Below, piece by piece: positions 1-64,000 of a DNA stretch of 64,000 nucleotides (the first letter of the stretch is position 1; each line of letters opens with the position of its first letter). Source of the DNA: Escherichia coli (lineage in GTDB: Bacteria > Pseudomonadota > Gammaproteobacteria > Enterobacterales > Enterobacteriaceae); assembly GCA_025544715.1 (NCBI GenBank), contig GCA_025544715.1_4109.2; one strand, given 5' to 3'. The position numbers and the translations under genes were made by a program. Below the pieces are notes generated by a model. That model saw nothing but the letters and a program-made list of their open reading frames with translations, made no database searches and had not been told where the DNA came from.

Positions 1-51
1 GTACTATATATATGTACAGAAGTATTTAATACTATAGAGGTATTTTGACTG

Positions 52-378
52 TTACATCTTATTCGTGAACTTGAATTTGATAATATCAATCCAAATTTTA
101 ACATTTCCTGCAAATAGTGCTTTGATTAGCCACATAATTGCAACAAAGTTCTCAACCAAATCCAAAGTTTTAACTACTGCACCGAGTGGGAAGATAAAAC
201 TCAAAACCCATACAATTACTGAAACCACAACAACTGTATAGAAAATACGTACAATTGGTGAATCAAGCATAAACAACTCAGAGAACTCTTTTTTATCATT
301 ATCATCAGTAATAAAGCATTCGTAAACCAGAAGCCAAATCAGAATTAAAGACGGAATTGAAATTAGTACTGATAGCAT
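52..378 (-). CDS. hypothetical membrane protein (108 aa)
   Basis: ORF track; several hydrophobic segments; tiles with neighbours. Confidence 0.45.
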   Translation of the reverse strand: MLSVLISIPSLILIWLLVYECFITDDNDKKEFSELFMLDSPIVRIFYTVVVVSVIVWVLSFIFPLGAVVKTLDLVENFVAIMWLIKALFAGNVKIWIDIIKFKFTNKM

Positions 379-438
379 ATTTTTTACCTCAAGTTTAAGT
401 GTTAAGTTTCAGACTACAGGAACCATTATACAGCACTA

Positions 439-678
439 CTAATGGTTGTCAACTGGTTTTTCTTCAATAAGCATAAGATAACTGATTACGAAGAGTAATA
501 CAGACACAATATCAATAACAGTAAAGCTCACGGGAATGATAATAGAAACCAGTACTAATGCCACGTTTAGCAAGAATACAGTAGTGATATCTACAATCTG
601 TCGTTTAGTGGCTAATGCCACTAGTGTAGGATAAAACATAAACAATAGTGCAACAACAAAACTTAGTACTAGATACAT
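439..678 (-). CDS. hypothetical membrane protein (79 aa)
   Basis: ORF track; hydrophobic throughout. Confidence 0.4.
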   Translation of the reverse strand: MYLVLSFVVALLFMFYPTLVALATKRQIVDITTVFLLNVALVLVSIIIPVSFTVIDIVSVLLFVISYLMLIEEKPVDNH

Positions 679-1349
679 TTCTTTTTCACCTTAATAAAAT
701 TATAACACAAAACCACATCAACATCTGGTTCATCATACAAGTACTCAAAACGTTCTTTACTTCGTTTAGTACCAATATAATCACCATTCTTATGCCAACG
801 CCATCCACCATCCTTTGGTTGTTCAGACTTCAGTACTGGGTGATAGCACAGGACAATTTCTTCTGGACCTTCAATTAGGTTCTTGTACTTCTTCATAATC
901 TGTTCAAGCGTATCTGCTACACCATAAGATGTATACATAAGATAAGACTCAGGACGTGGACGTCCACTTGGTAGAATATCATCAGTACTATTAAAGATAG
1001 CACGGAAGTCTTCAGATGTGTATAGACTTCCATCTTTATGGATCATTGGGTATTCATCCACTACATCGTAATCAGTGAAGTGTTCAATTGCATGTTCAGG
1101 TCGATAACCTGCAAGGATACCTGCATGTTTAGTCTGGACAATAGTCATAACAGATGTATTGTTGTTTACAGTTGGATCATGAATTTCAGCCCAGAACGGA
1201 TGATTTGGGTCAAAAGTTGCATTTACCAATGTACACTCACCAATGTAATCAAACATAGTTTCCTTGAAGTTTAAAGAAACCCCACGTAATGCCCAGTCAG
1301 GTGAAGTGATGAAATTAAGATTAACTAACATAAGTATCCTCAGATGCAA
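669..1349 (-). CDS. hypothetical protein (226 aa)
   Basis: ORF track; no motif recognised. Confidence 0.55.
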   Translation of the reverse strand: MHLRILMLVNLNFITSPDWALRGVSLNFKETMFDYIGECTLVNATFDPNHPFWAEIHDPTVNNNTSVMTIVQTKHAGILAGYRPEHAIEHFTDYDVVDEYPMIHKDGSLYTSEDFRAIFNSTDDILPSGRPRPESYLMYTSYGVADTLEQIMKKYKNLIEGPEEIVLCYHPVLKSEQPKDGGWRWHKNGDYIGTKRSKERFEYLYDEPDVDVVLCYNFIKVKKKCI

Positions 1350-1362
1350 TTTTTTGATGTGG

Positions 1363-1578
1363 TTATTGTATCAAAGATGTATCGATTTGTACAACATTTA
1401 TTGTAACTATTTCGTACATATAGTCAGGTGCATTGAACTCAGCATACCACTCAATGATCTCACAGGCAGCATCAACTTGGTTGTTCGCATTAACACGTCT
1501 TGCATAGGTACTAGACATTTTATATCTACCATTTACATACACGTTATATACACCATGACACCACCACATCTTAGTCAT
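1363..1578 (-). CDS. hypothetical protein (71 aa)
   Basis: ORF track; tiles with neighbours. Confidence 0.35.
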   Translation of the reverse strand: MTKMWWCHGVYNVYVNGRYKMSSTYARRVNANNQVDAACEIIEWYAEFNAPDYMYEIVTINVVQIDTSLIQ

Positions 1579-1789
1579 TTATACTAGGCCATACTTTGTA
1601 TTGTAAGTTCTGGTATTGAAATTTACCAATTTCATTTTTCTTACGGAATGATTCATCTACTTGAATTTCCGCATCGTACTGACCATCAGCCTGTACAACG
1701 TACTTAAATTCTTCTACGTGTGAAAAACGTTGACCTTCACCTTCTGGTTTATAGACTTGTACTAAACCTTCAACTAGATATAAATTCAT
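1571..1789 (-). CDS. hypothetical protein (72 aa)
   Basis: ORF track. Confidence 0.35.
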   Translation of the reverse strand: MNLYLVEGLVQVYKPEGEGQRFSHVEEFKYVVQADGQYDAEIQVDESFRKKNEIGKFQYQNLQYKVWPSIND

Positions 1790-1792
1790 TTA

Positions 1793-2014
1793 TCATTCCT
1801 CATCACTTTCAGTTAGCATAATGCTATGTACAGTTTCCACATAGCGGTGTGTTTTGGGTGTGTTATACTTTGTAATTTCATCAAACAATTTAAACAGTGC
1901 ATCTACTTCACTAAGAGCACGAATGAATACATCCATCTTGGTGACTACTCTGGAAAACCCGCGTATGTTATTAAATTCAGAGACGTGTTCATACACAACA
2001 TAGTATCTATTCAT
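1793..2014 (-). CDS. hypothetical protein (73 aa)
   Basis: ORF track; 4-nt overlap with next gene. Confidence 0.35.
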   Translation of the reverse strand: MNRYYVVYEHVSEFNNIRGFSRVVTKMDVFIRALSEVDALFKLFDEITKYNTPKTHRYVETVHSIMLTESDEE

Positions 2015-2529
2015 ATATTAAAAAGTTCCATGAATTCATTGAATAAAGAAGTTCTAATGCACATAACAAATTCAAAATCAACATCTATGGTGTCAAGTAG
2101 TTTGAACAACTTTGGTACTAATGGATCATTCACCTCAAAGTTATGAATCAAACTTTGTTGAAACACATTTTCTTCAGTACTATAATCAATAACAAAATAT
2201 TCAGCAATACCAGGTGGTGTGTAAACATCATATAAAATATGGCGGTGATGATTTGTTTTAGAACTAGGGGAATATATAAGTTCTATTTCATAAGATTTAT
2301 CAGCACTGCGTGCGTAACAAATAATATCAGTACTCGTTATTTCTGAACCATCACTTCTCTCTGAAAAACAAACATCAGCATAGCGTTTTCCAGAGAGATT
2401 CAAAAGGTCATGAGTTGTTTTACCATAACAGAAATCAGTTTCAATGCGTATCACATCTTGATATTCAATTGGTCTTGTATCGCGGCGTTCACGATTAAAC
2501 ACTAATTTCAACAACTCATTAATATCCAT
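2011..2529 (-). CDS. EE-x-FFQ-x-S motif paralogue family protein (172 aa)
   Basis: contains STEENVFQQSLIHNFEV, matching the family motif. Confidence 0.6.
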   Translation of the reverse strand: MDINELLKLVFNRERRDTRPIEYQDVIRIETDFCYGKTTHDLLNLSGKRYADVCFSERSDGSEITSTDIICYARSADKSYEIELIYSPSSKTNHHRHILYDVYTPPGIAEYFVIDYSTEENVFQQSLIHNFEVNDPLVPKLFKLLDTIDVDFEFVMCIRTSLFNEFMELFNI

Positions 2530-2729
2530 TACTTAGTCTCAATAACCTTTAGATTTACAAAGTCACCTTTAACCTTCATACATTTGTATTCAGTGCGAGA
2601 TTCATCACCAGCATCACGAGGCCAATGAGTTGCAGAGTAACACTGATCAGGTGTTTTATATACACCTTCACCAACGGTGCGAGTGATTTCACCATTAGTT
2701 AGTACTACTGCAAGATATAAAGTAAACAT
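2529..2729 (-). CDS. hypothetical protein (66 aa)
   Basis: ORF track. Confidence 0.3.
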   Translation of the reverse strand: MFTLYLAVVLTNGEITRTVGEGVYKTPDQCYSATHWPRDAGDESRTEYKCMKVKGDFVNLKVIETK

Positions 2730-2880
2730 ATTAGTCCTTACAATAATTTATTAATAATAATAGCACCCAAACCAAGTACTGCAATAATTGCAGATACCCA
2801 CATTATCCCGTTCACTGCACCTGTGAGTTCTTTATCAAACTCTCGGCACTTCTTGCGGTAATCTTCCCACTCTTTGTTAT

Positions 2881-3096
2881 TCACACTGCCACTCCTAATA
2901 GGTCGGTAGCTTTCTTGAGTACTACATCAATCGTTTCCAGTACTGCACCTTTGTGTTCGATTGATACAATATTATTATAAGTATCAAGATCCAAGTACTC
3001 CATATATTCAGTTTTGAATACACGAACATCAGTACTAGTGATTTTAATATCACAACCTTTATCCCAAATAACCTGCATCATTTCATTGGTAGTCAT
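2881..3096 (-). CDS. hypothetical protein (71 aa)
   Basis: ORF track. Confidence 0.35.
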   Translation of the reverse strand: MTTNEMMQVIWDKGCDIKITSTDVRVFKTEYMEYLDLDTYNNIVSIEHKGAVLETIDVVLKKATDLLGVAV

Positions 3097-3371
3097 TATT
3101 CAACCTTATCATAAACAAGTTTGTGTGTGCTTAGTACTTTGTTGTGATGTCCAGGGCATTCATATACATACAATCGCTCCTGACGTTTTTCCCAACCACC
3201 ACAGATACGACCTGATTGTGTACATATTTCATACTCGTTAATAAAAGACTTGCCTGTGAATGTACAATCCTGACGAACTAAGTCTTTTGCACTAAACCTG
3301 CCGTCATCATTACATGCTGTAAGAAACATTGTACAGAATACAACAAACACAGTCAATAGTTTTTTAATCAT
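3096..3371 (-). CDS. putative lipoprotein (91 aa)
   Basis: N-terminal signal peptide ending in lipobox-like LTAC. Confidence 0.5.
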   Translation of the reverse strand: MIKKLLTVFVVFCTMFLTACNDDGRFSAKDLVRQDCTFTGKSFINEYEICTQSGRICGGWEKRQERLYVYECPGHHNKVLSTHKLVYDKVE

Positions 3372-3736
3372 TTAAGATCTCCCCAACGGCAACCCTTCAT
3401 ATGATTCAAATTCACCTCAACTATTTCATGTGTGTCAGTGCACAATATCGACAGTTTTTTTGTAAAATCACCTGGTGAACTTTCATATTTCACACAATAG
3501 CCCTCGATACGGAGAACCGAATGGGTCCATGATTCCCACTCAATCCAAATTTCATTTGGGTGATATACAATATCTTCGTTTAGCTTGTGATATTCATCTA
3601 GTGGAAGCTGTGTAGTGATATCAACATATTTTACATTTCGAATGAGTTTTTCAAGCTGATATTTTGCATTAGCAAGATATTCTTCATCATTCAAACGTTC
3701 TAAGATATTTGCTGCACGAGTAGTATCAATACTCAT
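3368..3736 (-). CDS. hypothetical protein (122 aa)
   Basis: ORF track; 4-nt overlap coupling. Confidence 0.45.
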   Translation of the reverse strand: MSIDTTRAANILERLNDEEYLANAKYQLEKLIRNVKYVDITTQLPLDEYHKLNEDIVYHPNEIWIEWESWTHSVLRIEGYCVKYESSPGDFTKKLSILCTDTHEIVEVNLNHMKGCRWGDLK

Positions 3737-3738
3737 TG

Positions 3739-3984
3739 TTATTCTCCATGAACCACTGATGTATGCATACGAATTTTCCCACTCGTATGCGACGAAGAAG
3801 TGTTTGCATTAGGACAGTACACAGTGTATAAAGTCGCACCAGCACCATCTTGTTGCATACGATAAATCTTACACCCTGCTTCTTTTAATTCAGCAGGTAG
3901 AACAAAATCACTTGTACGTTCTTTGGTAGAAGCATCACATGCAGTGAGAAGGAAAGCGACGAGTACTGCTACGATATATTTCAT
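3739..3984 (-). CDS. putative lipoprotein (81 aa)
   Basis: signal peptide MKYIVAVLVAFLLTAC with lipobox-like LTAC. Confidence 0.5.
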   Translation of the reverse strand: MKYIVAVLVAFLLTACDASTKERTSDFVLPAELKEAGCKIYRMQQDGAGATLYTVYCPNANTSSSHTSGKIRMHTSVVHGE

Positions 3985-4292
3985 TAACGAACCTCCACTT
4001 CTTGAGAAAGAGCATGAGTCAGTGCATTTGAATTCGAACCATTCATTTCACGCTGACATACAAACATAATGGCATCTTGTACTGAACCTGCGATTTCATA
4101 CTCACGACCTTCTGGATCAGTTACCAGATGTTCAACGATACAACCACCACGCAGTACTGATGCACCAGTACTTACACTAATTCTGTAACCTAAGAAATCA
4201 AACTGCATACATGCGTCAGTAGGTTTCATCCAATAACCGCTGTTTTGATTCAAATCGATGATTACAAAACCTTGAGTGTTAGTTTGAAACAT
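3984..4292 (-). CDS. hypothetical protein (102 aa)
   Basis: ORF track; GAGGAA-like RBS upstream. Confidence 0.45.
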   Translation of the reverse strand: MFQTNTQGFVIIDLNQNSGYWMKPTDACMQFDFLGYRISVSTGASVLRGGCIVEHLVTDPEGREYEIAGSVQDAIMFVCQREMNGSNSNALTHALSQEVEVR

Positions 4293-4310
4293 AGTTAATT
4301 CCTCATTTAA

Positions 4311-4378
4311 TTTAAAAGGGCGGGAACGCAGTGACGAGTACGATTATGCTGTCTTTCCTTTCACTGCATTCCCTTTTA
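4311..4378 (-). terminator. long imperfect hairpin followed by UUUU; terminator or 5-prime leader structure
   Basis: inverted repeat aaaagggcgggaacgcagtga / tcactgcattccctttt with ~25-nt loop. Confidence 0.35.
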
Positions 4379-4386
4379 TATAAAAC

Positions 4387-4415
4387 ATAATACTGCTATT
4401 ATTCAGTACTGTCAA
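4387..4415 (-). promoter_or_regulatory. sigma70-like promoter (TTGACA-17-TATTAT)
   Basis: read on minus strand; upstream of ORF 3984-4292. Confidence 0.45.
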
Positions 4416-4705
4416 TCGATATAAGTACCTTTTTTAACATCACAGACTTCTTCCATCCAATGTGGATTTTCGTTTTTATCAGTGAAGATTTGTTCTGCTT
4501 CTTCTTTTGTTTCAGCTAGGACAATACGATCCCCTTCATCCAAATCACGGATACGATACACTTTCAGTTCTTGTTTCTTCTCAAGGATATTACACAGTTC
4601 ACGTGCTTTTTCTTCATCGCACTTCCCTTCATTAGCATAAAACCAAATTGCTTTTTTAATAAGGTCACGTTCTTCTTTAGAAAAAGACATAATATTTCCT
4701 ATCAT
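4412..4705 (-). CDS. hypothetical protein (97 aa)
   Basis: ORF track. Confidence 0.45.
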   Translation of the reverse strand: MIGNIMSFSKEERDLIKKAIWFYANEGKCDEEKARELCNILEKKQELKVYRIRDLDEGDRIVLAETKEEAEQIFTDKNENPHWMEEVCDVKKGTYID

Positions 4706-4744
4706 TTGTTAAAGTGGATTTCGTTTGATATAAACATTATACAG

Positions 4745-4772
4745 TACTGATATCTTATGTCAAGTATTAATC
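4745..4772 (-). promoter_or_regulatory. sigma70-like promoter (TTGACA-16-TATAAT)
   Basis: minus-strand reading; CAGTACTG in spacer. Confidence 0.5.
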
Positions 4773-4859
4773 ACCACAAATCATCAGATACCCAAACCAA
4801 CCAACGCAGATGACTAAACTGACAATACCAACGATAGCCTCTAACATCATTTTGTATCC

Positions 4860-5078
4860 TTAATTGATAATTTGATATTCACGATGACCATAGAAGCCAG
4901 CTTCAAGGATGCGATTACCATCAACATCTTCCAAGTCCCAACCACGGGATGTTTCGGCAATAATAGTCATGATGTGTCCTTTGGTAAAGGTTCCACTCAT
5001 AGTGGATACATCTTCAAGTAATTGAACTTTCTTTCCAACATTGGAATTCGGTTTAAACATTTTATGGCCCTTATTCAT
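4860..5078 (-). CDS. hypothetical protein (72 aa)
   Basis: ORF track. Confidence 0.35.
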   Translation of the reverse strand: MNKGHKMFKPNSNVGKKVQLLEDVSTMSGTFTKGHIMTIIAETSRGWDLEDVDGNRILEAGFYGHREYQIIN

Positions 5079-5253
5079 TGATCACATCAAGTACTTTATC
5101 CAGCTTTTTACCAATGCTTTCCTTTGGTTTCTCACCATTCTGGAATACATTAGAACTGCAATACTCAGGACGCGTATTAGGAAACTTCTCGTTCATCCAG
5201 GAGTGACCGTAAACACCCAGCATGATGCCAACGATAAGAATGATAATTTGCAT
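5071..5253 (-). CDS. hypothetical small membrane protein (60 aa)
   Basis: ORF track; hydrophobic N-terminus. Confidence 0.3.
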   Translation of the reverse strand: MQIIILIVGIMLGVYGHSWMNEKFPNTRPEYCSSNVFQNGEKPKESIGKKLDKVLDVINE

Positions 5254-5268
5254 GATAATTTCCTCTGA

Positions 5269-6057
5269 TTAAATGTTAGTAGTATAGTACTTGATTTCGT
5301 TTTGAATTGCAAGTTCTATTTGTTTATTGAAAAGAATTCCAAACTCTTTGATTGATTCACAATCGAATTCAATAGAAAAAGTATACTCTGGTACACGTAC
5401 ATTGTCAATACCCAAATACTCTTTTATGTAAATTTTAATGAGTTCACATAGTGCAGTACTAAGACATTGAATTTCAAAATGTTTTGCACCTTTGTCAAAA
5501 TACTTGAATGCATCAATATCACCTACAATAAAACTATTCTTTAATGTAGTGAATAGGTTCTCAGGAAACACGGTAATAGGTGACATTGATTTAAGAATGT
5601 ATGTATCTTTTGCATTCTTAATGTACTCAATGAAGCAGTAGTTAACGTCAGGCTCGATTGAACGATCCGCGTTATGATACCAGTGTTTAAACTCACTGTA
5701 TTCAGCAAACTTATGCTGGCGTAATGCGTTACAATCTTCACACAGTGCAGTCATGTTCTCTTTATCATTACCGCCCTGAAGACAGTCCAGTACGTTATGG
5801 TCTAACGTCATGCGTACAAGACGTTTCCCTTTAAGTACATAAGGTCTGAATTTATAACGTTCTTTAGTACTGTGCTTGTGTAAAGTGAATACTACATTGG
5901 ATTCACCACAACAATCACATTTAAAGCCATCACGTGACATTACATGAATAAGTTTGCGTGTGTTCGGTCCAAACTCAGATTTAGTAATTTTATCCACAAT
6001 TTCTGATGGTTGGTAATATTTTGAATTCCGTTGAATCAGTTCATCGATAGTGCTCAT
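5269..6057 (-). CDS. HNH endonuclease domain protein (262 aa)
   Basis: Cys-x2-Cys pair plus DHNVLDCLQGGNDKENMTALCEDCN, an HNH-type motif. Confidence 0.55.
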   Translation of the reverse strand: MSTIDELIQRNSKYYQPSEIVDKITKSEFGPNTRKLIHVMSRDGFKCDCCGESNVVFTLHKHSTKERYKFRPYVLKGKRLVRMTLDHNVLDCLQGGNDKENMTALCEDCNALRQHKFAEYSEFKHWYHNADRSIEPDVNYCFIEYIKNAKDTYILKSMSPITVFPENLFTTLKNSFIVGDIDAFKYFDKGAKHFEIQCLSTALCELIKIYIKEYLGIDNVRVPEYTFSIEFDCESIKEFGILFNKQIELAIQNEIKYYTTNI

Positions 6058-6288
6058 TTACATTATTCCTTCTATGCAACAACCAAGAATTACTTTTTTA
6101 ACTTCAACAACTCGTACCAAATAGAATCCATTTGAAAAGTTAAAACTATACATTTGTACTAAGGCATCTGCTTCAGATTTCGCACGTATACATGATAGAT
6201 AAATTTCACGTATATCACCATCTAACGATACTTGTTTCTCTGCATCGATGACAATAGAACGAATCTCAAAACGAACACCATAACTCAT
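6058..6288 (-). CDS. hypothetical protein (76 aa)
   Basis: ORF track. Confidence 0.35.
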   Translation of the reverse strand: MSYGVRFEIRSIVIDAEKQVSLDGDIREIYLSCIRAKSEADALVQMYSFNFSNGFYLVRVVEVKKVILGCCIEGIM

Positions 6289-6494
6289 TGAGTTTGTCCT
6301 ACAATAAGCTTTGTGTTAGTATTGCTATTGTAACACCACATACTTTCTTTACTAACTGTCATAAGTGACATGTGGTTTACTTGATCATAAGTACTGTCAC
6401 GTACAGAAAAACATTGGTTCATTGAGTTCATTGGGGTTATTTGTACACCGGAATTAACAGAGAAAGCGACTACTAAAAAGATTACTGAATTCAT
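6285..6494 (-). CDS. hypothetical protein (69 aa)
   Basis: ORF track; AAGGAA RBS and promoter upstream. Confidence 0.35.
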   Translation of the reverse strand: MNSVIFLVVAFSVNSGVQITPMNSMNQCFSVRDSTYDQVNHMSLMTVSKESMWCYNSNTNTKLIVGQTQ

Positions 6495-6558
6495 TGGATA
6501 TTCCTTAATGGTTAATCATCCATCTCTTCGAGATGTCTGTTCGCTTCTAATACTACGT

Positions 6559-6587
6559 ATTCTACGCGAATGATTAATAAATGTCAA
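6559..6587 (-). promoter_or_regulatory. sigma70-like promoter (TTGACA-17-TAGAAT)
   Basis: minus-strand reading; leader contains hairpin CATCTCgaaGAGATG. Confidence 0.45.
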
Positions 6588-7110
6588 GGACTTTTAATAT
6601 TGACGGGATTTGAGGAAGGGATTTTTCTTCCCCCCCACAAGGAGGGAAATTTGACGCTGATGGTATCAGAGCTATTGCATTGAAGATTACTCATAACGAG
6701 TGCGAAAGCGGGTCATCCTGTTTCTCTCTACTTCAGTTTCATATGACGGTCTACACTTTTAAACATAGTGTATCTTCATTAAGTATCTATGCAATCAAAT
6801 ACTTAATGTGAGTACTCAAATTCTGGACGCAACTTTCCTGTACAAAATTTGATAACTCTCCCTTAGATAATTCGTAAGGTGTTATCCTTATATGTCTATC
6901 AAGGAACCACCAGCTATCCTAACGTGGTTCTTTATACAGCCGCATTGCCGTGAGGGGTTCAAACTATGCCCACATCTAACGGGTTTCTTTTGCTGTTCGC
7001 ACTGTCGGACTGCTCAACTGCCCTCTACGTTTTCGAGTGGATCAGGTACATGAATATCATGCCAACAGAATTGTACAAGATAATTATATCACAAACTTTT
7101 ACTTCATCCC

Positions 7111-7145
7111 ATAAAAAAAGGTTGGCATAAGCCAACCCTTTTTCT
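7111..7145 (-). terminator. intrinsic terminator
   Basis: GGTTGGC-ataa-GCCAACC hairpin followed by U7 on minus strand, directly after the sigma gene stop. Confidence 0.6.
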
Positions 7146-8111
7146 TTAGAAATCTTCGTATTCGTACCCTTTTGCAAGTACTAGCTTCTTAAGCTTTTGC
7201 ATAGCTTCACTGTACTTTCGATGTATTGATGAACGGGATTTAACATATTTTCCATTATCATCAACAAAACCATTATCAGCAATCTCACGAAGCGTTTCAG
7301 GTTCATATTCACCTAGACCATGAACACGCTGGATAATCTCACGTTCTTTAGTACTCAATTCGTTAGTCAGTTCATTGATAGCATAACGTAAAGGTGCACG
7401 AATACTATCAACATTGAGGTTAAAATCAGAAGCAGGTGAATGAATAATGTCACCTAGTGTACCATCTGTAACACCGTCTAATGGTGCATCCAGTGAAGTG
7501 TATTCGCTTTGAAATAACAAACAATTATTAACATGCTGAATCTCAATCCCAGTACCCTCTGAGATTATTTCAGGAGTTGGGCGAACACCATGTTTACGCA
7601 TATATTCTTGGCAGAATCTTTTTACTTTGATCTTATGAACACTCATATAACGTGGGAAGTGTACCATATAGTTAGCGTCAGAACTTTCGTTATAAACTGT
7701 CATGTAAATACTAGAAGAAGCATAGGTAATGAACTTCACATTCTTATTAAGATCAAAGGTTTTTAGTGCTCTCATGAACCCCTCAACACCATATGAAATC
7801 TTATCTTCAAATGGGATATAACAAGTACATTTACTTGCTACATCAATAATAAGTCCATAATTGTAACGAACTAACAGTTCAGTGTTTTTCTTTACATTGA
7901 TACCAGCTTGAATATCACGAATTAGATCTTCATTGGTAACATTTTGTGGTCGCTTAAGTGTAATATTATATTTGAAACTGCTTTGTACTTTACCTTCATT
8001 TTCATCTTTATCTTCAACGAAATCTAAGGCTTCTAGTGTGTTGACTTCTTCATTAGCAAAACATTCATCCAGAACTTCTTCGGCAATTGTATTTAAATCA
8101 AGCTTTTTCAC
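7146..8111 (-). CDS. RNA polymerase sigma factor, sigma-70 family (321 aa)
   Basis: region 2-like GFMRALKTFDLNKNVKFITYASSSI and region 4-like LSTKEREIIQRVHGLGEYEPETLREIAD. Confidence 0.6.
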   Translation of the reverse strand: MKKLDLNTIAEEVLDECFANEEVNTLEALDFVEDKDENEGKVQSSFKYNITLKRPQNVTNEDLIRDIQAGINVKKNTELLVRYNYGLIIDVASKCTCYIPFEDKISYGVEGFMRALKTFDLNKNVKFITYASSSIYMTVYNESSDANYMVHFPRYMSVHKIKVKRFCQEYMRKHGVRPTPEIISEGTGIEIQHVNNCLLFQSEYTSLDAPLDGVTDGTLGDIIHSPASDFNLNVDSIRAPLRYAINELTNELSTKEREIIQRVHGLGEYEPETLREIADNGFVDDNGKYVKSRSSIHRKYSEAMQKLKKLVLAKGYEYEDF

Positions 8112-8132
8112 TTACATCTCCTAATGACGAAA

Positions 8133-8630
8133 TCAAAATCGATATACATTAATATTATCATCTGTGAAGCAATCATGGTTATGCACATCCATGAAAGTAC
8201 TAAACACTTTATCATATAAAGTTGTATGTTCTTCATGAATAGCAGCATCTACCATGTATTCTCCACCACTTCCCATAAAGAAAGTGTAGTCTTCATGTAG
8301 ATATTCAAGTTTTTTAATAAACTTTCCTTTAGTTAAAATCATATGAATAACATAATCTTTAGAAAGAAGCACACAATGGCAACTTAACTTTCTGTCAGGT
8401 ATAACTGGTACTTTATTAATTAACCAATCCAGTACTTTATCAATTTCACTTACTGACCCACTAGCACTGAATAAACGGTCATGTACATATAAAGTTTTTT
8501 GATTAACAACTCCATATTGATATTTTGGTCTTAGTGGGAAAAAACCAAATAAGTTTCTTGGTATAGTTGACGTAACTCTAGAATCGGTAATCAATAAATT
8601 TAATCGTTTATCAATATAAACAGTTGTCAT
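8133..8630 (-). CDS. HslV-like / proteasome-type Ntn-hydrolase peptidase homologue (165 aa)
   Basis: N-terminal MTTV (Thr after Met) and FFMGSGGEYMVDAAIH resembling HslV IAIGSGGPYA region, by recall. Confidence 0.45.
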   Translation of the reverse strand: MTTVYIDKRLNLLITDSRVTSTIPRNLFGFFPLRPKYQYGVVNQKTLYVHDRLFSASGSVSEIDKVLDWLINKVPVIPDRKLSCHCVLLSKDYVIHMILTKGKFIKKLEYLHEDYTFFMGSGGEYMVDAAIHEEHTTLYDKVFSTFMDVHNHDCFTDDNINVYRF

Positions 8631-8631
8631 A

Positions 8632-9051
8632 TTAAACCTTATCTAAGAATTTATCGTATATATAAAATTCTTTATCGGTGAATACAGTAAATCTAGGATC
8701 GAATCTTTGCATTGTGTTCGTATACAATGAACTTTTTAAATAAAAATACAAAGCAACAAATTCTGATATATGCATATTCTTTTTATTGTTACATAAATTC
8801 TTTAGCATTTTGATGCTATCAAATTCTTCTTTATCAAATCTGTACTGGTAAAAATTGTATCTATTGGATCGGCACTCATAGATACGAAGTGCCATTATAT
8901 CAATACATTCTTTAGATTTACAGTACTTATTCAATACGTCATAATCACCCGTACATAATGCTACAAAGATTTTATGTGCAAGCGTAGCTTTGCCCTCAAT
9001 CGTATAATAGCCAAAAAATTTAATGATTAAGTACTGAATGAATGTAATCAT
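8632..9051 (-). CDS. hypothetical protein (139 aa)
   Basis: ORF track. Confidence 0.45.
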   Translation of the reverse strand: MITFIQYLIIKFFGYYTIEGKATLAHKIFVALCTGDYDVLNKYCKSKECIDIMALRIYECRSNRYNFYQYRFDKEEFDSIKMLKNLCNNKKNMHISEFVALYFYLKSSLYTNTMQRFDPRFTVFTDKEFYIYDKFLDKV

Positions 9052-9056
9052 TTGAT

Positions 9057-9317
9057 TTAGAATTTCTCCGAAATTACTAGAGTGTCATCATAATCTTCTG
9101 CAATCTCATGAAGAACTTTTAAGTTACTTTCACCAGAAACGCTTTGTACTTCGTTCAAAAGATAGTTTAGATCAACTTTAGTTACTTTTTCTGAATCAAA
9201 TACACAGAAAGTCAATTCGGCGTTTGGACAGATCTTCTTCAGATTATCAGCAACAACTTGTTTGAAGTTGAAAGATGGGGAAGCAACCAGGTTAACTGCA
9301 ACGAGAATAGATTTCAT
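9057..9317 (-). CDS. hypothetical protein (86 aa)
   Basis: ORF track. Confidence 0.4.
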   Translation of the reverse strand: MKSILVAVNLVASPSFNFKQVVADNLKKICPNAELTFCVFDSEKVTKVDLNYLLNEVQSVSGESNLKVLHEIAEDYDDTLVISEKF

Positions 9318-9356
9318 AATGTTTTCCTTTTTAGCTGATAATTAAATTAGGAGCAC

Positions 9357-9385
9357 ATTGTACTCCATATTATTTGTTATGTCAA
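9357..9385 (-). promoter_or_regulatory. sigma70-like promoter (TTGACA-17-TACAAT)
   Basis: minus-strand reading, upstream of 9057-9317. Confidence 0.45.
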
Positions 9386-9391
9386 ATACTT

Positions 9392-9643
9392 TTAGATACC
9401 AAGTGCAGTAGATAACTCTTTACGTTTGTTATATGAATCAGATTCAATCTTACTTTTCTTGTTGAAAAGGGATTCGATATCCTTATAGATTGCTTCGATA
9501 GATTTAGTTACTACCCATTCTGATTCTTGAAGCATACCTTGGAGTCGTGCGTACTCAACTTTGATAGTACTGCGAAGTTCTTCACAAACTTCTTCATTCT
9601 TAATTAGTGCAGCACTAAGTTCTTTGACCTTATCGATGTTCAT
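9392..9643 (-). CDS. hypothetical protein (83 aa)
   Basis: ORF track. Confidence 0.4.
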   Translation of the reverse strand: MNIDKVKELSAALIKNEEVCEELRSTIKVEYARLQGMLQESEWVVTKSIEAIYKDIESLFNKKSKIESDSYNKRKELSTALGI

Positions 9644-9677
9644 AAGTTCCTTACTCTAATTTGTTTTTAACAAAATA

Positions 9678-9706
9678 ATTATATATAACATACTAAATTA
9701 TGTCAA
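9678..9706 (-). promoter_or_regulatory. sigma70-like promoter (TTGACA-17-TATAAT)
   Basis: consensus hexamers on minus strand. Confidence 0.55.
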
Positions 9707-10128
9707 GTATTTTTAGTACCTTCTTCTGCCATTTTTGTGATATACCAATTAAGTACTGATTTGTGTACCATAAAAAATGTGAATGCAAATATAACAATAG
9801 CTGCTGATGTAACACTATTAGATAATGACCCAAGTTGGATGTTAGTACCTAAAATAACAATAAATGGATACAACACAATCAATCTACTGTAAGGTTCGTC
9901 TCCAGTATCACGGAGAAATCCAAGCCTTTCATGATCAGTATCCATAGTGACAATTGGACAGAACATAAGTGCAGACATAAGAGCAATACCAATTTGTGCT
10001 ACATTGGAAATTGTAAACCACAAAGGATTTAAACCATATGAAATATTATTTTCTGTACAGTAGTAACCAAACGAATTGAATGCACAAACTAAAAATACAA
10101 AAATACAAATCTTATTATAACCTCTCAT
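9703..10128 (-). CDS. hypothetical membrane protein (141 aa)
   Basis: multiple hydrophobic helices. Confidence 0.45.
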   Translation of the reverse strand: MRGYNKICIFVFLVCAFNSFGYYCTENNISYGLNPLWFTISNVAQIGIALMSALMFCPIVTMDTDHERLGFLRDTGDEPYSRLIVLYPFIVILGTNIQLGSLSNSVTSAAIVIFAFTFFMVHKSVLNWYITKMAEEGTKNT

Positions 10129-10547
10129 TTGTTTAGCTCCGTTAATTTTCGTTTAACTTCTAGATCATGAAATTCATCGGCATATGAGTTTTGAACAGTT
10201 CTGATGTATTCCAACATAACAAACATAGTTCCACATACCCATAGATATGTATAGTAATCAAATACAAATGCATATAACATACACGGTACTAAAATGAAAG
10301 TGTAAACAAAACTATATCGTGTAGTTCCAAATACTTTCAGATATAACAAACGTCGATAATCACGGGCAAATGTATTGATGCACACTGAAAATGTAATTAA
10401 TGTATACCATGAAATACCCTGAATTAAACCTGAAACATTTACAAGTTTATGTTCATCGGAAAACCCCAGTGCATTTAGCACTGGAGCCATAACCCAACCA
10501 ATAATACTAATAAGAAAAAGATATTTTGCATTACTTAGTGTGAACAT
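10125..10547 (-). CDS. hypothetical membrane protein (140 aa)
   Basis: multiple hydrophobic helices; 4-nt overlap with downstream gene. Confidence 0.45.
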   Translation of the reverse strand: MFTLSNAKYLFLISIIGWVMAPVLNALGFSDEHKLVNVSGLIQGISWYTLITFSVCINTFARDYRRLLYLKVFGTTRYSFVYTFILVPCMLYAFVFDYYTYLWVCGTMFVMLEYIRTVQNSYADEFHDLEVKRKLTELNK

Positions 10548-10548
10548 A

Positions 10549-11007
10549 TTACTTTAGTCCCCATGCTTTTTTGATTGCATCAACAGAGTTTTGGTCCACT
10601 ACTTCCTTTTTTTCTGATGTAGTTTGAAGTTTATTAATTACATATTCCTTTGCATCTTTTTCTATCATAAATTTACCATCAACCAACACACCAAAAACTT
10701 TAGAATTTCGGGCTGGATATGGATTAATTTCATCAAGAGTACGGACTTTCTTATCAACTATAATGGCTTTGATGTAACCAGTTTCAAGTACTGTTGTAAT
10801 CACAGTCATTTCAATTGCAACTGGTGAATCCTCCCAATATGCAATCCATTTAGTAAAGCTACGATCAGGTGAATCCTTTGTGCATTTTAATTTAATTGCA
10901 CTATTAAAAATGTATTGTTTAAAATTGTCATCGACAACTTCACTAATACTCAAATAACCTTCACGATCTTCTGTGTTACGTTTGAAATTTGTAGCTAATA
11001 CATCCAT
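10549..11007 (-). CDS. hypothetical protein (152 aa)
   Basis: ORF track. Confidence 0.5.
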   Translation of the reverse strand: MDVLATNFKRNTEDREGYLSISEVVDDNFKQYIFNSAIKLKCTKDSPDRSFTKWIAYWEDSPVAIEMTVITTVLETGYIKAIIVDKKVRTLDEINPYPARNSKVFGVLVDGKFMIEKDAKEYVINKLQTTSEKKEVVDQNSVDAIKKAWGLK

Positions 11008-11048
11008 TTTCCATCCCCCTTGGGTTACTTGGTGTGTTAATTATAATA

Positions 11049-11525
11049 CTAAGAATCTTTGTTGTCAAACTTTTCCCTCAAGTATTTTTCTATTAATCTA
11101 ATTTGTGTTGGTGGTAAGATAAAATAATCGTACATAGATTTACTACCATGTATCGAACAACCTACACTAATACTATAATCATATGGATATAAGTATATTG
11201 GGTCTTGTATATCAGGTATGAAAACTATTCTTGATATATTACCATTTCCTATTCTTACTTGGACGTTATCATTATTATTAATATAATTTCTTATACAGTA
11301 CTCAATTATACCATTTACTTTAGAATCATAACCATAATTTTTATATTCAGGAAAAATGAAATAGCGTTCATGGTATAGATATGAGCATAGTAATGCTGGG
11401 AAAAAATTCCAAAAACCTTCATGCTTTGCAATTGTTTGTGCATATTTAAAATGATTAGCATTACTAAAAATATTATACAGTACAAAATACACAAATGGAC
11501 TTACCAACAACACTATTGTTAACAT
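11049..11525 (-). CDS. hypothetical protein (158 aa)
   Basis: ORF track; hydrophobic N-terminus. Confidence 0.5.
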   Translation of the reverse strand: MLTIVLLVSPFVYFVLYNIFSNANHFKYAQTIAKHEGFWNFFPALLCSYLYHERYFIFPEYKNYGYDSKVNGIIEYCIRNYINNNDNVQVRIGNGNISRIVFIPDIQDPIYLYPYDYSISVGCSIHGSKSMYDYFILPPTQIRLIEKYLREKFDNKDS

Positions 11526-11986
11526 CAGAAGCCTCTGTATTTTTCATACACTTCAACGCATTCCATGATTTTGTCGTCGTCCATCATATCATAGCCTTGT
11601 AGAAATTCTTCTTTATCAACCTTCCCTGCCATCATATCTGTGTCAGAAATTCTGGAGTCATAGAAGGAATACATATCTTTATAGTACTGGTTTTTGTGTT
11701 GCTCAATTTTTACTTTAGCATATCCAGCACAAAATGAAGGAGATTTAACAACTTCCCATTTATGCTTCTTGATGGGTTTATCATTAGCATGTTTTTCCCT
11801 GTATGTCTGACGATAACGTTCACGCATTTCAGGCATGTATTCTTCAGCAGTACGTTTAGGGGGAGTTTTACCAGTCCCAATAGTTTTAATAGTTTGACGT
11901 TGTTCTTCTGCGTGTACTGGGGAAATGAAACATGATGTACCAAACAGTACTGCTACGATAACCATAAAATTCTTAAACATAATCAA
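11525..11986 (-). CDS. hypothetical secreted protein (153 aa)
   Basis: signal peptide-like MIMFKNFMVIVAVLFGTSCFISPVHA. Confidence 0.5.
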   Translation of the reverse strand: MIMFKNFMVIVAVLFGTSCFISPVHAEEQRQTIKTIGTGKTPPKRTAEEYMPEMRERYRQTYREKHANDKPIKKHKWEVVKSPSFCAGYAKVKIEQHKNQYYKDMYSFYDSRISDTDMMAGKVDKEEFLQGYDMMDDDKIMECVEVYEKYRGF

Positions 11987-12210
11987 ACCTCTTTTACAAT
12001 AATATCGATTGATACTGGAATTGCAATTTCACTATTACATGAATATACATCAGCACAGTACTCAATATCTAGTACTTTATAATATTTCTCAAAACCACAA
12101 ATGGTAAGATTCAACGTTGACCCAACTGCTGGGAGTACAGGAAATGATAAGAACGCAATTTTAGAATGAAACTCTTCATTGATATCTTGATATACAGTTG
12201 CATTAATCAC
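11983..12210 (-). CDS. hypothetical protein (75 aa)
   Basis: ORF track; ATGA overlaps both sides. Confidence 0.4.
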   Translation of the reverse strand: MINATVYQDINEEFHSKIAFLSFPVLPAVGSTLNLTICGFEKYYKVLDIEYCADVYSCNSEIAIPVSIDIIVKEV

Positions 12211-12791
12211 AATGGTAACTCCTGTAGTGGTTTCATAATACCGAGTACTGGGTGATTTTCAATCATTGGTCGCCCTGGTACACCAGTTAGGATAACTGGG
12301 ATAGAACTAATATCTTTTACATAGTTGAATCCCTCAAACGTGAACTCTTGTTTTTTCTCATTATACAATACCCATAGTATTACGTCAGCTTTTTTCTGGA
12401 TATTTTTTAACTGTCGAGTACTAACACATGGTCCAAAGTCAGTCCATGATTTATACTTGATACCTTTTACTTCAATACGAAGGTTGTTTACCTTAATATC
12501 ACATTCACCGTCACGTGCTTCATTTTGGAATGCTGGATCGATATTAAGTTTAATACCAGTATTGTTCTCAATTTCATTAAAAAGTACTAAAGATGCGTGC
12601 TCACATACCATACCAACAAAATGACTATGTGCATGATTAAAACCATATGGCGATTTACTGGCTGGAGCCAAAAGTTTATATCGTTCTGATTTTTCAATCG
12701 CTTTTGCCATAAAAGAATCAGCTTCATCTTTATATAACTTAACAGTCATTTTTCCATTTTTCAGTACTAATCTATTATCAATAACATTCAT
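12207..12791 (-). CDS. hypothetical protein (194 aa)
   Basis: ORF track; weak PD-(D/E)xK-like pattern GECD...IEVKG, not sufficient to call. Confidence 0.5.
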   Translation of the reverse strand: MNVIDNRLVLKNGKMTVKLYKDEADSFMAKAIEKSERYKLLAPASKSPYGFNHAHSHFVGMVCEHASLVLFNEIENNTGIKLNIDPAFQNEARDGECDIKVNNLRIEVKGIKYKSWTDFGPCVSTRQLKNIQKKADVILWVLYNEKKQEFTFEGFNYVKDISSIPVILTGVPGRPMIENHPVLGIMKPLQELPL

Positions 12792-12818
12792 AAAAACACC
12801 TCATTATTCATTCACTAC

Positions 12819-12847
12819 ATGATAACACCAAATCATACACCAGTCAA
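12819..12847 (-). promoter_or_regulatory. sigma70-like promoter (TTGACT-17-TATCAT)
   Basis: divergent intergenic region, minus strand. Confidence 0.35.
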
Positions 12848-12856
12848 GCTCATTTT

Positions 12857-12885
12857 TTGGATATGCATAATAAATACGTTATAAT
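12857..12885 (+). promoter_or_regulatory. sigma70-like promoter (TTGGAT-17-TATAAT) for plus-strand gene
   Basis: plus strand; followed by GGAGGG RBS and ATG at 12908. Confidence 0.45.
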
Positions 12886-12907
12886 AATTATACCAATGGA
12901 GGGATAA

Positions 12908-14062
12908 ATGTCAAGGTCAATTGCTGCGGCTGGACGCTATAAGTTTGGTGAATGTGGTTATGTTGTTGATGGTGCAATCCTCAACGATGGAACTAGACTA
13001 AAAAATATTAGAATCTATCGCCAAAGAAGCCATAGATTATATGATTTAGTTGATCCCAGAACTAATATAATATATCGTAAAGTACAAATAACAACTAAAG
13101 ATAATAAAGGTTATCTATTAAATTACAATAAAACTAATGACCAACTATTAAGTGAAATTAATAAAAATTGTTTCTTTGTTCGTGGATATTCCGAAGAGCC
13201 ACAAGAAACTGATACTGGATTTGTATATAAATTCATGCTACATAAAACAATTTTAGGTAGTTCACAAACCTTGTATCATATGTATACACCTGAATGTGGT
13301 ATTATAGATCGTGATATAGATAATATTCTCATTTCACCAGTATTTGTTGGTAATGACTCAATTAGTGGTAAATTATTCAATACTGGTTCAGAAATTGATA
13401 CTAATGGTATGGTAATAACAATCGTATTACCAGACGGAACAGAATACTTTACTACCCAATTTGTTAATGATGCATTTACAATTCCAGTTGATGTTATCAC
13501 ACAATCAGGGAAAGGTACTGCTACACTCACTTCTCCATATTATAACACTAAAGTGGTGGAATTTGATGTACTTGAAAGTGGAGAAGATATTGATTTTGTT
13601 ACATCAGTTCTTCTATCCCAATTTGAACCTGTTTCGGAAGGTGTATTTTCTGCGGTTGTTCCATTTGATGTTCATGATCGTGGACAGTACTTAGCACTTC
13701 AAGCATACAGTGGTGACTTATATCAAGTTGGTGTAGATCTTTCTGTAGACGCAGAAGGTAATATTACTGTTTATCAAACTGATAATTTACCTGTTTCTTT
13801 GAGTATAATCGGAAAAACACTGCATACTACTCCTTTCCATAAAGAATATACTTTAAGTGAGTGGGTTCTCGGTGAAGACTCTATGTACTCTATCTCAGTT
13901 CCTGTAACTGAACATGGTAAAGCACTACCACAAGTTCAATTATATTCTTCAGACAATCACGTAGTTCATAGCGAAATACAAGTTGATGAAGATGATAATG
14001 TGATTTTAAAAGTAGTAGAACCACTAGACTGTTCAGTCGTAATAGTTGGTTACAACGCATAA
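12908..14062 (+). CDS. hypothetical protein (384 aa); only clear plus-strand gene
   Basis: long ORF with strong RBS, own promoter and downstream terminator. Confidence 0.6.
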   Translation: MSRSIAAAGRYKFGECGYVVDGAILNDGTRLKNIRIYRQRSHRLYDLVDPRTNIIYRKVQITTKDNKGYLLNYNKTNDQLLSEINKNCFFVRGYSEEPQETDTGFVYKFMLHKTILGSSQTLYHMYTPECGIIDRDIDNILISPVFVGNDSISGKLFNTGSEIDTNGMVITIVLPDGTEYFTTQFVNDAFTIPVDVITQSGKGTATLTSPYYNTKVVEFDVLESGEDIDFVTSVLLSQFEPVSEGVFSAVVPFDVHDRGQYLALQAYSGDLYQVGVDLSVDAEGNITVYQTDNLPVSLSIIGKTLHTTPFHKEYTLSEWVLGEDSMYSISVPVTEHGKALPQVQLYSSDNHVVHSEIQVDEDDNVILKVVEPLDCSVVIVGYNA

Positions 14063-14068
14063 TAAAAA

Positions 14069-14097
14069 AGCCACTACAATGTAGTGGCTTTAATTTT
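14069..14097. terminator. bidirectional intrinsic terminator
   Basis: AGCCACTAC-aat-GTAGTGGCT hairpin flanked by A-run and T-run between convergent genes. Confidence 0.6.
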
Positions 14098-14103
14098 ATC
14101 TAA

Positions 14104-14916
14104 TTATTTGAAATTATCACGTAGAACTTCTTCAAGTGTTTTATCTGGATTGTTAATAGCTACATTATAAATCAATTCTTTAAATGCAGTTAGTGCTTGC
14201 TCAGTTGCTTCTGGACTAAAGTTTTCACTAATGCTTTTAAACATACTTTGTGCACGTTCTGTTTGGATACAACTAGTTACAAACTTGTCAATTTCATTAC
14301 GAAGCTGCTTAGTTGTCATGTCACCAATGAGCATCTCACTAATTTCTTTTGGTTCATCTGCACTTGTTCGGACATTCGTAAAGCCAAACACATCATCACC
14401 TGAACCAAAGCTACGTTTTTCTTTTTTGGTTTCTTTTACTGGTTCTTCTTCAACTTCTTGTTCGTATTCTTTAGTAAAGAGATGGGATAGTACATCATCA
14501 AGATTTTTAACCATACCATCAATACGAGATTCAGCATTCTTGGATACATGTTTGAATGCTTGCTCTAGTGCTTTTTCTTGAATCTGGTCACGAACATTAT
14601 TAACTACATTACGAAGTTTTTCATTACAGTTGTCTAAAATTTCTAATACTTCACCAGTTTTGATTTTTTCCAAAAGTACATCTAAATCAGATTTTACATT
14701 TTGTTTTTGACTTACTTCACCATTAAGAATTGAATTCAATTCTTTAGCACCTTCAACTGCTTCTTCATGTGTTTTAAATTCAACTGGTACATCAACACCA
14801 TCCAGTACAATATTAAGCACTTTACCATCAACGTAGGCGTAGGAGTAAGATGCTTTTTTGAAAGAAATAGTTTTGAAGAAAATGTTGCTCATATTGATAT
14901 ACTCCTTAGTGCCCAC
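14104..14916 (-). CDS. hypothetical protein (270 aa)
   Basis: ORF track; acidic, helical-looking. Confidence 0.55.
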   Translation of the reverse strand: MGTKEYINMSNIFFKTISFKKASYSYAYVDGKVLNIVLDGVDVPVEFKTHEEAVEGAKELNSILNGEVSQKQNVKSDLDVLLEKIKTGEVLEILDNCNEKLRNVVNNVRDQIQEKALEQAFKHVSKNAESRIDGMVKNLDDVLSHLFTKEYEQEVEEEPVKETKKEKRSFGSGDDVFGFTNVRTSADEPKEISEMLIGDMTTKQLRNEIDKFVTSCIQTERAQSMFKSISENFSPEATEQALTAFKELIYNVAINNPDKTLEEVLRDNFK

Positions 14917-15247
14917 TAGCTGGGAAGGTTTTAAACATATAGTGACATTGTACTAAATCATCGAACTTCAATCCGAAATCTTTAGTACCCATCAGTGTGT
15001 GGTAAAAATAATGCGAAATTGTATTAGTTTCAGCGTCTTTAACATAGATACCAAATTCGGTACAGCAAAACTGAACAACTTCATTATAACTTTCTAACTT
15101 GGAAATTACAAGTACTTGATCATAAGAATTTTTATCAAATCCAATGATGTACATTTCCTCTGTTTCTGGGTGTACAATCATCCCACCGCGAGAAATAATT
15201 TTCTCGAAGTTACTGCTCAAGTACTGAATTGTTGAACTTAAGTTCAT
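14906..15247 (-). CDS. hypothetical protein (113 aa)
   Basis: ORF track. Confidence 0.45.
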   Translation of the reverse strand: MNLSSTIQYLSSNFEKIISRGGMIVHPETEEMYIIGFDKNSYDQVLVISKLESYNEVVQFCCTEFGIYVKDAETNTISHYFYHTLMGTKDFGLKFDDLVQCHYMFKTFPASGH

Positions 15248-15457
15248 TTACAACTCCTTACGTATTACTCGTCCGGTAAGATGTTCATCTGTACAGAACT
15301 TCATTATAAATGCTTTTAGATGGAAGTCTTCTAAAATTCTATATGCTTGCTTTTTCATAACGACTTCCTTCTTCTCCACATCAACAATTATATCATGTTT
15401 CTCGTGAAGTTCCTGGATCATTTGATATGAATTCAAACTTAGTACGCTCATAACCAC
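15248..15457 (-). CDS. hypothetical protein (69 aa)
   Basis: ORF track. Confidence 0.35.
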   Translation of the reverse strand: MVMSVLSLNSYQMIQELHEKHDIIVDVEKKEVVMKKQAYRILEDFHLKAFIMKFCTDEHLTGRVIRKEL

Positions 15458-15767
15458 CTATGTCCTCCATCTCCCACAAAATTTGAACTGCCACTTCTAA
15501 TTCGTGGTGAATTTGAAAATAACCATTACTTGCAGTGTAGATGTAGCCATTTTTAGTAATTGCATAACCCCACTTTTTACTTTGAGAATGCATCTCACGT
15601 TTCAACCCATAAGGGGAAGGTGGCTTCTTGACTGGTTCTGGTTCTCGGTTTTCGTTGTAAATCTCTTGTTCGATTCGCAACGCTTTATGATATGAGTATA
15701 CATGAATCAGGCGACAAAGTACAATAGTAATGCAACAAATAATTGTAAATGTGATCAAGCTCATCAA
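15393..15767 (-). CDS. hypothetical protein with N-terminal TM segment (124 aa)
   Basis: ORF track; true start may be a downstream Met because of overlap. Confidence 0.4.
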   Translation of the reverse strand: MMSLITFTIICCITIVLCRLIHVYSYHKALRIEQEIYNENREPEPVKKPPSPYGLKREMHSQSKKWGYAITKNGYIYTASNGYFQIHHELEVAVQILWEMEDIGGYERTKFEFISNDPGTSRET

Positions 15768-16183
15768 TTTGCCCTCTGCCTAGATACATATTCATTAATT
15801 GCATCTTCCAAATCATACCCTGACATTTTTACATTATCAATAGAAACATGATATTTTTTCAGCACTTTTTGTCCAGCAGTGTTCTCCCATATCGACCCAT
15901 CAGGTTCAATATGAACTTTATGGTTCAGGATGAAATCGAACATTTCTTCTTTTGATAAGTTTGCTTTACGGGTTTCAATGTGATTAGTATTAAGTAATTC
16001 ACGAGTATGTTTAATGCCATATTCAGTGTGCTCACCAACACTACGATGCAAAACTTTTAACTGCTCGGCAGCAGTTTCTTCATCATAAACATGAATAGTT
16101 TCAGTACTATATAAAATATCCTGAATATTACCAGTACTTACTTCTGTCCAAGTGTCTTTGAAATGAATTTTGATTGTTTTCAT
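15764..16183 (-). CDS. hypothetical protein (139 aa)
   Basis: ORF track. Confidence 0.45.
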   Translation of the reverse strand: MKTIKIHFKDTWTEVSTGNIQDILYSTETIHVYDEETAAEQLKVLHRSVGEHTEYGIKHTRELLNTNHIETRKANLSKEEMFDFILNHKVHIEPDGSIWENTAGQKVLKKYHVSIDNVKMSGYDLEDAINEYVSRQRAN

Positions 16184-16194
16184 AGAAGCTCGTA

Positions 16195-16641
16195 TTAGTT
16201 ATATGCTGTGAATAGATCAATGTTTTTATCATCTACACTGATTAATTTGCCAGTTGAACTAACAAACACAATATTTCCACCTGGCGTTAGTTGAACACGC
16301 TGGTTTACTGAATATTGCCCATTAAGGTTGTAATCAGCCCATTCGACTACATAACGTTGAATAACACCGTTAGTATCATAAAGATAAACGTGTGTCACGT
16401 CACGCATTTTCAAACGTTCCAACAATGTAGAGTTATCCATGAAATCAGATGGTGTATTGCTGCGTAAAGCAATACCAAACTCACCGATACCAGTACTAAT
16501 TGTCAGTCCGTTTGAAAAACGGCTACAAAGAGTCTTCTCATCAGCAATATGCATCCATAAAACATTCTTTACATCAATATCAACAAATTCACAGTTTTCA
16601 AAAACCAAACCTACTTTGGAAACTTTACCATTAAATTGCAT
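16195..16641 (-). CDS. hypothetical protein (148 aa)
   Basis: ORF track. Confidence 0.45.
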   Translation of the reverse strand: MQFNGKVSKVGLVFENCEFVDIDVKNVLWMHIADEKTLCSRFSNGLTISTGIGEFGIALRSNTPSDFMDNSTLLERLKMRDVTHVYLYDTNGVIQRYVVEWADYNLNGQYSVNQRVQLTPGGNIVFVSSTGKLISVDDKNIDLFTAYN

Positions 16642-17086
16642 TAGTAACTCCTATTTTTTTATATTTTAAAATTAAATCACTCACGGCTTTCATTAGATTA
16701 TATGGAATAGCTAACTCTTTAACAGTACTATCCATAAAATGTTCTTCTTCGGTATCATAAAATGTTGAACTATAGTGTTCACAATCATTTATACTATCAT
16801 AAAAAGAAGACGTAAGTTTATCGACAATGACAGTGATTTGTTTACCAGTTTTGGTATATCCTACCTGAACGGTTAATCCAATATCCTCAGCCTCTACACG
16901 AATTATAAACGAATTATTAGTATAGTTCAGCCAACAATCTTCACCAAAGTATACAACACTGTGTTTCTTCTGAAATGAAGTAGCGGTGTTAAGAACACCA
17001 ATAGCAACATCAACTGTTTTTTCATTTAAAATATTAGACATTTGTGTTCCTGCTTCGTATGTTTCGTGAAATCTCAAAAATACCAT
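16631..17086 (-). CDS. EE-x-FFQ-x-S motif paralogue family protein
   Basis: C-terminal DTEEEHFMDSTVKEL. Confidence 0.55.
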   Translation of the reverse strand: MVFLRFHETYEAGTQMSNILNEKTVDVAIGVLNTATSFQKKHSVVYFGEDCWLNYTNNSFIIRVEAEDIGLTVQVGYTKTGKQITVIVDKLTSSFYDSINDCEHYSSTFYDTEEEHFMDSTVKELAIPYNLMKAVSDLILKYKKIGVTNAI

Positions 17087-17462
17087 TCAACTGTTCAACA
17101 GTTAAACCCTGTAAATCATAAACAGTTGATAGTTGAAAGAAAAGTTCTGAATCTATAGTATCATGTTCAATTGGAAGATTCAAGAGGTCTTTGTTAATAA
17201 AATAATCATATGTTCGAATTGTCAAAGAATCACCAAAGATATCAATGTAAAATTTCGGAACATTATGTAACGAAACATCTATTAATATGTTTTCAGCCTC
17301 TCTACAAGAAATTTTAGAATTATTTTTATAAGATTGGAATGAAAAATTATAAGGTTCATCGACCGATGTGTATGATGAGGTATCACCTTCGGAAAATATT
17401 ACACCACATTCAATAAGATGTGTTAACGACTTAGGTGGAATTTTTAACATTTCACTTCCCAT
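17034..17462 (-). CDS. EE-x-FFQ-x-S motif paralogue family protein
   Basis: C-terminal DSELFFQLSTVYDL; start probably a downstream Met. Confidence 0.55.
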   Translation of the reverse strand: MGSEMLKIPPKSLTHLIECGVIFSEGDTSSYTSVDEPYNFSFQSYKNNSKISCREAENILIDVSLHNVPKFYIDIFGDSLTIRTYDYFINKDLLNLPIEHDTIDSELFFQLSTVYDLQGLTVEQLNGIFEISRNIRSRNTNV

Positions 17463-17880
17463 CCTTACTCATATTACTACGAATCACCCCACTAAGAAAA
17501 CATATTTTCCTTAATGTATCATAACTGATATTTGTAAGATCATGTACAAAATTCAACTGCAAGTACATTTCTTCAGTTAATTGATTAAATGTATCATCAA
17601 CACAAATGTTAGTATGTTCCGTTATGTCTATTTCTATATTATTTTCCCAAATATCAATGCTAACAGCATAGTCTGATGTATGCCTGGATTGAACTGAAAT
17701 AAAAATATTATTACTGTTGTATAATGTCTCGGTGTACCCATTCAAAAATGATCCAACGACAACATCAAAAATGCCATCTCTAATTGGGTTTTTTGTTTCA
17801 AACGTATCACTACAAACTTGACGGTATACAATGTCAACATACTTATCAATTAAAGTAAACAAATAACTCATTACATTCAC
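17452..17880 (-). CDS. EE-x-FFQ-x-S motif paralogue family protein (divergent)
   Basis: C-terminal LTEEMYLQLNFVHDL. Confidence 0.5.
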   Translation of the reverse strand: MNVMSYLFTLIDKYVDIVYRQVCSDTFETKNPIRDGIFDVVVGSFLNGYTETLYNSNNIFISVQSRHTSDYAVSIDIWENNIEIDITEHTNICVDDTFNQLTEEMYLQLNFVHDLTNISYDTLRKICFLSGVIRSNMSKDGK

Positions 17881-17887
17881 CTATATA

Positions 17888-17918
17888 AGAAAAAAGGCCG
17901 ATTCATTGAATCAGCCTT
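17888..17918 (-). terminator. hairpin plus U6; terminator overlapping promoter start region
   Basis: AAGGCTGATTCA / TGAATCGGCCTT inverted repeat followed by UUUUUU on minus strand. Confidence 0.4.
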
Positions 17919-17920
17919 AA

Positions 17921-17949
17921 GTATAACATGTAAGAAGTTAAAATGTCAA
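17921..17949 (-). promoter_or_regulatory. sigma70-like promoter (TTGACA-17-TTATAC)
   Basis: minus-strand reading. Confidence 0.4.
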
Positions 17950-18035
17950 CTTCTAAATTACAGCATCCAAGAGGAATAAAAAGATACTGTTAGAGGGTAA
18001 CGAATATAATGAATTTGAGGGTAATATCATTATAC

Positions 18036-18091
18036 GTAAAAAGTGATAGCTTCTATACATAAGGAGGAATCAGTACTGACTAGAAGCTATC
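18036..18091 (-). terminator. stem-loop (11-bp stem, 25-nt loop) plus ACUUUUUA
   Basis: GATAGCTTCTA ... TAGAAGCTATC inverted repeat just downstream of ORF 18105-18389. Confidence 0.4.
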
Positions 18092-18104
18092 GGGTTAAAC
18101 GATT

Positions 18105-18389
18105 TCAGTACTGAGTGTTTAGTTTAGGATGAGTATTTCCATCTTCGATTTGTTTTAGAATCGAGTCACGAATTTCTACTGCCCCTTGATAACTATATTT
18201 ATCTTTTGGGATCACCCATGTATATTCACCATCAGTGGTTTTAAAATCAATACATGGATTATCCCTGTATTCAGATGCAATGATTGAAATAACATGTAAT
18301 GAATTCAATGAATGATTTGTATAAGGATAATTGTTATTGTCTCTGAACGTGAATGTTTTTAGTTCATCAGGTGCAACAATGAATTCCAT
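18105..18389 (-). CDS. hypothetical protein (94 aa)
   Basis: ORF track. Confidence 0.4.
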   Translation of the reverse strand: MEFIVAPDELKTFTFRDNNNYPYTNHSLNSLHVISIIASEYRDNPCIDFKTTDGEYTWVIPKDKYSYQGAVEIRDSILKQIEDGNTHPKLNTQY

Positions 18390-18580
18390 TATTCATCCTC
18401 GTACTTCTTGAATGGTGGAACATCTACCTTGAAGTCTTTGCACATCTTAGTTGTACGAACTTCAGTATTGTTGTGATAATTTTTCTTAAATTCATAAGAA
18501 ACATAATTACGAATACCAGGTGTATGAATAATAGCAAGAACCAATGTACGACCAAACAAGCATAATAAATTCCAGAACAT
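18389..18580 (-). CDS. hypothetical protein (63 aa)
   Basis: ORF track. Confidence 0.3.
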   Translation of the reverse strand: MFWNLLCLFGRTLVLAIIHTPGIRNYVSYEFKKNYHNNTEVRTTKMCKDFKVDVPPFKKYEDE

Positions 18581-18589
18581 ATGAATCTC

Positions 18590-18955
18590 CTAATTGTGGG
18601 TTTTAACTAAACGTGAGACAGCTAGTATAGCATTAACCTCATCCAATGTCAACCCACCAATGTCATTAATCATTGAGTACTGAAATAGTGATTCTTCAGT
18701 GTAATGGTAATCATGAGAAGCAATAAAGATTGCTGGTTTAGATGCATCCAAAATTATCTTTGTCATTGTACTATATATATCAAATTGATACAATAGATTT
18801 TCACTTGTATATGCTATGTAGATATTATTTGAATAGGCTGGATGTACCATTGTAAAACCATCATAACATAATATTTTTATGTTCGGATCGTCAAAATTGC
18901 CTGTATAAAGGTTATTACAAACATCTTGCATTATACGTACTATTAGACTAGTCAT
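18590..18955 (-). CDS. EE-x-FFQ-x-S motif paralogue family protein
   Basis: C-terminal YTEESLFQYSMINDIGGLTLDEVNAIL. Confidence 0.55.
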   Translation of the reverse strand: MTSLIVRIMQDVCNNLYTGNFDDPNIKILCYDGFTMVHPAYSNNIYIAYTSENLLYQFDIYSTMTKIILDASKPAIFIASHDYHYTEESLFQYSMINDIGGLTLDEVNAILAVSRLVKTHN

Positions 18956-19379
18956 TTAATGGATTTAGTACCTCTTCTGGAATCAACTTTTGAACTTTAA
19001 GTATAGCTTTAATGTCATCAAATGTCAATCCACGTAGGTCGTTTAGGAGGCAGTACTGGAAGAATTTTTCTTCAGTATTTATATCGTCAATATTCATTTG
19101 GATTGATTCGTTATCATCATCATAATCATAATCTTCATTATCACAATAATAACTTCTGAATATAACTCGTTCAAAATACACATCAAATGAATAAAAATGA
19201 TTATCGATTTCATATCCAAGAAAAATATTAAAACATGTATTTAAATCTGTTGTTTCATTTAAATTTGTGTCAAAACAAAAAACTCGCACTTCACCAATAT
19301 CATCTATATATTCATCTTTGAGTGACCATGTGTTGTTTTTTAATACATAGTTCACAAGTTCAACGATGTTGTATTTCAT
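18948..19379 (-). CDS. EE-x-FFQ-x-S motif paralogue family protein
   Basis: C-terminal NTEEKFFQYCLLNDLRGLTFDDIKAIL. Confidence 0.55.
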   Translation of the reverse strand: MKYNIVELVNYVLKNNTWSLKDEYIDDIGEVRVFCFDTNLNETTDLNTCFNIFLGYEIDNHFYSFDVYFERVIFRSYYCDNEDYDYDDDNESIQMNIDDINTEEKFFQYCLLNDLRGLTFDDIKAILKVQKLIPEEVLNPLND

Positions 19380-19391
19380 AGTGTACCTTTA

Positions 19392-19441
<50 letters not shown>

Positions 19442-19498
19442 TAATTGAGAAGTAAGATAACCAACAAGTCTCCATACTCTTTCGCATTGAGGGGAGGC

Positions 19499-19631
<133 letters not shown>

Positions 19632-19691
19632 ATTGGCCTCTTTATGTTAAAAACCCCAGTTTTCTTCTTGAACCATATTACACCTCATTCA

Positions 19692-19772
<81 letters not shown>

Positions 19773-19791
19773 GCATACTCGAAGTACCTCT

Positions 19792-19940
<149 letters not shown>

Positions 19941-19941
19941 G

Positions 19942-20415
<474 letters not shown>

Positions 20416-20427
20416 TTAAATACTCTC

Positions 20428-21107
<680 letters not shown>

Positions 21108-21113
21108 AACTTA

Positions 21114-21653
21114 TTAACGTTCATCATCATGAATCTCACGATGACAATTAGCACAAACCATAATACATTTATCTAGTTCTATTTTGATTTTTTCAAAAGA
21201 ACGAGTTGAACCTTCTTGACTAATTGAAAAATCTTTCTGTGAAGGGTCAATATGGTGAAATTCTAATGCCGCAATGCATTTATTATAACCACACTTTTCG
21301 CAGCAACCACCTTTGTATTCAACAGCTAATATTTTTAATTTTCTACGTCTATCCGAAACACGTTGACTGTCACATTTTGAGCATTTCCATTTACCTTGTG
21401 AATTTAAATCATAATTCTTATTGTGTATTTCACAAAATCTCATTTCATTCGTTGACTTTGGTCGTTTAACACCATGTGATTCAATAATGTTATTGATTCT
21501 TGATCTATTACACTTATATTCTTTGGCTAAACCGTAAATTGGCATACCATTTAAATACTTCTGAATTATTTCATTCTCTGGTAATTTAGAACTTTTCGCC
21601 TTTATTGCTTCGGCTATTTTGTTGCGTGTTTCTTCTGATTGTTTTCGTCCCAT
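21114..21653 (-). CDS. HNH homing endonuclease (179 aa)
   Basis: N-terminal GRKQSEETRNKIAEA (NUMOD-like) and C-terminal LEFHHIDPSQKD...CANCHREIH; adjacent to tRNA cluster. Confidence 0.6.
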   Translation of the reverse strand: MGRKQSEETRNKIAEAIKAKSSKLPENEIIQKYLNGMPIYGLAKEYKCNRSRINNIIESHGVKRPKSTNEMRFCEIHNKNYDLNSQGKWKCSKCDSQRVSDRRRKLKILAVEYKGGCCEKCGYNKCIAALEFHHIDPSQKDFSISQEGSTRSFEKIKIELDKCIMVCANCHREIHDDER

Positions 21654-21718
21654 GAACCTTAGACCTCATAATATCCATTATGATATTATTTATTGTTCCA
21701 AGGTTCATAGTTAATTTG

Positions 21719-21802
21719 CTGGTAGTACTGGAGTCGAACCAGTCTTGTCATTTCTGACACGGATTAACAGTCCGTTGCATAAGGCCGATATGCTAACTAC
21801 CA
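21719..21802 (-). tRNA. tRNA, anticodon GUU as read (Asn), but with a long class-II variable arm; identity uncertain
   Basis: hand fold: 7-bp acceptor, D-arm GCAT/ATGC, anticodon stem ACGGA/TCCGT with loop CTGTTAA, 15-nt variable arm, T-arm ACTGG-TTCGACT-CCAGT. Confidence 0.5.
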
Positions 21803-21814
21803 TTTGTTTTAAAT

Positions 21815-21894
<80 letters not shown>

Positions 21895-21897
21895 GTA

Positions 21898-22391
<494 letters not shown>

Positions 22392-22753
22392 ATCACCAAC
22401 TTTAATTAAAAAAATGGATGGTGACGCGTTTAAACGCCGCTGTTAATTCAGCTTTATAACCACCCGTTTTAACTTACCTTTCGGCTACCTTGACGTGGGG
22501 CGTACAGGCTACTAAAAGCAACTTCTGTAAACATATTTCCACGCCTTACCATTTTAAATAAAAGTCCATCCGGTTTTCCAGTTTGGTGAAGGACTGTCAC
22601 CTCTAGTTTCAACCTGCTAGTCAAGTAATAATTGCCTATCGTCCAATTATCAAACCCGTCTAGGTTAACATTCACCACTTCCTAGAGTACCAGAGATCTT
22701 GTTCTGGATAGCATCGACGTAACTTACACCATATACGTCTGATTGTGGAATTC
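22392..22753 (-). ncRNA. candidate promoter-driven structured RNA or long leader (~360 nt)
   Basis: ORF-free, visibly GC-richer stretch immediately downstream of a consensus promoter. Confidence 0.25.
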
Positions 22754-22778
22754 ATTATATCAGTACTGAACTATTTAG

Positions 22779-22782
<4 letters not shown>
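22754..22782 (-). promoter_or_regulatory. sigma70-consensus promoter (TTGACT-17-TATAAT), cassette copy 2
   Basis: near-identical to the cassette at 21995-22023. Confidence 0.55.
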
Positions 22783-23191
<409 letters not shown>

Positions 23192-23204
23192 GCTTTTTTT
23201 TTAA

Positions 23205-23365
<161 letters not shown>

Positions 23366-23369
<4 letters not shown>

Positions 23370-23526
23370 ATTCGTACCAGTAGTTCAATTAAGTACATTT
23401 CATATGCTGGATCGTTGATAAGTTTATCATACAGATGTGGCTCTGAAATGAATTCCCAATGATACTCTAACCACTTACCAAAACCTGCATATCTAAAATT
23501 AATGTCATTCATCCATTCTTCATGTG

Positions 23527-23530
<4 letters not shown>
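23366..23530 (-). CDS. MTHEEW small-protein family member (54 aa)
   Basis: hand translation MTHEEWMNDINFRYAGFGKWLEYHWEFISEPHLYDKLINDPAYEMYLIELLVRI. Confidence 0.45.
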
Positions 23531-23790
<260 letters not shown>

Positions 23791-23794
23791 TATT

Positions 23795-23910
<116 letters not shown>

Positions 23911-23927
23911 ATGTGATGTCCCATTAT

Positions 23928-24146
23928 TTATGCAAGTGCTTTAGATACACCGACACCAATAATTCCAGTGATAGCGATATGGATATTGACAAGTTGATTA
24001 CTATCATATGGGTTTGTTTCTGTAATAACCAATGTTGTATCATTGACTAAAACCACAGTGCCTTTTACACGATACCCATGTAGTAGTACTTGAACCTCAT
24101 CTTCAGGTTTTAATGATTGAATAACTTCAAATAAAGTTGTTTCCAT
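23928..24146 (-). CDS. hypothetical protein (72 aa)
   Basis: ORF track. Confidence 0.35.
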   Translation of the reverse strand: METTLFEVIQSLKPEDEVQVLLHGYRVKGTVVLVNDTTLVITETNPYDSNQLVNIHIAITGIIGVGVSKALA

Positions 24147-24162
24147 TTTTTATATTCCTTGT

Positions 24163-24345
24163 TTAGTTTTGATTATTTGATTTTCTAAATGCCAGTTCGC
24201 ATATAAACCAAGGTTTTCTGGTATCCAAAACATATGACCTGAAAAGATTTTCATCTCTTAAGATATCATAATGTACCTGACGAATGCCATTTCCAAAGCA
24301 ATCATGTTCTTTATGCTGTTTGGACATCCATTCTTCGTGTGTCAT
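24163..24345 (-). CDS. MTHEEW small-protein family member (60 aa)
   Basis: track ORF 24163-24363 trimmed to the internal MTHEEWMSKQHKEHDCFGNGIR start. Confidence 0.4.
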   Translation of the reverse strand: MTHEEWMSKQHKEHDCFGNGIRQVHYDILRDENLFRSYVLDTRKPWFICELAFRKSNNQN

Positions 24346-24346
24346 T

Positions 24347-24682
<336 letters not shown>

Positions 24683-24687
24683 TCTTA

Positions 24688-24864
24688 CTATTTTTTGTCT
24701 CTAATTGCAAGCTCATAGATGAACCAGTGGTTGCTATCCCCATCCAATACAAATGATTTGAAAAGTTGTTTATCTTTTAACACATCATAATGACCTTGGC
24801 GTATACCAAAACCAAAAGGATTATGTTTGAATTTTAGTTCATCTAACCATTCTTCATGTGTCAT
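24688..24864 (-). CDS. MTHEEW small-protein family member (58 aa)
   Basis: hand translation MTHEEWLDELKFKHNPFGFGIRQGHYDVLKDKQLFKSFVLDGDSNHWFIYELAIRDKK. Confidence 0.4.
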   Translation of the reverse strand: MTHEEWLDELKFKHNPFGFGIRQGHYDVLKDKQLFKSFVLDGDSNHWFIYELAIRDKK

Positions 24865-25035
24865 CTCTTAATATCCATAACGGCTATACTAAAATATGTA
24901 CTAAAATCATCACAGTGAATGATATTGTTATAGTACGATTCGGGATCATTTAACAATAAAAACAACTCCAACTTAAAAAAGTATACATCACCTGCATTTA
25001 TATTGTAATGCATTTGATACCACTCGTCAAATGTT

Positions 25036-25440
25036 TTAGGCTGCACTGTATTTACCTTTATAAAAATCCATAATTTTAGATAACAGTACTGCAATAGTAT
25101 AATCTAAATCTGGATAAAGTAAATTGTACTGAAATTCTTCCTCTACACTGTAGTTAGTGGTGCAGTACTGGTAGTCTTTATAACCTATTGAAAAATAATT
25201 CGGATACAATGTACAACGAAAACGATATGCTTCATCTGTCATATAATCATTGTATTCAACACAGAAGTATAGTGATTTGGCATTTAATTCAATAAGCTCA
25301 ACGAAACCATCTGGTAATGAATGGTTATAAATGACTGAATCTTCATTAAACCATTCATAGTATTTTTCCAAAAAATCACTAATGGACACATCCAGACTTT
25401 GTATAGGTGGAGTTATGATAATTTGAACTTCGTTATTCAT
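25036..25440 (-). CDS. EE-x-FFQ-x-S motif paralogue family protein (divergent)
   Basis: C-terminal SVEEEFQYNLLYPDLDY. Confidence 0.5.
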   Translation of the reverse strand: MNNEVQIIITPPIQSLDVSISDFLEKYYEWFNEDSVIYNHSLPDGFVELIELNAKSLYFCVEYNDYMTDEAYRFRCTLYPNYFSIGYKDYQYCTTNYSVEEEFQYNLLYPDLDYTIAVLLSKIMDFYKGKYSAA

Positions 25441-25985
25441 TTCGACCCCTTACTATATTTCACGTATGGGCTATCATACAGATCATAACTTTTTTGTGCA
25501 CGTTCTTTTCGGCGTTCATACATGATTCTATCATACTCTTTAGCTTTCTGATTTGCTTCATTATACAATTTTAAAATTAGCAAAAATGCATCAAGATCGG
25601 GATAGTTTGCTGGATTGATAGTACTCAGCATAAATCGTTCTTCTTCAGTTCTAGCTAAGTCAAATTCATACTTAATAGTTTTATACCCACTCCATTTATA
25701 TATATGCGTTACTTTATTAGTAAGTACATTATATTCAACGAAGTCAGTACTACCATCAAGTACACGAGTAATCTTAATAGATGTACCAATGACAATCTGT
25801 ACAGAACTCATTTCTGAAGTTTTAAAGTAATAAATGTTATTACGGCGAAGATTAACTTCTCGATCTCCAATGCGAACATGCTTAATAACTTCCATTAATG
25901 GTTCTGGTACACCACGAATTGGCATGTTAATGCTCCTTTTTAATTCTATACATTTTAACAGCACTGGTTTCCCAAAAGTCACCAT
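25437..25985 (-). CDS. EE-x-FFQ-x-S motif paralogue family protein (182 aa)
   Basis: ARTEEERFMLSTINPANYPDLDAFLLIL with longer basic tail. Confidence 0.5.
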   Translation of the reverse strand: MVTFGKPVLLKCIELKRSINMPIRGVPEPLMEVIKHVRIGDREVNLRRNNIYYFKTSEMSSVQIVIGTSIKITRVLDGSTDFVEYNVLTNKVTHIYKWSGYKTIKYEFDLARTEEERFMLSTINPANYPDLDAFLLILKLYNEANQKAKEYDRIMYERRKERAQKSYDLYDSPYVKYSKGSK

Positions 25986-26163
25986 CTAAGTTGCTGAATT
26001 TATATATAGTTTCGAGATTTTCACCATCAAACGAAAACAACACAACATCTTCTTGTACAGTGCCGTTATGTAACATGATATCATAAACTTCATTTCTTAC
26101 AAATAATTCTTTGGCCTTAGAAATATCAAAATCAATAAATTTCATATATCCTCCTATTATCAT
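25927..26163 (-). CDS. hypothetical protein (78 aa)
   Basis: ORF track; overlaps upstream gene end. Confidence 0.3.
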   Translation of the reverse strand: MIIGGYMKFIDFDISKAKELFVRNEVYDIMLHNGTVQEDVVLFSFDGENLETIYKFSNLDGDFWETSAVKMYRIKKEH

Positions 26164-26193
26164 TATTTGTATTATATCAGAGTTTCATTGCAC

Positions 26194-26586
26194 TTACCAG
26201 CATGTTTTCATAACTTCTGTGATGTAAATCATTTTATCTTTTAGTGTGTAAGGGATGCAAATTTCACTAGGGCTTAACGTTGTGTTCTTTTGAAACTCAT
26301 CTTCTTCGGAATCAGCCAGGTAAAATGGGTGCGTCACAAAGTTATCATCAACAGGACGATTATGTGGTTTCATTAATGCATCATGATTTACAAAATAATA
26401 TGCATCAATATCAGGACGGAAATATAAACAATCAACCTTTAAGCACGGGTGTAACCATAAGGACAAAGAATATGTTATTTGGTTACCAATTTGTCTTGGG
26501 CCTGATGCAATTGTATTGATGTTATTTTTATCTTGTACCATTTCATAAATGAAATCTATCATTTCGTGTAGTTCTGATTCAGTCAT
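26194..26586 (-). CDS. EE-x-FFQ-x-S motif paralogue family protein
   Basis: C-terminal ADSEEDEFQKNTTLSPSEI. Confidence 0.5.
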   Translation of the reverse strand: MTESELHEMIDFIYEMVQDKNNINTIASGPRQIGNQITYSLSLWLHPCLKVDCLYFRPDIDAYYFVNHDALMKPHNRPVDDNFVTHPFYLADSEEDEFQKNTTLSPSEICIPYTLKDKMIYITEVMKTCW

Positions 26587-26594
26587 TTTATTTC

Positions 26595-26628
26595 CTTAAA
26601 AAAATACCCAGTACTTGACTGGGTATTT
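26595..26628 (-). terminator. intrinsic terminator
   Basis: 10-bp stem AAATACCCAG / CTGGGTATTT followed by U7 on minus strand. Confidence 0.55.
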
Positions 26629-26640
26629 ACAAAGTAACGT

Positions 26641-26790
26641 TTAATCAGATTTCTTTTCGTAATCTGTAAAAACAGTCAGGATTGTTGCACATAGTGAATC
26701 AACTACTGATGCACGTGTGTTATCAAGGTCTTTAGCTAGTGCTTGAATCTCTTGAAGTTTTACTACTAAGTCGATTTTTTGATTACTCAT
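26641..26790 (-). CDS. possible small ORF (49 aa)
   Basis: hand translation MSNQKIDLVVKLQEIQALAKDLDNTRASVVDS...; below track cutoff. Confidence 0.3.
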   Translation of the reverse strand: MSNQKIDLVVKLQEIQALAKDLDNTRASVVDSLCATILTVFTDYEKKSD

Positions 26791-26812
26791 TACTTCTCCT
26801 ATTGGATGTTTT

Positions 26813-27103
26813 TTAGATATTAATTTTTATACCACTAAGGTCTAGAACTTTTTTATTAGATACTGTTTCTGATTCTAATTTAGTTTCTTTTACCTCAGTG
26901 TTAATATTTACGTCATCTTTGAGAATATCAGGGATAATACCATGTTGAATATCATCGTACATAGAAACAACGGTTTCGGCACAAGATAACATTTCACGAA
27001 CTTTGTACTGATAACCCTGTGGTAACTCATTGATGATTTCCATAATATCTAGTAATTTAGTTTGGACATCAATAAGAATTTTTCTTGATTTTTCTGGTTC
27101 CAT
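26813..27103 (-). CDS. hypothetical protein (96 aa)
   Basis: ORF track. Confidence 0.4.
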   Translation of the reverse strand: MEPEKSRKILIDVQTKLLDIMEIINELPQGYQYKVREMLSCAETVVSMYDDIQHGIIPDILKDDVNINTEVKETKLESETVSNKKVLDLSGIKINI

Positions 27104-27609
27104 TACTCCAACTCCACAACATTACTTTTTTTGGATTTAATCACTGATGGTGGCTCATTAACGCTTGTTTGACCACGAAGTGATTTTTCCAACGCAATGA
27201 TGCGTTTTAAAGTTTTTATTGATGGTCGCTTCTTCGTCAACTCAGCTTTTGCTTCTGAATAATATTTTCTTACATATCCATAGGCATAATATTTTGAACC
27301 AATGAAAATTTCAGCAACTACTGGATTTGAGTATTGTGTATCAATCCCATTCTGTTCTGTCTCTACAGTGTAAAATGAAATATTTGTATCACATGCTGAA
27401 ATTTTAGCCACCAAAAGATTTGCATCGAACTTATCTAAAATTAGAGAAATTGTTTTTTCGGCATCAGCACTATATGGCATAGCAGACATTAAAAGTTGGA
27501 ATGTCTTAAAGTACTTACTTCCACTAATCATGGTATTGAAAATCAATCCAATGGTGATTAATGCAAGTGTACCAATACACACAAACAAAAACCAATATTC
27601 AACACTCAT
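27103..27609 (-). CDS. hypothetical protein with N-terminal TM helix (168 aa)
   Basis: ORF track; hydrophobic N-terminus. Confidence 0.45.
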   Translation of the reverse strand: MSVEYWFLFVCIGTLALITIGLIFNTMISGSKYFKTFQLLMSAMPYSADAEKTISLILDKFDANLLVAKISACDTNISFYTVETEQNGIDTQYSNPVVAEIFIGSKYYAYGYVRKYYSEAKAELTKKRPSIKTLKRIIALEKSLRGQTSVNEPPSVIKSKKSNVVELE

Positions 27610-27674
27610 TTATAAATCCTCTTACTTTATATGATTAAAATGCCCCATCAAAAATGATGAGGCGGTAAGATAAA

Positions 27675-27884
27675 TTACTTACGATTTGCTTTACGCAGTT
27701 CAGATAGTTCTTCTTGAAGACTTTTCTTCCATGCAATCAAGTGAGCAAAACGGATTGGCCTTGCACCAGTACCGTGGAATACTGCTAGAGCTTCTTCTGC
27801 TTGATGAATCTGGAATTGAATGTAGTTCACAGTGCGGTCGAAGTCGGTGATATCTAGTACTTGTGCGTTAGTTTCTTTAGCCAT
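27675..27884 (-). CDS. hypothetical protein (69 aa)
   Basis: ORF track. Confidence 0.35.
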   Translation of the reverse strand: MAKETNAQVLDITDFDRTVNYIQFQIHQAEEALAVFHGTGARPIRFAHLIAWKKSLQEELSELRKANRK

Positions 27885-27999
27885 TTTAATACCCTTTTAT
27901 TTCTTTTTTATGAAAAACCCTCATCATTGAGGAATGGTTTGCATTTTAATATCTGCCGATAACAAACATTATATCACAATATCTGTTCTTGTCCAATTT

Positions 28000-28359
28000 T
28001 TAATTATTAGAAAGAACAATTTTTGAAACTGGTAAATCTGTATTATTTACACGTTGTTCATTATATCCATTCTGTACAAGAATGTCAATAACTTTAGACT
28101 TATCAATTGTAAATGATTCTAACATATCATATCGGTAATAACCAATAGTCTGACTGAACTCATATTTTCCTGGCTGTTGACGACAACACGTATTTGTTTC
28201 AGCCATAATCTTATTGATTAGGTAATATGTTTCAGTACTATCAATATTTGGAATATAGATCTTATCATCAAAATGAATTACTTCATGTTTATTCATAGAG
28301 TGATTCAATCTCCGCTTTAAGAATGGAAATGATCTCTTTCTGAAGGCCAGTAATTTCAC
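28000..28359 (-). CDS. hypothetical protein (119 aa)
   Basis: ORF track. Confidence 0.4.
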   Translation of the reverse strand: MKLLAFRKRSFPFLKRRLNHSMNKHEVIHFDDKIYIPNIDSTETYYLINKIMAETNTCCRQQPGKYEFSQTIGYYRYDMLESFTIDKSKVIDILVQNGYNEQRVNNTDLPVSKIVLSNN

Positions 28360-28558
28360 TGTTCAAAGATGATAGTCGCTTCGATAATGCCATGAATTGC
28401 TTTGCATCTTCTTTAGAACGGTCATTTCGTACTTTATCAGAACTCCAGTTAGCATATGATTGCTCATCTTTCCTGTTAAGGATATCCCAGTCTAAACGTA
28501 CTAGTTTACGTTCTTTCTTCAGTTCGCTTAAGCGAGATTTCATTTCTTCTTTAGTCAT
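28289..28558 (-). CDS. hypothetical protein (89 aa)
   Basis: ORF track; start may be a downstream Met. Confidence 0.4.
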   Translation of the reverse strand: MTKEEMKSRLSELKKERKLVRLDWDILNRKDEQSYANWSSDKVRNDRSKEDAKQFMALSKRLSSLNSEITGLQKEIISILKAEIESLYE

Positions 28559-28848
28559 TAGATTGTTCCTTTCATGAAGTCTGGAATAACGATTACGATA
28601 GGAGGATTATACTCTACATAACCATTTTTTGTCAATAGACTTTTAATATCTGAAATCACATTATCATGCTGTTCAATATCTTTATCACAAAAGATTTCCA
28701 ATTCTTTCTGAAACGGTTTTTTAACCGAGATGTTTTGAGTCAGTGTTTGGATTCTCTGTAACATATCAATTGGATCTGGACTGAACTCATTACCAACATA
28801 AAGAGTACCAGATGCATCTTTTTCTAGCAAGACTTCTAAAATTTTCAT
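28558..28848 (-). CDS. hypothetical protein (96 aa)
   Basis: ORF track. Confidence 0.4.
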   Translation of the reverse strand: MKILEVLLEKDASGTLYVGNEFSPDPIDMLQRIQTLTQNISVKKPFQKELEIFCDKDIEQHDNVISDIKSLLTKNGYVEYNPPIVIVIPDFMKGTI

Positions 28849-29681
28849 TTCTTATCCTTCAATTTACTAAAGTTTTCTCGTGTAAATCCAGGAACTGGAA
28901 AATATACATCACAGTCAACATCAGGATTAATAATTACCATGTCATTACATATTATATCACGAATTTTACTACCGTCCACGATTTTTTGCATTAAATCATT
29001 CCATTTTTTACGAGAAATGACGAATGTACTAATTATACATAAATCATGTCCACGTTTTGAAATATATCCTAATACTTCATTATCGTAAACAACACGTATA
29101 GTAACTTTTCCAATTGTTACCCCTCTTACTGGATTAATACTAGTATCTTCAAAAATTAATTCTAATTTAAGTTTACCATTTGAAATAAGTGATGAAGTAT
29201 ATTTAGAAACCATTTTATCAATTTCTTGAGTCAAATCATCTCTACCTAGATATTCAAATACCGAATAAGTTAATTCGTCTGCACATAACTGTTGGATAGT
29301 TGGAAGCTGGGCAACCATATCTAAAGATACAGGTTCGATATATATTCTTTCAATATCAGACGATTGTACAAATAGACAACCATCAGGTGTCGTATCTCTA
29401 ACAATTTCGGCATAATATGTATAAAGATAAAAAACATTAGACTCTGATGAGTCAGTTTCTACCCAAATCTCAGATTGTTTCATTTCATCTTTATGAAGAA
29501 TTCGTTGAGTAAATCCTATGTAAAAACCAAGATATAAATCATCATCAGTTTCAAACGGATTAAACATCAAATACGGATATTTGTCAAGGTACTCATTGAA
29601 CTTACGCTGCACATCTCTATCACAATCCATGATATACTTTCGGAATTCAGAAATGATTATTTTTTCTAATGACATAATCAA
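28845..29681 (-). CDS. hypothetical protein (278 aa)
   Basis: ORF track. Confidence 0.5.
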   Translation of the reverse strand: MIMSLEKIIISEFRKYIMDCDRDVQRKFNEYLDKYPYLMFNPFETDDDLYLGFYIGFTQRILHKDEMKQSEIWVETDSSESNVFYLYTYYAEIVRDTTPDGCLFVQSSDIERIYIEPVSLDMVAQLPTIQQLCADELTYSVFEYLGRDDLTQEIDKMVSKYTSSLISNGKLKLELIFEDTSINPVRGVTIGKVTIRVVYDNEVLGYISKRGHDLCIISTFVISRKKWNDLMQKIVDGSKIRDIICNDMVIINPDVDCDVYFPVPGFTRENFSKLKDKK

Positions 29682-29875
29682 TCCTCAAGATGCATGTAGT
29701 ACATAAACATCGCCAACCATATAAAAAAGCCGAAACAACGAAGTAAAATATCAATTGTTGGATCTGTCCCACCATTAACTTGGTAAACAATTACTGGGAT
29801 TAAAGCAATAGTAAGAGACACAGCACATAAGATGAATGCAACAAACACCTCAAATATAAACTTAATTGTTTCCAT
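29678..29875 (-). CDS. hypothetical small membrane protein (65 aa)
   Basis: two hydrophobic segments. Confidence 0.35.
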   Translation of the reverse strand: METIKFIFEVFVAFILCAVSLTIALIPVIVYQVNGGTDPTIDILLRCFGFFIWLAMFMYYMHLED

Positions 29876-30434
29876 TATTATCCTTCAGTGTGTAGTGTAG
29901 TACATCTAAAAAGTTATACATTGATTCATTACGCATAACCTTGATTGTTAAATTACGACAACCCAACATACGTTTGAGGCGACGCTTCACCGCAGTTAAA
30001 TCATGTGTACTATTCGTATACAGACCATTAACCTGACCTGGAACAGTTGGCACATGAAGAATGTAATCATAATTCATTAGTAAGCGTTGATTATATTTCT
30101 TTAATGCTTGCTTGTATTCTGAAATATTTTCAAAGAATGTACAATAACGGTCGTAACGATTCATTTTATTCAAAATTGAAATACGAAAAGCGTTACCACT
30201 ATTCCAATCATCTTCAGTTGGGTTTGGGTTGATATGTGCCATGTTAGCTGTACTGTACCCACCACTTGTGAAAACTTCAGAATATCCATTCTCAAAAACA
30301 TACAATGTTGCTTTGTGGCCTCGGAATTCTTTACGGTACTTTGACAGTACTTGAATGTGATTACGCTTGGACTTGTACATCTCGTAACCTTCATAATCTG
30401 AACTGAATTCACAAATTTTATCAACACCAGCCAT
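29862..30434 (-). CDS. hypothetical protein (190 aa)
   Basis: ORF track. Confidence 0.5.
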   Translation of the reverse strand: MAGVDKICEFSSDYEGYEMYKSKRNHIQVLSKYRKEFRGHKATLYVFENGYSEVFTSGGYSTANMAHINPNPTEDDWNSGNAFRISILNKMNRYDRYCTFFENISEYKQALKKYNQRLLMNYDYILHVPTVPGQVNGLYTNSTHDLTAVKRRLKRMLGCRNLTIKVMRNESMYNFLDVLHYTLKDNNGNN

Positions 30435-30491
30435 TTCGTATATCCTCGTTTAATTAATATAGGAGTATTATATATACTCCATTTTCATTTG

Positions 30492-30635
30492 TCAAGCTTT
30501 ATAATACGGAAGACTTTTTACTAAAGATTCAGACGTATTATTTTTTACCCATGTACTACCGTTGTCATTAGATACGTATCCAGTACCATTAATAAATTTA
30601 CGCATAATACCAGTAAAAATGTTAGTGTATACCAT
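30492..30635 (-). CDS. possible small ORF (47 aa)
   Basis: hand translation MVYTNIFTGIMRKF...; start overlaps upstream stop. Confidence 0.25.
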   Translation of the reverse strand: MVYTNIFTGIMRKFINGTGYVSNDNGSTWVKNNTSESLVKSLPYYKA

Positions 30636-30805
30636 TATTCAGAATCCTTCGGTTTAGAATGCAAACCATACTTTTCATCATAACGATCATAGGTAGTGCC
30701 ATTAGTACTGGCTTTGATGCTTTCGGTTCGATTGATTTTTTCAATCTTAACACCACGATAACCAATCTCTTCTTTAAATTGTTCCCATGATTCACGTAGA
30801 CTCAT
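30635..30805 (-). CDS. possible small ORF (~56 aa)
   Basis: hand translation MSLRESWEQFKEEIGYRGVKIEK...; GGGGA-type RBS upstream. Confidence 0.3.
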   Translation of the reverse strand: MSLRESWEQFKEEIGYRGVKIEKINRTESIKASTNGTTYDRYDEKYGLHSKPKDSE

Positions 30806-30822
30806 TTTTAGTCCCCTTTTGT

Positions 30823-30966
30823 TATTTCATACACTCACGTAGGTCAATCTTTTCTACTGACCCACCGAGTACTAGATAGTAAAAATTGGAATCTTTGTTA
30901 GCCATATTCAAAAGATCTGCTTTCTGTTGAAGCGTAAAGCGTGAAGTACTGTTACGTACTGGCATA
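30823..30966 (-). CDS. possible small ORF (47 aa)
   Basis: hand translation MPVRNSTSRFTLQQKADLLNMANK... Confidence 0.25.
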
Positions 30967-30967
30967 G

Positions 30968-31411
30968 TTACTCCTTAAAGTAGATATCACGAATTTGCTT
31001 AATCATCTCTAACTCTTGAAGTCCTATCATACCAAAGTTTTCTTGTACTGTCAACTGTTGGAAGTACATTTCCTCTAAATTATTATAAGGAATATCCACT
31101 AATGATAAAGGAACACTTTCACCACGGTATAGCAGATCTTCAACGAAAAGTTTTAAAATCATGATAGAAAATGAATCTTTTTGGATATGAAATTTGTAAA
31201 ATGTTTGGTTAGTACTGAACATTGTATTTGATGGATTGAAACCCATTTCAACAAATACTGTATCTTTATCATTATGTTTGAAATATGTACATCTTGAATT
31301 CGCAAGAACTTTAGATTTTGGGAAATAAAAATCACCCATCAACTTCTGTCGTTTCCAATCCTCGTATACAACTGGATGCTTAACCTTCTTCAATTGGTGC
31401 AGTACTGTCAT
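30968..31411 (-). CDS. EE-x-FFQ-x-S motif paralogue family protein
   Basis: C-terminal NNLEEMYFQQLTVQENFGMIGLQELEMI. Confidence 0.55.
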   Translation of the reverse strand: MTVLHQLKKVKHPVVYEDWKRQKLMGDFYFPKSKVLANSRCTYFKHNDKDTVFVEMGFNPSNTMFSTNQTFYKFHIQKDSFSIMILKLFVEDLLYRGESVPLSLVDIPYNNLEEMYFQQLTVQENFGMIGLQELEMIKQIRDIYFKE

Positions 31412-31791
31412 AGTTTTTTCCAGTCCAATGAATCGAAATCGATTTGCTCAGGATTATCAACAGCGACAACTCGTGCATTATGAAGAGTTTCAAAGTAGCC
31501 GTTCCACGGTGTTCGTAATGGAACTGTCACATCGCCAACTTTAACCAAGAATGAATATTCTGGTGATATTGGGTCAAACCACTCTTTTTGTTTAGCATTT
31601 TCAACGATAGTTTCGTGTTCTTTAGTATAGCAATTATCTTGCTTCATATAAAACACCCAATGCTCTTTTAGGCACTGTAAAGCAGCAACTGCTTCCTCTT
31701 TAGAAGACCATTGAATATCAATTGTATCAAGAACGTCATAACAATTTTCAGTGTCCCCTGTAGTGTAATGTACTTCAATGCTGTATTTCAT
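31408..31791 (-). CDS. hypothetical protein (127 aa)
   Basis: ORF track; lacks the family motif. Confidence 0.45.
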   Translation of the reverse strand: MKYSIEVHYTTGDTENCYDVLDTIDIQWSSKEEAVAALQCLKEHWVFYMKQDNCYTKEHETIVENAKQKEWFDPISPEYSFLVKVGDVTVPLRTPWNGYFETLHNARVVAVDNPEQIDFDSLDWKKL

Positions 31792-32246
31792 TAATCATCG
31801 CCTTTTAGTAATTTACAAATTTCAATCATATGATAATAACATGTATTCCAAAATTGTCCATTAGTACTTCCAACATCATGCACTGTACTTTGCTGGAACA
31901 CATATTCATCGTTGAACATCATTTTAATATCATCAATGTAAAATTCTGGTTTTGAATCATTATTGTATTCAATACTCGTTTCACCATCTGGATCAAGTGA
32001 AATTGATGATATGTCGTGAATTCCTCTCGGATTTGTTGGATAAATTCTCAACGTAAGAGGATAGAAGTCTGGATCGGTTTCATAAGTATATTCGATTATG
32101 TAATAACCATCACCAGTAATTGATTGATATTTAAATGTAGTTTCAATTGAATTTGAGATGTTAAATCCCAGTTTCTTTATCTCATGTAGATGTGATAATA
32201 TTTTATGTAAAGATCCTAAAACATGAATCAAATTATCAATTTTCAT
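31791..32246 (-). CDS. EE-x-FFQ-x-S motif paralogue family protein
   Basis: C-terminal FNDEYVFQQSTVHDVGS. Confidence 0.55.
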   Translation of the reverse strand: MKIDNLIHVLGSLHKILSHLHEIKKLGFNISNSIETTFKYQSITGDGYYIIEYTYETDPDFYPLTLRIYPTNPRGIHDISSISLDPDGETSIEYNNDSKPEFYIDDIKMMFNDEYVFQQSTVHDVGSTNGQFWNTCYYHMIEICKLLKGDD

Positions 32247-32785
32247 TTACGATCCTTTGAAAAGTTCAGTTTAAAAGTTTTACCAAATTCCATTGTAGCT
32301 TTACCCAGATTGTTAATATTTTCTTTCAACATTTCTTGCATCTTCCTAATACTTTCAATCCAGGTTTCTTCTTCGATACGAAGAATTGGTCGCAATCGTT
32401 CCTGAATATCGTTAAAACGTGTATTGAGTTCAACCAATGATTCATATGTGAAATCTTTCATATCGATAATAGTACTTCTTTGAAAGAATTCTTCTTCAGA
32501 CAAATTACTTAAAATGATTTTATCACGACCAATAGATAATGTCAATTCATCATCTTTATTTTTTTTAATTACAATACTAACAGGTGTTTTTAATGTAATG
32601 CAAATATCATGATTATTAAATGTTTCAGTTTGGTTTGACATTCTGAATTGAAGTTTCCCAGATAAAGCATGTACTGGTGATGGTTGCTTTTTACCAGTAA
32701 TAACATCTTCCCATGAATCGAGAATATTATTAATAATTTTAACATAAGGAATTGGCATATATGCACCTATGAAAAATCCACGCAA
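32243..32785 (-). CDS. EE-x-FFQ-x-S motif paralogue family protein (180 aa)
   Basis: LSEEEFFQRSTIIDMKDF with extended C-terminal tail. Confidence 0.55.
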   Translation of the reverse strand: MRGFFIGAYMPIPYVKIINNILDSWEDVITGKKQPSPVHALSGKLQFRMSNQTETFNNHDICITLKTPVSIVIKKNKDDELTLSIGRDKIILSNLSEEEFFQRSTIIDMKDFTYESLVELNTRFNDIQERLRPILRIEEETWIESIRKMQEMLKENINNLGKATMEFGKTFKLNFSKDRK

Positions 32786-32800
32786 TGCGTGGATTTGTAA

Positions 32801-33331
32801 TTATTCAAGTATAGTAATTTCAATTAAACGAATTTCGATAAACTCGTTTTCAGTTTCCCATGACGTGCCAAATTTCTTTTCAAGTTCAGATTTCACATCA
32901 CTTTTAAATTTTCCCATAGTATTAGGAATAATTTGTTTGGTTAATTTGTCGTAACCACAATAAAACATAGGTTTCTCCCTTCGAGATATTAGCTGAACAA
33001 AATCTTTTGGATATGCAGGTATGTTATGCATCACTTCATGAATACACTCAGTACTTGAATCTTGTACTTTGTAGATTACATTAAGTTTACCTCTGAAATT
33101 TGCGGTCATATCAACAATAGTTCCTTTACCCGATTTAAGTAAAGTTCCATTCTTTGAATGAGAGCAATAAAATACCTCATCACCAATATTAGGATAATAC
33201 AAATTAAATTCTAATTCAGATTTTACAGCCAGCCGTTTGAAACTTTCTGTACGTTTTATATAAGTTTGGTATTTGTTTATGTTCAAAAGAATATCTCTCT
33301 TAGTAAATGTGATATAACTGGCATAGTCCAT
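32801..33331 (-). CDS. hypothetical protein (176 aa)
   Basis: ORF track. Confidence 0.45.
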   Translation of the reverse strand: MDYASYITFTKRDILLNINKYQTYIKRTESFKRLAVKSELEFNLYYPNIGDEVFYCSHSKNGTLLKSGKGTIVDMTANFRGKLNVIYKVQDSSTECIHEVMHNIPAYPKDFVQLISRREKPMFYCGYDKLTKQIIPNTMGKFKSDVKSELEKKFGTSWETENEFIEIRLIEITILE

Positions 33332-34143
33332 CCATTCCCAAGCATTTTGTATGCTTGTGTCTTACTAGACACTTTAAAGAAATCTTCAGGAACACCCTGT
33401 AATTTACAACATTCTACTACACTTAAGTGTCTATAGTCAATATTTCTTTTGCCATTCTCTAATAGATATTGACGATTAATCACTGGATCACGAAACACCA
33501 ATTGTCGTCTGGATTTATTAAAGTACTGGTTACAATCACCACCTTTAAAATAGTTAGCATCTATACAGTACGAAGCGGTTCTGTCAGTGTACCAACCATC
33601 TTCAATAATATCTTGAAGTTTAGGTGCATTGGATAATGCAGGTGGTATAAAAAGCTTATCAGTACTGTACCAGTAATATCTCTGCCTGAAGTGAGGCGTA
33701 TAATGCTGGGAGTTTATCAGTACTGGCGTGATTCCTAAAATACTATTAATGTATTCTTTGAAATCTTCCTTCATTTTGACATTTTCAAACAGAAATTTCA
33801 AGTTAGGATTGAGACTTTTGATATGATCAAAAATTTCAACCATTACTAAAAATAACTGCCCACGTATATCATTTAAACCACCCTGTTTACCTGCAACTGA
33901 CCAGGCTTGGCATGGGAAACCACCCATTAATAAATCTATTTTGTCCCACTCAATATCCCATTCTCTCCACTTAGTTACATCACCCAATTGGATAATATCA
34001 GGAAAGTTAGATTGAGATTCAGCTATTGCGTACTTATCAATTTCGGATGAATAATATTTTTCAACTGGGATACCAGCATCTTGCAATGCCATATATCCCA
34101 CACTCATTCCATTAAAAAGAGAAAGTACTCGGATAGGTTTCAT
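33283..34143 (-). CDS. DNA (cytosine-5)-methyltransferase (286 aa)
   Basis: C5-MTase motifs: LSLFNGMSVG (motif I-like), GGFPCQAWS (PCQ), ENV, HFRQRYYW, MLGNGWTMPV (motif X-like). Confidence 0.75.
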   Translation of the reverse strand: MKPIRVLSLFNGMSVGYMALQDAGIPVEKYYSSEIDKYAIAESQSNFPDIIQLGDVTKWREWDIEWDKIDLLMGGFPCQAWSVAGKQGGLNDIRGQLFLVMVEIFDHIKSLNPNLKFLFENVKMKEDFKEYINSILGITPVLINSQHYTPHFRQRYYWYSTDKLFIPPALSNAPKLQDIIEDGWYTDRTASYCIDANYFKGGDCNQYFNKSRRQLVFRDPVINRQYLLENGKRNIDYRHLSVVECCKLQGVPEDFFKVSSKTQAYKMLGNGWTMPVISHLLREIFF

Positions 34144-34195
34144 ATAAAATCCTTTTTATATTGTTAAGGTACTATAATATATTATAGCATCTTAT

Positions 34196-34486
34196 TTAGA
34201 AATCTTCCAAACTTTTTTCATCACACCATCGTGATGTACAGATGATTGCAGATGCCAGAATTGAAGAACTTGCACGTCCTCCACCGAGTAAGTACTGGCT
34301 AATTACGCCAATCATATTGAACACTTTATCATACTCGGTTAGTTGTTCAAAACCTTTCTTCCAATGCTGATATTCTTCTTCTGTGATATTAAACTCACCA
34401 TCAAGTTCCTTTAAAATCTTTTTAAGCACAGCACTATGTTCACTCATCATCATCTCCATATCGTTCGTCATAAAAATCATCATCAC
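34196..34486 (-). CDS. hypothetical protein (96 aa)
   Basis: ORF track. Confidence 0.4.
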   Translation of the reverse strand: MMMIFMTNDMEMMMSEHSAVLKKILKELDGEFNITEEEYQHWKKGFEQLTEYDKVFNMIGVISQYLLGGGRASSSILASAIICTSRWCDEKSLEDF

Positions 34487-34525
34487 GATCTAATGGTTCT
34501 TTTGGCTTTTCAGACATATATTTCC

Positions 34526-34786
34526 TCACATGGTAAATGTATTATCACCATCCATATCTTCATCAGTTGCTTCAGCTAATGTCTTGATTGTAAGTAATCC
34601 ACGCTTCACGTACAACATGAAGACCTTTTCATAATTACCAAACATAATCTCAGGTGACATGTAATTCTCTGTTACAATGACGATTGGACGGCCCTGTGAA
34701 AGCATACGAAACATAGTACGATATTTGTCAAATGTGCGAAATTCATCCATGTTCATCATGTGGCGTTTACGAACTACTTTAGTCAT
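34526..34786 (-). CDS. hypothetical protein (86 aa)
   Basis: ORF track. Confidence 0.4.
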   Translation of the reverse strand: MTKVVRKRHMMNMDEFRTFDKYRTMFRMLSQGRPIVIVTENYMSPEIMFGNYEKVFMLYVKRGLLTIKTLAEATDEDMDGDNTFTM

Positions 34787-34800
34787 CTTATTACCTTTAG

Positions 34801-35241
34801 TTAATTGAACTCTACTTCTGGATAATGATTATAGAACATCTCACGAACTGCGTCAAGATGTTCTTTAAATTTCTCAATGTCATCGAGTGTTAATATAGTG
34901 TCACATATAGTACTTAACTGAAAGAGTGATTCTTCAGTACTGTTTAACTCCAAATCAAATGTAGATGACGATTCATCTGAGATAATATTACCACATATTT
35001 CAAATGTGTCAATATGAACATCATTCAGTTTATTACCAATATAATCATTATATATGAACACAAAAATGTATGATGATTTTTTAGTATAGGTTTTAACATC
35101 ATATGTTATGTAACATTTAAAGTCAAATGTATCATATTCCAATGATACAATTCCAACATCACGATATTCGTTTGTTTCACTTGTTAAATCCGGTATAGAT
35201 GTAATACCTAATAAATCAAAAAACTTTATTGGATTTAGCAT
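34801..35241 (-). CDS. EE-x-FFQ-x-S motif paralogue family protein
   Basis: C-terminal STEESLFQLSTICDTILTLDDIEKF. Confidence 0.55.
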   Translation of the reverse strand: MLNPIKFFDLLGITSIPDLTSETNEYRDVGIVSLEYDTFDFKCYITYDVKTYTKKSSYIFVFIYNDYIGNKLNDVHIDTFEICGNIISDESSSTFDLELNSTEESLFQLSTICDTILTLDDIEKFKEHLDAVREMFYNHYPEVEFN

Positions 35242-35687
35242 TTGATTACCTTTGGATTTTGTTCGATTATGTCAAATAATGACAAAACCATTTCATTTAT
35301 TTTTTCAAAACTTAAGACTATATAACTTAAATCTTTATAATCATAATTAAAATTTTGAATAAGTGATTCCTGGAAATATCCTTCTTCTGTTATGCATGTA
35401 CTTGCATTATATATAGTTGTACAAGTCACATCAGTATAAGTTGAAATAATTTCAATAATGTCAGATATAGTATTGTATATTAACATAACTGTTGTTGTTC
35501 TGATAAGTGGGTTGTAAAAGGATAACTCAGTACGGTCATAGGTCTTTTCAATATGAACTATACATGAATGTGAATAAGAACTACTAATATGTATATACTC
35601 TTTAGGTGATACTACACTTTTGGTATCGAAATTACAAGATAATGCAATTTCAAAATGTTTTTTTATTTCGTCAACATTCATCCTCAC
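35235..35687 (-). CDS. EE-x-FFQ-x-S motif paralogue family protein
   Basis: C-terminal ITEEGYFQESLIQNF. Confidence 0.55.
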   Translation of the reverse strand: MRMNVDEIKKHFEIALSCNFDTKSVVSPKEYIHISSSYSHSCIVHIEKTYDRTELSFYNPLIRTTTVMLIYNTISDIIEIISTYTDVTCTTIYNASTCITEEGYFQESLIQNFNYDYKDLSYIVLSFEKINEMVLSLFDIIEQNPKVIKC

Positions 35688-36055
35688 TCACCATTAATTT
35701 TTATATTTGTATAGTCTAATGCTTTTTTAACAATATCGATTTCTGTAATTCCTATTACATTTTTCTCAATCACTGACAATTGGAATAGTTCCTCTTCGGA
35801 AATATCAATACTGTGGATTCTTGTACAATAATCGTTGAAGTCATATACATATCGTATTGTATAGTCGTTTATAGAAACTGATACAATTGCAATCCCATCA
35901 TGGATATAAGTTAGTTCATTTGAGTATCTATTAAAAATTAACCTATCTGGTGAACCTAATGGTAGTTGAAATGTATTTCTAGTATCTTGAACAATAACAA
36001 AATCATCATCTATATTTTTACTCAGAACACCCAAAATATCATATATAGTAGTCAT
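35684..36055 (-). CDS. EE-x-FFQ-x-S motif paralogue family protein
   Basis: C-terminal ISEEELFQLSVIEKNVIGITEIDIV. Confidence 0.55.
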   Translation of the reverse strand: MTTIYDILGVLSKNIDDDFVIVQDTRNTFQLPLGSPDRLIFNRYSNELTYIHDGIAIVSVSINDYTIRYVYDFNDYCTRIHSIDISEEELFQLSVIEKNVIGITEIDIVKKALDYTNIKINGE

Positions 36056-36056
36056 G

Positions 36057-36461
36057 TTATTCTTTACCTTCAGCAGTTCTGATAATTTTCATAACTTCTC
36101 TGGATAGTGCATATACTTTTTTATAGTGCTCATACGTTACTGAACCAACATTATTAATAGTACTTTCCATGAAGAAAGTTTCTTCTGTATACAGTTCATT
36201 TGACAATGCAACCAGTTCTTGGTGAAATTTTGAGTCCTTCCAATAACGAAATTCAAAAACAAATTGTCCGTCATGTCCGACTCTACAACATTCAGAACGA
36301 TCACTGTCTACACAGCTAATAACAATATCACTTTCTGAATCATACCAGATATTTCCCATATTTGTTTCAATAACAGCATAATCAATTTTTGTAGAATTGG
36401 GAATTAAACCTTTTTTCACCAGCACTAAACTGGTATTGTCAATATCTAGTAAACTTACCAT
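36057..36461 (-). CDS. EE-x-FFQ-x-S motif paralogue family protein
   Basis: C-terminal YTEETFFMESTINNVGSVTYEHY. Confidence 0.55.
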   Translation of the reverse strand: MVSLLDIDNTSLVLVKKGLIPNSTKIDYAVIETNMGNIWYDSESDIVISCVDSDRSECCRVGHDGQFVFEFRYWKDSKFHQELVALSNELYTEETFFMESTINNVGSVTYEHYKKVYALSREVMKIIRTAEGKE

Positions 36462-36462
36462 A

Positions 36463-36873
36463 TCAATTCCTCATTACTAAAGTGTTTTTAATCTCTAACA
36501 ATTTACTATAAATCTTCTTGAATTGTAATATATCTTCAAAAGTAATACCACCAAGATCATCAACTAATGAACGTTGGAATAAAGATTCACTTGTTTGTAA
36601 TGTATCTAAATCGGTGATTTTTAATAAAGAACTTGGATTAAGTGTTTCGACTAGTAGTATGTTTTTGTATGGTACATATGTAATCTTGATGTTCTTTTTA
36701 TAATTAATCTTATAAAATCGCATAATTGACGATTCATCACTTAGTTGGATAATTGGGTCGTCTTGTTCATTAGACCACCATACAGTACTAGTCATATGAT
36801 TGACGTGGTGGTTCAATTCTGATATGTTCAAATCTAAAAAATATTTTATTTCATTGTGTAAATCTAAACTCAT
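36463..36873 (-). CDS. EE-x-FFQ-x-S motif paralogue family protein
   Basis: C-terminal QTSESLFQRSLVDDLGGITFEDILQF. Confidence 0.55.
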   Translation of the reverse strand: MSLDLHNEIKYFLDLNISELNHHVNHMTSTVWWSNEQDDPIIQLSDESSIMRFYKINYKKNIKITYVPYKNILLVETLNPSSLLKITDLDTLQTSESLFQRSLVDDLGGITFEDILQFKKIYSKLLEIKNTLVMRN

Positions 36874-36928
36874 AAATTTATCCTCAATGCAGCATCATCA
36901 TGTATTGTAGGATAAACCCACAATAATG

Positions 36929-37393
36929 TCAAGATGTAAAATAATTATACCAGTAATATAGTTCTTTTAATTCTTCAGTACTGAATAATACTTCTTCTAT
37001 TGTAGATTGTTGAAAGTGATATTCATCATTAAGATACATAGAAATATTACTATATACTTTCCTATTGTATTGACATAAAAAAGAAGTTTTTTTATTAATG
37101 TATTCAGTAAATGTTAATTTATCTAACTCAATATCGAAAGATAATCTAATAATATTAATATTATCATTTACATACATTAGTTTCTTTGAAAAATGATCAA
37201 TTGTAATATATTCTTTGTGAGAGAACTGAAATATATTATTAAATTTTTTACCATTTGTGCTTCTAAATTTTTCAAGGTAATAAGAAAGTGGTTTAATTAT
37301 TGAAGTTCCAATATTATTTTTCATATATACTCGAATTTTAGATAATAAAAATGCCCCGAAGATCGGGGCAGTACTAAAATGATTTTGTACCAA
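36929..37393 (-). CDS. EE-x-FFQ-x-S motif paralogue family protein
   Basis: C-terminal LNDEYHFQQSTIEEVLFSTEELKEL. Confidence 0.55.
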   Translation of the reverse strand: MVQNHFSTAPIFGAFLLSKIRVYMKNNIGTSIIKPLSYYLEKFRSTNGKKFNNIFQFSHKEYITIDHFSKKLMYVNDNINIIRLSFDIELDKLTFTEYINKKTSFLCQYNRKVYSNISMYLNDEYHFQQSTIEEVLFSTEELKELYYWYNYFTS

Positions 37394-37486
37394 AAGGGGA
37401 ATAAGAACAAAATGAAAATATAATAACGCATCATTATTATGTAAAGGGAGGAAAGTAACATGATATGTTAACCATTTCTGGTATAT

Positions 37487-38038
37487 TTATTTATCATTTA
37501 ATTCTTTAAGTTGGGTTTGTATATCTTTAGTTATATTGCGAATTTTCTTAAAGCAATAAACACTATCATCCAATTCGATTTTAAGTTCATGTGTAAATGC
37601 ATACAGAAGTTCAGCAAATACTAAATCTTGTCGCATCCAGTTTCCATCTTTATATAAAGTCATTACACAATATGGGCATTCACTATTAGAAGTTTGCTTT
37701 CCAATAAAAACACTTTGAATTGATTCATGCTTAAAGCCAATAAAACTTTCATTTATTTTTTTAATTTCAGTACTGATATCGAATTTAGCACTGGTGTTGA
37801 TTGCAAAAATTTTATTCCCACTTTCATCAGTATTGATATTGAGTTCAATATCACTACCTAGTTTACGTACTGCTAGAGTATAAAGAAGTAATTCATACAT
37901 GTCGTAACTTGTTACATTACCATTTGGTGCAATTACATCAACACTAACACCGTGCATTTTTACTTCTGTATTAAATCCATCTTTATCAGAAAGAAAATCA
38001 GTGATTTGCTTTGTAAGGATTTTAATTTGGTCTATCAT
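37487..38038 (-). CDS. hypothetical protein (183 aa)
   Basis: ORF track. Confidence 0.45.
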   Translation of the reverse strand: MIDQIKILTKQITDFLSDKDGFNTEVKMHGVSVDVIAPNGNVTSYDMYELLLYTLAVRKLGSDIELNINTDESGNKIFAINTSAKFDISTEIKKINESFIGFKHESIQSVFIGKQTSNSECPYCVMTLYKDGNWMRQDLVFAELLYAFTHELKIELDDSVYCFKKIRNITKDIQTQLKELNDK

Positions 38039-38091
38039 ATTTCATTTCCTTATGTGATAAAAGCCTCCATTATGGAGGCTTTTGTATTTAC

Positions 38092-38520
38092 TTAGAGAGA
38101 TTCTTCGTATTCAGCAACAATCCCAACCATTTCATTAATGAACTTGATGTGAGAATGTGTCACTGTACGGAAGTCGTAAACAAGTGACTGTTGGAAAAAT
38201 ACATCTTCATCAAGAGAACCATCAAAGTTCAAATCAATGTTTTCATCGTCATTGCTTGGTGCAACTTTAATATTCAGAAGATTTTCATCAACTGCAAGTT
38301 TTACAACACAACCCAGTGCAATGGCAAGAACATATGCTGGTTTCTTAGCTTTTTCATTACGGAATGGTGCACGTAGAGCACAAAAAGTACTGCTAATCTC
38401 ATCATTTGGTTCTTTGTATTTAACATTGACCATTAGTTCTTCGATTTTGACGCTCTCAATAACACGACCAGTTTCTGGAGCGAAGAAAGAATGTTCACGG
38501 ATAGTTTGTTCGATATTCAT
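38092..38520 (-). CDS. EE-x-FFQ-x-S motif paralogue family protein
   Basis: C-terminal SLDEDVFFQQSLVYDFRTVTHSHIKFI. Confidence 0.55.
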   Translation of the reverse strand: MNIEQTIREHSFFAPETGRVIESVKIEELMVNVKYKEPNDEISSTFCALRAPFRNEKAKKPAYVLAIALGCVVKLAVDENLLNIKVAPSNDDENIDLNFDGSLDEDVFFQQSLVYDFRTVTHSHIKFINEMVGIVAEYEESL

Positions 38521-38523
38521 ATA

Positions 38524-38718
38524 TTATTCCTTATTTAGATTGCTAAAAATACGAAGATTGCGGTTTGCTTTAAACTGTTTCAAATCACCAAATCTATCAT
38601 CAACGATGAAAGTTGCTGATTTCTTTGACTGACATATTGTACAAATCAACATACCTTGTATTGTATACTCAGTTGAGCAATTTGTACAGTACTTTTTTTC
38701 ATAAAGTTCAGTACTCAT
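38524..38718 (-). CDS. small zinc-ribbon-like protein (64 aa)
   Basis: CTNC ... CTIC cysteine pairs. Confidence 0.35.
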   Translation of the reverse strand: MSTELYEKKYCTNCSTEYTIQGMLICTICQSKKSATFIVDDRFGDLKQFKANRNLRIFSNLNKE

Positions 38719-39050
38719 AAAACCTTCACATCAGTACGTTTTTCTCTTTGTTCTTTTTTAACCTCATCAGTTCTAGTATCTTCTAATTGTAACACAACTT
38801 CTTTTAGAATGTCAACATCAATTGTTGCTTCTACATATTGATAGTCGTTTACACCAAAAACATACTTTACTGCAACCCATACACGGTTATACCATTTTAA
38901 AAAAGGATTTAAACGCATACTTATCAGACATTGACCAAGTTTATCATCTCCATATTCCTCTGTCAAGTCAAATTGTGCAATGTGAACGCAATGCTCCATT
39001 TTATCGCCACAAGAACAACGTAAAATATACTCTTTACTATCTTCACTCAT
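38715..39050 (-). CDS. hypothetical Cys-containing protein (111 aa)
   Basis: ORF track; CSCGDKMEHCVH. Confidence 0.4.
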   Translation of the reverse strand: MSEDSKEYILRCSCGDKMEHCVHIAQFDLTEEYGDDKLGQCLISMRLNPFLKWYNRVWVAVKYVFGVNDYQYVEATIDVDILKEVVLQLEDTRTDEVKKEQREKRTDVKVL

Positions 39051-39469
39051 ACTGGATAAGCCTTTAAAAATTGTTTAAGAACTCCAAACTTAGATGAATC
39101 GTAATCGTATTGATAGTTAAGCTCTCGCTTATCATTCATACGATACACCATATGAAAATTTGGATAACCAATTCTAACAGGTTTTTTAGGATTAGCAAGT
39201 AAAATTGCCCATTCTTTTACAGGAAATACGTTTTCAGACAGCATTTTGATATTTGTTTCAAAATACTTCATGGCTTGCTTTCCGTGCTTGTAATCTTCTT
39301 CACTAATCTCTTGACAATCAATTCTATGTGTTTCGGTATCTAACACCCATTGTTGATCTTCGGTATATAAATCAATTACATCATCAATAGTATAACTATC
39401 AGGTAAATCATAAAATACCCAATGAGATAAACCAGAACTTACACCAATTCGAATTTTAAAGAACTTCAT
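39047..39469 (-). CDS. hypothetical protein (140 aa)
   Basis: ORF track; ATGA overlaps. Confidence 0.45.
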   Translation of the reverse strand: MKFFKIRIGVSSGLSHWVFYDLPDSYTIDDVIDLYTEDQQWVLDTETHRIDCQEISEEDYKHGKQAMKYFETNIKMLSENVFPVKEWAILLANPKKPVRIGYPNFHMVYRMNDKRELNYQYDYDSSKFGVLKQFLKAYPV

Positions 39470-39627
39470 TCTTTATCACCTTTTACATAATTATAACACA
39501 CGACACAGTGAATTACAAGAAGAATTATTTCCACAATATTAAGAGACAATACATGACTCTGCGGTGTGAAAAGTGCCGATAACAACATTATAGCAGGTAT
39601 TGTGAATATTTTCCAAGTTTTTTTCAT
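39466..39627 (-). CDS. small membrane protein (about 53 aa)
   Basis: track ORF 39466-39771 trimmed to internal Met MKKTWKIFTIPAIMLLSALF to avoid overlap with 39629-39859. Confidence 0.3.
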   Translation of the reverse strand: MKKTWKIFTIPAIMLLSALFTPQSHVLSLNIVEIILLVIHCVVCYNYVKGDKE

Positions 39628-39628
39628 T

Positions 39629-39859
39629 TTATTCCTTTGTATATGCGTATGGTAAAAATAAAACCTCTGCATTAGGAATGCATTGTGCCAATCCTTCAAC
39701 AATAGATTTGTTTTTATTACATTGCCAAACTTTAGTAATTTTATGTCTAAATACTTTTTTATCAACGACAATCCAGTACATGTCCATTTTAACAGTACTG
39801 TTATCAGATGGTGTTAGTAAAGTATCGATGTCATATGTATCAAAGATTTTGTCGTTCAT
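39629..39859 (-). CDS. hypothetical protein (76 aa)
   Basis: ORF track. Confidence 0.35.
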   Translation of the reverse strand: MNDKIFDTYDIDTLLTPSDNSTVKMDMYWIVVDKKVFRHKITKVWQCNKNKSIVEGLAQCIPNAEVLFLPYAYTKE

Positions 39860-40118
39860 ATAATCTCCTAATAAAGTATTCTCGATTCTCTCTTATATAC
39901 CCAGATACACAGTTAGTTGTGGCTTGGTTAGTGAATGAAATCTCACTATTGGACACACCATTTGAATCACACAAAGGACATATTCCCATGTACATGGGGG
40001 TCGGGTAGGTGTCCAATTTGTATTTTTCATTACACACCATGTACTGCTGTGGTAATACATCTAATATTATTTCATATTCTTCATCAAACACCTTGACACA
40101 TACCCAACATTTATTCAT
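39840..40118 (-). CDS. hypothetical Cys-rich protein (92 aa)
   Basis: CWVC ... CPLCD pairs suggest zinc binding. Confidence 0.4.
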   Translation of the reverse strand: MNKCWVCVKVFDEEYEIILDVLPQQYMVCNEKYKLDTYPTPMYMGICPLCDSNGVSNSEISFTNQATTNCVSGYIRENREYFIRRLYERQNL

Positions 40119-40602
40119 TATTGTTTTCCTTTAACACCGTTCTTATGTCTTCGAATGTTTTAACAAACCAATCATGTTCGTCGGATACATCTACAACTTT
40201 ACCACCATATACATAGTAATGGTAAAAAGGCAATTTGCTTTTTCTTAATCTTTCGGCTAACTCTGGATTTTGAATTATCTTAGCACAAATAGCATCTTGG
40301 ATTATTGAGATACAATCATCTGTCATTTCAATTCGATCATGCATATATTTGTTAGCGGCGGCCTTTGCTGCTGCCCCATATACTTTTCTAAGGTCATCAT
40401 GTTTTTGACCAGTTAAAAACCAAAAGTAAAATGTTTCAACTGATGGGAACCATCCATATGGTTCAAGTTTGAAGCTGTGCGAAGAAAAGTTAGATAGATC
40501 TCTACCTAACTTCGTTCTGGCTTTACTATAAATGTTAATATGTCGGTATCCATCATCAGTAGGGTCAATGAAGTTAAATGACTCTTCTGGGAATTCAAAC
40601 AT
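40111..40602 (-). CDS. possible YbiA/NADAR-like domain protein (163 aa)
   Basis: HINIYSKARTKLGRDLSNF...PSVETFYF resembles YbiA INFYS...FSNF region, by recall. Confidence 0.35.
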   Translation of the reverse strand: MFEFPEESFNFIDPTDDGYRHINIYSKARTKLGRDLSNFSSHSFKLEPYGWFPSVETFYFWFLTGQKHDDLRKVYGAAAKAAANKYMHDRIEMTDDCISIIQDAICAKIIQNPELAERLRKSKLPFYHYYVYGGKVVDVSDEHDWFVKTFEDIRTVLKENNNE

Positions 40603-40604
40603 AA

Positions 40605-40958
40605 TTATTCTTCTTCTCCTGAAGGAGTTCCACGTAGTTTATCAAAATCAACCCAAATACCATGCTGGTTTTTAAATCGACATTTCTCATAGTACCAACT
40701 ATAGTCTGTTTCAACACCTTGTGAAATAGAACGTACACTACAATCATACATATTATATAAATGTTCCCTGACAATATATGTATTAATCAGTACAACGAAT
40801 AATACAATAATACCACAGATTTTAGGATGATCCATAATCAAGTCAAGTACTGATCTAGTTTCAGAACTATCAATCTTACTTCTACAAATAGCAACAATTT
40901 TAAGAACAGCGAATGATACCAGTAACGAAATTACAATAACACTTAAATAAATTAGCAT
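40605..40958 (-). CDS. hypothetical membrane protein (117 aa)
   Basis: N-terminal TM helices. Confidence 0.4.
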   Translation of the reverse strand: MLIYLSVIVISLLVSFAVLKIVAICRSKIDSSETRSVLDLIMDHPKICGIIVLFVVLINTYIVREHLYNMYDCSVRSISQGVETDYSWYYEKCRFKNQHGIWVDFDKLRGTPSGEEE

Positions 40959-40961
40959 AAA

Positions 40962-41543
40962 TTACACTCCTACACCAAAACGTAAAATAATATTATTAAC
41001 AAACACTAAATCAAAAGGTGACTTTGGTTCAGATACTGAGTACTGAAATGATTCTGCTGCGAAATTTTCTCTATTATACCATGTTTCAGAATTTATTAGC
41101 ATTTTTTTATCACCAATCGTCACTGAATGTAATGGAACATTTGAAGAAGAATTTATTGAATATGCATTAAGATTTCCGTTTTCATCTAATGTTATACTAA
41201 GATAATATTTTTTCTCAATATCAGGAATAAGTGCTTTTGTATACGAATAGATTGAATCAACCCATTCATCATGTACATTTTCTGCACCAACCAGGTGTCC
41301 GAATGACAAATTACGTTTAACTGGCTTTGTTCCAGGACGAGTTAGAATGAATTGTTTTGTTAAGTAAAAATTATTATGTTTTACTTCAATATTAACATTT
41401 TTAAAATTCACCACTTTATCATATACATTTCGAAAAACTGTTATATCCCAAGTACTAATTTCATCCATAATACTTATCACCAGTTCTTCTAGTTCTTGTA
41501 TAAATGGCAAATCATCTTGATGAAATCTAGTCATGGTTTTCAT
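40962..41543 (-). CDS. hypothetical protein (193 aa)
   Basis: ORF track; weak motif-like AAESFQYSVSE. Confidence 0.45.
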   Translation of the reverse strand: MKTMTRFHQDDLPFIQELEELVISIMDEISTWDITVFRNVYDKVVNFKNVNIEVKHNNFYLTKQFILTRPGTKPVKRNLSFGHLVGAENVHDEWVDSIYSYTKALIPDIEKKYYLSITLDENGNLNAYSINSSSNVPLHSVTIGDKKMLINSETWYNRENFAAESFQYSVSEPKSPFDLVFVNNIILRFGVGV

Positions 41544-42114
41544 ATACCTTTTTAAAATTCATAATTTCAAGAATACTGTATTCTTTATCACCAATCAAAT
41601 CTTCAGTGAATGCTGTGGGGTCGGAATCGCTATACAACTTACCATTGATGATAACACAACCATTACTAAGATACAATGCACTCATGATCTGTTGTCCTTC
41701 TTTCACATTTTGTGATGGACTTGGATTTGTAGTAACAAATCCATTAGATACTACAAATCCATTTCCTGCTAATGATGATGTTAGTTCTGACCATTCTACT
41801 GATATTAAGTCACGATAGTCCTTAGATACTTTTATATTCACAATACAAGCAACTCGTTTAATAGGTGGAGTGCTAATCGTGTACATTTGTGGTGTTTGAA
41901 CAGCAGTTCCTGAATTTTGAGTCGATTTGGTAATTACTGGTTCTACACTGGGAACTGTTGTTCTTAGTGATATAATACGTCCAGTTTCATCCAATTTAAG
42001 GACTAAACGATGAGTTTCATCCTCAGAGTAATAGGGAAACAATCCACCTGAATTCATATTTTGAAGCATTTTAATTAATTCATAAGTATTTTTTAAAAAC
42101 ATAGTACACCCCAT
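41527..42114 (-). CDS. hypothetical protein (195 aa)
   Basis: ORF track. Confidence 0.45.
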   Translation of the reverse strand: MGCTMFLKNTYELIKMLQNMNSGGLFPYYSEDETHRLVLKLDETGRIISLRTTVPSVEPVITKSTQNSGTAVQTPQMYTISTPPIKRVACIVNIKVSKDYRDLISVEWSELTSSLAGNGFVVSNGFVTTNPSPSQNVKEGQQIMSALYLSNGCVIINGKLYSDSDPTAFTEDLIGDKEYSILEIMNFKKVYENHD

Positions 42115-42149
42115 AGAAAAGGGGAGTACAAAGTACTCCCAACATTTAA

Positions 42150-42704
42150 TTATAGTTTAATTGATTCTTGAATACCAGTATCCATTGCTTTCTTGGTACG
42201 TGTATCAGATACTACTGTACAAAGGTGTTCAATATTTTCACTTGGAAACGTATTCGAATCAAGAATTTTGGAATTCCAGAAGCCTTTGCGGAACTTAGCA
42301 TAATCAGTACACTGGTCAATTTTCATTTTCTGAAGATTGTTGAACTTTGTACGTCCTGTTTCAATTGTCACCATCAATTCCTGATAAATTTTAGGATCAA
42401 GATTTGGAACCTGTTGTTGAATCTGTGACATTACAAACTTCTGGTCAACACCTTCACGCCCTTTAAAGTATGATTCAATCGTTTCTTTCAACGCATCTTT
42501 ATACTTATCGGCTACTTGAACCTTATCTTGAATAGTAAGAGTATAATTGCTAAGTTGACTTTCTGATGCATCATAATACTTTTTAATGTTTCCTTCAAAC
42601 TCAACTGCACGATCATGTGCACCAACATACATACTAATAGAACCAAACACCATTAGTACGATAACTACCAAAATACCAATTAACGCAAGGAGTTTACCAT
42701 TCAT
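42150..42704 (-). CDS. membrane-anchored protein, possibly LemA-like (184 aa)
   Basis: single N-terminal TM helix then helical region; architecture recalls LemA. Confidence 0.3.
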   Translation of the reverse strand: MNGKLLALIGILVVIVLMVFGSISMYVGAHDRAVEFEGNIKKYYDASESQLSNYTLTIQDKVQVADKYKDALKETIESYFKGREGVDQKFVMSQIQQQVPNLDPKIYQELMVTIETGRTKFNNLQKMKIDQCTDYAKFRKGFWNSKILDSNTFPSENIEHLCTVVSDTRTKKAMDTGIQESIKL

Positions 42705-43795
42705 AAATCGTTATCCCTCATATAAAGGCCAATAAAAATAGACAGAATCAACAACACAATGGAAGCACCGATAAGAACATCTTTTCTAGGTTCCATTTTA
42801 ACTGACAAGTACTCAAACTCTTTATTAGAGAGTCTCTCAAAATGTTTGTCAATATTATGTACTTCTTTAACTAGTAAGTCAAGAGTTAATTTTTCATTTA
42901 ATGCATCAATACGCATCTTTGCATGTAACTCTTCATTCTTCATTCCTTGTGCAAATGATGTACTGTAAAATTTGACAACGTTACCATCATTGTCAATACC
43001 AAAGAACATAATAACATCATTCTTCTTACCACCACGCCACGATGCAAGGGTAGCATCAACAAAATCAACATCTTTGTAATCATAAACTAGTACTTGGATG
43101 TTTACCTGCTTACGTGCACCCATCGTTTTTAGCTCATTACGAAGGTATTCATCGTAACCATCAACGTTGTAATTTGTAGTGTTAATTACGTGATGTGTTT
43201 TGTAATAATCAACTACACTTGGGTATTCTGGAATAGTACTAAGATACTTTTCATCATACATGTTGTGTAGTTCTTCAGGACTAAACAATGAGTTCTTATC
43301 AGCAAATAGATAGTTGATATATGAACTCTCTGCTGCGGCATAGTCACCAATAATAACTTGCTGCCAACGTGGTGGTGTCATTGTACCTTGACGGTTCACA
43401 CGTTCAATCTCAAACTCACCTACTGTACTTTTCACATACCAATCAACTTCATATGAGTAATCAAAAACCTTATATGATTCACACTCACGATGTGATTTAC
43501 CTTTACTATCATATCGCGTATGGCACTTCTCATGCCATGTATAGTGCTTACATGAACTAGATTGTGTGCAATATTCTTTGTGGCTGTATTTTGAAGTTAC
43601 TTGACCATTCAGAATCTCAACATCATAAAGCTGGCTATAGTTGATTGCGTATGAAATACCAAGAACAAGAGCCGCACCAACTAGACAACAACCAATATGA
43701 ATCAATAGTTCTTTAGTACTGATATGCTTATCGTACATGTATTTCATAACGAATACAACGATAAGAGCAGGTATTAACAGAATAATGAAATTCAT
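42701..43795 (-). CDS. hypothetical membrane protein with Cys-rich central domain (364 aa)
   Basis: TM segments at both ends; central CTQSSSCKHYTWHEKCH. Confidence 0.5.
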   Translation of the reverse strand: MNFIILLIPALIVVFVMKYMYDKHISTKELLIHIGCCLVGAALVLGISYAINYSQLYDVEILNGQVTSKYSHKEYCTQSSSCKHYTWHEKCHTRYDSKGKSHRECESYKVFDYSYEVDWYVKSTVGEFEIERVNRQGTMTPPRWQQVIIGDYAAAESSYINYLFADKNSLFSPEELHNMYDEKYLSTIPEYPSVVDYYKTHHVINTTNYNVDGYDEYLRNELKTMGARKQVNIQVLVYDYKDVDFVDATLASWRGGKKNDVIMFFGIDNDGNVVKFYSTSFAQGMKNEELHAKMRIDALNEKLTLDLLVKEVHNIDKHFERLSNKEFEYLSVKMEPRKDVLIGASIVLLILSIFIGLYMRDNDL

Positions 43796-43798
43796 GTA

Positions 43799-44560
43799 TT
43801 AATCCATTTTAAGCTTGTTTAGACAGAATGAAATCTGGATTGCTTCACGTGCTGCATCAAACAGTGGGTGATGTAACTCCAACCCATTAATCCCACACGT
43901 ATTTGCATATGTGATAAATTTATCCAACTGTACCGAAACGATTTCATCCATTTCAATACGAGCTTCTTCATTCAATAAACGTTTCAATGTGCGTGCATTT
44001 TCAGGTGCATCATACTTCCACAACTCACCAGCGTTCATTAGTTTTAAATGGTTTGCTTGTAAAATACTACAATCGAAGTTACATCCGTTGCCCCAGACTG
44101 AATGAGGAACTTCTTCACCATAATCATTGTAACGTAATTCTTTCCAGAAATCAACAATACTACTGTATGCAAAAAATCGTCGTGATTGACCATTCGGTCC
44201 ATACAGTTCAGGTGCTTTGAGTTTCATAGTACTGGAAACTTCACTATATGCATTAGGATATTCTTTCTGGCAGGTATTCATCCAAAAATCCATTGCACCT
44301 GCGTCTGATTTTAAACCAGCAGCAACTTGATCCTGGTATGGTAATTTAATATATAAGAACTGACGAATGTCATTTTCAGGTTTACTTGGAACTACTACTG
44401 CTGCGTAATTTGGGATAATAATATCATAACCTGAAAGTTCAGGTGTTCCAAGAGCTTCAATATCAACACTAATATGACGACGTTTCATAAGTTCGTTCCT
44501 TATCTGTACATTAAAAAGAGTGCGTTTCAATAATATTATTATATTAAAAAACGCACTCAT
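43799..44560 (-). CDS. 3-prime-to-5-prime exonuclease, DEDDh family (DexA-like) (253 aa)
   Basis: ISVDIEALGT (DxE motif) and LHHPLFDAAREA (H-x4-D motif). Confidence 0.5.
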   Translation of the reverse strand: MSAFFNIIILLKRTLFNVQIRNELMKRRHISVDIEALGTPELSGYDIIIPNYAAVVVPSKPENDIRQFLYIKLPYQDQVAAGLKSDAGAMDFWMNTCQKEYPNAYSEVSSTMKLKAPELYGPNGQSRRFFAYSSIVDFWKELRYNDYGEEVPHSVWGNGCNFDCSILQANHLKLMNAGELWKYDAPENARTLKRLLNEEARIEMDEIVSVQLDKFITYANTCGINGLELHHPLFDAAREAIQISFCLNKLKMD

Positions 44561-44570
44561 ATGTCAACTA

Positions 44571-45707
44571 TTACTTGTTAGCTTTTTCGGCAATTTCACG
44601 AAGAGTGTCTTCCAGTTCATAGGAAAGTTGTGCAATTTCCTGTTTAGCACGTTCACGTTCCAATTTACCTTTTTTCTCTTCCTCAATAACTGCTTCAATA
44701 CTGTCAATCATCGTTTTATGTACATTACGCAAGGTTTTAATATCCACAATACCACGGTTGTTTGCCTTTGCTGCATCCAACATATTTGCTGCAACCATTT
44801 TAGAGTTAGTTTCCAAAAGACGGTTTGTCTCGTTGTCAATAAGATTACCCAGTTCATTATCCTTACGTTGACGCTCGGAAATCAACTGTTCAGCCAATTG
44901 AGACTTCCATGCTGGAATAACAACGGATTTTAAATCTTCAAACTTAGAAACAGTGTTCAAGTTTACTTTTTTCATACTCATCAAGCGTGGACCACTTAGT
45001 TCGCACATCATGATAAGACGACGAATCTTATCTTCTTGTTTAGAAAGTGCTTCACAAATCATCTTTTGCTCTTGAATAGCAAAAGAGTCTACATTTTTGT
45101 CTGCTTGCATTTCTACTAGTAATGCATCTTGTGTTTTAGTTACTTCTTCTAAACCAACTAATGTATCACGTAATTCAAACAAATATTCTTTGTTTTCATT
45201 ATATGCTTTATCAAGCCATTCACATTCTCCGTGCTGGCGATTAATACCAGTTTGAAGAGTTTTCATAATTTCATCAATTTGCTCTTTACTGTTTTTGTAC
45301 TGATCACCGACTTTCTGTTGAGCATTAACAAAGAATTTCTTAATACGACCAACAATTGATTTATCTTCTTGAAGACTGTCAATATCAACTGCACGAGTCA
45401 ACGTAAGAATTGTGGTGATTGATTTACCAAACTCGGTATTGTCATCTGTTACATTAACTTTAGACATAATTTCATCAGCCAGACGCCCAACAGCAGCACC
45501 AGCAGTTGTACCAACAGTATTGATGTTTTGAACTGTTAGAGACATAGTATTTCCCTTAACATCTTTCAGTACTGGTAGTGATTTTGTAGTTTGGTTAAAA
45601 ATATCACTTGCATCAATTGTATGACCTTTAGTCGCAGTTTTAGTAGTACGTTTTGCTGATTTAGCTGCGGTGGATGCTTTTTTAGGATTGATTTCTTTCT
45701 CGGACAT
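44571..45707 (-). CDS. coiled-coil protein, possibly TelA-like (378 aa)
   Basis: size and charged helical composition recall TelA family; unverified. Confidence 0.45.
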   Translation of the reverse strand: MSEKEINPKKASTAAKSAKRTTKTATKGHTIDASDIFNQTTKSLPVLKDVKGNTMSLTVQNINTVGTTAGAAVGRLADEIMSKVNVTDDNTEFGKSITTILTLTRAVDIDSLQEDKSIVGRIKKFFVNAQQKVGDQYKNSKEQIDEIMKTLQTGINRQHGECEWLDKAYNENKEYLFELRDTLVGLEEVTKTQDALLVEMQADKNVDSFAIQEQKMICEALSKQEDKIRRLIMMCELSGPRLMSMKKVNLNTVSKFEDLKSVVIPAWKSQLAEQLISERQRKDNELGNLIDNETNRLLETNSKMVAANMLDAAKANNRGIVDIKTLRNVHKTMIDSIEAVIEEEKKGKLERERAKQEIAQLSYELEDTLREIAEKANK

Positions 45708-45755
45708 TTAGTATTCCTCGTTTAATTTAATATGATGTGCTGCTCTGTGATAAAC

Positions 45756-45784
45756 ATTATACGGGCAGCACGTATGATAGTCAA
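45756..45784 (-). promoter_or_regulatory. sigma70-consensus promoter (TTGACT-17-TATAAT)
   Basis: minus-strand reading upstream of 44571-45707. Confidence 0.55.
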
Positions 45785-45795
45785 GTATTTTTTTT

Positions 45796-46923
45796 TTACT
45801 CTTTGTTACCATATGCCAGATTACGAATAATCTCTACAGTACTCTCATCTACGGCTTTACCTGTCTGTGATTGTAAACGATTGATAATCAAAGGAATAGT
45901 AATAGTTTGAATATCTACCATACGATTCATATCAACTTGATATTGCTTACTTGTTGCAATAATGCTCGTTTCAGTCATGGATGTGGTGATTCCCATTTTC
46001 ATAATACGTTCTAATGTTAATTCATATTCAAACGCATCATCCACACAACGTAGTGCGTATTCACATCCCAACTTCCCATATTCAAGTTCATTTTTGATTT
46101 CATGAACTTCGTTTCTAAGTTCTGAAAACATCGTACTAAGACCACTAAACTTATTAGTATCATACTTAACTGCTTCATTTAGTGCTTTCATCACTTTTGG
46201 CAAATCTGATGGTTGCACTTTGATATCGGTTTTACCAAACAATTTCTGCGTAAAGGTCGGCTTCAATGGGAACAACGTTTCCAACGCAACAGTAAGGTTA
46301 TTCATAAGCATTCTAATATAATCACTATGCTGTTGTAATGCTGAGTTAAGATCCAATTGACGTTCTGAAATTTGTTGAATCTTAGTTCCAATTTCTTGTG
46401 CACAAACTGGTAAGTTTACAAACCAGTCTAGTACTTTTACTGAATTCTTTTCAATAGTACTAGGGAATTCAACCCATCTTTCAATGTCATCAATTCTGCT
46501 ATCGTCTGGGTTGATAGGTTTTTTCTTAAGAACAATAGGTGCAGGTACATCTGGTGATGTTTGTACCAAGTCTAAACGTGGTTTAGCACGACCTTCTTTC
46601 CATTCACGATATTCACGCTCTAATGGCGGTACTGGCATGTTAGGATCAATTCTAATATTACTAAAATGAATTTTATCCTTCATTAAATCAAGAACTTTCA
46701 GACGTTTATTATCAAAATAGATTTCATCCAATGACAGAGTTTTTACATCAAATAACGGATTACCCAATGAGTCATAGGTGCGGCGAACAATTACATTATA
46801 AATGTATTTTTTGTTTGATGAACGGTCATATTGTTTCAATAAAGAGTTCAGTACATAATTATAGTTAAATTCTTGAATCTCAACTTCTTTGCCATTTTCA
46901 ATGAAAAAATATTTACCTTTCAT
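45796..46923 (-). CDS. hypothetical protein (375 aa)
   Basis: ORF track. Confidence 0.55.
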   Translation of the reverse strand: MKGKYFFIENGKEVEIQEFNYNYVLNSLLKQYDRSSNKKYIYNVIVRRTYDSLGNPLFDVKTLSLDEIYFDNKRLKVLDLMKDKIHFSNIRIDPNMPVPPLEREYREWKEGRAKPRLDLVQTSPDVPAPIVLKKKPINPDDSRIDDIERWVEFPSTIEKNSVKVLDWFVNLPVCAQEIGTKIQQISERQLDLNSALQQHSDYIRMLMNNLTVALETLFPLKPTFTQKLFGKTDIKVQPSDLPKVMKALNEAVKYDTNKFSGLSTMFSELRNEVHEIKNELEYGKLGCEYALRCVDDAFEYELTLERIMKMGITTSMTETSIIATSKQYQVDMNRMVDIQTITIPLIINRLQSQTGKAVDESTVEIIRNLAYGNKE

Positions 46924-47019
46924 TATAAAACCTCATAATCAATTAAAATTTACGCGATGGTGATATTGTACATACTTCGACTACACATGTCAACACCTGA
47001 AAAGAAAAAAGGACGCACC

Positions 47020-47838
47020 TTAGTGCATCCTTTTGTTACTTTTATCCTTGTACCATACAAATGTCTTGACAGGTGGATATTTTTCATTCTTTGGTGGTTC
47101 AGGCATGTCGTATACAGTTGCATTTCTAAACTTAAGAATGTATGTGTCCATCAAACGGATTATACAATAGTTTAAACATTTTTGTGCTCTTTCTTTCCAA
47201 AAATGTTTATATGGTTCTGGACAACCAAGATAATCAAGTTTATACATACTCATTGCAACTTGCATAAATCTTTGGGCCGAGAATTTACGCTTGTCGATTT
47301 TACTTGCCCTATGTTGATCACAGGTCCAGCTTGATACTCCAGGTAAATGACAAAACAAATCAAAACTAACCATACTATCAAAGTATTTGTTATGACCATG
47401 TAACTCACCATAAAATACTGCTTCAGATACTGTATCATATAATGAGAAATTTGAATGTATATGCTCATTATCAAAAATACTTTTTAAATCTTTATAAGTT
47501 TCTGGAACTGGTGGTTCAGGTAATACTTCACCAAATACTTCAACACACCATATCTTCCATAAACCTTTTGTAAATTTATTTTCTAAATCTCTATCACTAT
47601 CTATATAAAAAGTTTTTTCATTTATGAAAACTTTTCTTGCCATGTATGCTTTAAAAATTGCATCTGGATCAATGTCTTCACGATTTACATCATCCCAGCC
47701 TTTACCAATTCTTGAAATTTCAAATCTACGCATATACATGCGACATGCTAAATCTTTAGTAAGGCTGCGACGATACTTTTCATCCTGATGTAATTTGGTT
47801 GTTTCATGAAGAGATTTAAGCATATTTAAAATTCTCAT
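47020..47838 (-). CDS. hypothetical protein (272 aa)
   Basis: ORF track. Confidence 0.5.
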   Translation of the reverse strand: MRILNMLKSLHETTKLHQDEKYRRSLTKDLACRMYMRRFEISRIGKGWDDVNREDIDPDAIFKAYMARKVFINEKTFYIDSDRDLENKFTKGLWKIWCVEVFGEVLPEPPVPETYKDLKSIFDNEHIHSNFSLYDTVSEAVFYGELHGHNKYFDSMVSFDLFCHLPGVSSWTCDQHRASKIDKRKFSAQRFMQVAMSMYKLDYLGCPEPYKHFWKERAQKCLNYCIIRLMDTYILKFRNATVYDMPEPPKNEKYPPVKTFVWYKDKSNKRMH

Positions 47839-48515
47839 CGCAACACCAAATACTTCCCGTTTCTTCCAATTACATATTGATCACCACTTCGTAGTACTGT
47901 ATAGCTTTCCCCTAGTATGGAACTAAGACGCGAAGTGTCTAATTGTGTATCATTCTTTAATAACTTTTTCACATATGTTTCTGAAACAAAACCGCTTCCA
48001 GTACTGTAGTGTAATTTACCATATGCTGTTTTTAATGTCAACATGTTTCCTTCTTTGATTACTGAAACACCAGCATAATCAAGGAACTCACTAATTGAAC
48101 TAGGAATGCCCAAATCAATTCTCTGCTGTATTTCTTCAAAATCAACATCGATTGGGTCATTAACACCATATAGTTGTATTTTCCAACCTGGGTCTGGACA
48201 AATATTTTCAATAGTTTTAATTAAACGTAAAAGTTTTTCAGGGAATTCGGCATTTCGTTCCATTTCCACATAAACTTGATATCGACCATCTAAATTTGGT
48301 GTTTCTGCTGCTTCTGTATCAACTACATCAATAGGTGATTTTTCAATAAAAGAAGATAAATCATATGCTGCATCAAAATTGTTAAGAACCTGAAACATAA
48401 TAACAATATTACTATCTTCAATTTTAGGAGTATATTCATCAACACTAATTATAGGATGAATCAAATCTTTGAGAACTTGCGGACGTAAGCCTTGTTCATT
48501 TAATTTCTTTTTCAT
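47835..48515 (-). CDS. hypothetical protein (226 aa)
   Basis: ORF track; size and position compatible with a divergent sliding clamp, sequence not recognisable. Confidence 0.5.
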   Translation of the reverse strand: MKKKLNEQGLRPQVLKDLIHPIISVDEYTPKIEDSNIVIMFQVLNNFDAAYDLSSFIEKSPIDVVDTEAAETPNLDGRYQVYVEMERNAEFPEKLLRLIKTIENICPDPGWKIQLYGVNDPIDVDFEEIQQRIDLGIPSSISEFLDYAGVSVIKEGNMLTLKTAYGKLHYSTGSGFVSETYVKKLLKNDTQLDTSRLSSILGESYTVLRSGDQYVIGRNGKYLVLR

Positions 48516-49078
48516 TACATTCCACCTTCTTGTGTCTCATCCGTTACTTCCACATCCAAATCTACATCATCACCAGTTACAGGTTCTTCAAAATTTTCTG
48601 GTGAATTCATTGGATTACTATTGAATTCTGCTGCCATTAGTTTATATTCATCAAAACTTTCTGGATTAATTAAGTTTCGTGGAATCTGCACTCTAACCAA
48701 TAGTACTGGGATTCTTTCATTTTTTGGTATACGTACCGACCCTGATTGTGTAGCAACACTTTTCATATCAGCTTGTCGATTAGGATCTTTGATAGGAGTT
48801 ATTTCATAATCAGCTTTAACATACACTTTAGTACCATGCTTCTCCAAAATAGAGAATGCTGTAGGATCAGGGAAATTTTCACGATAGTATTTGAATGTTA
48901 CAGTACACCAATACTTACTTACAATTGGTCCCTCTACCAACTCACCCTCAATAATTCCTTTATACGCATACAAATCATTATCATCGAAATATTTTTCTAC
49001 AGCAAGAAGTATATCTAACATACCACTGTTATCATACAACTGCTGAATAGCATTATCTGTATAATCTAAATCGTCCAT
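48515..49078 (-). CDS. hypothetical acidic protein (187 aa)
   Basis: ORF track; position downstream of clamp loader. Confidence 0.5.
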   Translation of the reverse strand: MDDLDYTDNAIQQLYDNSGMLDILLAVEKYFDDNDLYAYKGIIEGELVEGPIVSKYWCTVTFKYYRENFPDPTAFSILEKHGTKVYVKADYEITPIKDPNRQADMKSVATQSGSVRIPKNERIPVLLVRVQIPRNLINPESFDEYKLMAAEFNSNPMNSPENFEEPVTGDDVDLDVEVTDETQEGGM

Positions 49079-49176
49079 ATTTTATATTATCCTTAAAAAC
49101 TAGCACATATAATACTATTTACTACTTTTAAAAAACAACAAAAGGGGTTTGAATCAAACCCCCCAATTTAAAAGTT

Positions 49177-49821
49177 TTATTTGTAATATTTACCTAGTAC
49201 TGAATAAATTTTCAATCTAAGATCTGTCCAATTCTCAATGTATTCAAAATTACCAGTGTTCTTATACATTGAATTATGAGAACATCCCATCATAACTGAC
49301 GGAATACCAAGTCCCATTGCAGTTTCAATATTATTGATATAATCATCAATCATAAGTTTTACATCATATCTAGACTGTAAATCCTCTAGTGCTTGTTTCT
49401 TTGATTCGTTCATTTCGATAATAATAATCTCATCAAAACAGTTTTCACCAAATTCACGCATTAGGTTTACATTACGTAAAACTTCTCCATAACCTTTTTT
49501 GCCACATTTTGTTAGTACTACAAATTTTTCTTTATGAAAACGATCACGTAGCTCTTGTACAATATCAACTGTATTAGGTTCGACTGGTTTTAACAACCCA
49601 AACAAATATGATTGTTGGTTGAATTGTTCAAGAATTTTTTTAACTTCTTGTTGGGGGACACCCAACCAATCGGATAAATCATATTCTAATGGGTATGGTG
49701 TTGATGGTGTGATATTATAAGTTTGTTTTACGAACTCAGAAAGCATACCCATATGGTCCAATAGAACTTCATCACAATCAAAAACTATACAACGTGGTTT
49801 CATTACATGTTCCCCGAACAA
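49177..49821 (-). CDS. HAD-superfamily hydrolase, possible nucleotidase (214 aa)
   Basis: motif I CIVFDCDEVL and C-terminal LMIDDY. Confidence 0.45.
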   Translation of the reverse strand: MFGEHVMKPRCIVFDCDEVLLDHMGMLSEFVKQTYNITPSTPYPLEYDLSDWLGVPQQEVKKILEQFNQQSYLFGLLKPVEPNTVDIVQELRDRFHKEKFVVLTKCGKKGYGEVLRNVNLMREFGENCFDEIIIIEMNESKKQALEDLQSRYDVKLMIDDYINNIETAMGLGIPSVMMGCSHNSMYKNTGNFEYIENWTDLRLKIYSVLGKYYK

Positions 49822-50792
49822 ATTAGGTCAATCTCGCACAGAAGTGCACTGAGATTCATTTCACGGTCAGATACAGTTGCTTGTTTTACAACAGCATCAC
49901 GAATCTTAACCTTGATTTTCATAAGAGTAATTTCATCAGTACTGAACATTTCAGCATTACGATACAGATAAGAAAAGAATGCATCCATCTCATCATCAGG
50001 GATATTTTGTACAATTTGTTCACGCATTTGGCGAATGTTTCCTGCCTTTAATGCTTCAACAATTGCAGTACGATACCCTGCTGAATTTTCAATACTATCT
50101 TCAAGTTTTACTAGCTTACCATCAACAACTGAACTTTGCAATACGTTTAGTGTTTTACGGAAATCAGGATAGGAAGCATTGATATACTTTTGAACTTGTT
50201 CAACACTATCATCACTACTCAAATCAACACCTTCTGCTAGAAGAATATTATAAATTCGAGTCATGAATTGTTCCATATCATGCTTTTCAATTGTAATAAC
50301 TTGAACACGAGAAATGATAGGTTTTTGAATTTTATGTGGTTCGTTACTTGTTAAAATAAAGCGAGCGTTTTCATGGTAGTCTTCCATTACACGTTTCAAA
50401 CTACCTTGTGCTTTATGGTTCATCTGCTCCATTTCTTCAAGAACAAAGATACGATACCTACCAAAACATGATAACTTTGCTGCGGCATCGATTTTATCAC
50501 GAACTGCATCAATACCCTCATCTGACATGTTAAGTGTAGTTACATCACTTGGGTCAAGGTGTCCATTCTGTACCAATCCATTAATGAGAACTTTGATCGC
50601 AGATGTTTTACCAGTTCCTGCTGGGCCAAAAAACCCAATATGTGGAATGTCACCAGTTTTAATCCATTCTTCCATTTTCTGGCGTAGTGCATCATTTTTT
50701 GATACATAATCTTCCATTGATTGTGGGCGATATTTTTCAGTCCATAGTGTGGTCATTTTTATTTCCTTATGTGTACGTGTTATAGAATCCAA
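49803..50792 (-). CDS. clamp loader ATPase subunit, T4 gp44-like (329 aa)
   Basis: LWTEKYRP, Walker A GPAGTGKTS, Walker B-like IFVLEEME, ISRVQVI. Confidence 0.8.
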   Translation of the reverse strand: MDSITRTHKEIKMTTLWTEKYRPQSMEDYVSKNDALRQKMEEWIKTGDIPHIGFFGPAGTGKTSAIKVLINGLVQNGHLDPSDVTTLNMSDEGIDAVRDKIDAAAKLSCFGRYRIFVLEEMEQMNHKAQGSLKRVMEDYHENARFILTSNEPHKIQKPIISRVQVITIEKHDMEQFMTRIYNILLAEGVDLSSDDSVEQVQKYINASYPDFRKTLNVLQSSVVDGKLVKLEDSIENSAGYRTAIVEALKAGNIRQMREQIVQNIPDDEMDAFFSYLYRNAEMFSTDEITLMKIKVKIRDAVVKQATVSDREMNLSALLCEIDLICSGNM

Positions 50793-51052
50793 TCGGCTGA
50801 ATTATATAATAAAGCCGTGAAAAGTTCTTCTGTCATTTCCAATTGATTTAATAAAAAATTAAAAGAATTTGCCTTATTTTTAATCCCAGTACTTTCAGCT
50901 TGGGCCGATGCAACTAATAAAACTTTAAACATATCATGTGAAACTTCATATACATATTTTGTATTTTTTCTATCTTCAAACATGAATCTTCCGTTTTTTG
51001 ATACTAATGTTACATCTTTGAAACTAAATTTTCCATCATCCGTTATCATCAA
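50780..51052 (-). CDS. hypothetical protein (90 aa)
   Basis: ORF track. Confidence 0.35.
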   Translation of the reverse strand: MMITDDGKFSFKDVTLVSKNGRFMFEDRKNTKYVYEVSHDMFKVLLVASAQAESTGIKNKANSFNFLLNQLEMTEELFTALLYNSADWIL

Positions 51053-51105
51053 AATGTGTCCAAATAAAAAGCCCAGATATTAATCCGAGCTTTAATTATA
51101 TTTTA

Positions 51106-51432
51106 TCAACGTCCAAAGGTTAGCATTTTAGTGCGTGGGTCTTCATCAGATACTAAACTAACAGCGGCAGGGTAATCAACTAGGTTTAGTTCAATACCAT
51201 CAACCTCAATCGTTCTTGACCAACGACCATGATCAATTAAAATCCATTGACCTTCTTTAATATCAGTAATGTCTTCGCCTACTGAATATACTTTAGCCCA
51301 GCGAGAACGAATACCTCTAATTTTACCGTCATCGTTTGTTAAAACGATTCCACCTGCTGTTTTGCGTTCACCATGTTCCAGTTCAGTGACTAGTACTTTA
51401 CCTTTACATGCAGTCATTACTTTATTAGACAT
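51106..51432 (-). CDS. co-chaperonin GroES-like (Cpn10; functional analogue of T4 gp31) (108 aa)
   Basis: GKVLVTELEHGERKTAGGIVLT matches GroES mobile-loop region. Confidence 0.6.
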   Translation of the reverse strand: MSNKVMTACKGKVLVTELEHGERKTAGGIVLTNDDGKIRGIRSRWAKVYSVGEDITDIKEGQWILIDHGRWSRTIEVDGIELNLVDYPAAVSLVSDEDPRTKMLTFGR

Positions 51433-51440
51433 TTAATACA

Positions 51441-51785
51441 TTACTCCTGATCTTTAGTTTTTGCTCGACGTGGGGCTTTCTTCTCTTCAGAAACCTCAGC
51501 TTCTTGTGATTCGGGCTTAACTTCAAAACTTTCATCATCCCATACTTCCTCAGAACTATGTTCAGTACTATGAAGTTGGTGTTCAGGGATATAATCAGGA
51601 ATTTGCATTTCTCTTTCTTTTTCTTGTATCAACTCTTCACGAGTTTTGATAATTGTTCCACCTGAACCAATTTTATCACCACGTGCGTTTAGATTAGCAT
51701 TACCCAATGCTACCTGATGTTGATTTTGGTACTTGAGCATATCCATGTCAATTGTTGTACCACGATAAGTTGTATGTTTAGACAT
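51441..51785 (-). CDS. hypothetical protein (114 aa)
   Basis: ORF track. Confidence 0.4.
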   Translation of the reverse strand: MSKHTTYRGTTIDMDMLKYQNQHQVALGNANLNARGDKIGSGGTIIKTREELIQEKEREMQIPDYIPEHQLHSTEHSSEEVWDDESFEVKPESQEAEVSEEKKAPRRAKTKDQE

Positions 51786-51848
51786 ATCAAAATCCTTTTA
51801 TTGTATGTGTGATATAAGCCTACAATAAACATTATATCACATGTTTTG

Positions 51849-52391
51849 CTACCATTTCAAAAATTCATTAACATCGAGTTCGTATTTCAATGAATCTACC
51901 ATGTGTAGACCAATCAAAAACAAACAGTATGATGCAACCGAGCTTCCACGCCCTAGACCCCAAAAGATCTCATTTTCTTCCATATAATCAACAAGCCATA
52001 TCATACATCTTAATAGCTTTGTCATATTATAATATTCATATAAATCTAGTTCATACTCAACACGCTTTCGTGCTTCATCTGATGTACATTTTTGTAAGAA
52101 AAAGTCACGTAGATTTATATTGTCGTATACTGGATCATAACGCCAAAGTTCATGATTTTTATCATGCTCGATAGTATAATCCAGCATACGTTGTTCTAAG
52201 CCAAATTTTTTACAGTTATCATTGAATTTCAACCTTTCAGGTTCATCAATTTCCTGCAATTGTAAGTACTGGATATCCGCACCGCAATTGATTGCATAAA
52301 CTACTGCGTTAAGATTACATTTTACATCACCATTGGGACTTATAAATCTGTTTCCTTGTACTTTCATTTTTCTTTTTCTGGGCCTCTTCAT
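51849..52391 (-). CDS. hypothetical protein (180 aa)
   Basis: ORF track. Confidence 0.45.
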   Translation of the reverse strand: MKRPRKRKMKVQGNRFISPNGDVKCNLNAVVYAINCGADIQYLQLQEIDEPERLKFNDNCKKFGLEQRMLDYTIEHDKNHELWRYDPVYDNINLRDFFLQKCTSDEARKRVEYELDLYEYYNMTKLLRCMIWLVDYMEENEIFWGLGRGSSVASYCLFLIGLHMVDSLKYELDVNEFLKW

Positions 52392-52638
52392 TGTCAGTTA
52401 GATAAGAATCCATGTCGAAGATACATGAGTCTTCTTCATCATAAACAGATTTTTCTTTTTGTCCTTGACGAAGTTCTAGTTCAGCATAACATTGATTTAA
52501 CACAGTTTGCATATTACCAATAATCATATCACTCATACCAGCGGCACGGGCTGAAGTTATACGCATTGACTGTTCATTAATTTTCAACTGTAGTTCTTTC
52601 TCCGTCATCCCAGACGGGTCAAAAAACGGATTAAACAT
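52327..52638 (-). CDS. hypothetical protein (103 aa)
   Basis: ORF track; overlaps downstream ORF, start uncertain. Confidence 0.35.
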   Translation of the reverse strand: MFNPFFDPSGMTEKELQLKINEQSMRITSARAAGMSDMIIGNMQTVLNQCYAELELRQGQKEKSVYDEEDSCIFDMDSYLTDNEEAQKKKNESTRKQIYKSQW

Positions 52639-52639
52639 A

Positions 52640-55060
52640 TTAACCTCCTATGTTATTGTTTTGCAATGTAATCACAAATGTATCTGGTACATAATTTACT
52701 GATTCATGTGAAAAGTACCCGAATTCGACAGATGTGATTTCAAACTCTAGACCTACCATTGTACCATGTTCATTATTCTGAAGTAAAGTGTTGAAAAATG
52801 CTTCACCTTTACCTGGCTGACAAAATGCGACTGGGATAATAGGCATGAATTTTTTCTGTATACCATCTTCAATGTATGGGTGATTCATAAATCTTGGAAC
52901 GGTATCAAGCATTTCATCGCTGATACTTGGTATAGCATCAACGTATAGACCACGATTTTGTAAATCAGTTGGATCTTTTACCAAGTTTGTTGTGTCTTCA
53001 CCAATAGCTTGAAAGATATTTTGACGTAGACCAAACAGTTCACCAAGCTGACCATTATCTATTTGAGTATACATACGAGGATTTTTGGATACAGATACTA
53101 AAGAACCTTCAGGTAAAACTTCTCTATATAATAAATCATATTGCAAATTGCCTTGATTGTCAAGTGCTGATATCAATTTATAATTACCCATTACCATTTT
53201 AAATTTTCCATTTGGTATAGTAGAGCCATTTGGATTAATGATACTATTTCGTAATACTTTTTTGATATCCGAAAGATTAGTATATGGGTACGTTTGACTT
53301 AGAAAGTTTTCTTTCAATAACATCCTAGGAACTTTCTGAAGACCATACCTATTATCAGATTGACGGAAAAAAAGTTGATTAGTAAATGATGAAGTACTGA
53401 TACATTTAAACCACTCTCGCTCAAATGCAACAGACGGTAGTACATGTGCACTCAAATAATTCTGACCGAACCCTCTTACAATCTTAAGGTTAAATATTTT
53501 CCTTGCTTCGCCACCTTCAGTACTAAATGCTTTAACATAAAACGATAGTTTAATGTCATCGTTTTCACTAAAGTCAATACTTTTGGCATATGCAGTTCCA
53601 ACAAGATATCCGTCAGGTGTCAAATCTATTCCATACTTCCTAATATCATCACCACCATCTAAAACATACGAAACCTGATTTGAACTATCAGTTTCTATTC
53701 TAGGATAGGTACTGTCTCCAAAATATTCACCAACATGTATAGTTCCTAAATCACTATCAGTAACAAAGTTTATATTATTACCTTCTTCAGCGTTAATCAA
53801 AACCCTGAACATTTTCTGCATACCAATGATATTATCACCAAGAGTAGAGTCATAATATCCCAAATCAATCCAATCACTACTATCATAAACTGGTTTAATT
53901 GACCCATTGTCGTACTCACCACTAATCACATAGGGATATACAACGTTATCTTTTAATTGATATAAATGATTCGGTAGTGGTTTGTCTGCTATAGAATATA
54001 TAGTGTCAATATCTTCAGGACAAACCCACATTTGATATGCCTTATATCTTTGATTGATAGCAAACCTTTCGCTTTCTTCTGTGTATGTACTTAATATATC
54101 AACAATTTCAACTTTGAAATATGCATCACACGCATCTGAATCATATAAAAATGTTTGTAGTAATTGTCCATTAGGGTTAAAAACCATACCTGAATCAATT
54201 AAATTACCATTTCTATTTTGAATATTAACTTTTACTTCTTTGTTTATGCCAGAAATAGGCCATGTTGGTTGTGCTGGTTTAAATACGGCATAATCATTAG
54301 TAATATGTTTATCTGGAACTTCAGATATATCCATGTCAATCAAACGATATGCAGGAAAGAATACACGAGGGGTAATATCGGTAGTCATGTCAGTACCGAG
54401 TATAAAAGGTCTTCTTCTCCCAAACCCTTGAACAAACAATGTACTGTTCGAACCATACTCAACATCACCAATACAATAAAGTTTTTTGTCATCACCAATC
54501 TCAACTCCAGGTGTAACCCAAACTTCCTGACTATCATATGTTATTGAAGTATCTGTTAATCCTAAAACTCCACTTGGTGAAATATTCCCAAAATACATAA
54601 CATTTACTGCTTGTAAATAAAAATTTATATTTTCAGTATTATTATATGTTCCGTCATTTTTACAATGAATTTTTATAAAATAAACATCTTCAGTATTAGT
54701 ACTTGAGGATAAGTTAAATTCTGTTTTGCTAATCTTACACTTATGCTTACCATTTACTAGTTTATTTCCAGTTGTTCCATCTGAAATAGGAATAAAACTA
54801 TTTTCGTCATTACCAACATAAAAAGTATAATGTGGTTCTGGATCAAATACAGCACCTGAACTATCCAAGCATTGTATATTAAGAATCATCTCTAAGTATT
54901 CATCTTCGTTTAATACATAGCTATCATCCGTTGTGCTTTCTTTATTGATACTCAAACGCACAAGAATGTCTTGTCCTTCTTGTATATATCGAGCATCGGC
55001 TTTTATATCCCAACGTGGGGTAAAAGTTGTCATTATAATTCTCCATAGCCAAGCTGCCAT
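52640..55060 (-). CDS. large hypothetical protein, possibly structural (806 aa)
   Basis: long uninterrupted ORF rich in N, G, T, Y, D. Confidence 0.6.
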   Translation of the reverse strand: MAAWLWRIIMTTFTPRWDIKADARYIQEGQDILVRLSINKESTTDDSYVLNEDEYLEMILNIQCLDSSGAVFDPEPHYTFYVGNDENSFIPISDGTTGNKLVNGKHKCKISKTEFNLSSSTNTEDVYFIKIHCKNDGTYNNTENINFYLQAVNVMYFGNISPSGVLGLTDTSITYDSQEVWVTPGVEIGDDKKLYCIGDVEYGSNSTLFVQGFGRRRPFILGTDMTTDITPRVFFPAYRLIDMDISEVPDKHITNDYAVFKPAQPTWPISGINKEVKVNIQNRNGNLIDSGMVFNPNGQLLQTFLYDSDACDAYFKVEIVDILSTYTEESERFAINQRYKAYQMWVCPEDIDTIYSIADKPLPNHLYQLKDNVVYPYVISGEYDNGSIKPVYDSSDWIDLGYYDSTLGDNIIGMQKMFRVLINAEEGNNINFVTDSDLGTIHVGEYFGDSTYPRIETDSSNQVSYVLDGGDDIRKYGIDLTPDGYLVGTAYAKSIDFSENDDIKLSFYVKAFSTEGGEARKIFNLKIVRGFGQNYLSAHVLPSVAFEREWFKCISTSSFTNQLFFRQSDNRYGLQKVPRMLLKENFLSQTYPYTNLSDIKKVLRNSIINPNGSTIPNGKFKMVMGNYKLISALDNQGNLQYDLLYREVLPEGSLVSVSKNPRMYTQIDNGQLGELFGLRQNIFQAIGEDTTNLVKDPTDLQNRGLYVDAIPSISDEMLDTVPRFMNHPYIEDGIQKKFMPIIPVAFCQPGKGEAFFNTLLQNNEHGTMVGLEFEITSVEFGYFSHESVNYVPDTFVITLQNNNIGG

Positions 55061-55121
55061 TATCTATAGATTATTTATATAAAGGACAAGGAAGACCCAG
55101 TAAGGTCTTCCATAAAATATA

Positions 55122-56534
55122 TCAATTGTCTGATTTAGGAGTAAAATCAATCTTTCTTAGTTCTTTAAGTTCAGATTTATAAATGTCCCAAATTAGGTCA
55201 TGATTAGATAATAGTTCATTATACTTATCCATCAAATCAAGATTATCTTGAATATCTTGTAGTACTGATTGATAATTATCTTGTGTCCAGCGATATGATG
55301 GGAAGTTTACAATGCTTTGAATATTCTCGTCAGTTGCTTCAATTTCTGCATTTAATGATTTAACAAATTCCACCATTTCTGCACGGTTTGCAAACCCTTT
55401 CACCTTAGCAATCATATCATTATCAAAGCATTCCTTGATTAGAATTTTGTATCGAACCTCAGCGGCACAATCATCAAGTTTCTTTTCATAACGCTTGATG
55501 TAATACTTGAAACGAAAATCAACGAAGTCTTTAATCAAATCCATTGTTGTATCGTAAACTTTTACTTTACCATTTTCACCAAGAACCGTTAAATGTTGAG
55601 TCATTTTTTTGTTAATACCAAAATACTCAATAACATCCATTTCTGACCATTTAGCTGATGTACCACGAGGAAGTTTAATGGTGATATCAATTATATCAGT
55701 ACTGTCATTGTCATAGTCACGAATCTCACCATCATCACTCATTTTAATGAGTTTTTCGATGAATTTCTCAATACTATAATTAGGTGGTAAACCTGTCACC
55801 TTAACCGTACTTGCATCGATTACTTCAGCTTTACCATAAAACTCATACTTATTTTCATCCAGTTTTGTTACTACATCACTTGCCCCACATGATACATAAT
55901 ATGGTGTCATTTCTTTTAGTGGTTTTTTATCAATAGCACGAATACAATTATCAATAATATCTTCAATTTTATGTGGTAGAATTGTACTCTTATACCCTAC
56001 TGACATACTATCATTACCAAATAATGACAGTGGGATAATAGGTAAAAAGTGAACAGGTTCAAATGTGGTCCCGTCATAGTTCTCTTTCATTGGGATAATG
56101 TCAGCATCACGTAAAACGAGCATTTCAGTACTCTTATTCTTTTTAACATAAGTGTAACGAGCAGATGCTGGGGTACTGTTTACTTGTGTACCAAAACCAC
56201 CACGTTTTCCAATAAGAGGATAGTTGTTGGCTACTGGAGATGCTAGATTCTGAAGTGTTCCAGATGCTGACGTGTCCCCATGAAGATAGATACCATCACT
56301 AATCATTTTTCCAGCACATGATACTGTTTTAATTTCCCCACTAATTTTAGATAATGTGAAGATTGCTTTACGTTGTGAACTCTTTAGACCATCAATTCCA
56401 GGAATAGCACGGTCTAGTGTATACATCGAATATTCTAGTGATGTTGTATTCACATAATCAGAACTGTTATAATCTAGTAGAGTTAGTGTTTGGTTATCGA
56501 TATTATGATTTTCTGTTTTTTTACTTTTAGCCAT
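55122..56534 (-). CDS. DNA topoisomerase II medium subunit, T4 gp52-like (470 aa)
   Basis: YTLDRAIPGIDGLKSSQRK ... NYPLIGKRGGFGTQ matches recalled gp52/GyrA-type N-terminal region. Confidence 0.8.
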   Translation of the reverse strand: MAKSKKTENHNIDNQTLTLLDYNSSDYVNTTSLEYSMYTLDRAIPGIDGLKSSQRKAIFTLSKISGEIKTVSCAGKMISDGIYLHGDTSASGTLQNLASPVANNYPLIGKRGGFGTQVNSTPASARYTYVKKNKSTEMLVLRDADIIPMKENYDGTTFEPVHFLPIIPLSLFGNDSMSVGYKSTILPHKIEDIIDNCIRAIDKKPLKEMTPYYVSCGASDVVTKLDENKYEFYGKAEVIDASTVKVTGLPPNYSIEKFIEKLIKMSDDGEIRDYDNDSTDIIDITIKLPRGTSAKWSEMDVIEYFGINKKMTQHLTVLGENGKVKVYDTTMDLIKDFVDFRFKYYIKRYEKKLDDCAAEVRYKILIKECFDNDMIAKVKGFANRAEMVEFVKSLNAEIEATDENIQSIVNFPSYRWTQDNYQSVLQDIQDNLDLMDKYNELLSNHDLIWDIYKSELKELRKIDFTPKSDN

Positions 56535-56584
56535 TCCATTGTCTCTTGGTAAAAGGGGAACACCATGTTCCCCATTAGTCTATA

Positions 56585-58549
56585 TTATTCCATCCAGTTC
56601 TTACGATCATCTGCACGTTTCTTGTTGAAAATCAAATCAAGAGTTTCACCAAGACGTCCATCATCGGTGATCGCTACTGCAACACTGTTAGTGAATGCAT
56701 CACGGAAGTTTGCTTTTTCTAACGTACCCAATCCTTTAGCACGGGTTGCTTTCCAGCCTTTCCAATCATCTGGGTTATATTCATGCACATTATGACCATA
56801 GTAGTATTTTGATTCTTTACCTTTCTCAAGAATGATAAATGGTGTTTTGAATACATACACAAATGGATTTTCTGGGTCTTGAAACAATTCAGGCCAGAAT
56901 TTAAATAAGAAGTTACACACTAGAGCACCAATGTTCTTCCCATCTTCATCTTCATCAGCACAGATGTAAAGCTTACCATAGTTTAGTTCTGAACGTTCTG
57001 CTTTAACACCTGGAACTAAGTTGATACTAGCCATTATATCATGCAACGCCATTGAATCCATTAATTCTTTGGTTTTCTCAGTACCACTGACGTTCATAAT
57101 TTTCCCACGCAATGGTAGAATACCATGAATACTTGGTATACGAGCACTAGCCATGTTGGAAATTGCAGAGTCACCTTCTGCAATCAATAGAATACACTGT
57201 GAACGGTCTGTTCCAGTACTATCCAATAGTTTTGCAACTTTACCTTTCAGTAGTTTCTTTGCTAGACGGCGGTCTTCTTCTGCATCTTTCTTATTTGTAC
57301 GGGCAGCACAACGTTCAAAGATTTCATCAACCCATTCCTTGTTCTTCTTAACTAATTCATCAAACCATTCGGTATTCATAGCTTGTTGAATAGGACGGAT
57401 TACGTTTTCATTAGTTAGTTTAGATTTAATCTGTGAGTTGAATGAAGGTGCTTTCATAGTTGTGACATTATAAATCAACAAACCTTCTTCAATATCAGAA
57501 CGATTAGGTTTCATCCTACGTTTCTTAGATTCTTTCTCTAGTGCAGTTCCTACACCGAGTGAGAAGAATTTCTTGAATGTATCAAGATGTGTACCACCAT
57601 CAAATGCAGGAGCATTGTTAACCAACCCATGCATATGGAAATTTGTGTTCATGCCAGCTACTGCATTAGGAACAATATAAAAAGTACTGTTAAAATTGAA
57701 TGAATCATCTTTAACATTCAACTGCATTAATTTAGATGCATTGAAGAGTGCTTTTTCAGTGTTCCCTTTAATAGCAATACGTTTCCCGTTCAGAAAGATT
57801 TTATAAGTTGGGTTAGCTGCTGCCATTTCTTTAAGAATACTATAAAGTAATTCGGTTGGTAGTTTTCTGTTTGGAAAAACTTCTTTACTCAAAGTAAAAC
57901 GAATTGTTGTTCCAGTTTTATCGGTTTGTACCTTTCTAATAGTAGGTTCATGTACATGAAGCTCAGGGAACATAATAGTTCCTTCCTCAAACTTCTGATT
58001 GAACTTATAAAACCCATCATAACCATCATTACTACTTTGTGTTTTATACGGACGACCTTGGCGATGAATTTCCAACTCTGCCTTAGAACTGACAATCATT
58101 GCAACAGAACCACCTAAACCATTCTGACCAATCGTTTCATCACGTTTTGAATCGTCAAAGTTACGGCCTGTTTTTGTTTCAGTCATTACCATAGTACACA
58201 AGTTTTTCTGATACTCTGGAACATAATCAATTGGAATACCACGTCCATTGTCACTAATTTCAAATGATAGTTCTTCTTCATTGAAATCAACTTTCAAAAC
58301 AGGTTCTTTGGTTCCAGCTTTTTTAAATTCATCTAAGCTGTTATCAATAATTTCACGTGTAGCAGTAAGAATTGCAGGAACCCATTCTACGTTCTTAACC
58401 TCATATCCTGATTCGCCAAAAATCAGTACTTGACTTTCATGTACTGAACGAGAACCAAGGTACATCTCGGTACGTAAACGAGCATGTTGATAATCATTTA
58501 GTCGTTGAACATCATGTTCCTGTAGAACAGCACTTTCTTTTTTAGCCAT
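56585..58549 (-). CDS. DNA topoisomerase II large (ATPase) subunit, continuous gp39/gp60-like (654 aa)
   Basis: GHKL ATPase motifs EIIDNSLDEF and DNGRGIP, Toprim ILLIAEGDSA; single uninterrupted ORF. Confidence 0.85.
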   Translation of the reverse strand: MAKKESAVLQEHDVQRLNDYQHARLRTEMYLGSRSVHESQVLIFGESGYEVKNVEWVPAILTATREIIDNSLDEFKKAGTKEPVLKVDFNEEELSFEISDNGRGIPIDYVPEYQKNLCTMVMTETKTGRNFDDSKRDETIGQNGLGGSVAMIVSSKAELEIHRQGRPYKTQSSNDGYDGFYKFNQKFEEGTIMFPELHVHEPTIRKVQTDKTGTTIRFTLSKEVFPNRKLPTELLYSILKEMAAANPTYKIFLNGKRIAIKGNTEKALFNASKLMQLNVKDDSFNFNSTFYIVPNAVAGMNTNFHMHGLVNNAPAFDGGTHLDTFKKFFSLGVGTALEKESKKRRMKPNRSDIEEGLLIYNVTTMKAPSFNSQIKSKLTNENVIRPIQQAMNTEWFDELVKKNKEWVDEIFERCAARTNKKDAEEDRRLAKKLLKGKVAKLLDSTGTDRSQCILLIAEGDSAISNMASARIPSIHGILPLRGKIMNVSGTEKTKELMDSMALHDIMASINLVPGVKAERSELNYGKLYICADEDEDGKNIGALVCNFLFKFWPELFQDPENPFVYVFKTPFIILEKGKESKYYYGHNVHEYNPDDWKGWKATRAKGLGTLEKANFRDAFTNSVAVAITDDGRLGETLDLIFNKKRADDRKNWME

Positions 58550-58648
58550 TTGAATTCCTTATCATGTCTCTTTGTCATAAAACATTGTATCACCAATGTT
58601 TTGTTTGTCTCAAAAAAAAATATCGGAACGATTTGTCCCGATATATTA

Positions 58649-59439
58649 TTATTTTACTAACATAAGTTGAAGTTCAGCACTCGGACTTGATTCATCATCA
58701 CTCCAGTACTTATGAACTTTATCTGGACTCGCCTTAGCAAGAACTTCACCACCACCAACAATATAAACTTGGTGTGAACCAATTAAACGGGTCCAGAATT
58801 TAATTGCATCATCAGTATGAAGACTATCACTAAGCACTTTAATACCATGTGATACCATATCCATAAAGATATTATAAATTATACCTTTAGTGCCTGTTTT
58901 AGAGGCAGTAGCAGCAATCTCGAAGACGTTTTGAACTCCAAGTACTGCATCATTAGATAAATGCCCACTGACGATAGCAAGCTGTTTACCAGCCTTATCG
59001 TAAGCAATAAAACCAGTACCATTTTTATTCATATACACATCATAATCTTTGTGTTCAGCGAACTTAACCATATTGTGTTTACCAGTCATTTCAGCAGTTT
59101 TATCAACAAACTCATCTCTATTTTGACCTTGAAAACTATCGAAACGTTGTGGCATTTCATTCAATTTATCTTTATCGTCTTCACATGAATCCATTATATC
59201 ACAAGTTCGGTCTTCAGTATCAGCTAATTCTGCATCTTGAACAATATCAACTAAACTACGCATACTTGCTTCTTTTACTTTATTAGGAAGTTTAGAACTT
59301 TTTTTAAGATTACCTTCCTTTTCATCAGCGGCATTCCACTCTTTCGCTGCACTTTGGGAAATTCCAGCTTTTTTTGCAAATTCTGGATTATGTGCTGCTG
59401 CGGCAAAGAATTTGGCTTGACTTTTACTTTTACTTGGCA

Positions 59440-59440
<1 letters not shown>
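58649..59440 (-). CDS. hypothetical protein (263 aa)
   Basis: ORF track. Confidence 0.5.
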
Positions 59441-61583
<2,143 letters not shown>

Positions 61584-61617
61584 ATATATCTAATCTTGGA
61601 GTTTTTAAGTCTATATT

Positions 61618-62680
<1,063 letters not shown>

Positions 62681-62749
62681 GTAATAAAAGCTCCAATATG
62701 ATTTTAATGTTTTGTTCGATAGTAATTATAGGATAGAACATTAGTTCTG

Positions 62750-62944
62750 TCAAGCACTATCATTGTGTTTTTTAATTGCTTCACAGATTGCTTGAACTTG
62801 AACAAGATAAGTTTTTGCAAATTCTGCTTGGGTTCGCACACGTGGATTTGGTGCGTCTTTGATCATAAGTTCTAGGTCATAAACTACCTTATCAAAAACT
62901 CCCTTGTCTTCAATAATACGATCATAAAATGTTTTGTCAGTCAT
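62750..62944 (-). CDS. hypothetical protein (64 aa)
   Basis: ORF track. Confidence 0.35.
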   Translation of the reverse strand: MTDKTFYDRIIEDKGVFDKVVYDLELMIKDAPNPRVRTQAEFAKTYLVQVQAICEAIKKHNDSA

Positions 62945-62967
62945 GTCAAGAACTCCATGTTATAAAA

Positions 62968-63558
62968 TTATAATTTAACGTAAGATACTACTGATGCATC
63001 AGTAACTGAAGGAACATTAAGATACACGTTCTCATATTCAATAAAATCAACAGTACTTGTAGTAAGTGCGTTCTTGATTCTCTGAATGGTTTTTTGTACA
63101 GTTATTTCTTCATTTACGATAGCATTAGTACCGTCACCTTTCAATGAATCATTGATTAGTTTTTGAATTATTTCAGCAGCTTTTGCAGTTTTCATATCTT
63201 CAGTAGTTAGTGCAGCTTGGTCAGCAACACTCAAAGTACTAAGAAAAGGTTGATAACTAATATATCCAACGGTGATTGTTGCACCAGTTGGAATCGTTTT
63301 TGCAGTTCCTGGTGTAGCAAATTCAACATTGCTATAAACTGGTACTGAATAAGTTGAAAGCAAACGAGAAAGTTGTAGGTAACGCAAAAGTGCAATTGAC
63401 TTATCAATAGTTTGCTGGTCAGTCGGTGCGGTTGTTGGGGAAGATGAATCATAATCACCATACATATAATATGGGATATTATCTAGGTTCGTCCCTGCAA
63501 CTTCAATTTTAAATACTTGTAGTAGATTGTTCATTGTATATTCTTCTCCATAATACAA
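62968..63558 (-). CDS. hypothetical protein (196 aa)
   Basis: ORF track; Thr/Ser-rich. Confidence 0.45.
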   Translation of the reverse strand: MYYGEEYTMNNLLQVFKIEVAGTNLDNIPYYMYGDYDSSSPTTAPTDQQTIDKSIALLRYLQLSRLLSTYSVPVYSNVEFATPGTAKTIPTGATITVGYISYQPFLSTLSVADQAALTTEDMKTAKAAEIIQKLINDSLKGDGTNAIVNEEITVQKTIQRIKNALTTSTVDFIEYENVYLNVPSVTDASVVSYVKL

Positions 63559-63617
63559 AACACTTTTGATTATTTATTATTAAAAATCAAAAATATTTAC
63601 GTATAACATTTAGTCTT

Positions 63618-64000
63618 TTAGAATCGTGCATTTTGCCTCAACATAACACTATAGCGTGGGCGTGTCATGGCAGTGTATAAAATTCTACACTTAGTATCAT
63701 TTGTACCAATACGTTCAATAAAATCAGTATCAAACCAAATGTTATCAAAAGTACTTCCTTGTGATTTATGAACAGTGGTTGCATAAGGATAATTGATGAT
63801 ATGTAATTTGTTCTTAATTACATAGTAATCCTGCCACATATATGGTTTCTTTGTCAATGGATTTATTTCTTTTTTCTCAATATCCTTAACAAGTTTATCA
63901 AGTTTTTCGTCCATTGCAATTCTTGTTTCTGGTCCTACACCTAAAATATAACTACCATTAGGTAAACGGAATTGCCAACAATCTATTCCCATGAAACTTT
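63618..64000 (-). CDS. Dda/RecD-like DNA helicase, C-terminal part (gene continues beyond window)
   Basis: ATTVHKSQGSTFDNIW and LYTAMTRPRYSV are typical SF1 helicase C-terminal motifs. Confidence 0.55.
   Translation of the reverse strand, partial: SFMGIDCWQFRLPNGSYILGVGPETRIAMDEKLDKLVKDIEKKEINPLTKKPYMWQDYYVIKNKLHIINYPYATTVHKSQGSTFDNIWFDTDFIERIGTNDTKCRILYTAMTRPRYSVMLRQNARF

What the first reader, a model, noticed from the sequence alone, without database searches (positions are those of the whole stretch)
47835..49821. Clamp loader without recognisable partners; candidate divergent small subunit and sliding clamp
The gp44-like gene is followed by a HAD hydrolase, then 187-aa and 226-aa ORFs whose sizes match T4 gp62 (187 aa) and gp45 (228 aa), but I cannot recognise their sequences. 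They may be highly diverged clamp-loader small subunit and clamp, or the partners are encoded elsewhere.
Basis: inference. Interest (0 to 1): 0.35.

Follow-up and report, generated by a model that had tools for sequence, protein, structure and literature searches.

The report
Virion protein pair, not clamp parts
The two small genes next to the clamp-loader gene of this 121Q-like giant coliphage are not a hidden sliding clamp and loader subunit but an already catalogued pair of virion-associated proteins that work as one unit; the likelier clamp lies next to the DNA polymerase gene, outside this window.

Summary
On the minus strand lie a gp44-like clamp loader, a HAD/NT5C phosphatase, then 187-aa and 226-aa ORFs. 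The window is ~99% identical to Escherichia phage 121Q. A confident AlphaFold model of the 226-aa protein (pLDDT 89.5) and the core of the 187-aa model match no clamp or clamp-loader structure. Pfam, PDB-profile and HH comparisons are negative, while T4 controls are strongly positive. The pair is separated from the clamp-loader/HAD unit by an intrinsic terminator and has its own conserved late-promoter-like motif. In four divergent metagenomic phages the two proteins are fused into one polypeptide. Orthologues were found by mass spectrometry in purified virions of phAPEC6 (both proteins) and of CBB, PA5oct and JP4 (the 187-aa protein). PHROGs and the 121Q record already call both "virion structural protein". 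No gp45/gp62-like ORF exists in the window or in the 121Q genome at sequence level. A better clamp candidate is 121Q gp613 (243 aa), beside the PolB gene and annotated as a sliding clamp in two recent GenBank records. Its fold was not tested here. The finding is ordinary and largely already known.

The parts
47835..48515 (-). 226-aa ORF, orthologue of 121Q gp63 and phAPEC6 gp149c. Acidic (pI 4.86) two-domain alpha/beta protein annotated as a virion structural protein.
   Evidence: ORF. phrog_13138 at E 2.5e-121. 100% identical to 121Q gp63 'structural protein'. AF2 pLDDT 89.5, pTM 0.85. No clamp among Foldseek hits. phAPEC6 gp149c found in virion MS with 4 peptides and 29.2% coverage. Family has 697 clusters.
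48515..49078 (-). 187-aa ORF, orthologue of 121Q gp62 and phAPEC6 gp150c. Very acidic (pI 4.25), with an alpha/beta core at about residues 20-140 and a disordered acidic C-terminal tail. Its stop overlaps the start of the 226-aa ORF (TAATG).
   Evidence: ORF, sequence. phrog_12928 at E 2.4e-89. AF2 core confident, tail disordered. Virion MS: phAPEC6 gp150c 5 peptides/34.8%, CBB_334 7 peptides/40%, PA5oct gp189 'ESI-MS/MS' note, JP4_415 1 peptide/7%. Fused to the 226-like domain in P0355, P0389, P0427 and P0432.
49142..49164 (-). Intrinsic terminator-like hairpin (10-bp stem GGGGGGTTTG/CAAACCCCTT plus T-run) directly after the HAD gene. It insulates the clamp-loader/HAD unit from the 187/226 pair.
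   Evidence: CBB also shows a GGGGAGTAATCCCCTTTT hairpin at the same place.
49104..49123 (-). Conserved promoter-like motif GTAGTAAATAGTATTATATG about 40 nt upstream of the 187-aa start codon. It resembles the T4 late promoter TATAAATA and the late motif proposed for CBB. Coordinates approximate; the 5' G is at 49125.
   Evidence: Window. RaK2 has GTAGTAAATAGTATATATG and CBB has TTAGTAAATAAGATTATAT. TAAATA also lies upstream of virion genes at 55077 and 63576, whereas sigma70-like promoters precede the replication-type genes. Function is inferred, not shown.
47020..47838 (-). 272-aa basic ORF (121Q gp64, phrog_15954, function unknown). Its start overlaps the 226-aa stop (ATGA). It is the third gene of the same unit.
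   Evidence: No Pfam, PDB or gp45 similarity. Not in the phAPEC6 or JP4 virion lists.
47007..47034 (-). Terminator-like hairpin (12 pairs) closing the 187-226-272 unit.
49177..49803 (-). HAD-superfamily NT5C-type 5'-nucleotidase (121Q gp61). It is translationally coupled to the clamp loader (ATGA overlap) and occupies the position that gene 62 holds in T4.
   Evidence: Pfam NT5C E 2.9e-7, above cut-off. phrog_420. Conserved after the clamp loader in RaK2, CBB and locus L011.
49803..50756 (-). gp44-like AAA+ clamp-loader large subunit (121Q gp60), with Walker A GPAGTGKTS and an SRV arginine-finger motif.
   Evidence: 29% identity to T4 gp44, E 2e-26. It is the only T4 gp44/45/62 relative in the whole 121Q genome.
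50780..51052 (-). Conserved 90-aa ORF (121Q gp59, phrog_16539) immediately upstream of the clamp loader in the same unit. Function unknown.
   Evidence: No similarity to gp62.
51831..51860 (-). Near-consensus sigma70-type promoter (TTGAAA-18-TATAAT with a TG extension) upstream of gp57, likely feeding the GroES-like / 90-aa / clamp-loader / HAD genes.
   Evidence: Read-through of the terminator at 51068..51093 is inferred.

Best explanation
The 187-aa and 226-aa ORFs are the orthologues of 121Q gp62 and gp63, members of phrog_12928 and phrog_13138. They form a conserved two-gene module of the RaK2/121Q/PA5oct/Atu_ph07 clade of jumbo phages. They are not clamp-loader or clamp subunits. The two genes are translationally coupled (TAATG overlap). 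They are transcribed as their own unit, 187-226-272, which starts after a strong intrinsic terminator that ends the clamp-loader/HAD unit and is preceded by a conserved late-promoter-like motif. I infer that the two acidic proteins act as a stable 1:1 complex, because some relatives encode them as a single polypeptide. In those fusions the acidic disordered tail of the 187-aa protein becomes the linker. I also infer that the complex is incorporated into, or packaged with, the virion, because it is recovered from purified particles. Their position near the clamp loader reflects a conserved backbone gene order of the clade, not a functional link. Shown here: gene structure, conservation, terminator, fusions, non-clamp predicted fold, and the published virion mass spectrometry. 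Inferred: late timing, heterodimer formation, and true structural rather than co-purifying status. Unknown: location in the particle and molecular role. Confidence is split: about 0.93 that they are not gp45/gp62 equivalents, and about 0.7 that they are a true virion-associated complex.
For: Identity: the window is 99% identical to 121Q, whose record names both genes 'structural protein'. PHROG hits are full-length at E 2e-89 and 2.5e-121. Virion proteomes: phAPEC6 has both proteins. The 187-aa homologue is in CBB (7 peptides, 40% coverage), PA5oct and JP4. Not a clamp: the AF2 model of the 226-aa protein (pLDDT 89.5) has a beta-beta-alpha-beta-beta-alpha-beta N-domain and an alpha/beta C-domain. 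Foldseek against PDB gives no hit at E<=1e-3 and no clamp in the top 50. BFVD returns only the protein's own family. The 187-aa core also has no match. There are no Pfam or PDB-profile hits, while T4 gp45 and gp62 give E 1e-34 to 1e-77 in the same Pfam scan. HH probabilities are 0.2-0.5%. One unit: four fusion proteins, only 33-39% identical to each other, carry 187-like and 226-like domains in gene order. One of them lies on a 338-kb TARA phage contig with the same backbone synteny. Separate transcription: terminator at 49164..49142, and the motif is conserved in three genera. Variable linkage to the loader: 0.6 kb in 121Q but 3-8 kb with unrelated genes in PA5oct, Atu_ph07 and the TARA contig.
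Against: Virion detection is not proof of a structural role. The phAPEC6 list also contains SSB, RecA, a topoisomerase subunit, thymidylate synthase and gp215c, the candidate clamp itself, at similar coverage. The 226-aa protein has direct MS support only in phAPEC6, plus the 121Q label. It is absent from the JP4 list, and CBB labels it by homology. The original RaK2 record calls both genes hypothetical, and their names are absent from the held RaK2 supplements. The genes sit in a replication/nucleotide-metabolism block, not in the main structural module. Late timing rests only on a motif. No multimer prediction or localisation was possible. The fold exclusion rests on a predicted structure, not a solved one. 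Sequence-profile comparisons are uninformative at this distance, because even the two halves of true gp45 score only 3% against each other.
Confidence: 0.72

Rival explanations
1. One reading: the 187-aa ORF is a highly diverged gp62-like clamp-loader small subunit and the 226-aa ORF is a diverged gp45-like sliding clamp.
For: The sizes equal T4 gp62 (187 aa) and nearly equal gp45 (228 aa). The genes are close to the gp44-like gene, and loose synteny with the loader persists across the clade. The clade lacks recognised gp45 and gp62. The 226-aa protein is acidic like gp45. A 22-column motif (AAYDLSSF versus AIYDLNGF) gives a noise-level HH hit of 9.9%.
Against: A confident non-clamp predicted fold. 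The 187-aa core is alpha/beta, not a helical collar. All profile tests are negative while the controls are positive. The two are fused into one polypeptide in four lineages, which does not fit a loader subunit that must release its clamp. A terminator and a separate promoter-like motif separate them from the loader unit. The slot that gene 62 holds in T4 is taken by a HAD enzyme. The 187-aa protein has pI 4.25 against 8.7 for gp62. The 187-aa homologue was recovered in all four virion proteomes examined. A better clamp candidate exists beside PolB.
Confidence: 0.03
2. The pair is a non-structural, DNA- or replisome-associated accessory complex with a new fold, for example one working with the neighbouring split Pol III alpha, topoisomerase or clamp loader. 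It appears in virion preparations only because it is carried along with packaged DNA or co-purifies, as SSB, RecA and the candidate clamp do.
For: Replication proteins, including gp215c (the gp613 orthologue), appear in the phAPEC6 virion list at similar coverage. The pair lies in a conserved block with topo II, the Pol III alpha fragment, GroES-like, the clamp loader and HAD. In PA5oct, Atu_ph07 and the TARA contig it lies next to a PhoH gene, and PhoH-like proteins are repeatedly found in these virion lists.
Against: The cleaner CBB proteome lacks SSB, RecA, topoisomerase and the clamp candidate CBB_265, yet contains CBB_334 at 40% coverage. JP4 also has the 187-aa protein but not the clamp candidate. 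The upstream motif resembles late promoters rather than the sigma70-type promoters of neighbouring replication genes. Both proteins are strongly acidic with no recognisable DNA-binding domain.
Confidence: 0.2
3. The ORFs are chance or degenerate open reading frames without function.
For: None beyond the lack of Pfam annotation.
Against: Conserved from 100% down to about 30% identity in ~87 phage records and 697 metagenomic clusters. Peptides were observed. AF2 gives a confident fold.
Confidence: 0

Closest known systems
121Q gp62/gp63 = phAPEC6 gp150c/gp149c = CBB_334/335 = PA5oct gp189/gp188 (phrog_12928 and phrog_13138, 'virion structural protein')
   Same: Same proteins: 99.5-100% identity to 121Q, full-length PHROG matches, same adjacent gene order, and virion MS support.
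   Different: Nothing differs.
T4 gp45 sliding clamp (Pfam PF02916 and PF09116)
   Same: Similar length (226 vs 228 aa) and acidic pI (4.86 vs 4.89). Encoded in a phage that has a gp44-like loader and a gp43-like polymerase.
   Different: No Pfam, PDB or HH similarity. The predicted fold is not the four-fold beta-alpha-beta-beta-beta clamp fold. It is found fused to its neighbour, sits in a separate late-like unit, and is found in virions.
T4 gp62 clamp-loader A subunit (Pfam PF16790)
   Same: Identical length (187 aa).
   Different: No similarity (HH probability 0.5%). Alpha/beta core with an acidic tail rather than a helical collar protein. pI 4.25 vs 8.67. Not translationally coupled to the loader, since a HAD gene holds that position.
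121Q gp613 / fEgEco12 g359 'sliding clamp protein' / Phosso CDS 221 'DNA polymerase III sliding clamp beta' (phrog_12062)
   Same: This is the likelier partner of the window's clamp loader. It is 243 aa, conserved in 75 phage records, and always lies one or two small ORFs downstream of the gp43-like polymerase.
   Different: It lies outside the window (121Q 344995-345726). Its clamp identity rests on other groups' annotations and on synteny. My own tests were negative or sub-threshold: HH vs gp45 gave 4-19% probability, with no Pfam or PDB hit.

Membership tests
T4 gp45-type sliding clamp | Match to Pfam DNA_PPF (PF02916) and gp45-slide_C (PF09116) | tested here: not met
   The 226-aa ORF has 0 Pfam families at E<=0.1. 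The T4 gp45 control scores E 9e-34 and 2e-51. A gp45-family HMM scanned against all window ORFs gives a best E of 0.48, against 5e-100 for the control.
T4 gp45-type sliding clamp | Profile-profile similarity to the gp45 family | tested here: not met
   A1 vs T4 gp45 gives probability 0.2%. A1 vs the 31-sequence gp45 alignment gives 0.4%. Caveat: the method is weak at this distance, since gp45 N-half vs C-half scores only 3.3%.
T4 gp45-type sliding clamp | DNA-clamp fold: two domains, each a duplicated beta-alpha-beta-beta-beta unit | tested here: not met
   AF2 model with pLDDT 89.5 and pTM 0.85. The N-domain is beta-beta-alpha-beta-beta-alpha-beta (Rpb11/S6-like; TM about 0.5, E about 0.03). 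No clamp appears in the top 50 PDB hits and none reaches E<=1e-3. The only clamp-labelled BFVD hit is noise (rank 34, E 0.14, TM 0.12).
T4 gp45-type sliding clamp | Closed homotrimeric ring that encircles DNA and binds the polymerase C-terminal tail | not testable with these tools
T4 gp62 clamp-loader A subunit | Match to Pfam Phage_clamp_A (PF16790) or HH similarity | tested here: not met
   The 187-aa ORF has 0 Pfam families. The T4 gp62 control scores E 3.5e-77. A2 vs gp62 gives probability 0.5%. phmmer finds nothing in the window or in the whole 121Q genome.
T4 gp62 clamp-loader A subunit | Gene translationally coupled to, and co-transcribed with, the gp44 gene | tested here: not met
   A HAD gene occupies that position, and a terminator at 49164..49142 separates the 187-aa gene from it.
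T4 gp62 clamp-loader A subunit | Mainly helical protein that completes the pentameric collar with four gp44 subunits | tested here: inconclusive
   The predicted core is a beta-sheet with flanking helices plus a disordered acidic tail, which is unlike a helical collar subunit. No complex model could be made.
phrog_13138 / phrog_12928 (RaK2-like 'virion structural protein' pair) | Full-length HMM match | tested here: met
   E 2.5e-121 over 1-226 of a 227-position profile, and E 2.4e-89 over 3-187 of a 186-position profile.
phrog_13138 / phrog_12928 (RaK2-like 'virion structural protein' pair) | Detected in purified virions | tested here: met
   From the literature, on orthologues. phAPEC6 Table 1 lists both. 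CBB Table 4 lists the 187-aa homologue. The PA5oct record carries an MS note for the 187-aa homologue. The JP4 dataset lists the 187-aa homologue weakly. Nothing was tested on this exact phage.
gp44/RFC-type AAA+ clamp loader (the neighbouring 317-aa protein) | AAA+ domain with Walker A/B and arginine finger, a lid domain, and similarity to T4 gp44 | tested here: met
   Pfam AAA, DNA_pol3_delta2 and a weak Gp44_lid hit, plus phrog_168 at E 1e-78. BLASTP to T4 gp44 gives 29% identity at E 2e-26, with GPAGTGKT and SRV/SRC aligned.

The most novel reading that the evidence does not exclude
The 187/226 pair, fused in some lineages, is a new-fold heterodimeric component that travels inside the capsid with the genome. 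It could be part of the so far unassigned inner body seen in 121Q and phAPEC6 bubblegrams, or an ejected protein acting on incoming DNA together with the co-packaged PhoH-like or replication proteins. On this reading it is not an ordinary shell or tail protein.
Probability: 0.15. Interest if true: 0.5.

Novelty: already known. Interest (0 to 1): 0.15.

Why it matters
This mainly removes a false lead. The two ORFs should stay annotated as a virion-associated pair and should not be re-labelled as replication proteins. Three modest points add to what was known. First, the two families are one functional unit, shown by Rosetta-stone fusions, and are widespread in large environmental phages. Second, published jumbo-phage "structural proteomes" contain replication proteins, including the likely clamp, so "virion structural protein" labels propagated through PHROGs need caution. 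Third, the long-noted missing clamp of RaK2-like phages probably sits next to the polymerase gene (the gp613 family), while the small loader subunit remains unidentified.

Tried and rejected
- Looked for clamp or gp62 similarity in the neighbouring unannotated ORFs: the 90-aa, 272-aa and 375-aa ORFs, plus ten other window ORFs of 183-364 aa. Methods were Pfam, small-alignment PDB profile searches and HH. Nothing was found.
- Scanned all 247 window segments and all 757 segments of the whole 121Q genome with a gp45-family HMM and with T4 gp45 and gp62. Only gp60 (the gp44 homologue) was found.
- Read the entire 121Q RefSeq annotation for clamp or processivity terms. There are none.
- Ran Pfam on ten unannotated replication-module ORFs of 121Q (gp3, gp13, gp14, gp18, gp24, gp26 and others). 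Nothing was found.
- Tried to support gp613 as a clamp by Pfam, PDB profile and HH. Results were negative or unstable: 19% probability with 5 sequences, 4% with 6.
- The N-half versus C-half duplication test proved uninformative, because the true gp45 control also fails it.
- Counting the motifs TATAAATA and AGTAAATA as a late-promoter statistic gave too few copies to be informative. The TAAATA enrichment in intergenic DNA is partly due to sigma70 -35 contexts.
- PA5oct and Iyer et al. supplements are not held. The RaK2 supplements do not mention ORF168 or ORF169.
- Pfam on ten long or fused family members gave no partner domains.
Full report
**What is there.**
The window is a 64-kb stretch of an Asteriusvirus jumbo coliphage. 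The region examined (47000-51500) is 99.0% identical to Escherichia phage 121Q and about 95-97% identical to phAPEC6, PBECO4, JP4 and others. On the minus strand the order is as follows:
- a GroES-like gene (51106..51432);
- a 90-aa ORF (50780..51052);
- the gp44-like clamp loader (49803..50756 from the ATG that has a good RBS; the mechanical ORF extends to a TTG at 50792);
- a HAD/NT5C phosphatase (49177..49803, overlapping the loader stop);
- the 187-aa ORF (48515..49078);
- the 226-aa ORF (47835..48515);
- a 272-aa ORF (47020..47838).

T4 gp62 and gp45 are indeed 187 and 228 aa.

**What the two ORFs are called elsewhere.**
They are 99.5% and 100% identical to 121Q gp62 and gp63. The depositors labelled both "structural protein". 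Both match PHROG families annotated "virion structural protein" over their full length, at E 2.4e-89 and 2.5e-121. The published virion proteomes show the following:
- phAPEC6 lists gp150c (5 unique peptides, 34.8% coverage) and gp149c (4 peptides, 29.2%).
- CBB lists CBB_334, the 187-aa homologue (7 peptides, 40%).
- The PA5oct record marks its 187-aa homologue "ESI-MS/MS".
- The JP4 dataset contains the 187-aa orthologue weakly (1 peptide, 7%) but not the 226-aa protein.

**Test of the clamp and small-subunit idea.**
I built alignments of 44 and 43 homologues and predicted both structures.
- The 226-aa model is confident (pLDDT 89.5, pTM 0.85). It has an N-terminal beta-beta-alpha-beta-beta-alpha-beta sandwich and a C-terminal alpha/beta domain.
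- The 187-aa model has a confident alpha/beta core (about residues 20-140) and a disordered acidic tail.
- Foldseek against the PDB gave no hit at E<=1e-3 for either model and no clamp, PCNA, gp45, gp62 or AAA+ chain in the top 50. The best local resemblance of the 226-aa N-domain is to Rpb11/RpoL/S6-type sandwiches (TM about 0.5, E about 0.03).
- BFVD returned only the protein's own family. The one clamp-labelled entry is noise (rank 34, E 0.14, TM 0.12).
- Pfam and PDB-profile searches are empty. The same Pfam scan finds T4 gp45 and gp62 at E 1e-34 to 1e-77, and the window's loader aligns to T4 gp44 at E 2e-26.
- HH probabilities are 0.2% (226-aa family vs gp45), 0.4% (vs a 31-member gp45 alignment) and 0.5% (187-aa family vs gp62).

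I note that profile-profile comparison is not decisive at this distance. The two halves of genuine gp45 score only 3.3% against each other, and a 22-column motif gives the 226-aa N-half a 9.9% hit to gp45. The fold result carries the weight.

**Independent lines that point the same way.**
1. *Transcription units.* A 10-bp-stem GC-rich hairpin with a T-run lies directly after the HAD gene (49164..49142), and another closes the 272-aa gene (47034..47007). So the 90-aa, loader and HAD genes form one unit, and the 187, 226 and 272-aa genes form another.
   - About 40 nt upstream of the 187-aa start is the motif GTAGTAAATAGTATTATATG. It is conserved in RaK2 and CBB even though the surrounding spacer differs.
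   - TAAATA-type elements also precede virion-protein genes at 55077 and 63576.
   - Topo II, gp57 (feeding the loader unit), gp65 and TelA have near-consensus sigma70 promoters instead.
   - This suggests late expression but does not prove it.
2. *Fusions.* A profile search of 1.84 billion representatives found 697 clusters of the 226-aa family.
   - Four of the 150 best (P0355, P0389, P0427, P0432) carry a 187-like domain at the N-terminus (E 1e-28 to 1e-38), then an acidic linker, then the 226-like domain (E 1e-31 to 1e-35).
   - They are only 33-39% identical to one another.
   - One lies on a 338-kb TARA contig with the same backbone synteny.
   - The two proteins therefore act as one unit. 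That makes no sense for a loader subunit and the clamp it must release.
3. *Linkage.* The pair is 0.6 kb from the loader in 121Q. It is separated from it by three to ten unrelated genes, including an opposite-strand PhoH gene, in PA5oct, Atu_ph07 and the TARA phage. The proximity reflects conserved backbone order.
4. *Chemistry.* The 187-aa protein has pI 4.25, against 8.67 for gp62.

**A caveat on "structural".**
The phAPEC6 virion list also contains SSB, RecA, a topoisomerase subunit and thymidylate synthase. As I found, it also contains gp215c, the orthologue of the candidate clamp, at 26% coverage. So that list alone cannot separate structural from DNA-associated proteins. The CBB list is cleaner: it has no SSB, RecA or topoisomerase, and it lacks CBB_265 (the clamp candidate), yet it contains CBB_334. 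JP4 likewise has the 187-aa protein but not the clamp candidate. I therefore favour true virion association (about 0.7) over carry-over (about 0.2). Location and role remain unknown.

**Where the real partners may be.**
The absence of gp45 and gp62 homologues in this clade is a published observation, and recent papers still list only "a clamp loader". I found no gp45/gp62-like ORF in the window or in the whole 121Q genome, whether by reading all annotated features or by HMM scan.

One gene stands out. 121Q gp613 is 243 aa and lies two small ORFs downstream of the gp43-like polymerase.
- It is conserved in 75 phage records.
- The polymerase / small ORF / gp613 order holds in fEgEco12, RaK2, CBB and the distant Sinorhizobium phage Phosso.
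- Two independent records annotate it as a sliding clamp.

It is therefore a lead, not a result. No candidate for the small subunit emerged.

**Verdict.**
The ORFs are an already annotated virion-associated pair, so novelty is low. The fusions, the size of the family and the contamination caveat for jumbo-phage virion proteomes are minor additions.

Noticed in passing
window 51849..52391 (-): A 180-aa 'DNA polymerase III alpha' fragment (121Q gp56). It corresponds to one half of the split, minimal Pol III alpha that Iyer et al. 2021 describe for group 2.2 jumbo phages. The other half appears to be 121Q gp16 (212 aa, weak DNA_pol3_finger hit), outside the window. The fragment keeps its place upstream of the GroES-like gene and clamp loader in Atu_ph07, the TARA contig and locus L011.
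   Followed up: partly
outside window: 121Q NC_025447 344995-345726 (L018:46995-47726): gp613 (243 aa, phrog_12062 'unknown function') is the best candidate for the missing sliding clamp. It lies beside PolB in four genera and is annotated as a clamp in fEgEco12 and Phosso. Its phAPEC6 orthologue gp215c is listed in the 'structural proteome'.
   Followed up: partly
phAPEC6 Table 1 (PMC7247149); 121Q gp6: Published virion proteomes of these phages include SSB, RecA, a topoisomerase subunit, thymidylate synthase, PhoH and the clamp candidate. 121Q even labels its SSB 'structural protein'. 'Virion structural protein' labels propagated into PHROGs and RefSeq may therefore include DNA-bound passengers.
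   Followed up: partly
window 50780..51052 (-): A conserved 90-aa ORF (phrog_16539) lies 23 nt upstream of the clamp loader in the same transcription unit and is present in RaK2 and CBB. Its function is unknown. In PA5oct, Atu_ph07 and the TARA contig a 104-120-aa ORF follows the loader instead. Either could be an unrecognised loader accessory.
   Followed up: partly
window 51106..51432 (-) and 121Q gp615: There are two GroES/Cpn10-like genes. One lies two genes upstream of the clamp loader (in the window). The other lies two genes downstream of the clamp candidate gp613 (outside the window). The pairing of a co-chaperonin gene with each replication-accessory gene is conserved in RaK2 and CBB and is unexplained.
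   Followed up: no
window-wide; 55072..55079 (-): The T4 late-promoter octamer TATAAATA is strongly under-represented: 2 copies against 12.1 expected. One copy sits 12 nt upstream of the 806-aa virion-protein gene (52640..55060). The window also encodes an 'RNA polymerase sigma factor' (7146..8111, 121Q gp167), distinct from the late sigma factor gp591 encoded elsewhere in the genome.
   Followed up: partly
window 44538..44567, 45756..45784, 46965..46993, 51831..51860 (-): Near-perfect sigma70 promoters (11-12 of 12 matches) precede the exoribonuclease-like gene, TelA, the 375-aa ORF and gp57. This indicates host-RNAP-driven transcription of this block.
   Followed up: no
window 49177..49803 (-): An NT5C-type HAD 5'-nucleotidase with an intact DxDxV motif is translationally coupled to the clamp loader (ATGA overlap). 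It keeps this position in RaK2, CBB and metagenomic locus L011, occupying the slot that gene 62 holds in T4.
   Followed up: partly
window 43799..45707 (-): A TelA-like toxic-anion-resistance protein (PF05816, E 2e-37) is followed by an Rv2179c-like 3'-5' exoribonuclease domain protein. The original 121Q record annotates the latter as 'metallopeptidase', and RefSeq as an exoribonuclease.
   Followed up: no
window ~18500..24000 (-): A tRNA cluster (Gly, Ser, Leu, Ser, Met, Asn, Thr in the 121Q annotation) is interspersed with very small ORFs. Several repeats of CTTGACTAAATA(A/G)TT promoter-like sequences lie at 22018, 22777 and 23186.
   Followed up: no
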